A stretch of 64,000 nt of DNA. Source: Vermamoeba vermiformis. Lineage: Eukaryota. Made by a program: the position numbers and the translations under genes. The notes beneath the pieces were generated by a model. The model was not told the DNA's origin, searched no databases, and saw only the letters and a program-made list of their open reading frames with translations. The stretch lies in NCBI GenBank assembly GCA_045837725.1, contig JBEWZL010000179.1, positions 372,001 through 436,000 of the forward strand, read 5' to 3'. Positions within the stretch are counted from its first letter, which is position 1, and the number at the start of each line of letters is the position of its first letter. Positions 1-64,000 of this stretch are shown here, piece by piece.

Positions 1-699
1 GCCTATTCAAGACATGAGCCTCGAGCAGTTCAAACACACTATTGATGTGAACTTAGTAGGAGTATTTTTAATCACGCGAGAGGTAAGCATAAGCGGCACG
101 TGTCAAACTCAACAACACCCTACAATCATCGTTTAATTGACAGTTCATGAAACAACTCAAAGCACATGCTGATACATTGACACCCGAGCAAAAGTTGACC
201 ACGCACGCTAGTATTGGTACGAGAATATGTTAACAACTTAAATTGAGGTCAACGTGTTAATGCTCTTTGTAGCTATCATTGGCAGCACAGCGGGCAAGTT
301 TGGCGAGGCCAATCACATTGACTACAGTGCTAGCAAATCAGCACTCATGTACGGCTTCAATTATTCGCTGAAGAACGAGATCATCAGAATATTACCTCGT
401 GCGACTGTCAATGTTGTAGCACCTGGGTACGTCTACAAAGTAATTGTTTAGTATGAACAGCACTCATATCATACTGCAGTTGGGTCCGTACATCGATGGC
501 CGAAGAAGCTATTGCCCAAGGACTGCACTACAAAGCACTGCGTACCATGCCATTAGCTAAGGTCGCAACAGTTGAAGACTGTTCGAATGCAGTGTTGATG
601 GTCACTTCACCTGTGACTGGCGGTCATATGAGTGGCGTAGTACTATCAATTGATGGTGGTATGGAAGGTCGTGTGTTGCACGACTTCAGCCAGCAATAA
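1..699 (+). CDS. Short-chain dehydrogenase/reductase, 3' part; starts upstream of the window
   Basis: Spliced exons give IDVNLVG, IGSTAG, catalytic YSASK (YxxxK), VNVVAPG and SIDGG; stop at 697-699. Confidence 0.9.
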
Positions 700-769
700 A
701 AGCACGTGACATCCAAAAAATTAAGACCCGTTGTCATTTTGTTTGGTATTATTTATTAAGTTAAACACC

Positions 770-1676
770 ATGGCTTCGTGGAGCTCGTATTTAGCCGATG
801 AAGTCGCTCTTCAAGTCGGAGCAACAGTGCTGACAAATCTGACTATGATCCCTGCGATCGTGCAGTCCGTGCGCAAGAGAACATTCTATGAACTAGCATT
901 ATTGTCGGCAACTATGTTCACTTCGATCATGTACCACATGGCGGATACAGTCAAGACAAAGATTTGGGGTATGTGAATTGATTTTTGCTGGCGCATAAAA
1001 ATTTTAAAATAATATGGACTATCAGTTAAAGCATTAGCTTTATGGTGATATCTGCCAAAATTATTTTAAATTATTTGGTTATTTTTGAGGGATTCCGTGT
1101 CAAGTATTCATTTTGTCTCGTAGGAATGACTCCTGGCAATTGGCATCGTTTGGACAACGTTTTCGCAATATTGTCTGCTCAAACTATGTTCATTCACTTC
1201 GCGGATTTCCAAACTCAAGAAGTCAACGAGCTTGTACGATGGATCTGCTTGTTCATCACTTTGTTCTTCCAAGTAAGCTTCATTAATTATTTAATAGCCT
1301 ATTTACACTTCATTAGGAACGTGGACCTTGGGTGGAGATGCATATGATTATTCCTATCGCCTTATCCATCTTAATGATGTTGGTCAAATTCGCCATTCAA
1401 CGACGCGTTCCTAAGTGCAACATCAACTTGTTATACGGCTCATTATTAGCACTCGTCGGTGTGTTCTTTTTCCACCGTGGATTGGATGATGACAATGACT
1501 GGTAAGGCTGTGCCATATAATCAAACCTAGTGTCTAACACGCGTTACAGGTTGCGATTAAATCACGGCTTGTGGCACTCGTTCATCGGATTGGCCACTTA
1601 TTTCTTTTTTAAATCGAAGAACAGTGATTTGAAGCACCGAAAACATCGTCACGGTGAGGCTAAGAAGGACGTGTAA
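770..1676 (+). CDS. TMEM8/PGAP6/myomaker-like multi-pass membrane protein (CREST superfamily), 4 exons
   Basis: TNLTMIPA, TSIMYH (SxxxH), WHRLDNVF and NHGLWH (HxxxH) separated by hydrophobic helices; GT-AG introns keep the frame. Confidence 0.7.
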
Positions 1677-1734
1677 TGTACAAATAATATTACATTTATT
1701 TACAGAACATTCTATGCACAATATATTACAATTG

Positions 1735-2766
1735 TTATATCTCGGTCATTTTGACCTTATCTGCCTCATTTTTGATATGCAGAACTACGTCTTTATCGTC
1801 TTTTTTACGATGAACTCGTGCTACGACACCCATTTTTGTCTTCGCAGCGGCAATGTACGGATTTTCAACAGGCTGACGAGCACTATGAAATAGGTTAGTT
1901 CCAAGCGAGTACTACTATATTTACATACACTGATGATGGCGGTGCTCTATTGAATGGTTTGTCACGCCCTCCAAATCGCAGTTGACCTGACTCTTTCTTG
2001 CCACTCAATCCACCACCTATGCAATATCCAATCATGTCAATACCCTATTATTACTTGCAATGACGGGCACTAATATACCTAGCCTTCGAGGCACCCAGCC
2101 TTTCATTACGCGTTCTCGCTCGTAGTCGACAAGGATCTGACTGCCATCGATCAAAATTTTGTTCGCGTCCTAATAATAGCAGTAAGTTAAATGCATATTA
2201 ATGTTCAGTATATTACCCTCCACGCTCGTTCAAATGACTTCTTATTGTCGTAAGTAATGAAGGCGTAGCCCTTCGAGTAGCCAGTCACTGCCAGTTTTAT
2301 TACATAAGTATTGACTCGTTATTATGGAATTATAAGCTTACCAATATCTCGTACTAGCCGTAAATGTACTATTTTGCCATATTTTTCGAATGTCTTGTGC
2401 AATGTCTCTTCGGTAGTGCGTGGATTTAGTCGGCCGACAAATAACGTCAAATATTCATCGCCAGTAATTTTTTTATCTTTCTTTGGATCATCTGTGCATA
2501 ACACAAGCAATTAATTTGTGCCTTGACAAGCATTATAATTTTAAAAAATAAAGGATAAAAAAAAATTTCTTATCATGCTTGGGATCGCGAGTTATTGTTT
2601 AATATTAATACATACATTTAGCTTTCATAGCACGTACAATGCCGTGGTCGTGCGGGTCGGTGTTGTTCGGATCTATGTTTCTCCAACCTGCTTGCACTGG
2701 GACATATTTCTCCTCGCCAGTATTATCTGGGTAGTCATAATTACTACCACCGCTGTATCTACTCAT
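1735..2766 (-). CDS. SNRNP35: U11/U12 snRNP 35 kDa protein (minor spliceosome)
   Basis: Spliced product has [10 protein letters not shown], the [19 protein letters not shown]...[17 protein letters not shown], then [38 protein letters not shown]. The [14 protein letters not shown] tail is typical of the 35K protein rather than U1-70K. Confidence 0.92.
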
Positions 2767-2921
2767 GAGTGCAGTTGTTGCATCCGCTTCACAAAAAAGA
2801 TGGAAAAAGACAAACCTATTCTGGCCTACCTAACTCGCACCTTACCGATTTGAACATTTATATAGACATTTATTCGATATAATTACATCATTTGCATTAT
2901 TTTATCGCAATTTTTTGCGGT

Positions 2922-3854
2922 TTAAGAGTTGTTTTTCAGTACTTTGACTTGTTTTCTGAATTTGTTTGGAGTGCTAAACGCTCTGCTTCGTAGGCCCTTT
3001 AAGTATTTAAACATGATAACAGAGAATGGAATATATGCTAATGCGAGTATCCAAGTCACCGCATAGCCCGCTGTAGATCTGGCGGCTGGATCCATCTCGG
3101 CTTGACTTTTAATCGATTGTATCAATAGATATAGCTCGGCAAATCCTAGCACAGGTTGTGTAAAAAAGAATAAGGTGTATCTATGTATATTAAAGTCAGT
3201 AGAAGCCCGTAAAGATGATTGATTAGATCGTGCGTACCGAATGTAAACAAGGAACGAAGGAGTCCAAGAATAAGAACCCAATTGATTTAAAGTATAGTAT
3301 AGGTATCTAATGGACTCTCCAGCACTCCAAATGATAATTGCAATGGGAAATGAGATCGCCTCTTGAACCTGCAAAAGGTTAAACTATGCGATCCGCAACG
3401 CTAAATTTATCTTGTTTTACTTACTTGAGCAACGTCCCAAGCAACAAATATTAACAATATTCTTGGTAATGTAATACCGAGGTGCCCTTTGATAGAGGAC
3501 TTGATCAGGCCAAACAAAGTGAACAGGATCTGAAAAAAATGTTTTTTAGAAAATTTAAATTTGTCTTTTAACGAGCTCACACAATGTTCATATGGTCTTG
3601 ATAATATATACATCAATATTGATATTTTTAAAATTACCTCGTGCAAGCTGGTCAATAACAGAAGTTTAAGAGGGAAATTGACGTCACCCCAAAAATCGAT
3701 AGGCGGGGTAATTAATGATTTAATTGATAAATATAATATCCATGCCCTAAATGAAAATAATATTAGCAAATCCTCAAACAGCACATCCGACAGCTTACCA
3801 ACCAAGGGTCAGAATTCCGTCATAAATGACGAAAAAGAATTGTTTGACTTTCAT
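2922..3854 (-). CDS. Divergent PTPLA/HACD/Phs1-like 3-hydroxyacyl-CoA dehydratase family membrane protein
   Basis: Spliced: MKVKQFFFVIYDGILTLGW...WSAGESIRYLYY...IRYTLFFFTQPVLGFAE...LAYIPFSVIMFKYLKGLR, matching the WSxxExIRYxxY and RY..P..E layout of Phs1/HACD. Confidence 0.75.
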
Positions 3855-4110
3855 TATTGATACAAATATTCAAATGCGCCGTTTGAGGTCTATTTCGAAA
3901 TAAAGACTGACCCTGGTTGGTGCCGTCGATTTTCCTTAGCAACGAATGACGTCACAGGCTCACGTTGACGCCCTACGTAAGATAACGCACCTAAGGTAGA
4001 GTTCGTAGCAGGCATATCACAAAGAGATTCAACGTAAAAGCGCTGTGGTCCTAAACCTGAAATGACGAGCTCTTTTTTGTCAATCCACCTTCACCCTGAG
4101 CAGATTTTGT

Positions 4111-4815
4111 GCGGATAGCAAACCAACTTTCGCTACTAGCGTTTTGTCTCGGAAAGCGGGTAGCACAACGGTGACATTTTGAATAGTACAAATGCTACCC
4201 GCCCTCTTCGTGTCGCTAACAAGCGGCTAGGTTTTAACTGGTAGAAAAGTAATAATAGATAAAAGATATTCCGTCAAATTACGCGCAATAGAACAGATGA
4301 GATGTTACTTGGGTAAAATATTTATTTAATTAAATATTTAATACACTGACATATCCTAAAAAAAACGGTGTTAGATTATTAGGTTTGAGACTGAATCCAA
4401 AATTCGAACTTACCCAGGTATTTGAGCACCTTGTATGTTTGCTTCAACCTTAATGAAAGCATATTATTAGGTATAATACAAAATTAAATTTGATTTTTTG
4501 CGTACTTTGAACATAATTTAATTTCGGCAGATGTGTCAGCTTCACTGGATGGAGTACTGCTGTGCGGACTTAGTTATTTTCCAACTCATATTTCAGGAAA
4601 AGTAGTAACATATTCACAACGGGCTAATAGGAAATAGCGATTCGCCTTCTGGGTGGTTTTGCTATCAGCTTTAACCAATTATCGCCCAACGCTAGCTTAT
4701 GCCCAATTAGCGGTGCTACCCGCATGAAACTGTTTGGTTTATTGGTTAATGCTACCCGCACCACAAAACCGTAGGTTTTATTGCCCAAATTCCTACCCGC
4801 ATGGCGGTGCTACCA
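4111..4815. promoter_or_regulatory. Cluster of TGCTACCCGC motifs in the divergent HACD-like/mtnB intergenic region
   Basis: Perfect copies at 4156-4165 (reverse), 4193-4202, 4714-4723 and 4750-4759; variants at 4111-4120, 4660-4669, 4792-4800 and 4808-4815. Confidence 0.55.
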
Positions 4816-4836
4816 TTTTGTTTTTCCTTCAGGACA

Positions 4837-6121
4837 ATGAGCAACAACAGCGAAAACAATAAAAATAACACAAAAGAGGAAGAGTTGGATAATGAACATC
4901 CTCGTGTATTAATTCCTGAATTATGCAGACAGTTTTACCACCTTGGATGGGTCACTGGTACTGGCGGTGGAATTAGCATGAAATACAAGTATGAAAATTA
5001 TGAAATAGGATTATGCTAAACACGAGATGCTCTAAAAAACAAATCGAAGAATTTTAGAACGTCGATATTTTGCTAATAATTATTCTCTCGCATTCTTTAT
5101 TCAGTTTTGTCCGAACAATGCTCTAAATAATATGGCACTAACCGCGTTTTTATTATAAAATTATAGAAACAATTATTACATCGCTCCATCTGGAGTTCAG
5201 AAAGAACGGATCCAACCCGACGACATGTTCGTGTTGAACGAGTCTGAAGATGTATTAGCCAAGCCCATTAAGCCTTATAAACCATCACAGTGCACTCCGC
5301 TGTTTTTCAACGCCTACAAAATGCGCGATGTAAGTATTGCTCTTGGATCTGACGATAATTGCTTTACTACGGCATTCAATAGCCACCTCATACCTATCAT
5401 ATTAAATAATGTATTAATAACAATTCATTTTCGATACCTCAATAGGCTGCTGCCTGCATCCACACGCACTCGCAACACGCAGTCATGGTCACGCTGTTGT
5501 ACGAAAAGGACTTCAGAATTACTCACCAAGAAATGATTAAAGGTACGTACGAGTCGGCGATTGAATTAACGACGGACCGTTCTAATCAAGAGCCTGTCAT
5601 TACTTCATGTGCTTTAGTAGTGTGGATCTCGATGATCATACATATAGTGCAGCCTTCGTATTAACATCACTATACAGGCATTAAGAAGGGCTGGGGACCT
5701 AATGCCAAGAGCTTGCAGTACTACGACACAGTTGTCGTGCCAATCATTGAAAACACACCGCAAGAGATGGACTTGACAGATCGCATGGCCAAAGCAATGG
5801 AAGAGTATCCGGATGCTAACGCCGTATTGGTCAGGTAATACATGGAAATACACGTCACGTATCAGTTGTTTCCTATCTTTTGGAATTGTTCGGCGTACCA
5901 ATAGGAAATATCACTCAATTTCGATTTGTGCTAATCTGGGCTCACCCGTTATTTTTAGACGTCACGGTGTCTATGTTTGGGGACCTACTTGGGAACTCGC
6001 AAAGACTATGTGCGAGTGCTATGACTACTTGTTTGAAATTGCTGTCAAAATGAGACAAATGGGAATGGATCCGAACAAAGTACCCGAAAACTCGCCCTAC
6101 AAGGATGTGATGGACAAATAA
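4837..6121 (+). CDS. mtnB: Methylthioribulose-1-phosphate dehydratase (methionine salvage; APIP/Mde1)
   Basis: [72 protein letters not shown] and [13 protein letters not shown]. Confidence 0.97.
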
Positions 6122-6302
6122 ATCATCACCGGCGAACAAGGCGAATTTCAAATACTTCAGAGTACATAATTCTATACAATTACTAACTTTGTAAGAATTT
6201 AGAACGAGCTTCGGAAAAAAATCCGCGGCGGTGGAAAACTGGGGCGGAACCCAAAATAGACACAGCTCCGCTAAGGAACTCATTTTTGAATTGACAACAA
6301 CA

Positions 6303-8235
6303 ATGCAACCACAACAAGCAATACTGACCCCTCAACAACAGTTCATTAAGAGCCTCAGCCCTCGAGCTAAAGTCATCCTGCCAACAGATGCAGACTTTTC
6401 TCAAGCCAAAAAGATTTGGAACGCTCTGCACGACAAAGTTAATCCAGCTATGATTGTGCAAGTCGGAGGCGTATCCGATGTCGTGCAGACAGTCAAGTAC
6501 GCAAAATCAGGCAAGTTTTTTTGATCTTTGAAATTGTGAATTTAATCTTTAATAACCTGCGCTGTAATATAAATGCTTATAGTAATTATGATATTTTTTA
6601 GAAAATTTGAAGGTAGCACCTCGTTGCGGTGGTCACAGCGGTGCTGGATTCTCAACGGTCGAAGGAGGAATCGTCATTGACCTCCAACAAATGAAAGGTG
6701 AGCTCATACATAAGGCATTTTATGGTTTGATAGAGTTACAAGAGAAATTAATCTTCTAATGTCACTCCGTATTCCAAATTTGGATTCTAGAAGCGATCGT
6801 CAGATCACAAATGTTTTCATTCTCCTGACTCACGTTCGACATTATTTAGGAATTAAAATCGATCCAAAAGCTAAAACTGCTTGGGTTGAAGGAGGAACTC
6901 TTGGTCAGGATCTCGATCACGAAACTTCTTTCTATGGCTTGGCCACACCAATCGGTTAGTATCTATCCTATTCATTCTAATACAAGGCATAGTTTAAGAT
7001 ATTTGCGCAATAAAAGCCCTCTGCGGTCAAAAAGGAGTATGGTTACAAGTTACCTGTTAACACCTACATTTGTGCAGGCACTGTGTCCCACACAGGTGTG
7101 TTCGGTCTGGTTCTGGGTGGCGGCCAAGGACATCTCAGTCGATTATATGGATTGAGCGTTGATAACGTGCTCGACGCAACCATTGTATTGCACGACGGAT
7201 CTGTCAAGTACTGCTCGGAGCATGAAAATTCGGATCTATTCTGGGCAATTAGAGGAGCGGGCCCTAACTTCGGAGTTGTCACCTCACTCACCTTGCGTCT
7301 TCACGACTTGCCGAAGACCCATCAGAACATCCTGATCTACCCTCTGCCTATTGCAAAGCCCGTGATCCAGCACATTGTCGAGTACAGCAAAACTACTATG
7401 CCGCGTCAAATGAAGTAAGATCACATTGATAATCTCGCGACTGTTCACTAACACGATAATAGTATGCTTGGTTCGATTGTTAATAGCCCTCACGGTCCAG
7501 TTTTTGTAGCAACATTGCTGTACTTCGGATCTTACGAAGAAGCTGAAGCAGCCATTAAACCGATCAAGAACCTTGAAGTCAAGCCTGTAATGGAAGTTCC
7601 TCTTCAAGAGGTGCCCTACACTGCCGTTCAAAGTTCATACGACGACAAAGCCCCGCACCACTTGAAGTACTACTTGAAGGGCGGTCTCGTGAGTGATTTC
7701 ACTGACCAAGTGTTTGAAACTGCATTGCAACGCATGCAATCCGCCACCTCGCCAACTACTGGTATGTGCGCGCTAACTTAAGTTAGTTAAACTGTTGTTA
7801 ATCTTTGTCTCCCGTAGCAATTCTGATGCAAGTTCTCGGAGGTGCTATCAATGACAAGACCCCTGACTCGGTCGCTTATCCAGGTCGAGGCGAAGCATTT
7901 GCTTTTGACATTGTGACATCTTGGAACGACGAGGATGGTAAGATTTCATCGTGTAATCCTTGCCTCACGCGCGCCGCTAACCAATGAATATTTTAGATGC
8001 CAAGCATATCGCATGGACCAAAGAGACCTACAAATTGTTCCAAGAAGCAGGCTGCTATTATTCCGTCTATTCGAACTTTATTGGAGCTGCAGATGATGCA
8101 CGTGACACGCAACGAATTAGCAGGGCTTTCGGCGGCAACTTGGACAGACTTCGACAAATCAAAGCTAAATATGACCCCGATAACTACTTCTCGCACAATA
8201 TCAACGTGGCTCTTCCTCCAAATGCAATCAACTAA
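6303..8235 (+). CDS. FAD-linked oxidase, berberine-bridge-enzyme-like (VAO/PCMH family)
   Basis: PRCGGHS covalent-FAD His motif, GGIVIDL, TGVFGLVLGGGQG, YGLSVDNV, DLFWAIRGAGPNFGVVT and the C-terminal BBE motif RLRQIKAKYDPDNYF. Confidence 0.93.
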
Positions 8236-8395
8236 TGTATACAGCTGCCATCCGGAGTTACCGTAAATTTTTGGTCTGTTTCAAACGCAAGATACAAAAT
8301 TAAACATGTCGATTTGTAATTCTTTTTATTATTGCGGAACGATTCAATAACGTAAATTGAGCAGCGGGTCAATTTGTCATTTAGAATTGTTCACG

Positions 8396-8622
8396 GGGAG
8401 GCGTATAAGTTCCGTCGGTCTTAGAAAAAAAACCTACATTATTTTTAAGACCTACGCCGCGTCGGTTTGTAGGTTTTTTAAATTTTGATCCAAGGCTCAG
8501 TAGCATCCCCATGGTCCATACGGCCTATTTCCGGTTTGGGTAAAACCTACAAACCGACCCGGCGTCGGTCCTCAAAATAATGTAGGTTTTTTTCTAAGAC
8601 CGACGGAACTTATACGCCTCCC
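8396..8622. mobile_element. 227-bp non-autonomous DNA transposon (MITE) with about 83-bp TIRs and an 8-bp TSD
   Basis: Left end GGGAGGCGTATAAGTTCCGTCGGTCTTAG is the reverse complement of right end CTAAGACCGACGGAACTTATACGCCTCCC. TGTTCACG is directly repeated at 8388-8395 and 8623-8630. No ORF inside. Confidence 0.93.
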
Positions 8623-8706
8623 TGTTCACGTGCTTTTTCAAACTCCCTTTCGAACATTTGTTATTTTTGAACTTTAACCGCACAGCAAGTCCACAGGAGG
8701 ATTACG

Positions 8707-11700
8707 ATGTACAAAAGTATCGTCCTTGGGCTTTGCCTCATCGTTGCGCTTGTCTATGCGCACGAGGGCAAAAGTCACCACTGCATTCACGATGAGCTCG
8801 AAGTGAATGAAGGACGCAGCGCTATGGAATTTGAATTTATGAAGAATCCTAGCTCAAAAGATCAACGTGCTATTCAGCAAACTAACGCACCACCTCATGA
8901 TTACATGCGAACGAAGCTTGAGCCGGTGTTAGATGCTGATCCCAACACCTGTTACAGAGCGGGAGACGTTGTTCAAACTAGAAGTGGCCAGTCATATACA
9001 TGCACGCAGAGTGATATTATGTCGACCAATAAGCGCCAATACGTTATTGATATCGCCAACGAAGCACTTGCAATTCTATCTGAAACTTTGAAGGTAGTTC
9101 GATTGGCTTCATTAACTATTCCAACCACAACATGTGGATCAGCACCAGGTAATTTTTGCGTATTATTACAGCTATAATATCAAAAATAAGTGGATTAAAT
9201 AATGTCAGTTGTGAAAATCCGTTTCAAAAATCGGTGGAGATATAATTTACAGAAATCGAAATAATTTAGTTCATGCTTTAAATATGACTTATAATTTACT
9301 ATTTATTACGAGCCACTCATAATTTTTCATTAGTTAAGGCCATTACTATTAGCTTGTATTTTTCAATGCAGTTTTAATCTTTAATCACTCAATAATATAA
9401 TACTACGTATAAATAATAATATGCACACTATAATTGTGCATAAAAATGGTTATTACGTTATGCTAGCGTGTACCGCCAAGCTAACGGAGCGGATTCCTTC
9501 TGTAGAATGTACTAATCCTTATTATAATATAGGTGTTACCGTGCCTGATGCATACAAGAACGGAGGTGTTACTGGAATTGATTTCGTTCTCTTCTTGACA
9601 GCACGCCCGATCCCATCAACCAGCTCGACCTCGCAAGTTCTGGCTTATGCTTCCTCTTGCTGGGCTACGCTGTAAGACTTCGAAATTAGTATATGTATGC
9701 ATTATACTAAACATTGCTGGTGACAGGTACGGCCGCTCTATTGCTGGTCACGCCAACTTCAATCCATCTGCGCTCGATCTCGATCCAGCTTCTCGCAGAC
9801 GCCAAGTGGCTGTAGCGTTACACGAAATTACTCACGCACTTGGTTTCAGCTCAGGAAAGTTCGGAGACTTCATTCGTTGGGTCAATGCCACTGCTTATCA
9901 GAGCATCGACATTTCGGAGGTTTATCTGCAGACTACTTTGCCTGGCTGGAAGAGCGCCTCGTTCATCAAGTCACCTAATGTAGTGGCATTCGTACAAAAG
10001 CACTTTGGTTGCGATACTCTGCCTGGTGTAAGTAGTTCAGCGATTTTTTTGCGGATTTGCGAATTGAAAATTTTTCCTCGTGTTACAAAGATCGTCTTGA
10101 TGCTACACTATATTATTATCAATATTATGAACCTTCTTCTCTCGATTGCTAATGTTATCACCCCAGGCTGAAATCGAGGACGGTGGTGGCGGAGGTACCG
10201 CTGGATCTCACTGGGAAAAGCGTACATTCAACAACGAGTACATGACTGGCAGTGAAGTCGAGTGGTCTGTATTTAGTCCACTTACCCTCGCTTATTTTGC
10301 GGACTCTGGTTGGTATCAGATTGACGACACGAAAGCGCAGGCTTTGGTCTGGGGTATAAACCAGGTACGCGGAAAATTTTACAAATTTAAGAAATCATAC
10401 TCCGGTGGTATATAAATTAAGCCCATAGTATGACTCGGGAGTTAAGAAATTGAGTAACGGTCAGAAAATTATTGCGTTGTGGATCAAGTATTAAAACCCT
10501 TACAAATTGTTTAACTTCTATTAATTTTATCGATTTTGCTCGTGGATTATACGAAACTAATATTAGTACTGACTGCTTAATGCTCCCAAAATTTATTTCT
10601 GCTTCTTATTACGCGGATCATTTCACTCGATCGCGAACCAAACAGTCAACTAATAATCGCTAAATAGGGCTGTAATTTTGCGATGAAGCAGTGCTTAACA
10701 GGCAACTGGCCAACAGGCGGCGGATACCTCTGTCAAAAGAGTACGACAGGTGCATCCGATCCCACCTTTGACCGCGTTGGTTACGGCATTTGCAACTACG
10801 TTACATATTCATCGCCATTGCCCGCTCAGTTCCAGTAAGTATCTAGGACTGGTTGTGAGTTTGAGGAGTGATTAGTGGTTTAATGATGTTAATTCCTATG
10901 CTATACATCGAACACTCGAGTCGCGACACTTGGGTGTTGTGATAAAAATGTACCAAACTGAAATATAACCACTAATTCATTCTTCAAATTATTTTTTAGC
11001 TTTTAGCACAAAGCAAAAGCCCTAGAAATTTTTCTTTTGTATCATGGATCGTGATCTAATTATTGTCCGTAGGAACATTCCTGGCCAGCCTTCAGACGGA
11101 GGTGCGAGTCAATTGGCCGATTATTGCACGTACATTCAATACAACACACTGTGCACCAGTCAGCCCAGCGACTCCAGCGTGTTAAACACCGCTGAACAGT
11201 ACTGCGACACGTGTCGTGTGTTCCAAGCCAACTTGGGTTCAGTCGTCAACAAGAACTCGTGCTACAACATCACTTGTGCTGCGGACGATGATTTGCGCGT
11301 GCAAGTCGAGAGTATTTGGTACAAGTGCCCCATTGACGGTGGTTCAGTTCAGCCGTACAACTTTGAAGGCTCTATTGATTGCGAACCAGTACGTGTCGTG
11401 CTCATACAAATTTATTACTGTTTATTGATCCTCATATTTTTGCCACAGAAAGCAGCTGCTATTCTCTGTCCTCAAGTCGCGTTGCAACCCGCTGATTTGT
11501 GGCCTGTCTACGACAGTATTGACCCGACGAGCGGTGGTCCTGGCATCAACGTCACTATTAAGGGTATGAGTATATTGACATAGCCTTATTATTTATTTGA
11601 GTACTAATACGCGAAAATCAGGCAGCAACTTGAGCAAGGTCACGGCTATCAAGATCGGTCCTGGCATTTCAACCAGCGTGACAGTCGTTTCTGACACTGA

Positions 11701-12249
11701 AATCCAAGGTAGGCCCCTAGTACATTGTATATATATAAACAAGGCACTAATATTGATGTTATTAGCTGTTGCGCCTGATGCCTCGAACTACGGCAGTTTG
11801 GTGTTTTTGAGCGGTTCTAAAGTCATTGTTGGTGTCATTGACGATCAAGGACGAACAGACTACAAGTTGGTACGTTATCTACGTTACAACTAATCTATCG
11901 ATTTGACTAACGGGCCAATATAGGAGGAGTTTGAGATGAAGACTGAGCTCAACAGCGGATTCATCGACGCATTCGGCAAGTGGATCGAGGTAAGAACTGG
12001 CACAACTAATCAATGCACGTGAACTGTAATATTAATATTATTACACGTTAGGCTAATCCCGTCTGGTTCGCCGTTATTATTGTCGGTGCAGTTGGTGTGA
12101 TCGGCTGCGTGATCTTCTGCATCTGCCGCTGCTGCAAGAAGAAGAAGAAAGGCAAACCCAAGCGCGGTCAATACCACGAGAAGGGAGGCAACATTGATCA
12201 CTATTACAACGAGGATTATGTTCGTGCTCAAGCCGCATCTCGTGCTTAA
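8707..12249 (+). CDS. Leishmanolysin/GP63-like M8 metallopeptidase with IPT/TIG-like domain, TM helix and Cys-rich cytosolic tail
   Basis: Signal peptide, HHCIHD propeptide, LHEITHALGF zinc motif, EIEDGGGGGTAGSHWEKR...EYMTG, LAYFADSGWY, LADYC. Followed by IDPTSGGPGINVTIKGSNL, a TM segment and CVIFCICRCCKKKKK. Confidence 0.92.
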
Positions 12250-12644
12250 AGTGCGCGGATCCAACCGTCCAAAATCATGTAATATTTTAACTTGTGCCCG
12301 ATTAGCTTGATTATTAATTAATCTAGCTATATTGTTGTACATTGTAGTCGATGTTATTATTATGATAGTATCATTGTGAACTTGTATTATTAATAAATTT
12401 CTATCAACAACTTTTGAGCGAGTCAGAATCTTGTCCCGTCAATCTTTCTTTGCTAATGACGCGCACCAAGCATATTAATTTACCTTTTAGAAGCATGGTG
12501 ATTTTCATTCTTCGCAATGAAGAATTGACCAAAAAAGTTGGAAATTTCGGATGCAGAATTCAATTCTTCACCCCTCCATAAATTCAGTTCTTGGTTCAAT
12601 TTCATTAATTATATACTAACGAACAACACAAACACAACTCACTA

Positions 12645-13253
12645 ATGGCCAGTGATCAAACTCAACTCCAGCAAGTCGTGATCGAGAATAGCGAGGCGAA
12701 CACGTGGAGCGACTCGAAGAAAGAGTGGGATCTAGTGACCATTTTCAGCGAAAACAGTCATTGTATTTGCAATCACTTCATCGTAGACAATTGCGAGATT
12801 AAGAATCGACTCAACGGCAACACTTTGATCGTGGGCAACGTCTGCATCAACCACTTCGGAGAGGAGCACTTGAAAGTCGACAAAAACTGCTTCGAACAAT
12901 TGAAGAAGATAAAAGAAGACCCCACGAAGCTTGCTGGGAGGGAGCTTCTGCAGTTTGCTCGGAAGAACCAAATCTGGGATGATCGCGTGGACACTCTCTA
13001 TCAAAACATAGTCTGGCCTGCCGGTGTAGGGCGCAACAATCGAAACAAGCGCAGGGCCCTATCTCTTGCCCAATTGGAGGTGTTACAGAGCTTAAACCGC
13101 TTGCTCGTCCTTGGATGTTCGAAAGAACGGCCTCAATGTCCTGTTCATCATTGCAAAATGCGCCCAAAGCAAAGTCGGAAGACAAAAAAGCTCTTTTGGG
13201 GGTGCCCTAAGTACGGTACTGAACAGTGCAAGCACACTCAACCGGCGGTTTAG
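12645..13253 (+). CDS. Intronless 202-aa putative Zn-binding protein with a C-terminal GRF/topoisomerase-type zinc ribbon
   Basis: Clean ORF with an A-rich leader. N-terminal KKEW...CICNH...KNRLNGNTLIVGNVCINHF; C-terminal CPVH...KQSRKTKKLFWGCPKY...C. Confidence 0.75.
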   Translation: MASDQTQLQQVVIENSEANTWSDSKKEWDLVTIFSENSHCICNHFIVDNCEIKNRLNGNTLIVGNVCINHFGEEHLKVDKNCFEQLKKIKEDPTKLAGRELLQFARKNQIWDDRVDTLYQNIVWPAGVGRNNRNKRRALSLAQLEVLQSLNRLLVLGCSKERPQCPVHHCKMRPKQSRKTKKLFWGCPKYGTEQCKHTQPAV

Positions 13254-13474
13254 TTTGTAACGCCTCATCTGACAAAAAAAAGCGTTCCAGTTCTTTGTAC
13301 AATGCTCCATATAAATAAATCAATTCGTACTAGATAATGAACACAATTCTTGGTTACCATCTTACTGACGTCTCGCTCTGAGTGAAGTGCAACTGCAGCT
13401 CGCGCGACCGGTGCACAAAGATCCCTTTCTAAACTTTTGTAAGCAATCACGTAAGAAAAGAGAGAAATACCACA

Positions 13475-15289
13475 ATGGGTAATTCTGTAAGTAGACAGTG
13501 GCTCTATATTTCGTTCTACTGGTCAGATCGAGTGCAGAATTGGATAGTTTTTTAATTAATAATTTTCAATAGGAAAATTCAGGCTCTTCGCCTTCAGAAT
13601 ACGATGAAGAATGTGATATACTACCTATAGAAATTATTCAGCATATTTTCAGCTTCCTGCCAGCGCCAAATATAATTCAGCTAAGTAAGTTTTCAGTTCA
13701 TATTAACCCTGCATATTAAATGATATCAACACATAACTATTTATAGCGGGTATTTCACGTCGGTGGAGGCGTGCGGTGCTAGATCTGCAGGGATTGTTCC
13801 TGATCATCTCCGCAATGCCACAATTTCAACAGAAATACAACAAGCTCGACAAATTTATTAAATTTATGAAGACGCACGAGACTGGACGAAGATTATTAGC
13901 TCTATTTATGAGCCGATTTAAATTCGAGTTGACTGACTCGAAATTGACTGCTTTGACCAAGATCCCGAACCTTAGCGTCGAATATTTGGACTTATCTGAG
14001 TGCTATCAGGTATGATTATACGTTAATAATACTGCTATATTATCCACGAATGATTATTTGGCGATTTAAGAATTACCAGATTCGGATCTGACAAATTTTT
14101 TAGCTCACATCGTTTTCATTGGACAAAGTAGCAGCACGAATGACCAATTTGAAAGTATTAGTAATTAGTAGATCTAATCACGTGGGCCATGGACTGGCAG
14201 GTCACTCACATCCGCCAAAAATAGAACATTTTGCTTGTTTCTCGCGCATGACCTCGTTATTTGCATTGAAATTATTAGATTGCGTCTATTTGAATGCACA
14301 AGGCTTCGAGCACTTATTGAAGATGACGCAGTTAATATCACTAAGCTTATCGCATTGTCGCTACTTGCCAAACGACTCTTTGCAAAGAATTGGATCTGCA
14401 TTTCCTAATTTGGAAATTTTCAGCTTCTCGATGCTGCCAAACTTCGAATATACGATGGAATTTCTTACACGATTAACTAATTTGGTAATATCAAGCTCCT
14501 AAGCAATACCATAATTTTTTCTAACGTTGCGTGTGTAGCGAAGTTTGACATGTTCTCACGTGTCACTTGACATCTTTCAAGGTCTGTCAAAGTTGAGCAA
14601 TTTGCAGGTGTGTAGAATAATGTATTATAATATGTATCTTATTAATCTGATTAGTGCTTGCATTTGTACGCCCCTGCCAACTCAGCGATACTCACCGCTG
14701 ACTGTGAAACTTTCGCAAAGCTTACGCACCTCGAGTTATTCAGTTATGAAGTATACAAAGTACGTCATATATATATAATATTATGGTAATACTATTTATT
14801 GATTCGCGTTGTTGTAGCAAGAAAACATTGCGTACAATCCCGAGATCAAATTGTTAGAACACGTCAGCGTGCTAACCAACCTGAAATTTCTGCAAATACC
14901 AAAAGTATACTCGAGTGATATTGAACAGTGAGTATATTACATTTACTTATATACCAGACTAGTATTGACTTGCTCGATGTAGGCTGACTTCGTTAGTGCA
15001 ATTGCAGTACCTCAATATCTCAGGGCCAATAATCCACAAAGAATTGACAGCGTTACAAAAGCTAACTAATCTCAGAGCGGTAGAAATTCCTGGAAGAAAT
15101 GTACGCAAAGATTTGCAGCCGCTATTTGACGCTGTGCCGAGCTTGATGTGCATTGCCGACGAGAAGAGAGAAAACGCAAGACGAGAGAATTTAACAAGTA
15201 CTTATAGTGCCATTAGAGATGCGATTTATATGGAGCATTATTGGCGACCTGAACGGACACGGCTGTTGAAGGGCAAAAAATTGAAGTAG
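13475..15289 (+). CDS. F-box/leucine-rich-repeat protein with possible N-myristoylation (MGNS)
   Basis: 12-nt first coding exon ATGGGTAATTCT then GTAAGT. F-box LPIEIIQHIFSFLP...ISRRWR; LRR units such as VEYLDLSECYQL, LFALKLLDCVYL and LISLSLSHCRYL. Confidence 0.85.
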
Positions 15290-15314
15290 ATCCACTTCAC
15301 ACGAACGTCACTTT

Positions 15315-16962
15315 TTACAACAGCAGTACAACTAGCAAAATACAAACCAACGAAGAAAATATTGAAAGAGAACAAGACTGGCTGCTTTTTGTCATTGGTG
15401 GCATAGTGCTACTCAAGGGAGTATTTGGAGCTTGAGGCGTGCTTGTCAAAGTTGGTGCTGCAGAAGGGGTGTTGATCAAACTGCCGTTCCGAAGCATTGC
15501 TAGAGAATCAAAGACAGAGTTCAGCGATAGCTTTGCAACGGCGCTTTCAGTCATTAGTCCCAGCGTGCCTACCGACAGCGTACGTTAGTCATGATCTCTT
15601 AAAAGTGTCATGCAAAGATCTTACACAAAAACTCGGCAAACTCTGGTGTGTTGATGCCGTACTGCTGGGAGAAAAGATCACACTGTTCATTTGACCAATC
15701 ATTGAGCTGCACGATAGAAAAGCCCTTGCCTTGGGGTTCATTGGCCATTACTCGGAAAAAACTCTCAAAAAACAAGGCTTGTTTGGCTTGCGATGTGTTC
15801 AAGGTGCTGTTGGCAGAGTAGCCTACAAACCACATAAGTATTATTTTGTGACAAAAGGACGCACCTGAAGGGTAACCTATTTCAGTGAACAAGAAAAGCT
15901 TGTCGCCTAATGCAGATTTCATGACATCAAAAGCCGATCTGACAACATTCTCCGTGTGATCAGTGCCATAATCAGGTGGATAATAAGAGATCATGGCTAC
16001 ATCTGACAGGTCTACAAAGTCCTTCACAAACGCATACGTGGGGTTCTACGGCACAAAACAAGTCAGCGATCATTTCCTAAAAAGGAAATAATATCAATTT
16101 GTTATTACCTTTTCGTGGTAGCGCAACAGCCCTTCGTAAGTGATAACCACTCCAACAGCTATATTTGCATTATATTTTGTTTGAATATAGTCTTTTGCTG
16201 TCTTAACGAACTCCGCAAACGGTTTCTAAAGCAAGATCAGAATCAGACATTTAGCTGGATCCGCTACGTTACCTGCTGCTTCGGATTGCTTGCTAGATAA
16301 ACATCAATTTCGTTGCCTACAGCAATTGAAAATCCGCCAGCGGTAAGAAAAGGAAGAATAATGCGATCAATAGTCGTCTTAAAGGATTCAAAAATCGATG
16401 AATCGTTAAATAGCAAGCCATCGAGTAAAAGATTCTTATTTCCTGCTTGCACAAATTGACTCGGTAATTGGAGTTGCGTTGTATCGATTGTTTTTAGCAC
16501 CGTTACTGGCGGCTAAAAAAAAAATAGAATTAGATGCCAGCTCTGAACGGAGTAAAATACCACGCTATTTGTTGGATTAAAATTAATATAACTAGCTGTA
16601 CCATACCAGCTGTGCGTTCTTCAGAATGTCTAATAGAACTGATGCGTTGACTGTTCCATCATCAATTTGACTCCAAGGTAAAGATAATGAATAAATATTA
16701 GCCCCCGAAGTACTGAATTTGTTAAATTGTTCTTGGAATATTGCATTGGCCGTAGCGTCGCTGGATGAAGCGTAAACAATCCCTAAAAATGGCGCTTGAA
16801 CTTGCATGAGCGGAAGAGCCTGATAAATTAGTATTAACGTTAGTTTTATGTTATTATAAAATATTAATTCAATTCAGTTCAGTTAAAGCGAACCTTCGGA
16901 TCTGCGTCCGTTCTGAGCACTAACGTGCCTAGTAGAGCCAATAACACCAATGAGATATTCAT
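15315..16962 (-). CDS. Secreted, probably GPI-anchored clan GH-A glycoside hydrolase
   Basis: Signal peptide MNISLVLLALLGTLVL, IAVGNEID (acid/base NE), MISYYP, LFTEIGYPS (nucleophile E), S/T/P-rich stalk and hydrophobic C-terminus. Confidence 0.72.
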
Positions 16963-17133
16963 GAACAAATTAACAACTTATTATTAAATATCGACCGTGT
17001 TCTTGCCTCGAGACAAAGCAATAAAATTTTAAGTGACTTTTTGTCGCCTTCAAAGCACGACATTAAATCTGGTCAATGCACTGTTAGCCTAGAGCCTGTA
17101 TTATTCGAATGAGGTTTATTAATATTAACAGAT

Positions 17134-19403
17134 TTAGTGTCGCCATATTTTCAAAATTCTGTCTTTCGAGCCAGATGCCACTCGTTGACCGTCAGGACTC
17201 CAATCTACCGTGTAAATCTAACAAAATTGTTAATACAAATACATTATATTATTATGACCAATAGAACAGCTTTAGACTCGGTTCTACGGATCCGATCTAC
17301 ATCCACTTACCTCATCCGCGTGGCCCGGCAATTGATTAATAACTTTTTGTTGTTTAACGCTCCACACTTTCAAAGTCGAGTCTTTTGAGCCACTAGCAAT
17401 CAAGCGTGAATCACTGGACCAGGTGACTTGATACACTTCTCCAATGTGTCCTCTGAAGGTGCCCAAATACCTAATGAAAATATCCTGTTAATACACAAAA
17501 AGCATATATATATAATTAGTACTGTTTTGTCTTACTTTCCGCTCGAGTTCCACAACTTCAAATTTTTATCGAATGAAGCGGATGCGATCAGAGTACCGTC
17601 CGGTGAGAATTGAGCGACGTTAATAGGCTTGCCGTGACCAGTCATGCGCAACAAAGGCTGCTTCTTCTCCGCAGGTTCCCACAAATACATCGTAAAGTCA
17701 TCAGATCCAGACACTAATTTTTCAGGACCTTTGCCTTTGACTTGTTCCCATCGCTCTTGTGCTTTCTTTTGAGCTAATACACAATGTCAGTTATTTGACA
17801 CGTGTCAACGAGTGTTGCAAATCATCGCGCGTACCTTCAGCAGGATCATCGTATCGTTTGCCAGTGTGATCGAAGGCACCTGTTCGCAGCACATAATCTG
17901 TGTTCAATGACAACGTGTTGACCCAATGTGCATGGCCTAAATACGACGTCACGAGAGTTAATAATGACGTAATTATTTCCTTTTTTGGCAATTACTAACC
18001 TGTCAGAGTTCGCACCAACTTGCCGTCCTTGTCAGACCAAACTTTAATGGTTCTGTCTTGACTCGCTGTGTAAATCAATCCTTCACCTCCCCATCTGACA
18101 ACACATTAGTACTAATATATTAATATACTATTATGTTAGCTTACTTGACTTGTGTAATAGATGCGGAGTGTCCGCCGAGAGTGAACAAACAAGTTTTCTT
18201 AGTCACGTCCCATACTTTAGCTGTACCGTCCTTTGACGCTGAAACCATTCTTACGCAAGTAGGGTTCCTATAATTAACCATTATTAATGCATTGTTTCAA
18301 TTAACAAATGTTTCTCGTGAAAAAATCGTTGTGAGAGTGCGTGTTTGCACGTCATTAACATTGCATAATTTTATGTAGTATTATTATCATTGCTATATAT
18401 AGTATGAAGGTGCCGAGTATAGTATACTATTCTATATTTACCTATGAACGGGCTCCCAATCGAGACTAGTAATATAGTTCTTGTGGCCGCGAAGTTCAGT
18501 GAAGAGTTCACCAGTTTCGCCTTCCCAAATACAAATCACTCTGTCCATACCTCCTGACGCTAATTTGCTGCAATCAGGGGCCCACTTCACGCACAACACC
18601 CAGTTTGTGTGATGTTTGCATTCCTAAATGAAATTATGGCGTGATTAGATCGAGCCACGCTAAGAGCTAAAATGGTATTAAATAATGAATTACCTTATAA
18701 GGAGTTTCAGTATCGGTGTCCCAAAGTCTAATTGTGGTGTCTCCTGAGCCCGATGCAAGTTTGCTGCCATCAGGACTGAAATTAACTGACAAGATCGCTT
18801 CAGTGTGGCCTAATGGTATTGAAATGAATATTAAAAATTATGTCGCTTAAGGAAAATATTAAAAATAATTATTTGAATCATTTTAAATGATTCGATTTTT
18901 GATCGCGATCCAAGCAAGAAAAAATACACGTAATAATTTTAATAATTAAGATTCGTACCAGGCAATGAACTCGTGCATCTAGTGACAGCTCTGACTCTAA
19001 ATATAGCTTGTGGTTGATAAACGACTTTCAAAACGTCTTCCTCATCTTGTTTGCCGAGGGCTTGAAGAGTTTGATGTAAGTTTGCAACAATTTCTTCTTC
19101 ATGAACGAAGAATGAATATGGTAGTTCTTCTTCCTATAATATTAATTATTAATTTTAAATATTATTTGGTTGGATTTGAAATTCGCATCGCGATCGGATT
19201 TGATCTTTGACGCTTTATATGATCGTCGCTATAATTGTCGTAATTAAATTACGTACATTTTTAAGAATATGCTCGTTTAATAAGGTGTGGAGTTGTTCGA
19301 CTGATATATCCAGCGGGATGGCCATTTGAGGACCTGTAGCCTCGCCATCTGTAGTATAAAATCGAGCAATAATAGTTTTATCTTGAACGTCAGAGTCTGC
19401 CAT
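17134..19403 (-). CDS. NLE1: Notchless/Rsa4 WD40 ribosome-assembly factor
   Basis: N-terminal NLE domain, [70 protein letters not shown] and C-terminal RILKIWRH. Confidence 0.97.
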
Positions 19404-19587
19404 GGTGTTCTATGTATAAAACGTATTTGACAATAAAAATCAGTTCGAGATCGAAGACGAATTTTCACCAGCCAAAAAAAACACGTTCACACAGTATTGG
19501 TGACGTGGTGGAATTACTAATCATTTTAGTATTGAAGATACGACGTTCAAGAGCACAAACGAGCCCAAATAATCTCATTTATTTGAG

Positions 19588-20922
19588 ATGTTTAAATCGT
19601 TGTTCTTGATCTGCGTGATCTTGGCCGTAGCTATTTACATTCCAAGGTTTTTAGCCTACGAAAATACGATAAAAAATAGCAGGACGCTATGGAATATTGT
19701 AATGGTCTCAGATATGGACAAGAAGTCGAAAGAACCTGAAAAAGGGCACTGGTTTAGCCACATCCAGGTACGTTTTTTTTATACGCCCTTTTTTCAATTT
19801 AATTTACTGAATAATAAAATATGGCATCAATATAATATTATATTATATTATTTTTAGCTCGGATCTCTCAACCGCCATCCAAACGGATCTTTCACGCTCT
19901 CTTTAACGAGCCAAATGAACATTACATCGTTACATTCATTTAAAGGCCGTTCTATGGAGCTCAGTGATATTATTTATTGGAACAACAAGCTCTATGCTGT
20001 TTGTGATTCGACGGGATTGGTAATTAATTTTAAATATTTTGAAACGGATCTGTCCGTGCTGATTTTATCTTTACTTAGGTTTACGAAATAGATATTAATA
20101 GGAAAAAGGCATATCCTAGACACGTATTAGTAGATGGAGACGATTATCAAGACAAAATGTTCAAAGTAAGATCCGATCAGCTGGGTACATCCGATCTAAT
20201 TTCAATTGCAGGCCGAATGGATGACTATTAAGGACAATAAGCTTGTTTTAGGCTCAATAGGCAAAGAATGGATCGCTCCTAGTGGTGTAAGATCTCAGCT
20301 TTGCGAAAAAAAATTCGGATCGGATCCTTACCACGATCTTTTCTAAATTAGGAAAACATCCACAGCAACGCAGAATTTATCAAAGTTATTTCACCTGAAG
20401 GGTCCGTTCAAAGCGTAAATTGGACCAATAATTACTACGCGCTAAGACGCGTTGCCGGTGCAGAGTTTCCTGGCTACTTGATCCACGAAGGAGCCGCTTG
20501 GAACCAAGGTATATTACTCGGAGTAGTTTATATTATTATCGTTGATATAAGAGAATCATAAATCTAACGTTGAAATCGATGCAGATCAGAAGTCTTGGTA
20601 CTTTTTGCCGCGCAAGAGAAGTTTGATTCCTTACACCGAGAAAGACGATGAAAAACAAAGCACGAATATTCTACTAATAGCTAATGAAGATTTTTCGAAT
20701 ATTGAAATGACGACTATTGGAGAGCTGGATGTACTTTACGGATTCACTTCGCTGAAATTCATTCCAGGAACTGATTTGATGATTGCTACTCGCGTTAAAG
20801 AATTCGAGGATCAAATAGAGAGCTATGTAGGAGTATTTGACCGACAAGGCAAGTTCTATTCAGAGCCGCAGTGGATCAAGATCTCAAGTCAGTACAAATA
20901 CGAAGGAATTGAAGTTATGTAA
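19588..20922 (+). CDS. Calcium-activated nucleotidase/apyrase (CANT1/Cimex type)
   Basis: N-terminal anchor, SDMDKKS, GRSMELS, FKAEWMTIKD...GSIGKEW, GYLIHE, WYFLPR, GFTSLKFIPG and KYEGIE. Confidence 0.92.
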
Positions 20923-21607
20923 CCCTAATATGTATAATATTGTTAATAATGAATAGCGTTGCTACGTACTCAGCAATTCGCTCTTTTGTTTGAAATTCAT
21001 TCAATTACCTACTACTTGGCCGATGATTGGCTAATTTGACTGCGTTGCCTAATTCTGTAAAGTTATTACATAGCATCACACGAACCCTCCTATTGGTGAA
21101 ATGATTTTGGCGCATCAAGTTTCAAATGAATTCGTGTGCATTGCAGTACGCGTTCATAATACGCAGCAGAAGAAAATGTACCGTAATACGTAAATTCACT
21201 AAGAATATAAGTCTTATTTTTAAGTTTTAATTCTATCTATCTGTATGCTCGCCAGTCAACGCCGCGTCGCACTCTACGCGTGGAGCAACAAGATTGTGCC
21301 GCGTGCAGGTGCACAATGAAGATAAACTGCTTCTTGGTAGGGGCATTTACTATGTATCCATTTTTGCACACGAACAAGTGTAATATCCATTCTTCCCTGT
21401 CATACTATAAGTAATGTCCCATGCGACTGTAGTGCTGAGCGGTGATGGCCGAGATACGTTGTGTTTCGTACTTAAAAAGGATCCGTTGGACTTTGAAACA
21501 ATGCACTTGGGACGAGTACTTTTCGAAGCCAGTGTCAATTAATATATTATAGCTGCCGTACCCTCGGTTGAAGTATTATTAATACGAGGCTCTCGACTGA
21601 CACTTCA

Positions 21608-22532
21608 CTACTGCCATTCAACGCCCACGGATAAAGCAGCGTCCCATACAATGCCCTTTGTATCAGCATTGCCTGTATTAATAATTAGCGAAAATTAATT
21701 CCTAGAATAATAATAATATATAATATCCTCATTTTTACACGCACCTGGTGCACGTTTCCACATCAAGTTGAGCCAGCCTTTACGTTCACCATCGAATGGT
21801 ACTTCAGCTTCAATAGACGCCTTAAAAGTATTAGGGACACCAAACTTGGATGTTTTAACGCGTGGTGCAGTGCGTATTGTCACTGGACAATTGTGCAGTC
21901 GGAAAAATCGGATGTAGTCGTTGTATGAATTTGTCTCGTCGAATCCGATTTTCTTCCACTCGCTAACAATAAATTGCATATTATTAAATAATTAAGTACT
22001 GATTAATATTAACTTAGTGGTGACGGAGTACTTACTCTGGAGTTTTGAAGATGCGCGCTATAATGGGCTTGGTATCGTTGCCACGAAGCAGGAAAGCACC
22101 ACCATTAGCGCGTGCATCGACTTCAATATTCAAGTCTTCATCACAATACTGATACGTGTTATAAATAGCGCAAGATTCAGCCCAAGTGTGTTTTCCAAGG
22201 TAAAATCCGTTTTGTAAAGGAAACAAAATCAACGGCTCTGCATTGAAACGTCAGATATATTAATAATAATTTAGAATCAATATTTATCGCTTACTGATAA
22301 AGCCTAGCCGTTTCCATGAGGTGGTGTCAGTTTTTAAAAATTGAATTTCTTCGTTTGAATATTTCTCGAGGCACTTTTGCTTCCAAATATCACCATTATC
22401 ATCACTAATATTTTTAAATAATTTAGACACCCTTGGAATTGATATAGCGAGTGTTGAGTCTTCACAAAACGAAAGGATGAGCTTATACAACTCTATTGGG
22501 AGCTCTACTTCTTGTTTTGCATTGCTTTCCAT
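21608..22532 (-). CDS. F-box protein with an unrecognised C-terminal domain, 4 exons
   Basis: ELPIELYKLILSFC...IPRVSKLFKNISDDNGDIWKQKC...SWK is an F-box plus typical linker. Downstream exons splice in frame to ...LSVGVEWQ*. Confidence 0.7.
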
Positions 22533-22792
22533 TACACTATAGTAAGTAATATTAAAAATAAACCGTGTTCTCGTCGAGACGTGTAAAAAAATTTTAAACC
22601 CAGAAACAGCTCGAAAGTCAAGCAATGTCCTTCCAAACGGTAATTGCTAAATACTATATTGATATATGATTCAGTTTTTGTTAGCGGTTTGGATTGAAAA
22701 CATTTCCACCTTAATTTGTTTGTTTTTTTTTTTTTTTGATTTTCAGCGTTAAATCGCGCTATTTATTAAACTTTTAACAAAATGGACATAAA

Positions 22793-25700
22793 TTACTTTT
22801 GCAACTGTCGGTTCACTACAAATAATAACAAAATGTTAGATATTGACTGATTGGTACTTTAAGCCTCTAACACTACTTACCCAACTTCTTATAGACACCG
22901 TCGCGTGCAATGAGATCGTTGTGATTGCCGCGCTCAACGACACGACCTTTGTGGATGACAATCACTTCATCGGCATTCTGCACCGTGCTCAAGCGATGCG
23001 CAATGATGAGCACTGATCGCTTGTCAGAGGTCTTTAATAAATTGTCAATAGCTTCTTTAACCGCCCATTCTGACTCTGCATCCAACGCGGATGTGGCTTC
23101 GTCCAACAATAATACTCGAGGGTCTGAAAATGGCAATTAGTTTATATTATTATCATACACTATGGTATATACTCACTTCTAATAAGAGCTCTAGCAATAG
23201 CAATGCGTTGTTTTTGACCGCCTGACAATCGAACACCGCGCTCACCAACAATCGTCTGATAACCATCAGGGAAGGCTGTAATGAACTCGTGCGCATTAGC
23301 CATCTTAGCGGCCTCTATAATAATATAATATTATTAATTTCAAGTCATATTTGCAAATTAGGATTGACCGTACCAATAACGCGCAACATTTTTTCCTGCT
23401 CAGATCCGAACTCTTGGTCATCGATAGCATACGCAATATCTATATGAATCATATTAATACAATACGTAGTCGGCAAGAAGATGATATTTTACGTACTTTC
23501 AGCGATAGTTCTAGCGAACAAAGACGGCTCTTGGTTGACAATTGCAACGTGTTTGTGCAAAAATCGTGGATCAATGTCCTTCAAGTTATTTTTGTCTAGT
23601 ATAATAGCACATTAGTATACTACACATAATTATACCCATGAGCCGCTTACCGAGCGTTATCTTGCCCGAATCAGGATAATAAAATCCTTCGATCAAACTG
23701 ACCACGGTACTCTTGCCACCACCGCTAGGACCGACCTAAATTAGGAAATATTGATTAGAAATTTCTCTCCAAGATAAATATCTATAATTATCAACGTTTA
23801 AAATCCACATTCGTTGGGTTCGGAATAGAAAAACAAATATAAATTTTGTGGGGTTTCCTTTTTTATACTTACCAGGGCCACAACTTTGCCAGGGTGCAAC
23901 TCCAACGAGACATCACGCAAGACAGTGACGTCAGGTCGTGCAGGATATGAAAAGCTAACGTTATCGACCTTGACATTGCCCAACACTTCGTACAAATGCA
24001 GTCCTCCCTTGGCACGCACAGCTGGCTCGCGTTCAATCAATTCAAACACGCGTTGTGTCGCACCAACTGCTTTCATGAAATCTCCGAACAAACTTGTCAA
24101 TGTGCCGAATGACACACCGATGTTCAGCGTGTAGATCAAAAACGAAGTCAAGCCACCTGTAAAAAATAAAACCCATCAGGAATGTAACTAAATTGCAAGA
24201 AAAAATAATATCAATATTATAGCCTAATTAGGCAAACAATATGTTGTCAACTTGGTTTTAAATATTAAAAACAACTGTTTATATGAAATTTATACGTACC
24301 AACAGTAAGTTCCTTATTGACCACCATTTTGCTACCAAAATATAACACGCCACAAGTACCCAAATTGATGATAAATAAAAATACCGACTACAACAGAAAA
24401 AAAAAAATTAGAATTACTGCGTCAAAAATAAATGCAGTACTTATACTTACGGAAAATATAGATAGCGAATAAGCTCGCTTTTTTGCTAACGCGAATGCAG
24501 CCCATACTTCAGTGTCGTAATTCTTTTTTTCGAATTTTTCTGACGAGAATGCTCGCACAATTCGAACGTTTGAAAATGATTCTTCAGCGACAACATTGGC
24601 CTATATAATTATATTAGCTTATTATTGATATTATTTAATTATTAAAACTACGTACATGTGCAATCTTGTCTTGAAATTGAGTTGAAATTGTTTTGATGAA
24701 TTTTCCGTAGATCCACGCACCTGTAACCAAACGATTAATCCCTATAACCATATTTAGAAAATAATATATACGGACCTGCTCCAGCAAAAGGTAATACAGC
24801 GAGCATGATTAGAGTCAATTTCCAGCTCATTGCGAAGATGACAATAATGCCACCAACAGCTCCGATCAATGATCGTAAAAACATGCTAATATTTACAGTA
24901 ACTGCATCTTGAATGACCGTCTAAAATAGGATCTTATTAGCTTTACCGGTACTTACGTACGATCAGATCGTAAATTAATTTTCTTAGTTATTTGTTATTA
25001 CGTACGCAATCAGAGGATAATCTGCTGGTTAATTCTCCCGTGCGATTTTTGTCAAAAAAAGCAACTTCTTGTGACAAAATAGCCTTAAATAATCGACCTC
25101 TAAGTCGCGTGACAACCCGTTCACCTGTCAAATGAGTTTGTAATATTAATAATTACGCTTAACGAAGAGAATGCGCGCTATTATTAATTTACCTGCGATG
25201 GTGAATAAAGTGAAACGGATAAAGGTGAAGATCGCGACGACAGCAAAAAAAATGAACAAATAAAGGATAGCTTGCGTGATATTCGACTAAAATTATAATG
25301 ATGAGTTAGTATATGATCAATAGTGCATATTAATATCAAATCAAGTGGTCTGGCTTTGGGTTTAGTGAACTTACCATTTCATCTGTGAAGATCGAATCTA
25401 TCAAGTTTCCAATAGTCGACGGAACGATCAAATTAGCGGCAGTAGCGATAATGAGTGATAAAGTACCAATTGTAATGAACAACCGCTCCTCTTTTGCAAG
25501 CTGGAAAAGCGGAGTTAACGGAGAACTCGATCCGTGATTTCAAATAAAATATTACCCCTGCTAGGCGTTGCAAATCTGTTCGGGAAAACTTTGGCTCTGG
25601 TTTAGGAGCCTCGATTCCGTTGGCCTAATATTTTTCAAAAATTATTAGACTGGATCTTGCGATTTTCAGGAAATTGACTGTCAACTTTGTTTGCGTGCCT

Positions 25701-25834
25701 TTGTCTTAATTTTTAAATACCTTATTGTCACTCAGCAATGCAGTTTTCTCGTTGAAGGTCTTAGGCTCCTCCGTTTCGATCTCCAGAGCAAGATCGTCCT
25801 CCAGATCCTTGTCGGTAATAGGCTTGTACGCCAT
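22793..25834 (-). CDS. ABCB half-transporter (TAP/ABCB9/plant ABCB27-like)
   Basis: [45 protein letters not shown], Walker [47 protein letters not shown] and IAHRLSTV. Confidence 0.95.
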
Positions 25835-25973
25835 TCTTTAATAAATATAGCTATAGTCGTGAAAGCACTTGCTGCTTCCTCGATCAATTTTGTTAAAGAA
25901 AGCAACCGTTATTTTTTTTCGTATTTACAGTTTATTTACATGTTCGTATGATGACAAAGTATGACACACAATC

Positions 25974-28900
25974 TTAGAGAAGTTTCTTAATTTCTCCGAT
26001 ATGGTTCTTACGAGTTGATATATCTTTTCTCTTGCCGCACAGCAGATCCGTTCGGTACTTGTTCTTCATTTCGTAAAAGATCTTTGTGGTCAGATCCGTC
26101 ATTTTTTCTTTACGGCCCTTAGTAGTGAACTTGGAGAGCTCTGAATCCAAATCAGCCGATCGTTGCAAGAAGATATCATATTCCTCCTGTTGCTCATCAT
26201 TCTGGGCAGCTCTGTCAAGCAGATCTTGCGTGGCAAAAATGACTCGTCGAGCAGTCATAAAGTTATCTTCAGATTCAAGGCACATTTTGCCGCATTGTTG
26301 CAGACAGTTCAAAGCGACAGCAGCGACATCAATGTGCTTCTCAGCCTTCTTTCGTGAGGTCGTAACAGGAACTCTTTGTGTGATGACACGTTGACATTTC
26401 ATGCCGTTCATGCGCGTGTATTCAATCTGAACTTGTACGGGCAAGCTTTCAAACGGCAACTTCGCCTTCTTTTCTTGCTTGGCCTCGATGCTCTCGACAA
26501 GTTCTTTGCCCTTAGCCGACAAAGTGAACTCAAAGGTGAGATCAGACAACTGGTTGACGTTGCCAATATCGACCTTGAGCACGTTAGTCTCGGCACCTGC
26601 CTTCTTGTCCGATTTGGAACTCTTCGACTTCTTCTTGTTAGTGTTGTTCTCAGCGCCCTCAACGCGAACATCAACGGAGCCTTGACGGAAGGCAAGTTGC
26701 TCGGGCAGACGGAACTCCAACTTGACATCAGTGGCCAAGGTAGGGTTGTCAATGATGGCACGCATTTTGCGTTGGAGCTCGAGAGGCTTGACGATAGTGA
26801 CGTCACCACCAGTAATTTGAGCACATTTGCCCAAGATACCAAGACCGCAATCTTCGCCTTCGAGACCGATCACAGACACCGGAGTGTGGTGTTGAAGTGC
26901 TGTTTGGGCCAATCTGTCGTAGAACTTTTGCACTTGAGTCTTCGAGTCGGGCTTGTCCATGGCACCGAGACCAACGTTGCTAAGACCGTCAGTGCACAGA
27001 ATGACTGAGCCTTGAGGAGACTTCGAGGCCATAGCAATAGCGACGGTCAGTGCAGGGCCAAGCGCAGTAGCACCTCCTTCTTCGAGCGCCAAGATCTTGT
27101 CCGTGAGAGTCTTTTGACTTTCTTTGACCGGTTGAAGCTTGTCAATGGCCACGGTTTGACCGAGCTCCATGAGAGCCTCAAAGTTGTTCAACTTGTCACC
27201 AGCAATGACAGCTTGATTGCTAATCTGAGAACTGCCGTCACCGATCAATTGAACTTCGTTGTTGAACGTGATCAAGCAGACGCGTCTGTTGGGATGAGCT
27301 TTCTTCAACTCTTCGATTTGAATTTGAACTGCAGCTAACACGCACTCCATGCGAGAGATATATTGAATGTTGTGGCTCTGACGGGGCATGTACTGACTTG
27401 AGCCCTCCGCCCATTGATTGAACAACTCTTCGTCCTTCTTTTTCTTCTCGCCTTGCAATTGGAACAATCCAAAGCCCTTTGGGATCTCAGATGTCACGCA
27501 CATAGAACCGCTGATGTCGACGCAGAAGATGACGAGGCCTTGGTCTTCGTTCTTATCGACAGGTGCGGGTGCCTTCATGAAGTCAATCGCTTGATCATTG
27601 ATCGTGGCGTACTCTTCGACCTCTTCTTTGTCAACTTCGGTCTGGTTATTGCAAAACTCGCAAGTCCATTTGCCGTTCTTAATTTCCGAGAGCGGTGAGA
27701 ATATAGCATTGCACTGGGAGCATGAGATGGCATCACCAGTCATCATGTGGGCCTCACGGCCGAGCGTGCCAAAGCCAAGTGAGACGACGTTAGTGTCAGC
27801 CATTCGAATAGGCTCACCCTTCTTCTTCTTGTCGCCCTTCTTGCTCTTGCTGCCATCAAACTTGTCGCGGATTTCGAGGATCTTCATGCGGTCCTTGGCC
27901 ACGCTGAAACCCATGCTCTTCAAGAGGTCGTGATCGAGCTTGGCGAGGTCATCTTCAGTCAACTCGTTCTCTTCAAATTGTTTGACGTATTCGGCTGCCT
28001 TCTCGGCGCTAAGATCGCTCGAGCCAAAAAACTCTTTCCAGCTAAAGTCTTCGGATTTCTCTTTCTTCTCGTCCTTTTCTGCGGCCTTTTTCTTCTCCTT
28101 CTCTTCGTCTTTCTTTTTCTTCTTGTCGTCGCTGCTGTTTTCACGAGTGAACATTTTGCCGATCTTAGAAAAGAATCCAGAGCCAGGTGCTGATTTCTTG
28201 CGCTCAACACGTTGCTCATCGGGCTTGCGCAATCCAGCAATTGTCACTTGTTTTCGGTAACTACAAACAATTAGTATCGGTCTGCTTGCATTTATTAGAA
28301 TCTACTTACGAGTCTTCAATCGTAGGATCATACTCTTGGATGAAATCTGCCAATGGGTGGGTTAGATTATGAAGAGAAGAATGACGTTGACTTACGATTT
28401 TGAATAAATTGAACAGTAATGGCAGATTTGCCGACACCTCCAGAACCAACAATAACGAGCTTGTATTCAACTGATATACGAGGAATCATGCGAACAAGCT
28501 CGAAGATCGACTCTTCAATGTTGACTCGCGTTTTGGCTGAGGTTTCCATAAATGGAATTCCCCATTCTCGAGCCAGAAGAGCACCTTCATTCGTTGAGAC
28601 CTCTCGCTCATCAACCAAGTCAACTTTGTTGCCGACTAAAATACAGAAAGGGTGATCTGTGTCCTTGACGCGCTGAACTTGCTCGTAAATGCTTTTGGCC
28701 TCCTCAAAAGAGGATCTGCTCGTGATCGAATAAACCAAAATAAATCTGATTCTAAAGTTAGCCCCTGATCTTGACAAAAGACGAGGATAGTAATTACCCT
28801 TGGCCAGCACGGTAGTACTGATCGCGCATTGCGCTGTAAATTTCAAAGTTAATTTTTCTACGATGCCAATTCGTATGAACGTCACTAGTTACCTGTACTC

Positions 28901-29139
28901 TTCTTGACCAGCCTATTGCGAAATTTAATTAATTTCACTCCGATCGAAAATTGGTCGTTTAATCCACTTACTGTATCCAAAATATCAAGCAAGCAGGTTT
29001 CTCCGTTCTCGTAACGGCTTTGTATGTTGTTACTTTTTTGTGCCACTTGAACGACTCCTTCCTCCAGTTTCTTTTCGAAATCTGGCACGAAGATCGTCTC
29101 GTCCAAGCGCAACAAAAGAAATTTACTTCCAAAGTCCAT
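25974..29139 (-). CDS. Circularly permuted Ras protein (cpRas) with SAM-like, Sec23/24-type Zn-finger and VWA domains
   Basis: Motif order is LDTAGQEEY (G3), GNKVD (G4), ETSAK (G5), then GSGGVGKS (G1) and [12 protein letters not shown] (G2). Large last exon has CSQC...WTCEFC, FCVDISGSM and LCTDGLSNVG. Confidence 0.93.
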
Positions 29140-29318
29140 CCCGTGTTGCTGTGTTTACTGTGAATTATATAGATAAAGAAACTGACAGAAAAACCAAAAA
29201 TATTCAAAAGTAATTTTAAACGCTCTCTGATTGGCTGGTTAAAAATAAGTCAAGTTGTGCACACGAATGCATTAACATACGTTTATTAAGATCAAAAATG
29301 CCGCAACGATATTTATAT

Positions 29319-30893
29319 CTATTTGTTAGAAGGCCTATGAACAAAAAGTTAGTCTCGTCGCATCCGGTTGAATATAAAGATCACTTACTTAGCCCATTCT
29401 ATGCTCAAAATCAAGTGATTGAAACCTGTGCCATTCAACCTCTCCAAAGCTCTGGCAGCATCGTCACGGTTTCTGAAGTTAATGAAGGCGAAGCCCTAGG
29501 ATCCGAAATCAGCTATCATGCCACAAGACAAAACGAAGAGTTGACTTACCTTTGAGTGACCTTGAGGAGTTTTAGCCAAGAAAATTCTGGAAATGTAACC
29601 GAAAGGTCGGAAAAGATTTTCGAGATCCTGTTTGCAGGGTTAGTTTGTGCGCAGAGAAGGTCATTACAGCGACCACGTACCTCATCAGTAGTATCTTCAC
29701 TCAAGTTGGTAACACGGATGGTAGACGTCTCAGGCTCTTGTTCCTCTATACAACAGCTGTTAGGTCTTGTTCAAACGCAATAAACTAGAGTTGGACTTAC
29801 GTTGACTGGCAGCAAGGGGTCTGGCCTTGATGCCTCTGCTACCAGGAGGTTGATAGACACCAGCTCTGGCGTCCTTGGCGGGAGAAGCGGGAGGTGCTTC
29901 TTGAGTGGCGCTGGGAGCTTGAGCTTGACGTCGCTAGAAAAGGGTTAGTTTCACGAGCATTTCAGCAACGTTGCTGAGCAGCTATTTACGTACTTGACTG
30001 AAAGTGCCTTGAGGCATGAGAAGTGCAAGTTCTTTCTTGGCGCGCTCTTCGGCAGCCTTCATTTCCTGTGAAAACAACAAGCGTTAGCAAACAATACATC
30101 TGCTCACGCGTGATTGTGGTGACACTTACGAGTTGCTTTTGGTTCAAAATCAAGTAAACTTCGTCACCAGTTGCAGTGATACCAGGCTCGGGACCAGGAG
30201 GCTTGCCTTCGACAATACCAAACTTCTTCCAAGTCTGCATTAATGGTAAATATTCGGCTGTACACGCAACTCAAATTTTCATTCAGCTTCGTACCTTTCG
30301 TCTAGCATCAGCGTTTTTGTTAACCTTCTTAGTTTTCTTGACGAGGCGGACTCGTTTCAAAATCTAAATTTATAATTAGACGTTGTTGGTGGTTCTTGGA
30401 TTCGTCTGTTCTGCATTTTTTCAATTTCTTACTTTTTGCTTTCTACCGTCCTCTGTAGTTCTGATTTCCTCAATAGTTCGTTCATTTTCGGGTTCTTCTT
30501 CGTTGTATTCCTCGTCTGTTAATTATTAAAGGAATTATTAATATTTGATCTGGATCGAATATTTTTTGCTCGGTTTAAAAATAGCATTTCAATATCGCGA
30601 TCGTGTCCAACAACAATAAATGCATTTTAATTATATTATTATAACACTAAAACCTCCAATAATTTTTTTAAACGAAGATCTTACCTTCCTCATCGAGCTC
30701 ATCTCCCCACTTGAGCTTGTTTTCTTCCTGAGCACGTGTGCTATTGAATAACGTATTATTATTTGTTATGGTGATTATAATACAACGAATGAAGTTTGTG
30801 AAAATGGATTGTGAGATTCGTATCAGTTGATCGAGCTCGAAAGACATCGTTGTAATTGATTGTCCGCCATACTAACCTTTCCATTGTTGACAT
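29319..30893 (-). CDS. EIF3G: Translation initiation factor eIF3 subunit G
   Basis: KLKWGDE, ARRKTWKKFG, GPEPGIT, VYQPPG and the C-terminal RRM TIRVTNLSEDT...GFAFINF...LNGTGFNHLILSIEWAKPS. Confidence 0.92.
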
Positions 30894-31128
30894 TATGTTC
30901 TTATGTGACTAAAATAACAAAAAAAAAGCTCGTTCTCTGAGCCAAAAAACTCTCTCAAATTTATTCGGCCACAAACACGCGAGCCAAGAAACAAAAGCGA
31001 AGACCACACGAAGATCGTTCGAATATATAATTTAATTATTTACAAGTACAACGACAAGGCGCTCCTCTTTTGAAGGGCTATGCCGGTAAACAAAAAACAA
31101 CTAGTTACAAAAAAAGGGCACTAAAACT

Positions 31129-32460
31129 TTACATGGGCATGTTGGTCGCAGAGAACATTCCGTTGTCGTCAAAGTTGAACTCTAACGGCAGATCGTCTTG
31201 TTGCTGTTGCTGCAGTTGGAGGTCGTGGTGATGTTGTTGCACGGCAGCTTTGTTCTCGTGATCCACGTAATTGTTGTTAAAGAACATCTGTGACACGGGT
31301 GTTTGGGGAGTCTGAGGCGTGCCCAAGATTTGAGCGTAGATATTTGTGTTGGCGTTGTCCTCGTATTTGGGCATAGGAGAGGGCATGGGCGAGTGTTGCA
31401 CAGGGAACACAGAGGGCGATTCCATAGCATGAACAGCTTGAGCCAAGAAACCGTCCTTAGCAGCGTGGCCAGAGACTTGTTCCTCGAGCTTCTTGTAAGT
31501 GCCGTCGACGGTGAGTGTCTTAAGCATGCCCTTAACGGCAGACAGTTCCTTTTGGAGGCGCTGTTGTTGTTGGATGAGTTGCAAGATGACACCTTCAAGA
31601 GTTTCAAATCGTTGCTTGTTCATGAGGCGCTCGTTGGCAAGTTCGTGTGCCAAGTTGCCGTGTTCAGTCTTCAACATCTCGTTCTCTCCCTTGAGAATGC
31701 TGTTTTCGTTTTTGAATCGGGTGACATCCGTGTCGACAATATGAATAGGAGGTGACATAACTGAAGTTGGTGTGCTGAAACCAGATGTGCTAACATTTTG
31801 GACCTTCTTTGGGGGCTCGCTAAACACAATAAATAAATAAACGAACTTTCGGAAATCTGACAGGAGATTTGCACGTTCTATTAAGACACAAAATCTCTTC
31901 ATTTATGCACAATAATATTCTATATATTTACCTTTCATCAGATTCCAACGCCCTCTTCACTTGCTTTCTTCGGGTAATGTGCTTGAGTTGAGATTCATCG
32001 CCGCGAATAAAGTAATCGTTCTCGTGCTTGAACTGCAGAGGGATTATTAGAATTATTTGCTTACACTACGCCGTAGACCGAGGGCGGGTTAAGGGTTGTA
32101 ATTTCTTGAATTAATTGTTTCTCAAATTTTATGCCAAACAAGATTCGCGTTCAAACTTACAGTCCATTGCTCGGGGTGGATTTTATGGAAGCCGTAGATG
32201 TTCAACTGTCTTTTGGATGATAAATAAATTAATAATTGGCTCCTTGCACGTAAACCGAAGTATAATTACCTGACGAAGCTGCAGAAGTTGTTGTGCTTGA
32301 AGTACTTCGGCAGAACGGTCGAGGCAAATTCGCTTGGGTTGTACACGGTGAACGATTTTCCATCATCGCTCCAGTTAGCATAAGGATGCACGGTCGCATC
32401 CGACATCAAGCGGAAGGTTTTAATAACGAAAGGAGGGAGGTTGCCTTCTTTTTCAGTCAT
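31129..32460 (-). CDS. Heat-shock-factor family transcription factor
   Basis: HSF DNA-binding domain PPFVIKTFRLM...WSDDGKSF...[24 protein letters not shown]...F.H..FIRG...LKHITRRK, then a heptad coiled coil and a Q/P-rich tail. Confidence 0.95.
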
Positions 32461-32748
32461 TTTATAGATTGTGGCCGTTGAACAAGTGTACTGACGAAAA
32501 AGCCGAGGGCCGGCGTGTTATTTGTATTGTCGTAGGAATATCGCAATGACCGAATTTGCTGCAGGATTTTTATGCAACTAATTTTCATAAAACTGCGGGA
32601 TTTCATTCTTCTGGAAGCTTTACTTATAAGGAAAGTGGCTGTACTCGTGACATTATTCGTGCAGTAGCGCCTCTAAGGCCACTCGGGTTTTTATCGATAC
32701 GGTTAATCCGTTTATTTTTTTTTGTTTATTTACAGATGCGGATTTGGT

Positions 32749-35700
32749 TTAAATATCGGTGCTGTGCAGCGCTTTGTAGATGGCTTCTAGCAAATAGCTC
32801 ATGTAAGATCCCCACGAGCGCACGATGTATGCTAAGAGACTGACATTGAGCGATGCCTAACGAAAAGTTAGATCGGATTAACTGGATCGAGCTACTAGAC
32901 TTACGCTCTTCGATTCGCCGCACAAAGCTGATGCTACTAGCTTAATTTGAACCGTGCAGCGAATAATGGCTTCAAGGGTGAGAAGCAATTCTTCAATCAG
33001 AATATTGTTCGAGCAAACGAGGCAGATCGGGTTAATCAGCTCAGAGGTCTTAGAAATAGAGTTGATTATGCTAATGACGGCCTCCATAATATCTTCATAA
33101 TGCGGTGGGTCCTAAATAGCAGATAGTTGGTATAACAGGTTCAGAAAAAGAGTAGTGTACACGATCAACTTACGTTCAAAAATGCTGTCTTGAGGATCTT
33201 GATCTGCTCAATCTGTTCCGAGATAACTAACATAAGTTCCTTCTCATCAGCCATCAAGCCATTTTCTTGAGCTTTAGTGTAATATCTGTCCTTGGAGTGG
33301 CTCATCAACTTCATCGCTTCATCAAACACCTGAGCCATGTCACCAGAGATCTTGGCACGAGGAGAAGCGGCTAACCTCTAGTTAGTAAGTGGCTAATGGT
33401 GGCAATATATTTAGTAACTTACGATTGATTTCAGGTTTGAGTGTCGAAGCAATAATGCGAACGTGTTCAGCGACCTTTTTGAAGAGTGTTTCTGTGTTGC
33501 GAATAGCTCTGTCGTCATTTGATACTTTGGCAATTGAGGCGCTAATAACGAGACCACGTGCGGCCTGTGCAATAATGTAGCAGCTCTCGTGCAGCTCATT
33601 TTGTGCTTGAGGATGTTTGACATCGGCGAAGGTGTAATCCAACACCAGAGAGCTCAACTATTGAACGTGTCAGCGGGCTTATGCAATGCCAACAAGCAAG
33701 TAGTGATAATTTACCTTGACAATATCAATGGCAGTTTGATCAAGGAGCTCTTCAGTGGCCTCTTCTTGGCCTTGGCACCATCGAACAACACGGCGAGTGT
33801 TGACAACTGAGCCTTGCATAGCAATAACAATGTCATCGACTGAAGCACCTTCGACAGTGGAATAGATCTTAGATGTCTCCGCGACCAATCGTTGCATCAC
33901 AGCTCTACATAAAAGGTTAATGTTACGCACGTGCATTCGCTTGGAGTTACGTACTTGAACGGAGCGACATTGGCAACACCACCGCTGAATTGTTTGATTG
34001 CTTCGTACATGTCCTTGATTACGCTGGTTTGAAGCACGTTGGAAATGTCCAACAGGCTCTTTGTCTTTGCCTTATCTTCCAACGAATTAGCGAACGGTTC
34101 AAGGTTCGTGAACATCGTTTTGAGGGCGGTCGAAAGAACTTTAATCTCGAGGAACAGTTTCTTCACCTAAATGCCAATAAAGAATCAGCGTCTTAAAGTA
34201 GCAATATAAGCGAGGCACTTACGTCAAAGTCTACTGTTCCAAAGTCTGCACCAGTAGTGATCTTAATCAACTTGCACAGGCTGTCGGTGACTTCAACGAG
34301 GTTGATCGAGCCAACTTGACTCTTAGGAGCCTTCTCCGAGGAAGATGACGTGGACTTTGAGGACTTCTTTTCCTCTTTAGGCGTCAATGTGCCCTTTGGA
34401 ACCTCCATAGTCGTGTGACGCTTAGCTTTGTACGTGCTACGCAATTATGTTAGTGACGTGTTGGATTATTAAAGTGCTTGTACCTGGCATCACGAATTTT
34501 CTTCGAGGAGGTTGTACTCGCATTGGGACTCTTAGACTTTGAGCTAGAACTGCTCTTCTTGCTCGTGTTTGACGAGCTGGAGCTTGTCTTAATTGGAGTC
34601 GTTACCTCGTCTTTCCTTTCATTAATAGCAGAACCAGAGGCGCTGTGATGGAAAAGATCATTTACGTTTGATTTCGTCAATGGTGCACGAGCTGTAATCG
34701 TCGAATTTCTTGTGCGGGAAAATTGTGAGGCTGACAGATCTGGTAATTTACTAGTCGTAGAACTGATGGGCGCTAGTTAATATCCGAATATTATTATAAA
34801 GATAGTGTTCTTACGGTCCCTCGGTAGCGCTTCGTTTATGTTGCGTGGGTGAGTTAGAAATGGTTCCAGACCGTCCTCGAGGACTCACAACCTCAGGTTG
34901 GGGAGCAGGTTCAGTTTGTTTCTGTGTAATCGCTGTCTTTGCAAATTGTTCGGCTAAAACAGCTGCTTTAATTGTACTAGGATTCGGCGCTGCATCTTGG
35001 CCCTAATAAAGGAATAATTTACATTATGAAATTTACACCATATTTTTGCATTGCCACGCGCATTAAAATAAGTAGAAGTAAATCGTCGTAAATAAAATAA
35101 AATCTAAGCCAATCATCTCCATATAATATTTTTTGCCATACCATCAGTCTCTACGTTACAATTAAAATTAATGAGTCATTTGAACAAACACGTACCTTGG
35201 ACTCCCTTCTAGTCGAGGGTTTCTCAATAAAAATAGTCTTGTCTCCCCATCGCACAGGAATCATTTCAACTGTGGGGGCTGCGGGAGCTTCCTCTGGTTC
35301 AGGTGCATCTGATCGCGAATTAAATACTGCTTACAACGAGGGTTGGATCTAGGTACTTACTTTGCTTAGCATATTTTTCGACGCATGCTATTTAAATTTG
35401 AAAATAATGTTAGTTTCGAGCTAGAGAGGGCGGTACATAATGGCGATCACAGATTCGGTTTTTTGATAATCGGTATGTTAACTGCGCTTACCTCTATAAT
35501 AGTTCCTAAATTTATCTGAGAGCTTTCCCATAAAGTCTGTAACGTTATCTCCAGCGTTGCTCGTAACACTTGGATTTGCGCCGGCTTCGAGCAAGAGCTT
35601 GGCTGATTCTTCTTGACCAGCAGAGACCGCTCTCAAAAGAGGCTATAAAAAATGTTAATAATCTGATCAAAAAGCAATAAGATAAAATTCTAGAAATTAG

Positions 35701-36172
35701 ATCGGCCAGAGAGGATCATTTTTTTGTGTTGCTGAAAAACAAAAAATTCAATTCGCCAGGCTTTCTTATAACATATCTTGTCTTATTTAAGCAAAAGTAA
35801 GGTGATTTGAATTTCTTATATAAAGCCAAAGATTCTTTAAACGGCTATGAATTTATTATTGGCAAGCGCTTGTAATGATTGCGAATTATGGAATAAGCCG
35901 TCTATAATTCATTATATTCTATATATTGACTAAATTTAGAAAAGATAAGACTGCATCCATGGTCATACCGTGAATCCTTGATTGTCGGTAACATCCGCTT
36001 CAAGACCGCGGTCTAAAAGAAATGTAACCATTTTAGTAGCGCCTCTTTCGGCTGCGTGGTGCAAAAAAGAATAGCCTTTATCGTCACGAGCCTTCAAGCC
36101 GATGCCTTTGGAAAACAAAAGCCTCATGCCTTCGACATCGTTAGAACGAGCAGTGGTCCAAATATCCGACAT
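32749..36172 (-). CDS. Ankyrin-repeat protein with S/K-rich linker and C-terminal vinculin/alpha-catenin-like helical bundles
   Basis: Ankyrins GYSFLHHAAERG and GFTPLLRAVSAGQEESAKLLLEAGANP. The exon junctions checked keep the frame through a low-complexity linker to amphipathic helical bundles ending EELLLTLEAIIRCTVQIKLVASAL. Confidence 0.75.
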
Positions 36173-37144
36173 TTGTGTATTAGTTCTAACAAGTGTTCTA
36201 GTCTTGAGTGTCGAAATGAAACAAAATGGAAGTTTTGAATTGTTTAAAATCACGTTGTTAATCTCGGAATTGTGAACAGTTTGGATTAAAGGTTCCAACC
36301 GCGCGTCACAAATTCCCATTGGATGCCATTAGGGAGGTGCCTATTGATTCTATTGGCCGCTCTAAAAATAATGCTGACCAATGGCGTAATAGTCTTTGAT
36401 CCAAAAATGGAAGGGCATCGGTCTCTAGTGGCAAATCGAAGCTCTTTGCCGTGCACTGTGTATTCTAATGTTTATTCTTCTGCCTCCCGCAAACGGCAGC
36501 ATTAAACAGCGCTTTCGAACGATTTGAGCTTCGATCTGGATAAAACAAACGCAGCGTTGTTACACATGATACAATTGCCTGCATGTGGTCGAACAATAAG
36601 CTTGAATGAGATTTCGCCACCAAACGCATACAGCCTGCACTTCAATCGCGAAAAAGCGACCCGCAAGATCTGATCCGCGTGGATCTGCACAGCGCCAAAG
36701 AGCGCCATAAGGCCTCTACGGAAAGTTTGCGTTTTGGCATGGTATTGCCCGTAGAAATTGCGAGATCCATGACTACACTCTACTACATTCGCAGATTCAC
36801 TAACTCCGAAAATCCTACTAACTTAGCCGAAAAACCCCAACCGGCCACTCAAAGTAAATATTCAACATACTGAGTTTCACGTGCCAGATGAATTAATAGT
36901 GCACTACAAACGAAGTTTCTTTAATTTTAAAACTGACGAATCAGAGCGTTTCAATTCACCCTAAGCTAGAGATTCCTACGATGCCATTAATTCGCTTTTG
37001 GTTTATTTAATGTAATTTTACAGATTGGACTGTGACACCTTGTTGGTACCACGGAGAATTCGAACTGCACAGTTGAATCGATTTTTATGGGCGAGAGGGA
37101 TGGTCGTAAACGTCTGGTTGTATTGCTCGCCAGGCAAACACTGA

Positions 37145-37861
37145 TTAATAGCGATTCGTGCCTAAGAGTAGCTGAATAGCACCAACCATTGACAGAATGA
37201 ACGAATGAGTGAGCACTGTGCAACCGCTAGTTCTAGGAGTGTTAGAGATTGGACTTCTTTGAGGTGAAGAGGGACTATTTTGAACACTAGGACTGCCCAC
37301 TTGTACTGTCGGTGCCCCAGGGACTATCTTGTCTGGGGCGTTGCAGAAGTAAGTGTCGCAACAGAGCACATTCTGATAAGTGCTCTTAAATCCCTCACAG
37401 TTGGTGGCAGTATCAATCGCGTACATCTCTTGCTTGGTGCCTAGACCATCAGTCGTGCTGTAGTACACGCACACGAAGGCTCCTTTTTGAAGCGGCTTGC
37501 TAACTGGCAGCACCATTCCTATATTCGTGATGCTCGTCACGTAGCAGGAGCGATATTCCAAGGTATCTGGTGGTGCCATACAGAAGTCACTAGAGCAGTA
37601 TTGGAAATTCGAAAATTCGGAGTTGGATTCGAAGTCGGCTATTTGATTGTTTGTGGCATAAGAAAAAGCAGTTTGAATGCTTTCATTGGGGCCGACATAG
37701 CACGGTGTTTTGCACACATAATCGTAGCGCACGCATACATCCGCAGCCAATAAAAGGTTAGAAACCAGGCCATCATTTAAGTTGCCGACCAGGCAATTGA
37801 GAGCTGCAGCAGATGAAACCGCCAAAGCGAAAATAACTATAATTATCTTGTTGTTGTTCAT
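37145..37861 (-). CDS. Intronless secreted, probably GPI-anchored Cys-rich protein with two Ly6/three-finger-like repeats
   Basis: Signal peptide, then LNCLVG...CVRY...YCSSDFCM and RSCYVT...CVYY...CCDTYFCN, an S/P-rich stalk and a hydrophobic tail. Confidence 0.65.
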   Translation of the reverse strand: MNNNKIIIVIFALAVSSAAALNCLVGNLNDGLVSNLLLAADVCVRYDYVCKTPCYVGPNESIQTAFSYATNNQIADFESNSEFSNFQYCSSDFCMAPPDTLEYRSCYVTSITNIGMVLPVSKPLQKGAFVCVYYSTTDGLGTKQEMYAIDTATNCEGFKSTYQNVLCCDTYFCNAPDKIVPGAPTVQVGSPSVQNSPSSPQRSPISNTPRTSGCTVLTHSFILSMVGAIQLLLGTNRY

Positions 37862-38067
37862 TGTAGTATGCGCTGAAAAGCGAAAAAAAAATCTTTCGGC
37901 CCGTTGTACCAAAGTCAACGTTGGTCAACCTTTAAGAAATAGATCAGATCAAGGAATAAAGCAAGACGAACGGTTGTGTCCCGACATCCCAAATTCTCAT
38001 TAGTCTAAAATGCCGTCAATTCAATGTTTGTTTATTTGATGTAATTTTAAATCATCTCGCGAGCACC

Positions 38068-40422
38068 ATGGAAGAGATTAAACGAGAAGATAACGGAGAC
38101 GATTTTAAGAAGCTATCTGAGCTTGGCCTTGAGTTCCCTAAACTCGACGCTCGAGGGGCAGATCTGATCATCACCTTCGACCAAGACGATTCAGCTTCTG
38201 AAATATTAGAAGTCGATGAAGATGAAATTGGAAAAATCCAAATTAAGCTGAGTAGTGATAAGACAATGCACTCAATGGTCTTTCCGGATGCCTCAAAGAG
38301 ATTCAAGTTTGAAAGGTATCTTATCGTGCAAGAAATTTTTTAATCATAAGAATATCTATATAATTACAAAATACAATAGGAAAATCACTAAATAATGCTT
38401 GTGATATTTTTCAATCGATTTTTTTAAATGACAATCTTTTATATTTAACAGCGCCAGTCTACGCTACAATCAAGACCGAAATATGTTCTATATTAGATTT
38501 AGACGATTTTTAATACAAGAATTTTCGCTCGAAGTTGATGCTATGGACGAGGAAGTAATGGTAGATGTAAGGATCTAAATAACCAATTTTATCGCCTTGG
38601 TTAATCGGCAATATAACTAATTCTCATACATCATAGTTTGATAGTAAAAATAGAATTATTGGATTTGCAGTTTTGAATTCTGCACGCTGGTTGAAGAAAG
38701 AAGTCTTCGCGCAGCTGCCTGATAACGAGGTAATCTTCGTAGATCCGTTTAAACGAACTTAGAAGTACCAGTATTAATATAATATGTTATTAGTGGATTA
38801 AAGTGCCCGTTGAAGGTGTCCAAGAGAGTAACGGACCTGAGGATTATCTCGAGCGTAAAGCGAAAAAGGTTAGAAAAGCACAACAACCAGCTCCTGAGCC
38901 TAAAAATAAGCCCAAAAAGCGCGTATTTATCAACTTAGTTCCTAATCCTATTCCTGGACTTGAAGGTACAAACAAGCCAATCGTTACACAGTCTTGCTCA
39001 TTTCTTTTTAGACGCACCTAAAAACTCGTTCTTCCGTCAAAAAATCGTCAGAGACTTGGCCTGGGTGATGAATAGTCCCTTTATATTACGAAACATTCCT
39101 CAATTGCCTGATTTCGTCGTTAATTCAACCGAAGAAAAGAAGCCCGATTATTTTACCGATTTGCCGCTAGTACCTGAAGAGTGGAATGCAGTTATTAACG
39201 ATCCAAAGTTTTTACAAGAATTAGACGATAATCCGCAAGAGTTTTATGACTGGTACGCACAACTGACGTTAAAATTCTTCGTGGAGATTGACCGCTTTGT
39301 TACAGGATCAAAACGAAGGTCGTTCAAAGCAACAATTTGGGCGGTTACTTTTCAATGTTGATTCAATGGTGGTTGTTGAAGTGTCCTAACACTGACAAGG
39401 TACGTGACAATCATACTGTCACTACAAACATATTTCTAATACTCGAATAGTTACGCGTCAAATTCCAACTGTACAAAGACAAGAAGACTATTGGTGATTT
39501 GGATTTCTTATTCCACGATACAGAGACAGACGGTAGGAGTAATATATTCGTTATAGAATGGAGTACTGAGCGTTGGTATTGTTCAGAGTGGATCCACTGG
39601 GAAGTTGGAATCAAGTTTTATTTATTGCCGTTTGAGAATAAGCCGACTGAAGGCTGTCAAGTATTTAACGGCCCTCATTGCACGGGAGACTCGTTGTCAA
39701 AGTTCATTCGAAAGACGTGCAAACAGCTTCAGATCCGCGATGACGAGACAGCACGTGAGAAGCTGGTAGAAGAAGGAGTGTTGCCGTCACGTTGTTATTT
39801 CTTTTTGAAGGGATATTTGTTCTATCCTCTCACGGACCACTACTACGAACAAAGCAACTATGCTAAAGCACCACAAGAGTTCATGAACGAATACGTGGCC
39901 AAGCACTACAGCATCGAGAACACTAATTTGCATCCTAATCACTGCAAGGGCTGGTGGAACCAATTCAAATACTTGTCAACCGAGGGTGACGAGCGGATAG
40001 GTAATACATATAACCTTTATTATCCTCCTTAATCCTAATGCTAAAATTTTATTTGGAATGTAGCTAATGACGTGCTTTTGTTGGAAACGAATGTCAACGA
40101 AGTGAAAAAGACGAAGCTTGCAACTTCACGCTGGGTTATCTTGACGAAGGCAGACTTTATGACGGAGATTTATATCACCCCTGATAGGGTCGCTGATTAT
40201 GATTTATTGGACTACCCGCAGCTGAAGCAAAAATTGACCGAAAGTTTCCAAAGAAATTACAGAGGCGTGTTCTTGAGCGAATTGATTCCGTGGGACCAGT
40301 CAAGATTCAAGAACGAGCCAAATCCCGCTCAAATCACGTGGGTCGAGGCTAGTAGAGGAATTATTGTTAGCGACAAGTGGCCTGATCCGATCTACGCCAA
40401 CAAACGGTATTTCAACTACTAG
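38068..40422 (+). CDS. DUF2283-like domain(s) fused to a DUF1853-family putative PD-(D/E)XK nuclease
   Basis: One spliced frame: RYNQDRNMFYIRF...EEVMVDFDSKNRIIGFAVLNSA, then VRDLAW, LGGYF, TIGDLDFL, HWEVGIKFYL, GP...DSL, KGYLFYP, GWW and SRGIIV. Confidence 0.75.
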
Positions 40423-40616
40423 GCTTGTAATGACATAAAATTCGTTGTAAATTAACTTCTGAGTATGGCGTTAACGAGGTCTCCCGATTTATCAAATTTA
40501 TTTGGTTGAGTTTTCTGCGAGTTTCGGTGGCGAGTAATTTTCGACAACAAAAGAAAAGGCAACAACAGATGTATTAAATTGTAAATATTATATAATATAT
40601 ACCACAATAAATTTAA

Positions 40617-43600
40617 ATGCAACGAGTAAAGACAAGTGTGATTGGATGGGTGGAGCGCCGAATAGACGCGGGCATCACATCCGCTGGAGAATCTGCAAAA
40701 ACATTTTTCGTCGAAGGTATGTAACATTTCATTAAAATAAATAAACGTAATATGCCACTAGAACTTTTTCAAAATTAAATAATTTCTAATTTTTTTTTCT
40801 CGTTTATTCTTGTTTCTAAAAGATTGTACTTATTAATAATATTAATACGTAGCATGGAGAATTGTTTCTAGAATATTTATTGCTTGGATCACTGTCTTGC
40901 TTGGATTTCTCAATAAAAGAGCCTTCGAAGGCTGGTTCACAGCTGAAAGAGGACGAATTCAACAAAGACCAGTGCCTCCCTCTCCTAACAGCGATTCATT
41001 TGAAGAGTAAGTGAATCTTGTCATGTCACATTTAATTGGTCTGAAACTCATTCAATTGAATAGGCATACAATGACTCGGTTTGCGTCGCTGTTGGACGAA
41101 TCAGACGAGCAGTACGTGATACAATTATATGCACATATTGATTAAAATATGAGCTAACTTTAAACAGTAATTTAACGGCGCTGAAGTCGTCGACCCCAGA
41201 TCTGACAGTCAGTTCAGGTTCGCTGACAAGCAGCAACAATAACAACAATAATACAACTTCAACGAATAAACCTCGTAGACCAAGTAGGGCTTCTTTAAGA
41301 CGTAAGTAATAATGCATTTTCAGTGCGAATGTCAGTTATTAACAACTTCTTGCCAGCGAAGAAAGTAGTGATGCCGAAGATTAAATATGACAAAGTTGAT
41401 GTGAATAAGGATCGCATATTTTCATATGAGAAGGTCATGACAGGTTTCTTCGAGGACTTAAAGATGAACACGATCTTGGCAATCGATAAAATCATGAATG
41501 CGCTCAGACGATGGTCGAAGGACTTTTTTACGTACTTGAAGAACTTGACATTGACAACGATATTGTTGGCGTTATTGGACCCACGACGCTATTGGCAGCG
41601 AGCAGTATGGGCCTATTCCATTGTCGTGGCAGCGAGCAAACGCGTCATAAACTTCCTCCGTCCGAGCACTTGGAAAGCAGTGCCGCACAAGATCGTCGCT
41701 AAAGATCGACTTGACAAGCGACGCATGCAAGAGATCGTGCAGAGCCATGGATATCCCTATGAGCAGTACACTGTCACTACTGAAGACGGTTATATTTTGA
41801 CACTCGAAAGATTGCCCAATCGCAAGAGCGCAAAAGTGTACGTCATTACATACAGGTCTATCGCGCGCTAATATTAATGGATATTTATGTTAGTTTGTAT
41901 TTGCAACACGGTGTTATTGACAACAGTTACACGTGGTTCGCACATATTCAAGGACAAGGTGCCCTGGCATTCACTGCATTTGATTCGGGCTATGACGTGT
42001 TTGTCGGAACATTAAGGTCGTAGTACGTCTGGCAACGGCTTTTTTTGCTAATAATTTAAACTGTAGAGGGTGTCAAGGCAGTATGAAGCACGTCAATCCT
42101 AATATCAAGGCCAAAGAGTACTGGAACTTTACAGTGAACGAGCACGGGTTTTACGACTTCCCCGCGTTCATGAGTAAGATTAACGAGCTCAAGAACCAAG
42201 AACTTGATGTACTTTCACAGCCTATTGTCATCGACGCTGAGACTGGTCAAGTTCATGCATCAAACACGAACAATAATAACAACAACAGTAATTTGAATGT
42301 GCCAAGTTTGTCACCTCGACGAGGATCGTTTAGACGAAGCAAATCTTTCCCGAGCAACATCTTGCAATCGATTGCCAATGGCGAGAAAGTCGTCGAGTTG
42401 AACGATATTCAAGACGAAACTGAAAAGAAAGAATCCACGGCTGCACAAATGTCAAGTGCCGAGTACCGTGCAAAGAGCAAAGAGGCACTGTTAGGCAAGA
42501 AATTTGAAATCACTGTCATTTCTCACAGTGTAAGTCCTCTCTTTTTTTCGACACGTGCATTTCTGACTACGATTTGTAGATGGGAGCAATGGCCACCTTG
42601 ATGTACCTGATCAAGTCTCGCTTGGATAAGAAGCCTCACTACGTATCACGTGCTATTTTATTGTCGCCTGCAGGAGTTCATAAGACTGTAAGTTACGAAA
42701 TACCTTCGAAAGCCGGATCTAACTTCGAGGCAATTTTAGGCACCAAAAATTGTTCCTATTGTCGGCCCTATTCTAACAGTATTATTGTGGATACTTCCGA
42801 TCTATTCGTTTAGATTCCCTTCAGGTCTCATTTTTGGATTATTACTCATGGATGCTGTTTTTACTGACATTTCTTTTCAGAATACGTTCGTGTTTTGTTT
42901 GCTAAGGTGATGGAAGATGTAAATAGAAGCTACTCGATGAGAAATTTAATTTCTTATTTGTTGTCGAAAGTTGTTGGTGGTGACTCAATCGTAAGTCTGG
43001 TGCATCTAGATCGGAGCAACCCAGATCTAATTGTCTTTCGATTTAGGAGCACACGTTTGTTAATGTACATAATATCACGTATAACATCTTCAGCGGCACT
43101 TCGGCAGGTGTTTTCAGACATTTCTATCAGATCTACCGAAAAGGCAAATTCATGGTAAGCACGTGACTATTGCATATTAATTCTACCTTGTGCGCTGTCG
43201 AAATGTATTGGCATATGGTGTTGTCAATATACCATGAGGGCACATAGATTATCCTATCTATCTATAGCGTACTAATATCTACTAAAGGCATACGACTTCG
43301 GCAAAGATCGTAATATGCGCGAGTACGGTCAGAGAGAACCGATCGACTTTTTGGCTAATTATGACAAGTAAGAAAAATATCAATATTGACCTCTATAGTA
43401 TTTTTGTTAATATTTTGTTCTTAGGATCGATATCCCGATCTATTTCGTGATGGGTTTGAAGGACACGCTGATCGAGCCAGTCAGTATTATAACGCACTTC
43501 TCAACGCTTGAAGATCATCACCCTAATCTAGGTACGTATTACACTTATAATAGAAAAGTAAAATAATACGATCTAATTATTGTGCAGCGTTCTTAAAAGC

Positions 43601-43709
43601 GATCCCAAAGTTGGGTCACATCGATTTTACTATTGGTGCAAACGAAGAGTTAATTTCATACATCATGTCAATTCTTACCGAGAAGAATAAATCGAGCACG
43701 ATACAGTAA
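40617..43709 (+). CDS. Alpha/beta-hydrolase lipase (acid lipase-like with long N-terminal extension)
   Basis: GYPYEQYTVTTEDGYILTLERL, YLQHGVID, GYDVFVGTLRG, YWNFTVNEHGFYDFPAF, nucleophile SHSMG, AYDFG...N.REYGQ and GHIDF. Confidence 0.9.
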
Positions 43710-43745
43710 AATAATAATACTATTTAAGGCAATTTGAAGTTTGTT

Positions 43746-44369
43746 TTATTTTTGGATCCGTTCACTTATTATTTGGACCTTTTTTTTTCCATTTACGACG
43801 CACTCGTAATTACTTTTGTTATATTCGCACCTATTAAGCATATATTTGCCTGTTTGAATTACGTTACTGCATCCAGGATCAGAAAAGCTTTTGATAATCA
43901 TTGTTGTGTCATCGCAGTCATATTTCTCATATTGGCCTTTCATATATGAGCTCGGCACGCATGTATAAAGCGGTGCTATTTCAGCTTTGTAGAAGGATTT
44001 ACATTCGTCAGCTGAATCTCGTACAATTGCGTAAGAAGTGCTATTTACTAATCTACCAGGGTCAGGCTCTTCAGTAGCAAAACGTGTAGTCAAATTTGAG
44101 TTTAAATCGCATTTCCATCCGAGTATTATTGTTTTGGATTCGCATCTGCTACATTGTTTTTCTGAGCACATTTGAAAATAAATATCGTCTCCAATGCATT
44201 CTATTGAGCGCCATCTTTGAGGCAAAAATTGGGTACAGCTACCATCGTAAACTAATGCTGAGTAAGTCAGATTCACATTACAGGGCAGCTGGTACATCCA
44301 ACCTCCTTTTACATTGCAAAAATGCAGGAAAAGTAATGCAGTACTAAATAGATATATTCTGAGTCTCAT
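43746..44369 (-). CDS. Intronless secreted Cys-rich protein of unknown function (207 aa)
   Basis: ATG-started ORF with a signal peptide and regularly spaced cysteines, including FSDPGCS; no family recognised. Confidence 0.6.
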   Translation of the reverse strand: MRLRIYLFSTALLFLHFCNVKGGWMYQLPCNVNLTYSALVYDGSCTQFLPQRWRSIECIGDDIYFQMCSEKQCSRCESKTIILGWKCDLNSNLTTRFATEEPDPGRLVNSTSYAIVRDSADECKSFYKAEIAPLYTCVPSSYMKGQYEKYDCDDTTMIIKSFSDPGCSNVIQTGKYMLNRCEYNKSNYECVVNGKKKVQIISERIQK

Positions 44370-44635
44370 TTTTATCCGTTGTGATGCGTAGTACTGCGTA
44401 CAATAAACAACTCAACTCCGCACTTCGTGCCTTTTTAGTTAACAACTCGACCTCAACAAAGCATCATTAGGTACTGCCCTGAGCTATGGTTCTGTCATGA
44501 AGAAACTGAGGTATGAATTTAACGGTTGAGATTTTCGTAAATTCAATCTTTTACGCGCGTGCTTTTCGTAACTCAGATGTGAATCAACTTGAGAATCAGC
44601 AACACAATCGAGCTAAAATAATAAGGACATTGGTC

Positions 44636-46749
44636 ATGACAGACCTCGAGACTAGAGAGCTTCAAGAAGTAAGCATAGGTGAGTTCGATCCGTAAAAACA
44701 ACAGAAAAAATTACGTAGGTTATTGATTAATTTTTAGAGCTTGAAAATAACGAGGCCCTAGAAGAAGAGTTTACGAAAAATGGTCCTGCAAAATTGCAGA
44801 ATTTTGTGGACTTGACAGACGACCTGGATACGGTAGTACCTGGTCCTGGTAAGCTTAAATATTATGAAACTAAGAGAATATATATTCAAAAGTATATTGA
44901 GCTCGTAATGATAACTTTGAGACCATGAATCTATCAAACTAAGCCAGATCTATTTAATGCTTTGCAAATCCAAACTTACTCGTGCTTTCTCAAAGTGAGC
45001 GTTAATAACAATCGTATTTAGTAACATGGTGGTCTCGATTTCCTGTAATCACCAAGTTTCTCGACCTCTGTAAACAGTCGCAGTTTCCATTGCAAGTCAC
45101 GGTTGGCATTACCTTGGCCTCTTTGTTCATTTTGATCGATGCAATTAGAAATCATTTACCAGGTACGTCTATTGTACGGATTATTATTTTATCTCTTATT
45201 ATCTGACGTAATGTGATTCACACCTAACAAAACTCGGTACGATCCGCTTCGAATGACGTTACTAACTCGCTGTATTAAGACCAGATTTGGCTCGTAGTAA
45301 CAGTTATTATAGTCATTCAAACTACAATGTTTTTCGGTGCTTTCATCAAAAAGGCGTACGTATCGACTGTTCTTATCGTTGTTGTTCTTTTCTTATACCT
45401 CTTTAGTATTATGCGAGTACTTGGCACTATTGCAGGCGCAATTGCGGCAATGCTAGTCTTGTTAATAGGTAAGCTAATGTTATCAATCGAAAGCAGTCAG
45501 AGTGGATTCGCTAATTTTATCGCAGTTTATAACTTGGGCTCTGGATCGTTACAAACAGGTGCCAAGCCGTATCTTTTGGCTATATTAAGTGTTCCCGTAT
45601 ACTGGGGCTCGACAGTGTTAGTTATGAAGTACCCACAGTACCAGTACGCGAGTGTAATGGCTTGTATCGTCTACGTTCTGATTATTTTCGGAGAATATCG
45701 AGGTAAGTTTAGTTAATTAATTATATGAATGTACTTTTAGACTATATTTAACGACATTAACATTTTTGTAACGAAGTTTCTACACCCACATCCGGATTGA
45801 CTCAACCGAACTGGACGAATGCCGTATTCCGAACCTTATCGATTACAGCTGGCGTTATAGTATCGTTTTTAGTATGCTACTTCGTATTTCCTATTCGAGC
45901 AAGTGAAGCAGCAGAAGCTTTGATTGAAAAGCTTGCGAAGGACATTAGCAAGCTGTTCAAATACATTATGAACAGCTACACGAGCGAGAATGTTAGCAAA
46001 TACAATAATGCTGTATTCGTGCAGGAATCACGTGTTCAAGCAAGAGCTATCAGGTACGTTTTCGTAAATGAACTTCCAAAAAAGGAAATAATTAATTTTA
46101 TCGTCTCAGACTGGCACTTGACAAATTGATTGCAATGTTAGAACACTCAGAAGCCGAAGTTAACTTATTTAAGAAGCCACATCGATACCCTGTCGAGAAA
46201 TATCGTGCTATGGTCTTGCACATCCGAAGGTAAAATTTAGTTTCTTATAACCGCAGCCCTATTAATATCAATACCAGATTGTTTTTCATTCTCGTTTCAA
46301 TGTTTTACGTGCGAGATATATACCATACAAGCACACTGCAACAACTACACTTTGCGGATCGACCGATCAGATTGTTGACTTTAACGCTGAGTCGATCGCT
46401 TAAATATGCTACACACGTGGCGCTAAGCAAAGAATCAATCGTGAAAAAGCAACATTTGAATAAGAAACGAAAGTACTTGGTCTTGGACAACGAGAAGGCT
46501 GGCAAAGAGATAGAAGAGCTATTGGATGAATGCGTGTTAATATTGAAGCAATTCGTAGTTGAAAGACGCTTGCAGAAGAGTTCTGAGCAACAAAAGGTCG
46601 CGGAAGCTACATCCGGAGCGGATTTACTAAAGCACACGGATCTCGATACAGAAGAGACGCATTTTCATGGATTGATATCAAACATCCACGTATTTATTAA
46701 TCATATCAAGGGATTGGTTCACGAGGCTGATTCGCTGTTCGCGCATTGA
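44636..46749 (+). CDS. ALMT/FUSC (ArAE-type) organic-acid or anion transporter
   Basis: FPLQVTVGITLASLF, WLVVTVIIVIQ..FGAFIKKAIMRVLGTIAG, PQYQYA and RTLSITAGVIVSFLVCYFVFPIRA, followed by a helical cytosolic domain. Confidence 0.82.
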
Positions 46750-47034
46750 AGATCTGGCATCCGCTCCGAGATTTCTCGTTTAGACAACCTTGCTCAGCTT
46801 GCTACTCAGTCGGATTATAGGCTACATCATATCAAACGAATGATCCGAGTCTTTTTGCAAGCGAACCCCGCAGTAGAATTTCGTCTAAGTAGATCGAAGA
46901 TTTTGAAACAGATCCCGCGACTTCCAGAGTTTTCGGTGATTTCAGAAAAAATTCACAAGCTGTCTTAAATACGTCGCAAGCACGTCCGAAAGTCATTCAA
47001 CAAATCGATCGAAGAGAAAGCAACAAGTGAACAA

Positions 47035-48404
47035 ATGAGCAACGAACAACAATTCAAAGCATGGGCTGCCTTAGAACCAAAGGCTAAATTGACTGAATGG
47101 TCTTATACTCCTCGTCCTATTGGTCCTCGTGATGTCGAGATTGACATCACTCATTGCGGAATGTGCGGTACTGGTAAGTTCCCCGAAGATATTGGGATTT
47201 TTTTCACATCTGGTTACAGACATTCAAATGATTGACAATGGCTTGGGGTACTCGCGATTTCCTTTGGTGCCAGGTAATAAATCGATATAGTTTAATTGTA
47301 AGTTGTACTAATAATCGATTAAGGCCATGAAATTGTGGGCAATGTCACTCGTGTTGGCTCCGAAGTGACACGTGTCAAACTCGGTCAACGAGTCGGAGTT
47401 GGTCCACAAGTGCAATCGTGTCACGAGTGCAAGAACTGCTTGGACCATCAAGAGTCCTACTGCACCAAACTCGTGTTCACGTACCTCGGTGTTTATCCTG
47501 ATGGTCAACGAGCCCACGGTGGTTACGCAACGTAAGACCTAGTCAACTATATTATACTCTATGTTGATCTAATACGGCTTGAAGTAACGTGCGCGTCGAC
47601 GAGCGATTCACCTTTGTGATTCCCGAGAACTTGAAGTCTGAGGTACGCGTCCTATTTGTTGTTTCTCATCGCTATTCATTAGAACAATGCACTTATTCCT
47701 TATTAGGAAGTCGCACCCTTGTTGTGCATCGGCGTCACTGCCTACGCACCGTTCAAGCACAACAATGTTGGCCCAGGCAAGAGAGTCGGAGTGATTGGCA
47801 TTGGTGGTGTGGGCCATGTCGCACTCAAGTTTGCACGAGCATTGGGTGCTGAAGTTTACGCCATTTCAACTTCTGCTTCGAAAGAAGAAGAGGCCAAGAA
47901 ACTCGGTGCTCATCACTTCATCAACACCAACGACAAAGAGAGCTTGGCTAAGGTACGCCAATCATTCATATTTGTCTTATAGGTCTCGGGCCTAACAACT
48001 TCCATCAGTACCAAAACCATTTGGACTTGATCTTGTGCACGATGACCAACGAGAATGTAGACTGGAACTCGTTCTTTGGTCTGTTGCGCCGTGAAGGTGT
48101 GTTCCATCTGATTGGTGCGTTGGCCCATCCTATTCCATTGAACACTGGTACTTTCTTATTCAAGTAAGTTATATCACGTTTCGCTCGAGTTACCATTGCT
48201 CGATCTAACTTTTTGGTCAGGCGCGCGAATTTCTCCGGATCTTTCATTGGAAGTCCAGATGAAACGGATGAGATGTTGGCTATCGCTAGTAAGCATAACA
48301 TTACTGCTAATGTCCAAGTATGGCCTATTGAGAAGGTTAACGAAGCGATCGACAACTTCAGAAAAGGCAATCCGAGATACAGATACGTATTGCAATTGAA
48401 ATAG
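47035..48404 (+). CDS. Zn-dependent NADP(H) alcohol dehydrogenase, CAD/YahK/AdhC family, copy A (6 introns)
   Basis: CGMCGTD, PGHEIVG, structural Zn site SCHECKNC...YC, APLLC, GIGGVGH and RYRYVL. Confidence 0.95.
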
Positions 48405-48905
48405 ACAGATAATATTGTCTCTTATAAGAAACAATAACATACCTATGTTTATTCATTTAAATAAATGCCCATTTAGATGGAAGTTAGTGGTGCTCTATCA
48501 TGATCCGGCCACAAACGCGTGACTGGAGCTTTTTCTTGCCAACTAGTTCAGGTATTCTGATTTTACCAGCCGTAACATTAAAATTCCTGTTTCTCGAAGT
48601 TACAAGCATTGCTTACTATGGAAAAACGGAGAAATCATACAAGTTAGTCTAACGTAGATCGCTTCTTATCTTTCGGAATTATACTTCGCTAAAATAATGA
48701 CACCTACGGTCTTGATGCGAAGCTTCGATAACAACTAGGTTCCGAGTTCTAGCAGATCCACGGTGAAATTTCAGTATCGAAGGTTCTCCGTGGTACACAC
48801 ATCGGTAACCGTTGTGTACCATGCTTGGGACATATAAATCGCTTATCTAACAGGTCATTCAATTTCATCAAGCAAACAAACAACTGAACAACAAATCATT
48901 CAAAA

Positions 48906-50276
48906 ATGAGCAACGAACAACAATTCAAAGCGTGGGCTGCATTCGAACCAAAGGGACAATTGTCTGAATGGTCCTATACTCCTCGTCCTATTGGTCCTAA
49001 CGACGTTGAGATCGACATCACTCATTGCGGCATGTGTGCTAGTGGTAAGTATCGGGATCTAGCAAAACAGCGCGATCTAACTAGGATCCAGATCTCCACA
49101 CCATTGACTCTGGTTGGGGTCCTACCAAATACCCAGTAGTCGCTGGTCATGAAATCCTCGGCACCGTCAAGCAAGTTGGTTCAAGTGTCACGAAATTCAA
49201 AGTTGGTCAACGTGTCGCAGTTGGTGCTCAAGTTGGCTCTTGTCACTCGTGCGAGAGTTGCAACGAACACTGGGAAGCTTACTGCCCGACGGCTACTTAC
49301 ACGTACAATAGCAAGTACCCCGATGGTACTGCCACATACGGTGGTTATGCCAAGTAAGTCATAGTTCAGACTTCAATATTCTGTTTTTCCGAAATTATTT
49401 ATAAATAACATTTCCTTTTTTAGAAATATTCGTGTCGAAGACCAGTTCGTTTTCGCCGTTCCAGAGAACTTGAAGTCAGAAGTAAGTCATCATGATGACA
49501 ATTGTCGAGGTTGGACTCGTAATTTGACACTTTTCCATTTTAGGAAGCTGCACCGCTCTTGTGCGCTGGTATCACTGTCTACTCGCCGCTCAAGTACTTC
49601 GGAGCAGGCCCTGGCAAAAAGGTCGGAATTATTGGTATCGGAGGTCTGGGTCATTTGGGTCTCAAGTTTGCACGAGCATTGGGTGCTGAAGTTTACGCCA
49701 TTTCAACTTCTGCTTCGAAAGAAGAAGAGGCCAAGAAACTCGGTGCTCATCACTTCATCAATACCAACGACAAAGACGCTGTTGCTAAGGTACGTGAAAA
49801 AATCGAAAAAAATATCTTCGACCCAACTGTGAAATTTCGGCAAACGAATCGGAATCGAACATAAGTTAATTTATTCGTATTGCAGTATGCCAATAGTCTC
49901 GATTTGATCGTGTGCACAGCCAACGGTCCCAACATGGACTTCAACGCGTACCTCACTCTCTTGCGCCGCGACGGAACTTTCACATTGGTCGGTGCACCTG
50001 AAGTTCCTTTGACACTTCAATTCTTCCCGCTGTTGTTCAAGTACGTGCTAAACTTATGCAATTATTACAATAACAAGCGCTAATAAGTCTTGCAGGCGAT
50101 TGAAGTTTGCTGGTTCGTTGATTGGCAGCCCTAATGAAATCGAAGAGATGTTAGCGTTGTCTAGCAAGAACAATATCGCAGCTGATGTTCAAGTGTGGCC
50201 CATTGAGAAGGTCAACGAAGCTATTGCCAGCTTCAGAAAGGGAGATCCGAGATACAGATACGTGTTGAAGTTGTAA
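48906..50276 (+). CDS. CAD/YahK-family alcohol dehydrogenase, copy B (5 introns)
   Basis: [22 protein letters not shown]...YC, APLLCAG, GIGGLGH and RYRYVL. Confidence 0.95.
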
Positions 50277-50812
50277 ATAAAGAGAGACAATTAGACTAGT
50301 GAAGAAAAAATATATTGAGCTTGGATGTCGTCGCAACACGATGTGTAGGGAGTACAATTTTCCTCCGTAAAAAATTTGAGCCGATCTATCTACAGTGCCT
50401 TGTTTCTAGTCAAAAAATTGAAAACGCCTTTTGGCTCGTTTCGCGCATATATGAAGTTGGCGCAGCGATCCGAAACATTACAACGGAGTACACATCCGCT
50501 TTGTGCATCCGTACTTCTAGAGAGTCACTTGTGACTAGAAAAATTAAATTTTTAAAAATTCGATTCAGACCTCGGTATCGATAAAAAAACAGCAAATTTT
50601 TACTTTTTATCGGTTACCTCTTAAGGTCTGTTACGAGACCTTTCTTTCCAGTACTAGTAGCTGACCTTAAATAATTATTCTCGGAGATTCGGAAAGGAGA
50701 TGTGTGAACTACGCCGAGATAAATGTTCTGGAAGCAGAATTTCGCCCTACAAAAACAAATCAAATTTCGCCATTTTAGTAATAAGTATAGTTTAAGAACA
50801 ACATAAAGCATA

Positions 50813-52282
50813 ATGAGCAACGAACAACAATTCAAAGCGTGGGCTGCATTTGAACCTAAAGGACAATTGACCGAATGGTCTTATACTCCTCGTCCTATTG
50901 GTCCTCGTGATGTCGAGATTGAAATTACACATTGCGGTATTTGTGCCACTGGTATGTGCCTACAATAATATGAATTATCTGTATTTTTATCTAATTTGCT
51001 AATGCCGATTTTTAGACATCCATCGAATGGATTCAGGTTGGGGTCCCACGAGATACCCGATCGTTCCTGGTAATATAATTAATTTATTACTATTATTTCC
51101 GATATTCTGACTAATTTTTTGTTTGCAGGACACGAAATTATTGGTACTGTAACTCACGTTGGATCTGAAGTTACCCGGTTCAAAGTTGGTATGTTAAATT
51201 ATAACCTAATTTAATATATTCAGTACTAACTACGACTAGGACAACGTGTTGGTGTTGGAGCGCAATGCCAGTCGTGCCATCAATGCGAGGATTGTCACGA
51301 GCACCTTGAGGCTTATTGCGATAAAAAAGTTCCGACTTATGGCGGCACTTTCGCTGATGGTACATTCAGTTATGGAGGTTATGCTAAGTAAGTGTATAAT
51401 ATTATAAATAGTCTAAATACTAACTGAATTTAATTTTAGAAATATTCGAGTTGACGAGCGATTTTCATTCGCTATCCCAGAGAATATTTCATCAGAGGTC
51501 AGTATATTCTTATAATATAATAATATATGTAATTCTTACGATATTTAACAATAGGAAGCTGCACCTCTCTTGTGCGCAGGAATTACAATGTACGATCCGT
51601 TGAAACATTTCGGAGCAGGCCCCGGCAAAAAGGTCGGTATTGTTGGTATTGGCGGTCTGGGTCATTTGGGTCTCAAGTTCGCACGAGCATTGGGTGCTGA
51701 AGTTTACGCCATTTCAACTTCTGCTTCGAAAGAAGAAGAGGCCAAGAAACTCGGTGCTCATCACTTCATCAACACTAAAAGTAAAGAAGATGTCGCTAAG
51801 GTAAGTCAATATATTAGTTTATAATATCATTTAGTAATTAAAGTTATGTTTGACTTTCGAATTTTTTTTCTGATCGGATCTTGTATTTCAGCATCGAAGA
51901 CAACTCGATTTAATCATCTCGACATTGGACGGTGATGTGGACTGGGGCATGTATATTAGTATGGTCAAGCGCGATGGCCAATTCGTCATAGTTGGCGTTC
52001 CTGAAACAAAAATTCAAATTCCTGCTTTTGCGTTGATCTCAAGGTAATGCGTACAAATCATGATTATGTTGTATTAATATATTATATAGACGAGTTAACT
52101 TCGCTGGTTCGTTTATTGGCAGTCCTAATGGAATTGAAGAGATGTTGGCCTTGGCGAGCAAAGAGAATATTGTCGCTAATGTTCAAGTATGGCCTATTGA
52201 GAAAATTAACGAAGCAATCGAGAATTTTAGAAAGGGTAATCCGAGATATAGATATGTTTTGGAGTTGAAAGCTCGTCTATAA
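50813..52282 (+). CDS. CAD/YahK-family alcohol dehydrogenase, copy C (7 introns)
   Basis: [22 protein letters not shown]...YC, APLLCAG and GIGGLGH; ends LELKARL*. Confidence 0.94.
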
Positions 52283-52562
52283 AACGTACCAAGATCCGGA
52301 GTTTACAAGAACCAGATTTGACGGCGTGCCTTTCTGCTTATTTTCATTTTTCGAGCAACTACTTACGAAAATTAATTGTAATCTTGCCGAAACGAACACC
52401 TGGTGCCAAATTTGATTCGGCTTTTTGTACATCCGTCGAGTTTTCTGAGGCAATTAGAAGAAATATCGATAATTTGTGCTACGCAAAGATATTTAAAGGC
52501 AAGTTGTTATCGGCACTATTCACTAACAAACCTACCAACAAACAACAACAAACGACTTCAAA

Positions 52563-52784
52563 ATGAGCGACAATTATTACCACGCTGTTAAAGCCACGGA
52601 TGCCGCTATGGGCGAAGAGGCTCACCACTACAACGCTGAGGCCGCTAAATATCGAGCCAAAGATCCTACTAGAGGCATTGTTGAACGCGCCGAAGCTACT
52701 GGCCACTATGTCTCGGAGAAGATGAAAGAAGGCGGCGACAATCTCTCTTATCATCACCACAATGAGCAAGCAAAGCACTTTTAA
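52563..52784 (+). CDS. Small hydrophilic Grg1/LEA-like stress protein (73 aa)
   Basis: Intronless ATG ORF after an A/C-rich leader. AKDPTRGIVERAEATGHYVSEKMKE resembles, from memory, the fungal Grg1/Ccg-1 pattern. Confidence 0.55.
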   Translation: MSDNYYHAVKATDAAMGEEAHHYNAEAAKYRAKDPTRGIVERAEATGHYVSEKMKEGGDNLSYHHHNEQAKHF

Positions 52785-53096
52785 ATATACCCAAGTATAT
52801 ATAATGTAAATAAAAAACATTACAACTAGATTACAATGACTTTGTACCTCTGGCACCTTTTTTTTTTGGCCGGATCGCCAAGTCAGATCCAACTGACCAG
52901 AAATTTGAGTATACTGCTCTTATAAATCTACTATTTGTCGGAGGGTAGTGTAATAGATGTTTCAGGATTCCGTCCGTTCCAAAGAATGACATTCTACGAG
53001 GAACTTTCTTTTCGGCTCATTTTCAAATAAATTGGAGCACGAAAATAATGCCAGAGAAATGGGCACTGATGAATTTATTAAATAAAATATCCTGCG

Positions 53097-54516
53097 ATGG
53101 AGAGAAATCATCAATTTGGAACTCTTCCTCCCGAGGTTTGGTGTCACATCCTTTCTTACACTCAAGATATTAATGATGTGGTCGATCAAAAATTCGTCAA
53201 TCGATTATTTTATCACGAACTTGCTTCGAGGGACCCATTCAAGGCCTTAGATAGTTCGCTTAAAATTTCAAAAGGTAAATAAATTATATTATTGCGTAAT
53301 TTATTTATGTTTGATTCATACAGAATGCATAAAACACTTAACCAGCAGAGATACATTGTATTCTCTTCCTCGAGAGTATTTATACCTGTAAGTACAATTC
53401 CATCCGAATCTGCAACGATTTAACCAGATGTTCTTAGAGCGCAGCGCAGCTCAATTAGCGTCGTGCACAACAATGAATTTCATTTCAAAACTATCTTCCT
53501 TGGTGCATCTGGCGTCGGAAAATCAGCGTTTTTGACCTCTTTTGTTGTACGTTCTTGTCCAGATTTACTTCGCTGTCTAACCTAATGGCTTCCAGAAAGG
53601 GCGATTTGAAGAACTATATGAAGGGACTATAGGATGTGCATTTGTAAGTAGAACAATTGACGTCGCAGGCTAGTTACTGATACAAGACTAGTTCACGAAG
53701 AAGCTCGTGGATCAGGATAGAATTGCCACTAAATTTGAACTCGTAAGACTATTAACTTCCATTATGATCGGTCTAATGATCTAATAATCTAATAATTTAA
53801 TTTAGTGGGACACTGCTGGCGTAAGTTCAATTAAATGACACGTGTCAAATCTGCTGATCCACGTAACTAATTTGACTGCCGTTCAGCAAGAAAGATTCGC
53901 GAGTTTATCACCCATCTACTACAGGCACGCGCGTGCAGTGCTGCTCTGTTTCAGCATTGACGATAGAAAGAGCCTCGTCTCGCTCTTGACTCGGTTCTTG
54001 CCCGAGGTGTGCAATTCGTTTAAAAGCAACAACCCCGAGGACCAGCCAGTGATGTACTTGTTGGGACTCAAATCTGATCTCGAAGGGAAGCGAGACGTAT
54101 CGACCACTGAAGCGAAGGTGAGACTCAAGTCAACTTGACACGTGTCAATAGATATTTTTCACGTGTCAAAAACTACGAACCAATTTTTATCTCAAAATAG
54201 TTAAACCTACTTTTTCCTTCTATTTGTCGTCATATCGTTTGTTACTGATGCTCTTATCCAGTTTATTGCCCGAGCACTGAAGATGAAGTACTTTGAGTGC
54301 TCAGCGAAGTTAGGTCACAATGTGAATGAAGTCATGGAGTCGTTGAAAGACGATCTGCTCAAAGCTGTTCGGTACGTTTGCGAACACTAATAAGACCATC
54401 ATTTGCTTTCATATATAACATATTATTATAGGGTGCCTGGATTGGAGGTCCCCGCTCCTGTACGAACTCCAGAGAGACCCAAGATTACACATATTTGCTG
54501 GTGTTCGATACAATAA
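53097..54516 (+). CDS. F-box/Rab-like small GTPase fusion with C-terminal CaaX, 9 exons
   Basis: F-box LPPEVWCHILSY...KFVNRLFY splices in frame to FKTIFLGASGVGKS, YEGTIGCAF, WDTAGQERFASLSPIYYR, GLKSDL and FECSAK; ends CWCSIQ*. Confidence 0.85.
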
Positions 54517-54893
54517 GCACTAGCAGTCGTTTTTTTTGACAGCACAATTTCGCTCGACTTGGATCATTTGCATAAAAACGAACTTTAAGATGTGGATCTC
54601 AAAGTGCGTGATAACGTAATTGTACGTAGAATGCGATTTTGTGCCCACGTGCGCGAATATGTTTAAATTATAGAACTCGCGCAACTTGTCGTCGTCAACC
54701 ACCATGAACGCAATGTCAAGTGCCACGGTGTCATCGAGTTTGTGTGGCTTGTTGAGCATTGACGAGTGAACCAAAGACCGACACCATCTTCCCTGCGTCT
54801 TCTCAGTAGTAATGATTTCACCTACACGAGCATCATTGGTTCAGGAGTCTTTCCTTTATTTATTGTATAGTTTCACAAATGATCTCTGACCTA

Positions 54894-57030
54894 TTAGTTG
54901 TTCTTAGCGAATTTGGGGTTGATACCAGCCAAAATTGACGGGTTGAATAGCACTGTGGCAGTCACTTCAGCGACACTTTTCGCCATCTCGTCCAATACTT
55001 GTGTGTCGATATTGTCAACAGTGTCGCACGCTTTATGGTAGCAAGGCTGATGATATAATAGGTTAGTTATTAGAAATCAAATGTGATGAAGTTGGATGCG
55101 TTGACACGATCCGGATCGTCAACTGCAGTCGAAGACGACTTACATCATAGGAAGCGTAAGCCACACCACCAAAGAGCTTTCTCTCCTCCAGAGTCTTTTT
55201 GCCCTCAGCACCAGTGAACAAACCACCAGCGGGAATGCCATTAGCAATGAAAGGAGCGTAGTCCGAACGACCGTCCAACGCGACCAACGTGAAGGCTAAG
55301 TCTTGGCTCTGGAAATAACCCTCGAACAGTTTTTGGGTCAAAGTTGAGCCGTTACGCAAGTCCTCAGGAGCAGTAGAACCATCACGAATGCCACGTATGA
55401 AGTTAGGCGAGCCCGACATGTCAAAGTTGAGGTTGAGCGCAATCCGAGCGAACTGATCCGGGTGATTGCGCTTCAAATCTCTGACGTAGTACTTTGAGCC
55501 AAGGAGACTTCGTTCTTCAGATCCCCACCATGCCAATCGCAGCTGAGCAGGTGAATCTTGCTTGAACATTTTAGTCTCAGCGACGATGCGCGCGAGAGCC
55601 AACAAAGTGGCAGTACCGGATCCGTTGTCATTGATACCAGGACCAGCAGGAACTGAGTCCAAGTGAGCACCGACGACAACAACAGGTCCTGAAGCAGGAC
55701 CAGACAAAGGTTCGGCGAGAATGTTGAAAGTCATGTTCTCTGTTGCAGAAATCTTGTTAATGCCGGAATTCATTCAGAACACGAAAAGTCCGCGAAAATA
55801 GAAAGAGATGTTTGGTTTTTGTAATGAATGACTTACTAATAATTACATTGTTACCAGTGACGTGAAGAGTGACAGGTTGGGTCTCGTGCAAATCTTTCAA
55901 CATTTTGCCAGTTTGGTTGGTGAGCGTAAATACGGGGAAAGTAACGTTGGACAAAGTTTCGGCAGACGGGAGGCCGGTTCTGTTGCTGTAAACCAACAAA
56001 GCACTAACATTGGCAGCCATCGCATGGAGCTGTCAGTGTCACGCAAAGTCAATGCCTGTCACGTGCTACAAAGTATTAAACAGTCGCGGACTTACGGTCT
56101 TTTGATCGTAGTCGCAGACACCTCGCAAAACGAGGGCAATGTTGCCTGCAGGGAAACCGGCCCAATCAACTGCATCGCAACCAACGTTTTGGACTAGAAA
56201 AATTTTTTTTCAGATCCAAAGTATTACTAAATTAGGAAAATGATTGAAATACGGCTCAATTTCTAATTGCTAGATTCACCAACCAAATTGTCATTCAGGA
56301 TTGACTTACCGACAGAAATGTTAGCAATAACGTCACCAGATCCGGAGAAGTAGACTTCCTCAAAGTCAATGTCGTAAGTGAAGTTGTACGGATTTGGGTT
56401 CACTATAGCTAACGTGGGCTTGGCAAGTTGACGGTATCTAACGTCGTATGGGAAGTCTTGACGCTCGACCTTGAAGTAGCCGTAGCTGTTCAACGTGTCC
56501 ATTACGTATTGACCAGTCACATTGTAACCTAAAAATAGCATTAGAATCGTTTCGGAGCGCTCCTTCGCAAGATCCAACCGTTAATTCGAATTTACGCAAG
56601 AATAACTTCTTAAATATTTATAATATTCTTACCGTCGGTTCCAACCGCTCGAGTTCCATTATTAGCGTAAGCAAGATCTTGCAGTGTTTGCTTAATTCGG
56701 AAAATTAGATCTAACGCCTAATAATTACATGACTGTGAGCGTACCAATGTCGTCATAATTTCTTCGATAGTCATGCGAGACGAGAAAGTTTGGTTTAATC
56801 CGACGGATGCATTTCCAGCAGGGGGCTCCGAATGTTGCCACACCGAGAAAGTAATGGCAGCGCCAACCAAAGCACCAAGGATTAAAATGCCCAATTATTA
56901 AAATATACATCCTGCCGCGAGAGCGCGCTTGCGGCTATAAATAAGATAAAGATTAGGACAAATCCAGATCACGATTGGTTAAACTTACGGGAGAGGCCAC
57001 TAAGGGCCGATTTTCTTCGTCGCTGTGCAT
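54894..57030 (-). CDS. M28 aminopeptidase with PA domain (aminopeptidase Y/SGAP-like), N-terminally membrane anchored
   Basis: RAVGTDGY, IALVLRGVC (PA), GAHLDSVPAGPGINDNGSG, WWGSEE, NFDMSGSPN, GRSDYAPF, GGLFTGAE and YDPCYHKACD. Confidence 0.95.
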
Positions 57031-57972
57031 TGCTGTTAACTGGTATGCTCAATATGCACATAAGAAGGTTTCGCACGGTTTCTTAGTGTGCATTCTTTGC
57101 CTTTTCTGATTAGCGCCGATCTGCAGAAATAAATTTCGTTTCAGATTTTTTTCTGTTTGGCTAACGCCTTATCAGTTTGACGACGTAATTAAGTTCAACT
57201 AGAGATATCCAGAATTGATTACTCATGCACGATCGCGTTACGTTAAAAATATAATGTAAAAATATATAATTAAGAATATTTTTGCTCATAGTGCTGTAAA
57301 TTGGACCTTGAACGGAAGTCGCCAGCTCAAAAAACTGCCGGTAAAAAAAAAATACATTTTTGGTACAACTTTCGCTGAAAAGTATAATAAACTTTTCTCG
57401 TAAAAAGCATTAGATCAGATTTCAAAAAGATTCACCTGTTGCGCAAAACAGGTTGACTGCTACCGACCAAGGACAGAAACCACTGCTCAATACTCTGTTG
57501 CAGAGTTTGAGCTGGCAAGTTGATCCAAAATCGCATTTTGAATTATTGAGCTTCGTTCGCAGCTTGATGAGTCTAGTAGGTATATAGTGTTACGTCTGTT
57601 GGTTCCAGAACTATAATTTTCGTACGAAATTACATTACTATTTTTGGATTGTGTTCTCGGAGAAACGGGCAAATACGTTTCTACGAGTGTTAGACAGTAA
57701 ACGGTGGAAAGAATGCACCATTATAACGGAGGATCGACTAGGAATCAATTCGCAAACTTGCGAGGTTCAAATCTGTATCAGTTTCGTAATTTCCGCCAGT
57801 TTTCTCAACTGTTGCCAGATCCGTTCACAAAAATCGAATGTTCCCTACCAGGGCTTGAGAAACTCGCATCAACTATAAAAACGATTTTTTTTTATTATTT
57901 GTTTCATTACCAAAGGAGCACTCCACAACTAATCCAGAACCACTAAGAAAGAAATCCGTTAACAATACAAAC

Positions 57973-59685
57973 ATGACCAAACAATTCAAAGCTTGGGCCG
58001 CTCTCGAAGCTAAGGGTCAACTTCAACCTTGGTCCTATACTCCTCGTCCTCTTGACGTCGAGATCGACATTACTCATTGCGGAATGTGCTACAGTGGTAA
58101 GTTTTAGGCACCATTTTTTTCTTGTGGCGTACATATAATATAATATAATTACATGGTCTTCCAGCCATTCCTGGGTTGTTGCCAATTTTTAATATTTTTT
58201 TTCAGACCTGCACCAGATCGACTCCGGTTGGGGTCCCTCTTATTACCCTATTGTTCCTGGTAAGTTGCTAACACGTCAAAATAAACAAAATCTAATGCTT
58301 TATTGCAGGCCACGAGATCGTCGGTCACGTGACTAAAGTCGGCGCGGATGTCACTCGCTTTAAAGTTGGTAAGTGCTCGAATAAATTATATTATAAATCA
58401 TAAATATCTATACGAGCCAATTTTTGTTATTATTTCGTAATTTTTTGAACTGACGGATCTCGATCGCCCTACCAGGTCAACGTGTCGGTGTTGGCGCGCA
58501 ATGCTACTCGTGCAACCACTGCTCTGACTGCAATGAACACCTTGAGGCCTATTGTGATAAGAGTGTATCGACTTACAACAGCCTGTACGAAGACGGAACT
58601 GTTTCTTACGGAGGCTACGCCCAGTACGTTCAAAAAAAATATACAAAATTCAGAAAAAAATCCTTATTTTTCCTATTTTGAAGCAATTTCAGACTTGATT
58701 AATGAACTCACATTAACGATAATTAAATTTTCAGTAATGTTCGTCTCGACGAGCGATTCACATTCGCCGTGCCCGAGAATATGAAGTCAGAAGTACGTCC
58801 TATAATCATTTCATATCATGATCCTATTATGCTAATTAATAACACCAATTTCGACGCTATCGGAACTAATTTATTACCGACACGTGACTTCGTTTACCGA
58901 GACCCGGAATTAATTTTTCCCGAATAGGATGCCGCTCCGTTATTATGCGCTGGTATCACTATGTACTCTCCGTTGAAACATTTCGGAGCAGGCCCTGGCA
59001 AGAAGGTCGGAATTATTGGTATTGGCGGTCTGGGTCATTTGGGTCTCAAGTTTGCACGAGCATTGGGTGCTGAAGTTTACGCCATTTCAACTTCTGCTTC
59101 GAAAGAAGAAGAGGCCAAGAAACTCGGTGCTCATCACTTCATCAATACCAAGGATAAGGACTCTGTTGCTAAGGTACGTGAAAAAAATCGAAAAATATCT
59201 TCGACCTTACTGTGAAACTTTTGCTACTAAATATCTTTGACTCGCTGTGAAAATTTGAATCAAACTCTAACATTGTTACATTTATAGTACAAACGCTCAC
59301 TGGACTTGATTGTGTGCACATTGAACGGCGATGTTGATTGGAGCATGTACGTCAGCTTCGTTCGCCGCGACGGTCAATTTGTAATTGTCGGTGCGCCCGA
59401 GTCCAAGTTGCAACTCCCTGCTTTTGCATTGATTGAAAAGTACGTATCAATCGTCGAACAACAATATCTTTGCAAGTATTCACGGATCTGTTCTACAGGC
59501 GCATCAGCTTCTCTGGTTCGTTGATCGGCAGCCCTAATGAAATCGAAGAGATGTTGGCCTTGGCGAGCAAAGAGAATATTGTTGCTAATGTCCAAGTATG
59601 GCCTATTGAGAAAGTTAACGAAGCAATCGACAACTTCAGAAAGGGTAATCCGAGATATAGATACGTGTTGGACTTGAAACATTAA
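57973..59685 (+). CDS. CAD/YahK-family alcohol dehydrogenase, copy D (7 introns)
   Basis: [22 protein letters not shown]...YC, APLLCAG and GIGGLGH; in-frame 3-codon deletion near the N-terminus. Confidence 0.93.
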
Positions 59686-59809
59686 GAAATTATTAACAAT
59701 ATAATAAATATTTCTTATTTGAATCTCGCGACCTATTTACAATTACATTTTATCACCGTCACCTCCGTGGAAATTTCCACAGCGGCAGTGATTTAATTGG
59801 TTGACTTTT

Positions 59810-61815
59810 CTATTGGCTATTATTAGCGGCGTCATCTTCAGCGTCAGATGTCAGAACGATGTTATCTGCCTTTGACACGATGACACTTGTCGGTCGTGAC
59901 TGGTGATGCTGAAGGCTGTGAGAGTTGTCCGAAGAATTGCTCTGTTTCTTTTTCGTCGAAAATAAGAATATAATTACTGTTGTGGTACCTTCAGCAAAGA
60001 ACTGAGCGAATTCAAAGATTACTGCGTTTGTAATTTGATCTGATCCGATGATGTTGGCCAGCGCAATTGTGAAGCACATCAGAATCAAAAAACAAGCGCA
60101 TAATATAATCAACGCAGTAAGCTAAATAACAGTGATTAATAAATTATAATATATTTCTTATAAAAAACAAACACTGAAAATTAACTTACTTTTTTGAACT
60201 GCGCTGAATTCTTCTCGCTGACTTTAGCCGTGTTTTGATTCAATGCACGATATAGCTTCGCGCCAAAAACGATCCAAATGATCGACACTGCCAGAACAAT
60301 CACTGCGTAGAGTGAAAAAATGACGATCAAGATGATTGTCAATCTGAAGTAGACAGGCCATAACAGCAATACGACCAATATTGCCACAAGAATACCACAT
60401 CCGACGAGAAAAGGCACCCATAGTCTTCTCGACCACGTGCGTGAAATTGCTGACACTTTTGACGTTAGTTCGAACCTGTCATGTTGACAGCATATTGTTA
60501 GCGACAGTATCAATAGTATAACTAAATATAGTATACATGTAAATAGGTGCCGGGTAGCACTAATAAACCGCACAAAATTTATCCGTCTTCTGTATTTATA
60601 CCGGCCGTAAATTCGGCATCTTTATGGTGGATCTCGAAGATTCAATTTCACCAAAATTTTGAAAGGTGAACTTACCAATAGAAACTGACGATCAATGCAG
60701 CTAATATCAACAGTGTAACAGGCACGAATACTGCTCCGAGCACGAATGATGATGATATTGACAAAATGTCGTAGTTGGCAACTAGAACGAATACACGCAA
60801 GATGACTCCAACTGCAACCATCAAATATTAAGTCTTGCAAATGTAATATTAGATGTCATATTATTTTCTTACGAAAAAGCCCAATAATCATCAAAGCTAA
60901 GCTCATCTGCGCAACGGAGATCTTCGTCCGTTTGTTTATGAAGTACCATACGAGTTTGTAAATGGCAAATGCCGCCAATGTTAATTCGATAAGACCATGA
61001 ATTATCAGAAGTACAATAGGAGCAACCGAGACTTGATAGACTTGCCAAACATTCGTGTCTGAAAAAGAACAAATTATTAATAAATCGTGGCTGTGTTAAA
61101 TTTACCTCCGGATGCTACAATAGCTACTACTTGAGTGGAATTAGCGATAAGATCGATCAGAATACCGCCATTCTAAAATAGGAAAGAATTGGATGCATAA
61201 AAATTTTGGATTTCGTTAAACTTACGGGCCCGCTCACAAAGACAATCGGAAGAGTGATGTCGTCTCGATTAGCGTCACTGTATGCATTACGATTGATTCC
61301 TGCGCTATTAGCTGCTAACTCTCGCTGAATCATTCCCTAAAAGTCAGATTCGTTAAAACCAAGAATCACTCAAGTGTTGACACGTCATTACTTACCACAG
61401 CACCTACTGCCTGAAGGTTACGTGCTTGTGTCTCCAGATTACACGTGCCATCTGCGACCAAAACGATGTTTCCCTTCAGTTCATCTGGATTATTTACGGT
61501 TGTGCACGCGACAATTGGATCTGCAGTTACAACTCGTCCAGTAATGTTAAACACTCGCGGTCCAGTAGAAATTGACGACGGGGAGTTTAAATAGAGTTCA
61601 ACGGGTTCGACGAGTAACAACGCATCTGATTTTAGCAAAACCTACAAAATAAAGACTATCAGTTTACGCCTTTTTCGAGACGGAATTGCATCTACAAATT
61701 TATAAATTTATTAATAATATGTACGCTATTTATATATCAGAATGGTATTCAAAAATTTGAAAGATCTTACCGTTATACAGGCAAATATCAACAATGGCTG
61801 GGCAGTAACTCTCAT
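59810..61815 (-). CDS. Extracellular PA domain plus multi-pass (about 7 TM) receptor-like membrane protein
   Basis: Signal peptide, PA domain ADPIVAC...LKGNIVLVADGTC...QARNLQAVGAVG...ITLPIVFV, then about seven hydrophobic helices and an S-rich tail. Confidence 0.75.
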
Positions 61816-62558
61816 GGACAATGTGCTGCCTGACTATTTACGTCTGATTCTAGTTGCTTACTTGTTTAGACTTCACAAAATGACGCCAAAAATCCACTCC
61901 CGCCTTTTTAGGAGGGCTGTCAGCCTTGTCTTTCAAAATCCATTAAAAATCGTAAATCCTCAATCGAGTTAATAGAAAGCGTTACCCTTTAACTTATTAC
62001 GACCAAAAGATGGCTGATCTACGTTGCGGGGCTCCCGGACCGAGGGCTGGAAAAAAAAACTGTAGTTCCATTCCAAACTACCAGATCCGGTTGAAATGAG
62101 CGCTACGCTTGGTGGCAACTACTTAAATAAACAAATCTAGCAATGGGTTATTTAGCGTGCAAGCGTACCCGATCCGGAAAAAGAAATACTATGATGTAAG
62201 CAAGTATTTAATTAATTCACATAACATTTAAATAATAGCGATTACCTTATTACTTGTTTGGCTGGCAATGACAATTTCGTGCGGCTTGACTTGGATTCTT
62301 TCTGCAGATGGATCATAGTTAGATTGCTTCGAAGCAAAATTGAATTAAAATGAATAAGGAAAATAGGATAAAAATCGGCGTACGAAACTTCTTCATTTAA
62401 ATAATACCAAACTTCTGCAACGGGCAATGACAGAAATCCCAATTAGAATTGCCGATCTTTTTTGTTCGCTCTCGTTATTATGCCAGGGCAGGAATAAAGA
62501 TAAATAGCTGCGTAATTATTAAGTTAGCTAATATTAATCGCACAACAAAACTGAAAAG

Positions 62559-64000
62559 ATGTCAGATCAACAATTCCAAGGATACGCTGTTTTTGAACCA
62601 AAGGGCCAATTGTCTAAGTGGTCTTATACTCCTCGCCCCCTCGGTGCTCGTGATGTCGAGATTGAAATTACTCACTGCGGCATGTGCGCAAGCGGTACGT
62701 ACCAAAATACCTGAAAGTTTTTCTTCTGTACTAAATCCAGATTCAGACCTGCACCAGATCGACTCAGGCTGGGGTCCCTCTATCTATCCTATGATTCCTG
62801 GTACGTACCATTATAAAATTGTCTTTGCCATGGACTAACCATTCCTAATAGGCCACGAAATCGTCGGTCACGTTACTAAGGTCGGATCTGACGTGACACG
62901 CGTCAAAGTTGGTAAGCCACTAAACGCCCTACTACTACAATATTATATTAAAAGCCGGGACCTATTGCTCACCATCTAACTATAGGACAACGTGTCGGTG
63001 TTGGAGCTCAATGCCAGTCGTGTCATCAGTGCACTGAGTGCAAAGAGCACCTCGAGCCCTATTGCAAGAAGAGCGTCAACACGTACAACGGAAAGTTCGA
63101 GGACGGCACTCCCTCGTACGGAGGTTACGCCAAGTAAGTCCGCTTTGCAATAGCTATTTACGATTTGTTAGTAATTGCATTGCTCTAATTGGATCTGGTC
63201 GATCAAACAAAAATTTCGCATAGAATTCAATTTCGTACAGACTTGATGATATTTCCGTACTTACTTGCCTTTTTAGGAATGTTCGTGTCGACGAGCGCTT
63301 CACTTTTGTCGTGCCTGAGAACTTGAAGTCAGAGGTCAGCCCACGCAAGATCTCGGACTCCTTGAACTTACTCATACCTTTTCCTTACTAGGAAGTTGCT
63401 CCATTGTTCTGCGCAGGTGCCACTGTTTTCTCGCCACTGACTCACTTCGGAGCAGGCCCTGGCAAAAAGGTCGGAATTATTGGTATCGGAGGTCTGGGTC
63501 ATTTGGGTCTCAAGTTTGCACGAGCATTGGGTGCTGAAGTTTACGCCATTTCAACTTCTGCTTCGAAACAAGGAGAGGCCAAGAAACTTGGTGCGCATCA
63601 CTTCATTAACACCAAAGATAAGGACAGCCTTGCTAAGGTACGTTTAAGTTTTTGCTGATCGATCTTAAATCTAACGAATTAACACTCCGTAGTATCAAGA
63701 CCAACTCGACTTAATCGTCAGCACGTTGAACCACGACGTGGATTGGCAAATGTACTTCAGTTTAATGAAACGTGATGGAACTTTCGTTATTGTAGGCATC
63801 CCCGAAGAAAAACTCAAGATCCCTGCCTTCTCTATCATCGGAAAGTAAGTCAACAAGCTAAATACTATCGGATAGTAAATATACTTACGAAATATTTAGA
63901 CGATTGAAGTTTGCTGGTTCTTCCATCGGCAGTCCTAACGAGATCGAGCAAATGTTGAAGCTCGCTAGCAAGGATAATATCGTGGCTAATACTCAAGTAT
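62559..64000 (+). CDS. CAD/YahK-family alcohol dehydrogenase, copy E, truncated by the window end
   Basis: CGMCASD, PGHEIVG, SCHQCTEC...YC, APLFCAG and GIGGLGH; 7 introns; the last exon runs off the window. Confidence 0.93.

Follow-up and report, generated by a model that had tools for sequence, protein, structure and literature searches.

The gene at 38068-40422 (+ strand) of the window, the whole 64-kb stretch of DNA that was analysed, comprises nine exons and encodes a single protein of 605 residues, where an N-terminal module with a DUF2283 domain (PF10049) is followed by a basic linker and by a complete DUF1853 domain (PF08907). The gene is real, spliced, expressed and resident in a eukaryotic genome. 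An intron-containing gene joining a DUF2283-type module to DUF1853 had been proposed from the letters alone (the sequence-only reading), and it is borne out as one nine-exon gene by splice joints in RNA data and by its conservation in a metagenomic relative, L111. The same architecture was identified in all seven relatives whose N-terminus is visible. No description of the fusion was found in the literature search; at least one public sequence, however, already shows it in its precomputed Pfam annotation.

Gene structure and genomic setting

The coding sequence is open over 1818 nt, from the ATG at 38068 to a TAG ending at 40422, and its eight introns have GT..AG borders throughout. Splice joints were identified in the RNA data for five introns (1, 2, 4, 5 and 8), and each half of the gene is covered by reads. 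Intron 1 (38316..38451, 136 nt) is skipped in an X1 contig, its joint 38315>38452 supporting exon 1 along with the ORF and the donor, and intron 4 (38966..39011, 46 nt) also has its joint in an X1 contig. Intron 2 (38567..38636, 70 nt) interrupts the DUF2283 domain and has its joint in X15, X16 and X17 (1, 1 and 3 reads, respectively), and intron 5 (39253..39305, 53 nt) in X1, X15 and X17. The joint of intron 8 (40001..40063, 63 nt) was identified in X1 contigs; X15-17 share its acceptor, and in them 23 letters from the diverged end of their own exon 8 stand between the two sides.

The exceptions are introns 3, 6 and 7, whose joints were not seen in the RNA data. Intron 3 (38730..38793, 64 nt), located where the N-terminal module meets the linker, lacks read depth. 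Intron 6 (39400..39450, 51 nt) ends with an in-frame TAG and is retained unspliced in one X1 contig; the corresponding stretch of L111 contains in-frame stops and is 63% identical with gaps. Intron 7 (39533..39586, 54 nt) is in frame and has no stop, presents 48% identity and 17 gap columns against L111, and its removal restores the bacterial spacing of motifs II and III.

The nine exon lengths are identical in L111 and all eight GT..AG pairs are kept. Exons of the two genes share 74-85% identity with no gap columns, as in exon 1 (75% at the DNA level, 62 of 82 residues identical), exon 2 (85%) and exon 9 (81%), whereas introns share 39-63% with gaps (54% in intron 1). The dN/dS ratios between both genes are 0.047 in the first unit of the N-terminal module, 0.040 in the second, 0.082 in the linker and 0.040 in DUF1853; purifying selection is strong in every part of the gene. 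Local GC is 0.39-0.40, compared with 0.41 in the whole window. The eight introns, the window-like GC and the strong purifying selection indicate a gene that has long been domesticated. It is single-copy within the 64 kb and is flanked on both sides by eukaryotic genes (Sec23/24-like, Ras, lipase, leishmanolysin and M28 peptidase). The ORF upstream lies on the opposite strand, has a hydrophobic, signal-peptide-like start and presents no Pfam match.

The silence of the RNA data at intron 3, in joints as in depth, would fit two genes or a mis-joined model: exons 1-3 would then encode a small DUF2283 protein, terminated by the stop that is read at 38760-38762 within the intron, and DUF1853 would be an independent protein. 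This is very improbable: exon 4 lacks a start codon and the next Met downstream falls within the DUF1853 domain; the equivalent of the junction lies inside one uninterrupted ORF of 564 codons in L112, which takes in the second half of unit 2 and everything up to the end of DUF1853; P0017, P0008 and P0045 carry both parts within one ORF; and the borders of intron 3 and the lengths of exons 3 and 4 are kept in L111. Bacterial contamination or an assembly chimera within a eukaryotic scaffold could be suspected from the mainly prokaryotic distribution of both Pfam families, but its probability is negligible in view of the eight spliceosomal-type introns, of which five have their joints in the RNA data, the eukaryotic neighbours on both sides, the matching GC and L111, an orthologue that shares these introns and comes from an independent metagenome contig.

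The N-terminal module and the linker

The second unit of the module is formed by exon 2 (38452..38566, LRYNQDRNMFYIRF...EEVMVD), which encodes the first half of the DUF2283 domain, and exon 3 (38637..38729), which encodes the second half, FDSKNRIIGFAVLNSARW, and a conserved ...LPDNE(W-I) tail. Both peptides are present as quoted by the sequence-only reading, and the unit is recognised by profile comparison as the DUF2283 domain that it had named. The family pattern Y/F-x..D-x-F/L-Y-I and D-F/Y-D..G-x-x-x-G-F/I-x-I/V-L..AS is found in it. Once spliced, the N-terminus can be aligned with P0017 (E 1e-21), P0045 and P0008; Pfam identified DUF2283 above the cut-off of 23 bits in P0017 (30.5 bits) and P0008 (29.4 bits), with the exception of P0045 (17.5 bits). 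An alignment of eukaryotic unit-2 sequences, which took in the window's own row, matched 30 bacterial DUF2283 proteins in hhalign with a probability of 96.4% and an E value of 1.3e-9. None of the nine single exon pieces presented a Pfam match to DUF2283, because the intron splits the domain; the L111 counterpart of exon 3 gave a sub-threshold match at profile positions 34-48, and the window sequence alone reached only 8.9 bits with a custom bacterial DUF2283 HMM. In bacteria DUF2283 proteins are small, whereas the protein encoded in the window combines the domain with another unit ahead of it and an enzyme-like domain after it.

This preceding unit is encoded by exon 1 (38068..38315), which covers residues 1-82 and two bases of the following codon (83), with an acidic N-terminus and the peptide LDARGADLIITF...PDASKRF quoted in the sequence-only reading. 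There it was taken for a second, degenerate copy, and it may well be an old, degenerate DUF2283 duplicate; this part of the claim is carried by structural models, while the sequence tests failed or were weak. Pfam identified one DUF2283 stretch each in P0017 and P0008 and no second one, the custom bacterial HMM found a second domain in none of seven sequences, and in hhalign unit 1 matched bacterial DUF2283 with a probability of 5.8% (P 0.0065, collinear over 55 columns) and unit 2 with P 0.11. The two arguments for a duplicate are the predicted strand order and the match of the whole module to proteins of Pandoravirus. AlphaFold, run on residues 1-167 of P0017, places five strands in each unit, in identical order. 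Taken as a whole, with both units, this model resembles Pandoravirus proteins of 137-181 residues over 138-182 columns (E 8e-6 to 4e-5, TM 0.48-0.67, sequence identity 10-16%), a comparison of predicted model with predicted model where the query was the homologue P0017 and not the window protein. The best four matches are BFVD A0A2U7U7Y7, A0A2U7UBY2, A0A4D6EGY7 and A0A2U7UFV9, two of them named DUF2283 domain-containing. These viral proteins are free-standing and lack DUF1853, whereas the module of the window is fused.

Other candidates for this region were set aside. The ESM Atlas related exon 1 to cofilin-like clusters at 0.85 with low recognition, which was taken as chance, and the P0017 N-terminus to bacterial DUF2283 clusters at 0.76-0.77, under the counting level. 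A DUF3854 match of exon 1 (E 0.018 in the window, 0.016 in L111) was below the cut-off and was treated as noise. Compared with solved structures, the module alignment gave IsdH and teneurin over 25-34 profile positions (best E 0.0018), also regarded as chance. The N-terminus MEEIKREDNGDD, judged by its residues, is acidic and unlike a presequence, and organelle targeting was discarded. Peptide patterns were equally without yield: a first metagenome scan with N-terminal patterns gave 592 pattern matches, and IMG/VR viral contigs gave 596 with two unit-2 patterns, which were all the conserved stretches extracted from the full-length alignment; none in either set was confirmed as a relative. A complex prediction of the P0017 N-terminal module with its own DUF1853 returned no answer (score 0.00) and counts neither for nor against a contact between them.

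The linker is encoded by exon 4 (38794..38965) and comprises 58 residues, 9 K and 9 P among them, with the runs RKAKKVRK ... KPKKR; its K/P-rich character had been described correctly. Basic runs were identified at the equivalent place in P0017, P0008, P0003, P0004 and P0045. It reads as a nuclear-import-like stretch or as one that may bind nucleic acid non-specifically.

The DUF1853 domain and the origin of the fusion

The C-terminal 395 residues are a DUF1853, PD-(D/E)XK-like domain, distributed over five exons. Exon 5 (39012..39252) contains the start of the domain (profile positions 1-47), with the VRDLAWV helix and the equivalents of L15 and W17 retained (Pfam E 0.03 alone). Exon 6 (39306..39399) contains the LGGYF helix and the motif-I region, exon 7 (39451..39532) motif II, GDLDFL (residues 336-341), and exon 8 (39587..40000) motif III, HWEVGIK (352-358), the GPHCTGDSLSK helix, KGYLFYP and KGWW. 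Exon 9 (40064..40422) encodes the C-terminal subdomain (profile positions 210-285, SRGIIV..WPDP) and the stop codon, with Pfam E 0.065. Exon 8 alone was identified by Pfam at E 1.7e-13 and 51.2 bits, and the read-through of exons 7-8 (39451-40029) at E 1.6e-16 and 61.2 bits, the cut-off being 25 bits. The pieces of the window (positions 1-47, 108-212 and 210-285) cover the whole 285-position profile collinearly; P0017 spans positions 1-284. The spliced model aligns over residues 187-594 to P0003 and over 37-589 to P0017. NCBIfam gave no match in five sequences, and a sequence search of the DUF1853 alignment against solved structures gave none.

The presence of a full DUF1853 with the Asp of GDLDFL and the ExxxK of HWEVGIK, claimed earlier, is thus upheld by the 61.2-bit match and by conservation of these residues. 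D339, H352, E354, K358, K387 and Q395 are intact in the window protein and correspond to D112, H125, E127, K131, K157 and Q165 of P0009, each invariant in the 32 bacterial rows; all six are also kept in L111, L112, P0003, P0002 and P0004. The exception is the motif-I Glu, present in 31 of the 32 bacterial rows and replaced in the window by Ser, with Gln four residues on. Against these rows it is lost only in the eukaryotic clade, which has S, R, T or A at this position, and in Chlamydiales L001 (Ala in the sister sequence P0009). Most rows of both contain Q or E four residues past it. Lying one helical turn on, this Gln or Glu could substitute for the lost residue, and in PMC3045609 motif I is given as E/Q. 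P0017 additionally lacks the H, E, K157 and Q, so at least some members may not be enzymes. The accessible text of PMC3045609 and PMC3424549 states that the function of DUF1853 is unknown, and the literature search yielded no further paper with a bearing on it.

Compared with the bacterial family (PF08907, COG3782), the window domain is collinear over its full length and keeps D, H-x-E, the K of ExxxK, the helix Lys, Q, KGYLFYP and GWW. The predicted core of DUF1853 may resemble that of PD-(D/E)XK nucleases, among them UPF0102 (3fov), which PMC3045609 had given as its match. The bacterial proteins are stand-alone, of about 300 residues, whereas the 605-residue protein of the window has the N-terminal module, the basic linker and loop insertions; its motif-I Glu is replaced and its gene has eight introns. 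That eukaryotic DUF1853 proteins are longer is mentioned in PMC3045609, a paper from 2010, and the available part of it contains no description of the extra portion.

The fusion is distributed among relatives that have diverged to 26-53% identity over the best aligned stretches. One of these is P0017, a Trinity transcript from EukProt with a complete ORF and both Pfam domains. A word-based protein search for longer relatives gave none among 124 candidates, and an alignment-based search, where low-complexity words crowded the candidates, returned only P0017 itself and P0045. In a DUF1853 tree of 73 rows the nine eukaryote-type rows group into one clade (100/96), whose sister is a single sequence from a Chlamydiales MAG, L001 (100/92); the partial row P0045, which fell outside the eukaryotic clade in a first tree, was left out of this second one. 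DUF1853 was identified in 3 of 201 sampled Chlamydiota genomes, the two other copies do not group with L001, and unusual composition was flagged for L001 and some eukaryotic rows. A single eukaryote-type clade beside a Chlamydiales MAG points to an old bacterial acquisition. Among the genomes sampled, none of five bacteria with DUF1853 presented DUF2283, so the fusion itself looks eukaryotic. We read this as one old transfer and one fusion, with probable descent within eukaryotes thereafter as against transfers between them. Of the horizontally acquired gene in the sequence-only reading, acquisition and domestication stand, DUF1853 being placed within bacterial diversity. The acquisition was neither recent nor private, the architecture being common to the eukaryote-type clade. 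A widespread, inherited architecture had been named there among the results that would refute the proposal; the architecture does occur across this clade and is read here as the trace of one old transfer, not as a refutation.

Proposed function and alternative explanations

The explanation we favour, and hold to be reasonably probable, is a three-part protein where a bacterial DUF1853 was fused once to DUF2283, giving a linker-targeted phosphodiesterase with a partner-binding module. The N-terminal part, of about 150 residues, would be one clear DUF2283 and a preceding beta unit of similar size; the linker would target the protein to the nucleus or attach it to nucleic acid; and the complete DUF1853 would be a divergent, ExxxK-type PD-(D/E)XK phosphodiesterase fold, its core cutting a phosphodiester bond with metal ions through D339, E354 and K358, and with K387 from the next helix joining the active site. 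DUF1853 would have come from bacteria, the nearest sampled relative being an environmental Chlamydiales genome, and the fusion would have occurred once, in the ancestor of a group of microbial eukaryotes, before intron gain and purifying selection. The DUF2283 module would bind a partner, selecting the substrate or restraining the enzyme. This last role is suggested because bacterial DUF2283 is paired with DUF4258 and the domain is part of the activator FseA. The pairing itself, which the sequence-only reading had described as toxin-antitoxin-like, holds as a gene pairing: among 30 bacterial loci, 14 have a DUF4258 gene directly upstream of DUF2283, and 12 of these 14 pass the cut-off. In the window no DUF4258 gene was identified directly upstream, and the domain differs from the bacterial cassette in being fused to DUF1853, with no such partner next to it. 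As for FseA, whose DUF2283 domain is the Msi171 part and which is treated together with QseM in PMC4755241, it is a transcription activator of an ICE made by frameshifting, with no counterpart in the window.

The same layout in these 14 loci, together with the intact catalytic residues and the free two-unit look-alikes in Pandoraviruses, which infect amoebae, could also suit a self-restrained defence or suicide nuclease, where the double DUF2283 unit would be a built-in antitoxin lid on the DUF1853 nuclease, released when the cell is infected or takes up foreign DNA. This sharpens the role in defence against engulfed bacteria or giant viruses put forward in the sequence-only reading; neither that role nor the regulatory pseudo-dimer proposed there drew support from any of the analyses. 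We consider such a nuclease unlikely. PADLOC-DB 2.0 was silent for all six DUF1853 sequences (P0017, P0003, P0009, P0011, the L112 ORF and the window exon 7-8 piece). Among 80 bacterial DUF1853 loci a single cluster of neighbouring ORFs recurs (32 loci, 39 ORFs, median 153 residues; the others in at most 11 loci), and these may be antisense ORFs of GC-rich genomes. A single copy in the window and slow evolution (dN/dS 0.05) are unlike immune genes that evolve fast and expand, and the fold matches are at noise level. A bolder form of the same idea, and a distinctly improbable one, would make this eukaryotic protein toxin and antitoxin in one, a PD-(D/E)XK nuclease of the nucleus silenced in cis by a tandem DUF2283 lid until infection releases it, the Pandoravirus copies being a captured lid that re-silences the host nuclease in trans; if true, a host-virus arms race would have been built from a bacterial toxin-antitoxin part. 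DUF1853 might instead be a pseudo-nuclease binding domain and the protein a non-catalytic adaptor on chromatin or RNA, consistent with the loss of the motif-I Glu in the whole eukaryotic clade and its Chlamydiales sister, and with P0017, still a complete expressed ORF without four further invariant residues. This too has a low probability, given the D, H, E, K, K and Q kept in the window and its five relatives, the possible replacement of the lost Glu one helical turn on, and the E/Q of motif I in PMC3045609.

Compared with other modular systems, namely nucleases of the FokI type, which have a recognition domain of their own, and toxin-immunity pairs such as CdiA-CT/CdiI, the matches do not rise above a shared common fold or noise and give no membership. 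The protein offers a clue of the Rosetta-stone type, a conserved eukaryotic fusion suggesting that the DUF2283 fold acts together with a nuclease-like enzyme, and it allows two widespread families, DUF1853 and DUF2283, to be assayed in a single protein. The gene is also a clean and datable case of a bacterial, possibly chlamydial, gene turned into a normal intron-bearing gene of a eukaryote, and the structural likeness predicted between its N-terminal module and a Pandoravirus family may tie it to the biology of amoebae and giant viruses.

Gene model and continuity of the protein

The gene comprises nine exons on the forward strand between 38068 and 40422 (38068-38315, 38452-38566, 38637-38729, 38794-38965, 39012-39252, 39306-39399, 39451-39532, 39587-40000 and 40064-40422), whose joined coding sequence of 1818 nt is open from ATG to TAG and encodes 605 aa. 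The introns, 46-136 nt long, start with GT and end with AG in all eight cases. Pfam matches on further long ORFs of the window are of eukaryotic type (Sec23/24-type with SAM, Ras, lipase N-terminal region, leishmanolysin and M28 peptidase) and GC content agrees between the gene region (38.8-39.7%) and the window (40.8%), so the window is eukaryotic DNA and the gene is unremarkable in composition.

Two independent lines back this model, RNA data and the comparison with a relative on the metagenome contig L111. In contigs of the RNA run X1 (95-100% alike) introns 1, 4, 5 and 8 are spliced out exactly at the predicted borders. The raw RNA-seq reads of runs X15-X17 are mostly 90-95% alike (95-99% in 19 of 119) and thus derive from a relative; intron 2 is skipped in 1, 1 and 3 reads of X15, X16 and X17, intron 5 is likewise skipped, and so is intron 8, with 23 letters of the relative's diverged exon 8 end at the joint. 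Read depth is similar and low over the N-terminal and C-terminal exons, and zero across 38719-38809. This gap in depth counts against the model, as does the lack of joints for introns 3, 6 and 7 in X1 and X15-X17. Intron 6 (39400-39450), which ends in an in-frame TAG, is retained in one X1 contig from which intron 5 has been removed, and this may represent intron retention or an unprocessed transcript; the L111 stretch matching it contains in-frame stops.

The L111 orthologue has nine exons of equal length with 74-85% DNA identity and no gap columns, and introns that are gapped and 39-63% identical, with GT..AG kept in all eight. The dN/dS ratios against it (Nei-Gojobori), rough because dS is near saturation, are 0.047 for the whole coding sequence and likewise for exon 1, 0.040 each for exons 2-3 and the DUF1853 part, and 0.082 for the linker. 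These low ratios and the gap-free exons indicate that every part, exon 1 and linker included, is constrained coding sequence. The intron-containing gene proposed from the sequence is therefore confirmed by a nine-exon open coding sequence, five introns with RNA joints and an exon/intron structure kept in L111.

Both modules are carried by one protein in several relatives. P0017, the 547-aa 'complete ORF' of a EukProt Trinity transcript, contains both Pfam domains, P0008 and P0045 hold both parts within one ORF, and the metagenome contig L112 (52% GC) has an uninterrupted 564-codon ORF comprising the DUF2283 unit's second half, the linker and all of DUF1853. By comparison with these single-ORF relatives the intron 3 junction, which has no RNA joint, is bridged; exon 4 has no start codon. 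Seven eukaryote-type relatives (P0017, P0008, P0045, P0004, P0003, L111 and L112) have an N-terminal region that can be seen at least in part, and in each of them either the module or the tail conserved in it (…D-x-x-W-I…) was identified; this count was made apart from the fragments lacking that region (P0002, P0005, P0001, P0006 and P0007). The fusion of a DUF2283-type module to DUF1853 in one gene, as claimed in the sequence-only reading, is thus borne out by P0017, P0008, P0045 and L112.

The DUF1853 domain and the N-terminal module

The exon 7-8 read-through matches Pfam DUF1853 (PF08907) with E 1.6e-16 and 61.2 bits (cut-off 25) and exon 8 alone with E 1.7e-13, while exon 5 (profile 1-47) and exon 9 (profile 210-285) give weak, collinear matches. 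Aligned with 32 bacterial DUF1853 proteins, the spliced model keeps D339 (GDLDFL), H352, E354 and K358 (HWEVGIK, the ExxxK form), K387 and Q395, so that the full domain with D and ExxxK read from the sequence stands. Every proposed-chemistry column found in 32/32 bacterial proteins is retained, as are KGYLFYP, H-x-x-GWW and the C-terminal W. At motif I, where 31 of 32 bacterial rows have Glu, the window carries Ser and eukaryotic rows S, R, T or A; the sole bacterial row lacking the Glu is the Chlamydiales sequence P0009, and most rows without the Glu have Q or E four residues past its position. Passages of PMC3045609 place DUF1853 in the PD-(D/E)XK superfamily, give an account of the ExxxK variant and of an extra helix Lys, and mention few eukaryotic members, much longer than the bacterial ones. 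A table row in PMC3424549 lists its function as unknown.

At the N-terminus, none of nine single exon pieces matched Pfam DUF2283, the domain being split by intron 2. Among 45 stored proteins the spliced N-terminal 160 aa matched P0017 (E 1e-21, residues 37-155), P0045 (2e-19) and P0008 (1e-17). P0017 (residues 82-134, full profile) and P0008 exceed the Pfam DUF2283 cut-off, at 30.5 and 29.4 bits, and P0045 stays below it (17.5 bits). An HMM built from 30 bacterial DUF2283 proteins, a family present in 28/151 sampled genomes of one phylum, matched the window model weakly (8.9 bits) at residues 86-135, and hhalign of a four-row eukaryotic unit-2 alignment (exons 2-3) against the same 30 gave 96.4% probability and E 1.3e-9. 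This evidence, indirect and strong, argues for exons 2-3 as a DUF2283 domain. Exon 1 (unit 1) gave no DUF2283 signal with Pfam or the bacterial HMM, its hhalign probability against bacterial DUF2283 was 5.8% (P 0.0065, collinear across 55 columns), against unit 2 P was 0.11, and the Atlas search was uninformative. Exon 1 also presented sub-threshold matches to Pfam DUF3854 in both orthologues (E 0.018 at window 38068-38313, 0.016 at L111 375-620); at about 15 bits (cut-off 23) these are probably noise, though reproducible.

The AlphaFold model of P0017 residues 1-167 (pLDDT 74, pTM 0.69; unit 1 60-82, unit 2 80-94) has strands at 22-26, 29-33, 42-46, 54-60 and 63-70 in unit 1 and at 81-86, 91-96, 104-108, 115-119 and 125-131 in unit 2, with equal order and spacing. 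Nothing resembling this module was found in PDB. In BFVD the whole model matched four Pandoravirus proteins (137-181 aa; E 8e-6 to 4e-5, TM 0.48-0.67, 138-182 columns), two of them named DUF2283, whereas phage single-domain DUF2283 proteins match in part only. The Pandoravirus family (quercus, neocaledonia, celtis, macleodensis and inopinatum; 115-300 aa, several named DUF2283) has predicted structures matching the whole two-unit module (A0A2U7U7Y7, A0A2U7UBY2, A0A4D6EGY7, A0A2U7UFV9, A0A4D6EJY2 and A0A0B5IWC4), which may be common to amoebae and giant viruses. Since the structure prediction is favourable and the sequence evidence for exon 1 poor, two DUF2283-like units are treated as likely but unproven, the predicted structure being that of the homologue P0017. 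Of the repeats reported earlier, exons 2-3 therefore hold and exon 1 does not by sequence; this hedged second copy is the one point on which the earlier observation was not borne out, and its interpretation was partly right.

Exon 4 encodes the linker WIKVP…RKAKKVRKAQQPAPEPKNKPKKRVF…, whose 58 aa include 9 K and 9 P, and basic runs occupy the equivalent position in P0017, P0008, P0003, P0004 and P0045. It resembles classical basic (nuclear import) signals and, by that likeness, may direct the protein into the nucleus or bind nucleic acid.

Origin of the gene and of the fusion

Searched by HMMER against 1.84 billion representatives, the exon 7-8 piece matched 44 proteins at E <= 0.001, most of about 300 aa, the bacterial DUF1853 length, and a few longer or fragmentary ones of eukaryote type. 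In GTDB genomes DUF1853 relatives account for 570/587 pattern matches, mostly in Pseudomonadota and Planctomycetota. A quick tree of 118 rows grouped seven of eight eukaryote-type rows in one clade (SH-aLRT 95), sister to L001/P0009 (99), P0009 being identical to the gene of the Chlamydiales MAG L001; the partial row P0045 fell outside. The second, careful tree (73 rows) took in L111, L112 and another two Chlamydiota copies and omitted P0045, the fragments P0001, P0006 and P0007, 44/78 bacterial locus rows and six long or short representatives (P0014, P0015, P0016, P0033, P0034 and P0041). There the nine eukaryote-type rows are all united in a single clade (UFBoot 100, SH-aLRT 96), sister to L001 (100/92), with a bootstrap not fully settled and L001 and some eukaryotic rows flagged for odd composition. 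The absence of the motif-I Glu, common to L001 and the eukaryotes, is an independent sequence character for this grouping. DUF1853 is rare in Chlamydiota (3/201 sampled genomes: L001 / G001, G267 and G327, all large, 2.4-3.6 Mb) and the other two copies stand apart from L001 in the tree, the three not forming one group, so that the transfer between the L001 lineage and eukaryotes may have run in either direction. The suggestion of a horizontally acquired, domesticated gene holds as to bacterial derivation and domestication, the event being old and common to the eukaryotic clade.

DUF2283 was found in none of five DUF1853-bearing bacterial genomes, and one neighbour-ORF cluster (median 153 aa) occurred at 32 of the 80 bacterial DUF1853 loci, the only cluster to exceed 11. 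Within this sample the fusion appears to have arisen in eukaryotes. Of the bacterial DUF2283 loci, where the neighbour-ORF scan covered 42/81 candidates, 14/30 have a same-strand DUF4258 gene immediately upstream (12 of these above cut-off), which overlaps the DUF2283 start wherever coordinates were compared. This is a gene-pair layout, which does not by itself imply toxin-antitoxin function. HEPN, PIN, UPF0175, DUF433 and HTH proteins were further neighbours (L082-L110), which makes these surroundings accessory and toxin-antitoxin-rich.

Possible roles and neighbouring genes

Architecture, expression, conservation and intact catalytic-type residues were observed directly; the protein would act as a metal-dependent phosphodiesterase, directed to the nucleus or nucleic acid by the basic linker, and the DUF2283 module would be a partner-binding part, selective or restraining. 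Portions of PMC4755241 describe a DUF2283 domain as part of FseA, the transcription activator of an integrative element, and QseM as a weakly similar anti-activator, which point to a small binding domain. A non-catalytic DUF1853 part stays in play as an alternative to the phosphodiesterase because the motif-I Glu is lost and because of P0017, which lacks four further bacterially invariant residues (H>A, E>K, K157>S and Q165>I in P0009 numbering) and, despite its full architecture and complete ORF, may be a pseudo-enzyme within this family. The defence role suggested earlier has no direct support: PADLOC gave 0/6 matches, the gene evolves slowly and no second copy was found within the window. 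No description of this fusion of two Pfam families of unknown function was found in the literature searched.

Just upstream, the opposite-strand ORF at 37145-37924 (-) has a hydrophobic, signal-peptide-like start, is Cys-rich and has no Pfam match; as it starts some 200 nt away from the gene's ATG (38068), one promoter region may serve both. Downstream, the neighbour at 40617-41871 (+) starts with MQRVKTS… and continues into an Abhydro_lipase region, and leishmanolysin-like ORF pieces lie at 8671-10171 (+). A 775-aa single ORF at 25974-28301 (-) presents an unusual combination of SAM, Sec23/Sec24 zinc finger, trunk domain and VWA-like matches, where the GC content of the window is highest (0.49 at 26001-28000).

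Follow-up and report, generated by a model that had tools for sequence, protein, structure and literature searches.

Fusions of small GTPases with cullin adaptors illustrate how membrane identity can be coupled to local protein degradation. Does Vermamoeba vermiformis encode such a fusion, and what would the resulting protein do? The question is raised by one gene in a stretch of 64,000 nucleotides (contig JBEWZL010000179.1 of assembly GCA_045837725.1, positions 372,001 to 436,000, forward strand), the whole of which will be called the window; positions are numbered from its first letter. An initial annotation, made from the sequence alone, read the gene as an F-box joined to a prenylatable Rab-like GTPase and proposed a GTP-gated, membrane-tethered SCF adaptor. 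We will refer to the product of this gene as the window protein.

Gene Structure and Expression

Rebuilding the model from its coordinates reproduced the annotated nine exons as one frame of 296 codons plus stop (891 nt; 53097-54516, + strand) without internal stop. All eight introns are GT..AG, with lengths of 48-144 nt, and an in-frame TAA lies 15 nt 5' of the gene's ATG. Every motif quoted earlier (the head, G1 to G5, RFASLSPIYYR and the C-terminus) is present in the rebuilt model. The translated protein has an N-terminal F-box-like head spanning aa 8 to ~45; ~50 aa of conserved linker separate it from a Rab-type G domain at aa ~96-262, after which a variable tail leads to the CaaX box. These parts are distributed over the gene as follows:

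53097..53274, + strand: exon 1, start codon, F-box-like head and beginning of the conserved linker; joined to exon 2 in the X1 contigs described below
53124-53159, + strand: exon 1 motif LPPEVWCHILSY, aa 10-21
53190-53213, + strand: exon 1 motif KFVNRLFY, aa 32-39
53232-53252, + strand: exon 1 linker motif DPFKALD
53324..53387, + strand: exon 2, linker connecting the head to the GTPase; both flanking introns absent in X1 contigs
53359-53376, + strand: exon 2 linker motif YSLPRE; the exon 2 linker is conserved in the homologues P0154 and P0148
53438..53546, + strand: exon 3, final part of the linker, with strand beta-1 and P-loop G1; Pfam Ras positions 1-20
53502-53525, + strand: G1 GASGVGKS, exon 3, aa 103-110
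53596..53643, + strand: exon 4, switch I; introns 3 and 4 absent in an X1 contig
53626-53634, + strand: G2 Thr motif TIG, exon 4, aa 128-130
53692..53742, + strand: exon 5, strands preceding G3; spanned by an X1 contig with one difference (F134Y)
53806..53820, + strand: exon 6, a 15-nt micro-exon for WDTAG, the first part of G3
53887..54117, + strand: exon 7, catalytic Gln and switch II, with RFASLSPIYYR, additional residues compared with Rab5, and the modified G4 motif; Pfam Ras positions 58-128, E 6.6e-13
aa 151-157: G3 WDTAGQE, followed by RFASLSPIYYR at aa 158-168
54067-54078, + strand: altered G4 LKSD, exon 7, aa 216-219
54262..54371, + strand: exon 8, G5 and last helix; Pfam Ras positions 130-160, 21.6 bits
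54298-54309, + strand: G5 CSAK, exon 8, aa 245-248
54432..54516, + strand: exon 9, variable tail, CaaX box and TAA stop; an X1 contig continues to 54536
54502-54513, + strand: CaaX box CSIQ, exon 9, aa 293-296

The gene is intact, spliced and expressed as one mRNA. The evidence comes from run X1, a relative's run whose RNA label is a guess and whose RNA origin is taken from the absence of introns: its contigs are 95-99 % identical to the window and lack all eight introns at the model boundaries. One contig of 236 nt covers exon 1 from 53103 and crosses into exon 2; another of 747 nt starts 11 nt before the end of exon 1 and continues through exons 2 to 9 as far as 54536. The junction of exons 1 and 2 is present in both, which links the F-box exon to the GTPase exons. 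Even the micro-exon is accounted for, as the 15 letters found in the contig at the joint 53742/53887 are those of exon 6. The furthest upstream point that transcript contigs reach is 53103, within exon 1.

The gene is also, judged by the X1 differences listed, under purifying selection, because 13/13 of these are synonymous (including 4/4 in the F-box exon and 6/6 in exon 7), the total difference counts being higher and a few differences lying outside the 13 evaluated; a further one at an exon edge produces the F134Y change. Reads of three other runs (X6-X8) lay only partly on the stretch (144/151, 143/146 and 74/75 reads, respectively). They stem from diverged relatives, and the genes that they show to be expressed are kin of the window gene with a similar head, and not that gene itself.

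A Small Family With a Shared Layout

By sequence similarity, the gene belongs to a small family. Three divergent full-length homologues of 291-301 aa (P0148, P0154 and P0039; 57, 56 and 35 % identity to the model, respectively) share its layout, in which LPPE[VI]W marks the head, a Ras-family domain follows and a CaaX box forms the C-terminus; they come from environmental, probably metatranscriptome, contigs. In head and linker, the window protein is 48-53 % identical to P0154 and P0148. Only one member carries a taxonomic name, a transcript fragment from Vermamoeba vermiformis. A weak Grg1 match had hinted at a fungal origin, the sole named relative being Vermamoeba.

Wider searches returned little beyond this group. 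A word-index search with exon 1 gave one candidate and no scored match, and with exon 7 one match among 48 candidates. The family profile A2 had 4363 matches among 8000 candidates, swamped by ordinary Rabs, and P0039 alone covered the head among the 120 matches listed. Scanning metagenome contigs with the same profile kept 80 loci, all of them ordinary Rabs (28-42 % identity), against which tblastn of the four N-terminal heads returned nothing at E < 0.25; the cluster names of 10 further GTPase matches pointed solely to unrelated taxa and merged tandem-Rab gene models.

The Rab5-like GTPase Domain

Score rankings place the GTPase among the Rabs, with Rab5 as its nearest group, in agreement with the Rab5-group likeness noted initially. 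Exon 7 exceeds the Pfam Ras (PF00071) cut-off of 21.6 with 49 bits (homologues, 107-135 bits), and exons 3, 7 and 8 are colinear on the profile (positions 1-20, 58-128 and 130-160). When P0148 was compared with PDB sequences, 60/60 matches listed were Rab, Ypt, Sec4 or RABF proteins, the best 20 being Rab5, RABF2b or Ypt51 (84-97 bits), followed by Rab22A (80) and other Rabs (<= 77). Foldseek with the P0148 model confirmed the Rab fold, with Rabs as top matches and Rab5 as the best (37 % identity). The window model itself scored 95-120 bits against 13 Rab5-labelled proteins and 86-98 bits against nine Rab18-labelled ones; exon 7 alone is led by Ypt6, Rab14 and Rab9 in the PDB, at weak scores. 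KFE[IL]WDTAGQER and YYR are common to the G domain and to its best sequence and fold matches (Rab5, Ypt51 and RABF2b). The departures from Rab5 are a 95-aa N-terminal extension, a CaaX end in place of the double-Cys motif, and an insert before strand beta-5, where P0148 has 11 residues more than Rab5A and the window protein 4 fewer than P0148.

The G1, G2 Thr, G3 and G5 motifs are intact in the window protein. G4 departs from NKxD: Rab5 has NKxD and the window protein LKSD, a change reported from the outset and now found to replace the Asn across the family. LK[SV]D is present in the four aligned full-length members (window, P0154, P0148 and P0039), in three near-identical cluster mates of P0039 and in 7/8 family fragments, the eighth (P0007) having LRSD. 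In P0039, the Thr of switch I and the catalytic Gln are missing as well. With LKSD in place of NKxD, nucleotide affinity is probably lowered, and nucleotide handling may be atypical. Ypt1 N121I, mutated at the G4 Asn, binds neither GDP nor GTP according to the part of the source consulted (PMC2120555), and the family-wide Asn-to-Leu change matches this non-binding mutant, so that the "GTP-gated" part of the initial proposal is in doubt; by this analogy, the G domain may not switch at all. The natural change in G4 poses a direct biochemical question on nucleotide binding.

The N-terminal Head

The head is probably an F-box, as judged from its residue pattern and from several profile comparisons. 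It contains the LPxE-hydrophobic core and the later V-x-x-x-aromatic helix which we take to be the F-box consensus, and L10, P11, P12, E13, W15, I18, L19, V34 and F38 are invariant in 4/4 sequences. Exon 1 matches the Pfam F-box-like family at aa 8-39 (E 0.0019; 18.3 bits, cut-off 24.3 bits), the head of P0039 matches PF00646 (E 5.5e-4; 20.2 bits, cut-off 20.5), and that of P0148 an F-box Pfam family (E 0.04; 14.1 bits); P0154 has no F-box Pfam match at E <= 0.05. The three matches share profile positions 2 to 32/33, and the gathering score (PF00646 / PF12937) is reached by none of the four proteins. In the Atlas search, based on protein-language-model features, the top match of exon 1 is an F-box cluster at 0.95, a level reached by ~1 in 100 shuffled proteins, and the 10/10 best family-bearing matches belong to the F-box clan.

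The head profile had a sole match in the PDB, the F-box of FBXO42, at a non-significant E of 0.38. AlphaFold returned one long helix for exon 1 alone (4 sequences; pLDDT 61.1), and for full-length P0148 (30 rows) confidence was >90 in the G domain and only 41-56 in residues 1-80; these low-confidence models of the head show no F-box fold.

An alternative, which we hold to be improbable, is that the head is not a working F-box and is instead a helical addition, specific to this lineage, on a Rab5 paralogue, resembling the first F-box helices and serving, for example, in dimerisation or autoinhibition. Sub-threshold Pfam matches restricted to positions 2-33, the lack of any in P0154, the absence of a confident three-helix F-box from AlphaFold and the poor PDB profile match would all fit such an extension. 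The recurrence of the same family at the same positions in three heads that are only 26-53 % identical is harder to reconcile with it, as are the Atlas result, the invariance of the LPxE...IL core and of the V-x-x-hydrophobic-F stretch, and the fact that no rival family matches the head in Pfam scans of the window protein and its homologues. The Ras domain stands above its gathering score (exon 7), and the F-box-like head keeps its conserved core, consistent profile positions and Atlas placement with every Pfam score below threshold. The initial interpretation is partly borne out: the architecture is supported, and the function proposed for it is a hypothesis.

The C-terminal Anchor Signal

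The window protein ends in CWCSIQ, that is, a single CaaX box with a further Cys upstream, as initially described. The homologue ends RWCSIQ, RWCLIQ, RWCSIL and RMCSVM conserve the CaaX Cys alone, the upstream Cys being absent from them. The double-Cys motif of Rabs (CC, CXC, CCXX) is missing from the window protein; a few Rabs also end in CaaX.

Proposed Function and Alternative Readings

The reading that we put forward, at roughly even confidence, is that of a GTPase-bearing, membrane-tethered SCF adaptor with the Rab5-like domain as partner module. The CaaX Cys would be farnesylated (X = Q) and would anchor the protein on endosomal or phagosomal membranes, where Rab5 relatives act; the head is predicted to bind Skp1. 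Given a lipid anchor and a Skp1-binding head, both of them deduced, the protein would bring Skp1-Cul1 (SCF) to the anchored membrane. The Rab5-like domain would then serve as substrate- or partner-binding module, in the manner of the degenerate GTPase of FBXO4, or of Rab40 for Cul5 and RhoBTB for Cul3, and partner choice may hinge on a fast-exchanging or nucleotide-poor state, not on a classical GEF/GAP cycle.

Skp1 complexes also work outside SCF, and it is conceivable, if rather unlikely, that the head binds Skp1 without a cullin and that the module acts in endocytic recycling by regulating either the Rab5-like domain fused to it or the cell's own Rab5 pathway. Such a protein would mirror the yeast Rcy1-Skp1 and Roy1-Skp1-Ypt52 complexes, fused in cis. 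In the portions of the sources consulted, Roy1 is a non-SCF F-box protein that, with Skp1, binds the GDP-bound and nucleotide-free forms of the Rab5-like Ypt52 and blocks its activation (PMC3084679), and Rcy1 combines an N-terminal F-box with a C-terminal CaaX box and acts at early endosomes (PMC2175155). The Rab5-like character of the window domain, and a G4 change suggestive of a nucleotide-poor state, are in line with this; the parallel to Rcy1 and Roy1 is a proposed one, with no sequence relation seen, and cullin-bound and cullin-free Skp1 complexes are not separated by the present evidence.

With still lower probability, the F-box could be a self-turnover tag that shortens the life of the GTPase through SCF auto-ubiquitination, which would make the protein a rapidly cycled Rab5 paralogue, as suggested for TbFRP, in which this role is not demonstrated either. 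Conservation of the 50-aa linker and head (48-53 % to P0154 and P0148) suggests a structured module and not a simple degron. Moreover, F-box proteins commonly auto-ubiquitinate, and therefore this possibility overlaps with the main SCF reading.

Finally, as a speculative proposal that we consider improbable, the family could be a natural "dominant-negative-like" Rab5. Its G domain, kept nucleotide-poor by the invariant Asn-to-Leu change in NKxD, would clamp a Vps9-type Rab5 GEF in the way that Ypt1 N121I sequesters its own exchange factor, and at the farnesyl-anchored membrane the F-box would pass this GEF, or other partners of the nucleotide-free state, to SCF for ubiquitination. If true, the protein would carry its own means of degrading Rab5 activators, with the logic of Roy1-Skp1-Ypt52 realised in cis, and might represent an evolutionary step toward nucleotide-free receptors such as FBXO4. 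Returning to the membrane-tethered SCF adaptor, the family would add a Cul1/Skp1 version of GTPase-adaptor fusions, one in which the Rab5 scaffold is almost intact and the anchor is of the farnesyl type. Since catalytic residues are intact in some members and lost in P0039, the family could show a switch GTPase becoming a passive, FBXO4-like receptor.

Comparison With Known Systems

The statement in the initial annotation that no characterised example was known does not stand, as several precedents can be named. FBXO4, an animal SCF substrate receptor, has a GTPase domain that is reported to be degenerate and to bind no nucleotide, and is not known to carry a CaaX box; by comparison, the window protein has G1, G2, G3 and G5 intact. 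The two share a layout in which an N-terminal F-box, a probable one in the window protein, is followed by a small-GTPase-type domain; in FBXO4 this is described as an "atypical small GTPase domain" and constitutes the substrate-binding module in the part of the literature consulted (PMC7086354). FBXO4 clusters are among the Atlas neighbours of P0148 (0.78-0.79, a lead only), and FBXO4 appeared neither among the head-profile matches at E <= 10 nor among the 50 Foldseek matches listed.

Rab40 (SOCS box, Cul5) and RhoBTB (BTB, Cul3), which the initial annotation had invoked as analogues, are likewise small GTPases fused to a cullin-adaptor motif. Their adaptors are C-terminal SOCS box or BTB domains engaging different cullins, not an N-terminal F-box. 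The nearest Atlas neighbours of P0148 are Rab40/SOCS-box clusters (0.80, again a lead only), and Pfam gave no SOCS_box match in exons 8 and 9 or in the homologues.

TbFRP of Trypanosoma brucei is a studied protein of 63.8 kDa with FYVE, F-box and Ras-like GTPase domains; its N-terminal FYVE domain binds PI3P for membrane binding, an endosomal role has been proposed for it, and its authors consider it restricted to Euglenozoa, all as given in the part of the source consulted (PMC3593210). Like TbFRP, the window protein combines an F-box, here a probable one, with a Ras-superfamily GTPase placed after it in a single chain, with a CaaX box instead of FYVE (no FYVE match in exon 1, P0039, P0148 or P0154 by Pfam). 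In the main texts searched for a described F-box-Rab fusion, only TbFRP and one Naegleria paper turned up; the main text examined of Klopper 2012, an Acanthamoeba Rab paper and a Dictyostelium Skp1-interactome paper lacked either "F-box" or "GTPase".

Prenylated F-box proteins are further precedents. In Rcy1, FBXL2 and Legionella AnkB, as far as the sources consulted describe them, an F-box with a C-terminal CaaX box puts a Skp1-binding protein on a membrane; in place of a GTPase, these proteins bind their partners through a Sec10-like region, LRRs or ankyrin repeats. AnkB is of particular relevance to the host setting: free-living amoebae are natural hosts of Legionella, and the farnesylated effector, located on the vacuole in amoeba hosts in the same sources, uses the same combination of F-box and CaaX box on the vacuole membrane. 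Because similar fusions have already been described in trypanosomes and animals, the amoeba-type gene is not unprecedented; it enlarges the set of GTPase-ligase adaptor fusions already described, as an extension of known biology and not a new principle.

Gene Structure and Transcripts

The gene was modeled by reading positions 52500-55200 of the window, translating the three forward frames, locating the splice borders and joining nine exons by their coordinates:

53097-53274, + strand, exon 1, Pfam F-box-like PF12937
53324-53387, + strand, exon 2
53438-53546, + strand, exon 3, Pfam Ras positions 1-20
53596-53643, + strand, exon 4
53692-53742, + strand, exon 5
53806-53820, + strand, exon 6
53887-54117, + strand, exon 7, Pfam Ras positions 58-128
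54262-54371, + strand, exon 8, Pfam Ras positions 130-160
54432-54516, + strand, exon 9

The joined exons amount to 891 nt: 296 codons, uninterrupted by stops, and a terminal TAA. Each of the eight introns (48-144 nt) runs from GT to AG, the GC content is 0.44 in exons and 0.18-0.45 in introns, and the three-frame translation places an in-frame TAA 15 nt 5' of the ATG. The nine GT-AG exons in one frame described in the initial annotation were rebuilt in this way, and every motif quoted there was found at its place in the protein. The Ras profile is colinear over the single-exon scans of exons 3, 7 (E 6.6e-13) and 8 (21.6 bits, equal to the cut-off).

Transcript data comprised Logan contigs of X1, a sequencing run of a close relative whose RNA label is a guess, and three RNA-seq runs (X6-X8) picked by species label; none of the runs that contain the stretch is recorded as RNA. 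X1 holds three contigs 95-99 % alike to the window gene: one of 236 nt joins 53103-53272 to 53322-53387, and another of 747 nt carries the final 11 nt of exon 1, then exons 2-9, and ends at 54536, with exon 6 appearing as 15 "letters between" two joints. Since all eight introns are absent at the model borders, we infer that X1 represents a close relative's cDNA, with the F-box and GTPase exons on a single mRNA. All 13 tabulated differences between X1 and the window are synonymous third-position changes (four in exon 1), further ones being F134Y and one synonymous change; these counts cover the listed differences, the overall tally being larger and some left unevaluated. Reads of X6-X8 match the stretch only in part (144/151, 143/146 and 74/75), cover exons 1, 7 and 8 at 90-99 % likeness, and occur in several variants that continue into unlike sequence, with 17 of the 26 listed variant entries synonymous. 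We attribute them to related genes expressed in a related organism rather than to the window gene.

Introns 6 and 7 contain four of the eight occurrences in the window of the 10-mer CACGTGTCAA, for which 0.11 were expected and whose count was reached in none of 100 shuffles. The sites are:

53839-53848, in the F-box-GTPase gene
54135-54148, in the F-box-GTPase gene
54160-54169, in the F-box-GTPase gene
97-106, elsewhere in the window
17795-17808, elsewhere in the window
47369-47378, elsewhere in the window

The palindrome TTGACACGTGTCAA occurs twice, at 17795-17808 and 54135-54148, and may be a regulatory site of the E-box/G-box type.

Among the neighbors, a 73-codon His/Ala-rich ORF (52563-52781, + strand) about 310 bp 5' of the gene has a weak, sub-threshold match to the Grg1 (glucose-repressible protein) family (E 2.7e-4, 21.5 bits vs. 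25). Two further frames match peptidase M28 (55063-55773, - strand, E 2.4e-33) and leishmanolysin M8 (9599-10171, + strand, E 3e-11), neither of which has an obvious functional connection with the F-box GTPase.

The Protein Family

With exon 7 as the query, exhaustive HMMER searching found 140 proteins at E <= 1e-3, of which 10 reached E <= 1e-10. The close matches are mostly fragments, including P0002 (116 aa, 97 % identical), P0004 (65 %), P0005 (69 %; from the Vermamoeba vermiformis transcriptome in EukProt, the sole close match with a taxon name), P0007 to P0010 and P0013. Cluster look-ups yielded three full-length members: P0148 (291 aa), P0154 (297 aa) and P0039 (301 aa), the last of which has three cluster mates nearly identical to it. 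Their contigs measure 0.9-2.3 kb, which suggests spliced metatranscripts given a coding sequence of about 890 nt. Identity to the window protein is 57 % for P0148, 56 % for P0154 and 35 % for P0039 over the full length, and 53, 48 and 26 %, respectively, over the first 95 aa. The members share an LPPE[VI]W..IL head, LK[SV]D at the NKxD position, and a CSIQ, CLIQ, CSIL or CSVM tail; in P0039 the switch-I Thr is Asn and the catalytic Gln is Ala. The CWCSIQ ending had been annotated as a single CaaX signal with an upstream Cys: the CaaX is kept in homologues, but the upstream Cys is Arg or Met in the other members, and therefore only the single CaaX is conserved. When the first 95 aa were compared with 141 stored proteins, only P0039 matched (E 1e-4; next best 0.097), and word-index searches and a metagenome scan gave no further members; the family looks small in the collections searched. 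The gene, its splicing, conservation and domain order are established.

Many of the better exon-7 matches (P0006, P0027, P0104, P0061, P0014, P0032) carry two to four tandem Ras-family domains; their cluster names come from unrelated taxa (fungus, bivalve, fly), a pattern that points to gene models in which tandem Rabs were merged instead of to a family. In the window, an open frame at 28367-28888 (- strand) passes directly from a C-terminal Ras-family half-domain into the beginning of another Ras-family domain, and just 3' on the same strand a 775-codon frame (25974-28301) matches SAM, Sec23/24 zinc finger and trunk/VWA domains; together they may form a tandem-GTPase multi-domain gene.

The Head as a Probable F-Box

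The annotated F-box proved consistent with the profiles but sub-threshold. Exon 1 matches PF12937 at E 0.0019 (18.3 bits vs. a 24.3 cut-off; aa 8-39 on profile positions 2-32), the P0039 head matches PF00646 at E 5.5e-4 (20.2 bits vs. 20.5) and PF12937 at 19.1 bits, and the P0148 head has an F-box match at E 0.04, all three on the same profile segment; P0154 has none at E <= 0.05. No match in these four proteins passes the F-box threshold, and AlphaFold is unreliable for the head in both models (pLDDT 61 and 41-56); a non-functional F-box look-alike is considered unlikely. Scans of the same proteins found no competing Pfam family, and the core residues are invariant in the four aligned sequences. 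In the Atlas feature search, the top match of exon 1 was an F-box cluster (0.95, a level that the tool states is reached by about 1 in 100 shuffled proteins), and the best ten matches with a family assignment all belong to the F-box clan; the head profile had a single match among 177,635 PDB sequences, the F-box of FBXO42 (E 0.38). The head is probably a true F-box homologue.

A Rab5-Like GTPase With a Changed G4 Motif

Exon 7 alone gives weak Rab matches, with Ypt6, Rab14 and Rab9 first. For P0148, the first 20 rows against PDB sequences are Rab5A/B/C, RABF2b and Ypt51 (84-97 bits), followed by Rab22A (80 bits) and other Rabs (<= 77). Its G domain (AlphaFold pLDDT > 90) retrieves Rab5 first by fold (1tu3_A, E 1.4e-16, 37 % identity), the matches listed all being small GTPases. 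The spliced window protein scores 95-120 bits to 13 proteins source-labelled Rab5, Ypt5 or Vps21, and 86-98 bits to nine labelled RABC2a. As Rab5 comes first in the last three comparisons, score ranking places the protein in the Rab5 group, as a divergent Rab, in agreement with the likeness noted initially.

The LKSD reading of G4 was also borne out, Leu replacing the NKxD Asn throughout the family. A Thr in its place is tolerated by Rho-family GTPases. When the same Asn is altered in Ypt1 (N121I), the protein can bind neither nucleotide, GDP or GTP, and sequesters the exchange factor (PMC2120555).

Proposed Mechanism and Known Systems

A Gln in the X position of a CaaX box favours farnesyltransferase, and CSIQ would therefore be farnesylated (the CSIL paralogue tail would favour GGTase-I). 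By analogy with Rab5, the protein would reside on the endosomal or phagosomal membrane, where the head would recruit Skp1 and the resulting SCF ligase would bind its partners through the Rab5-like domain. We give this whole chain roughly even chances.

Related arrangements have been described. In animals, the F-box of FBXO4 is followed by an "atypical small GTPase domain" that binds substrates (PMC7086354); another review on FBXO4 makes no mention of "GTPase". Rcy1, which functions at early endosomes, combines an F-box with a CaaX (PMC2175155), and Roy1 acts jointly with Skp1 to bind the Rab5-like Ypt52 when the latter is GDP-bound or nucleotide-free (PMC3084679); a cullin-free Skp1 complex of this kind is an unlikely, though the strongest, competitor of the SCF ligase. 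FBL2 has a predicted conserved prenylation site (PMC1847700), and the Legionella F-box effector AnkB is farnesylated at its CaaX and located on the vacuole membrane (PMC7830128). A broad Rab survey lists an additional domain for just three Rabs, and "F-box" is absent from its main text (PMC3425129). The observation in the initial annotation is confirmed and its interpretation partly supported: the architecture is real and conserved, the function is a proposal, and the statement that no characterised example was known does not hold. TbFRP of Euglenozoa already joins an F-box to a Ras-like GTPase, with a FYVE domain that binds PI3P (PMC3593210). The F-box has been proposed there as a self-turnover tag, a role that we consider improbable for the window protein, for which the membrane-bound SCF ligase remains our preferred reading. 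Set beside these systems, the proteins form, judging from their sequences, a family of F-box GTPases in Vermamoeba-like amoebae that derives from Rab5, ends in a CaaX and has an altered G4 throughout.
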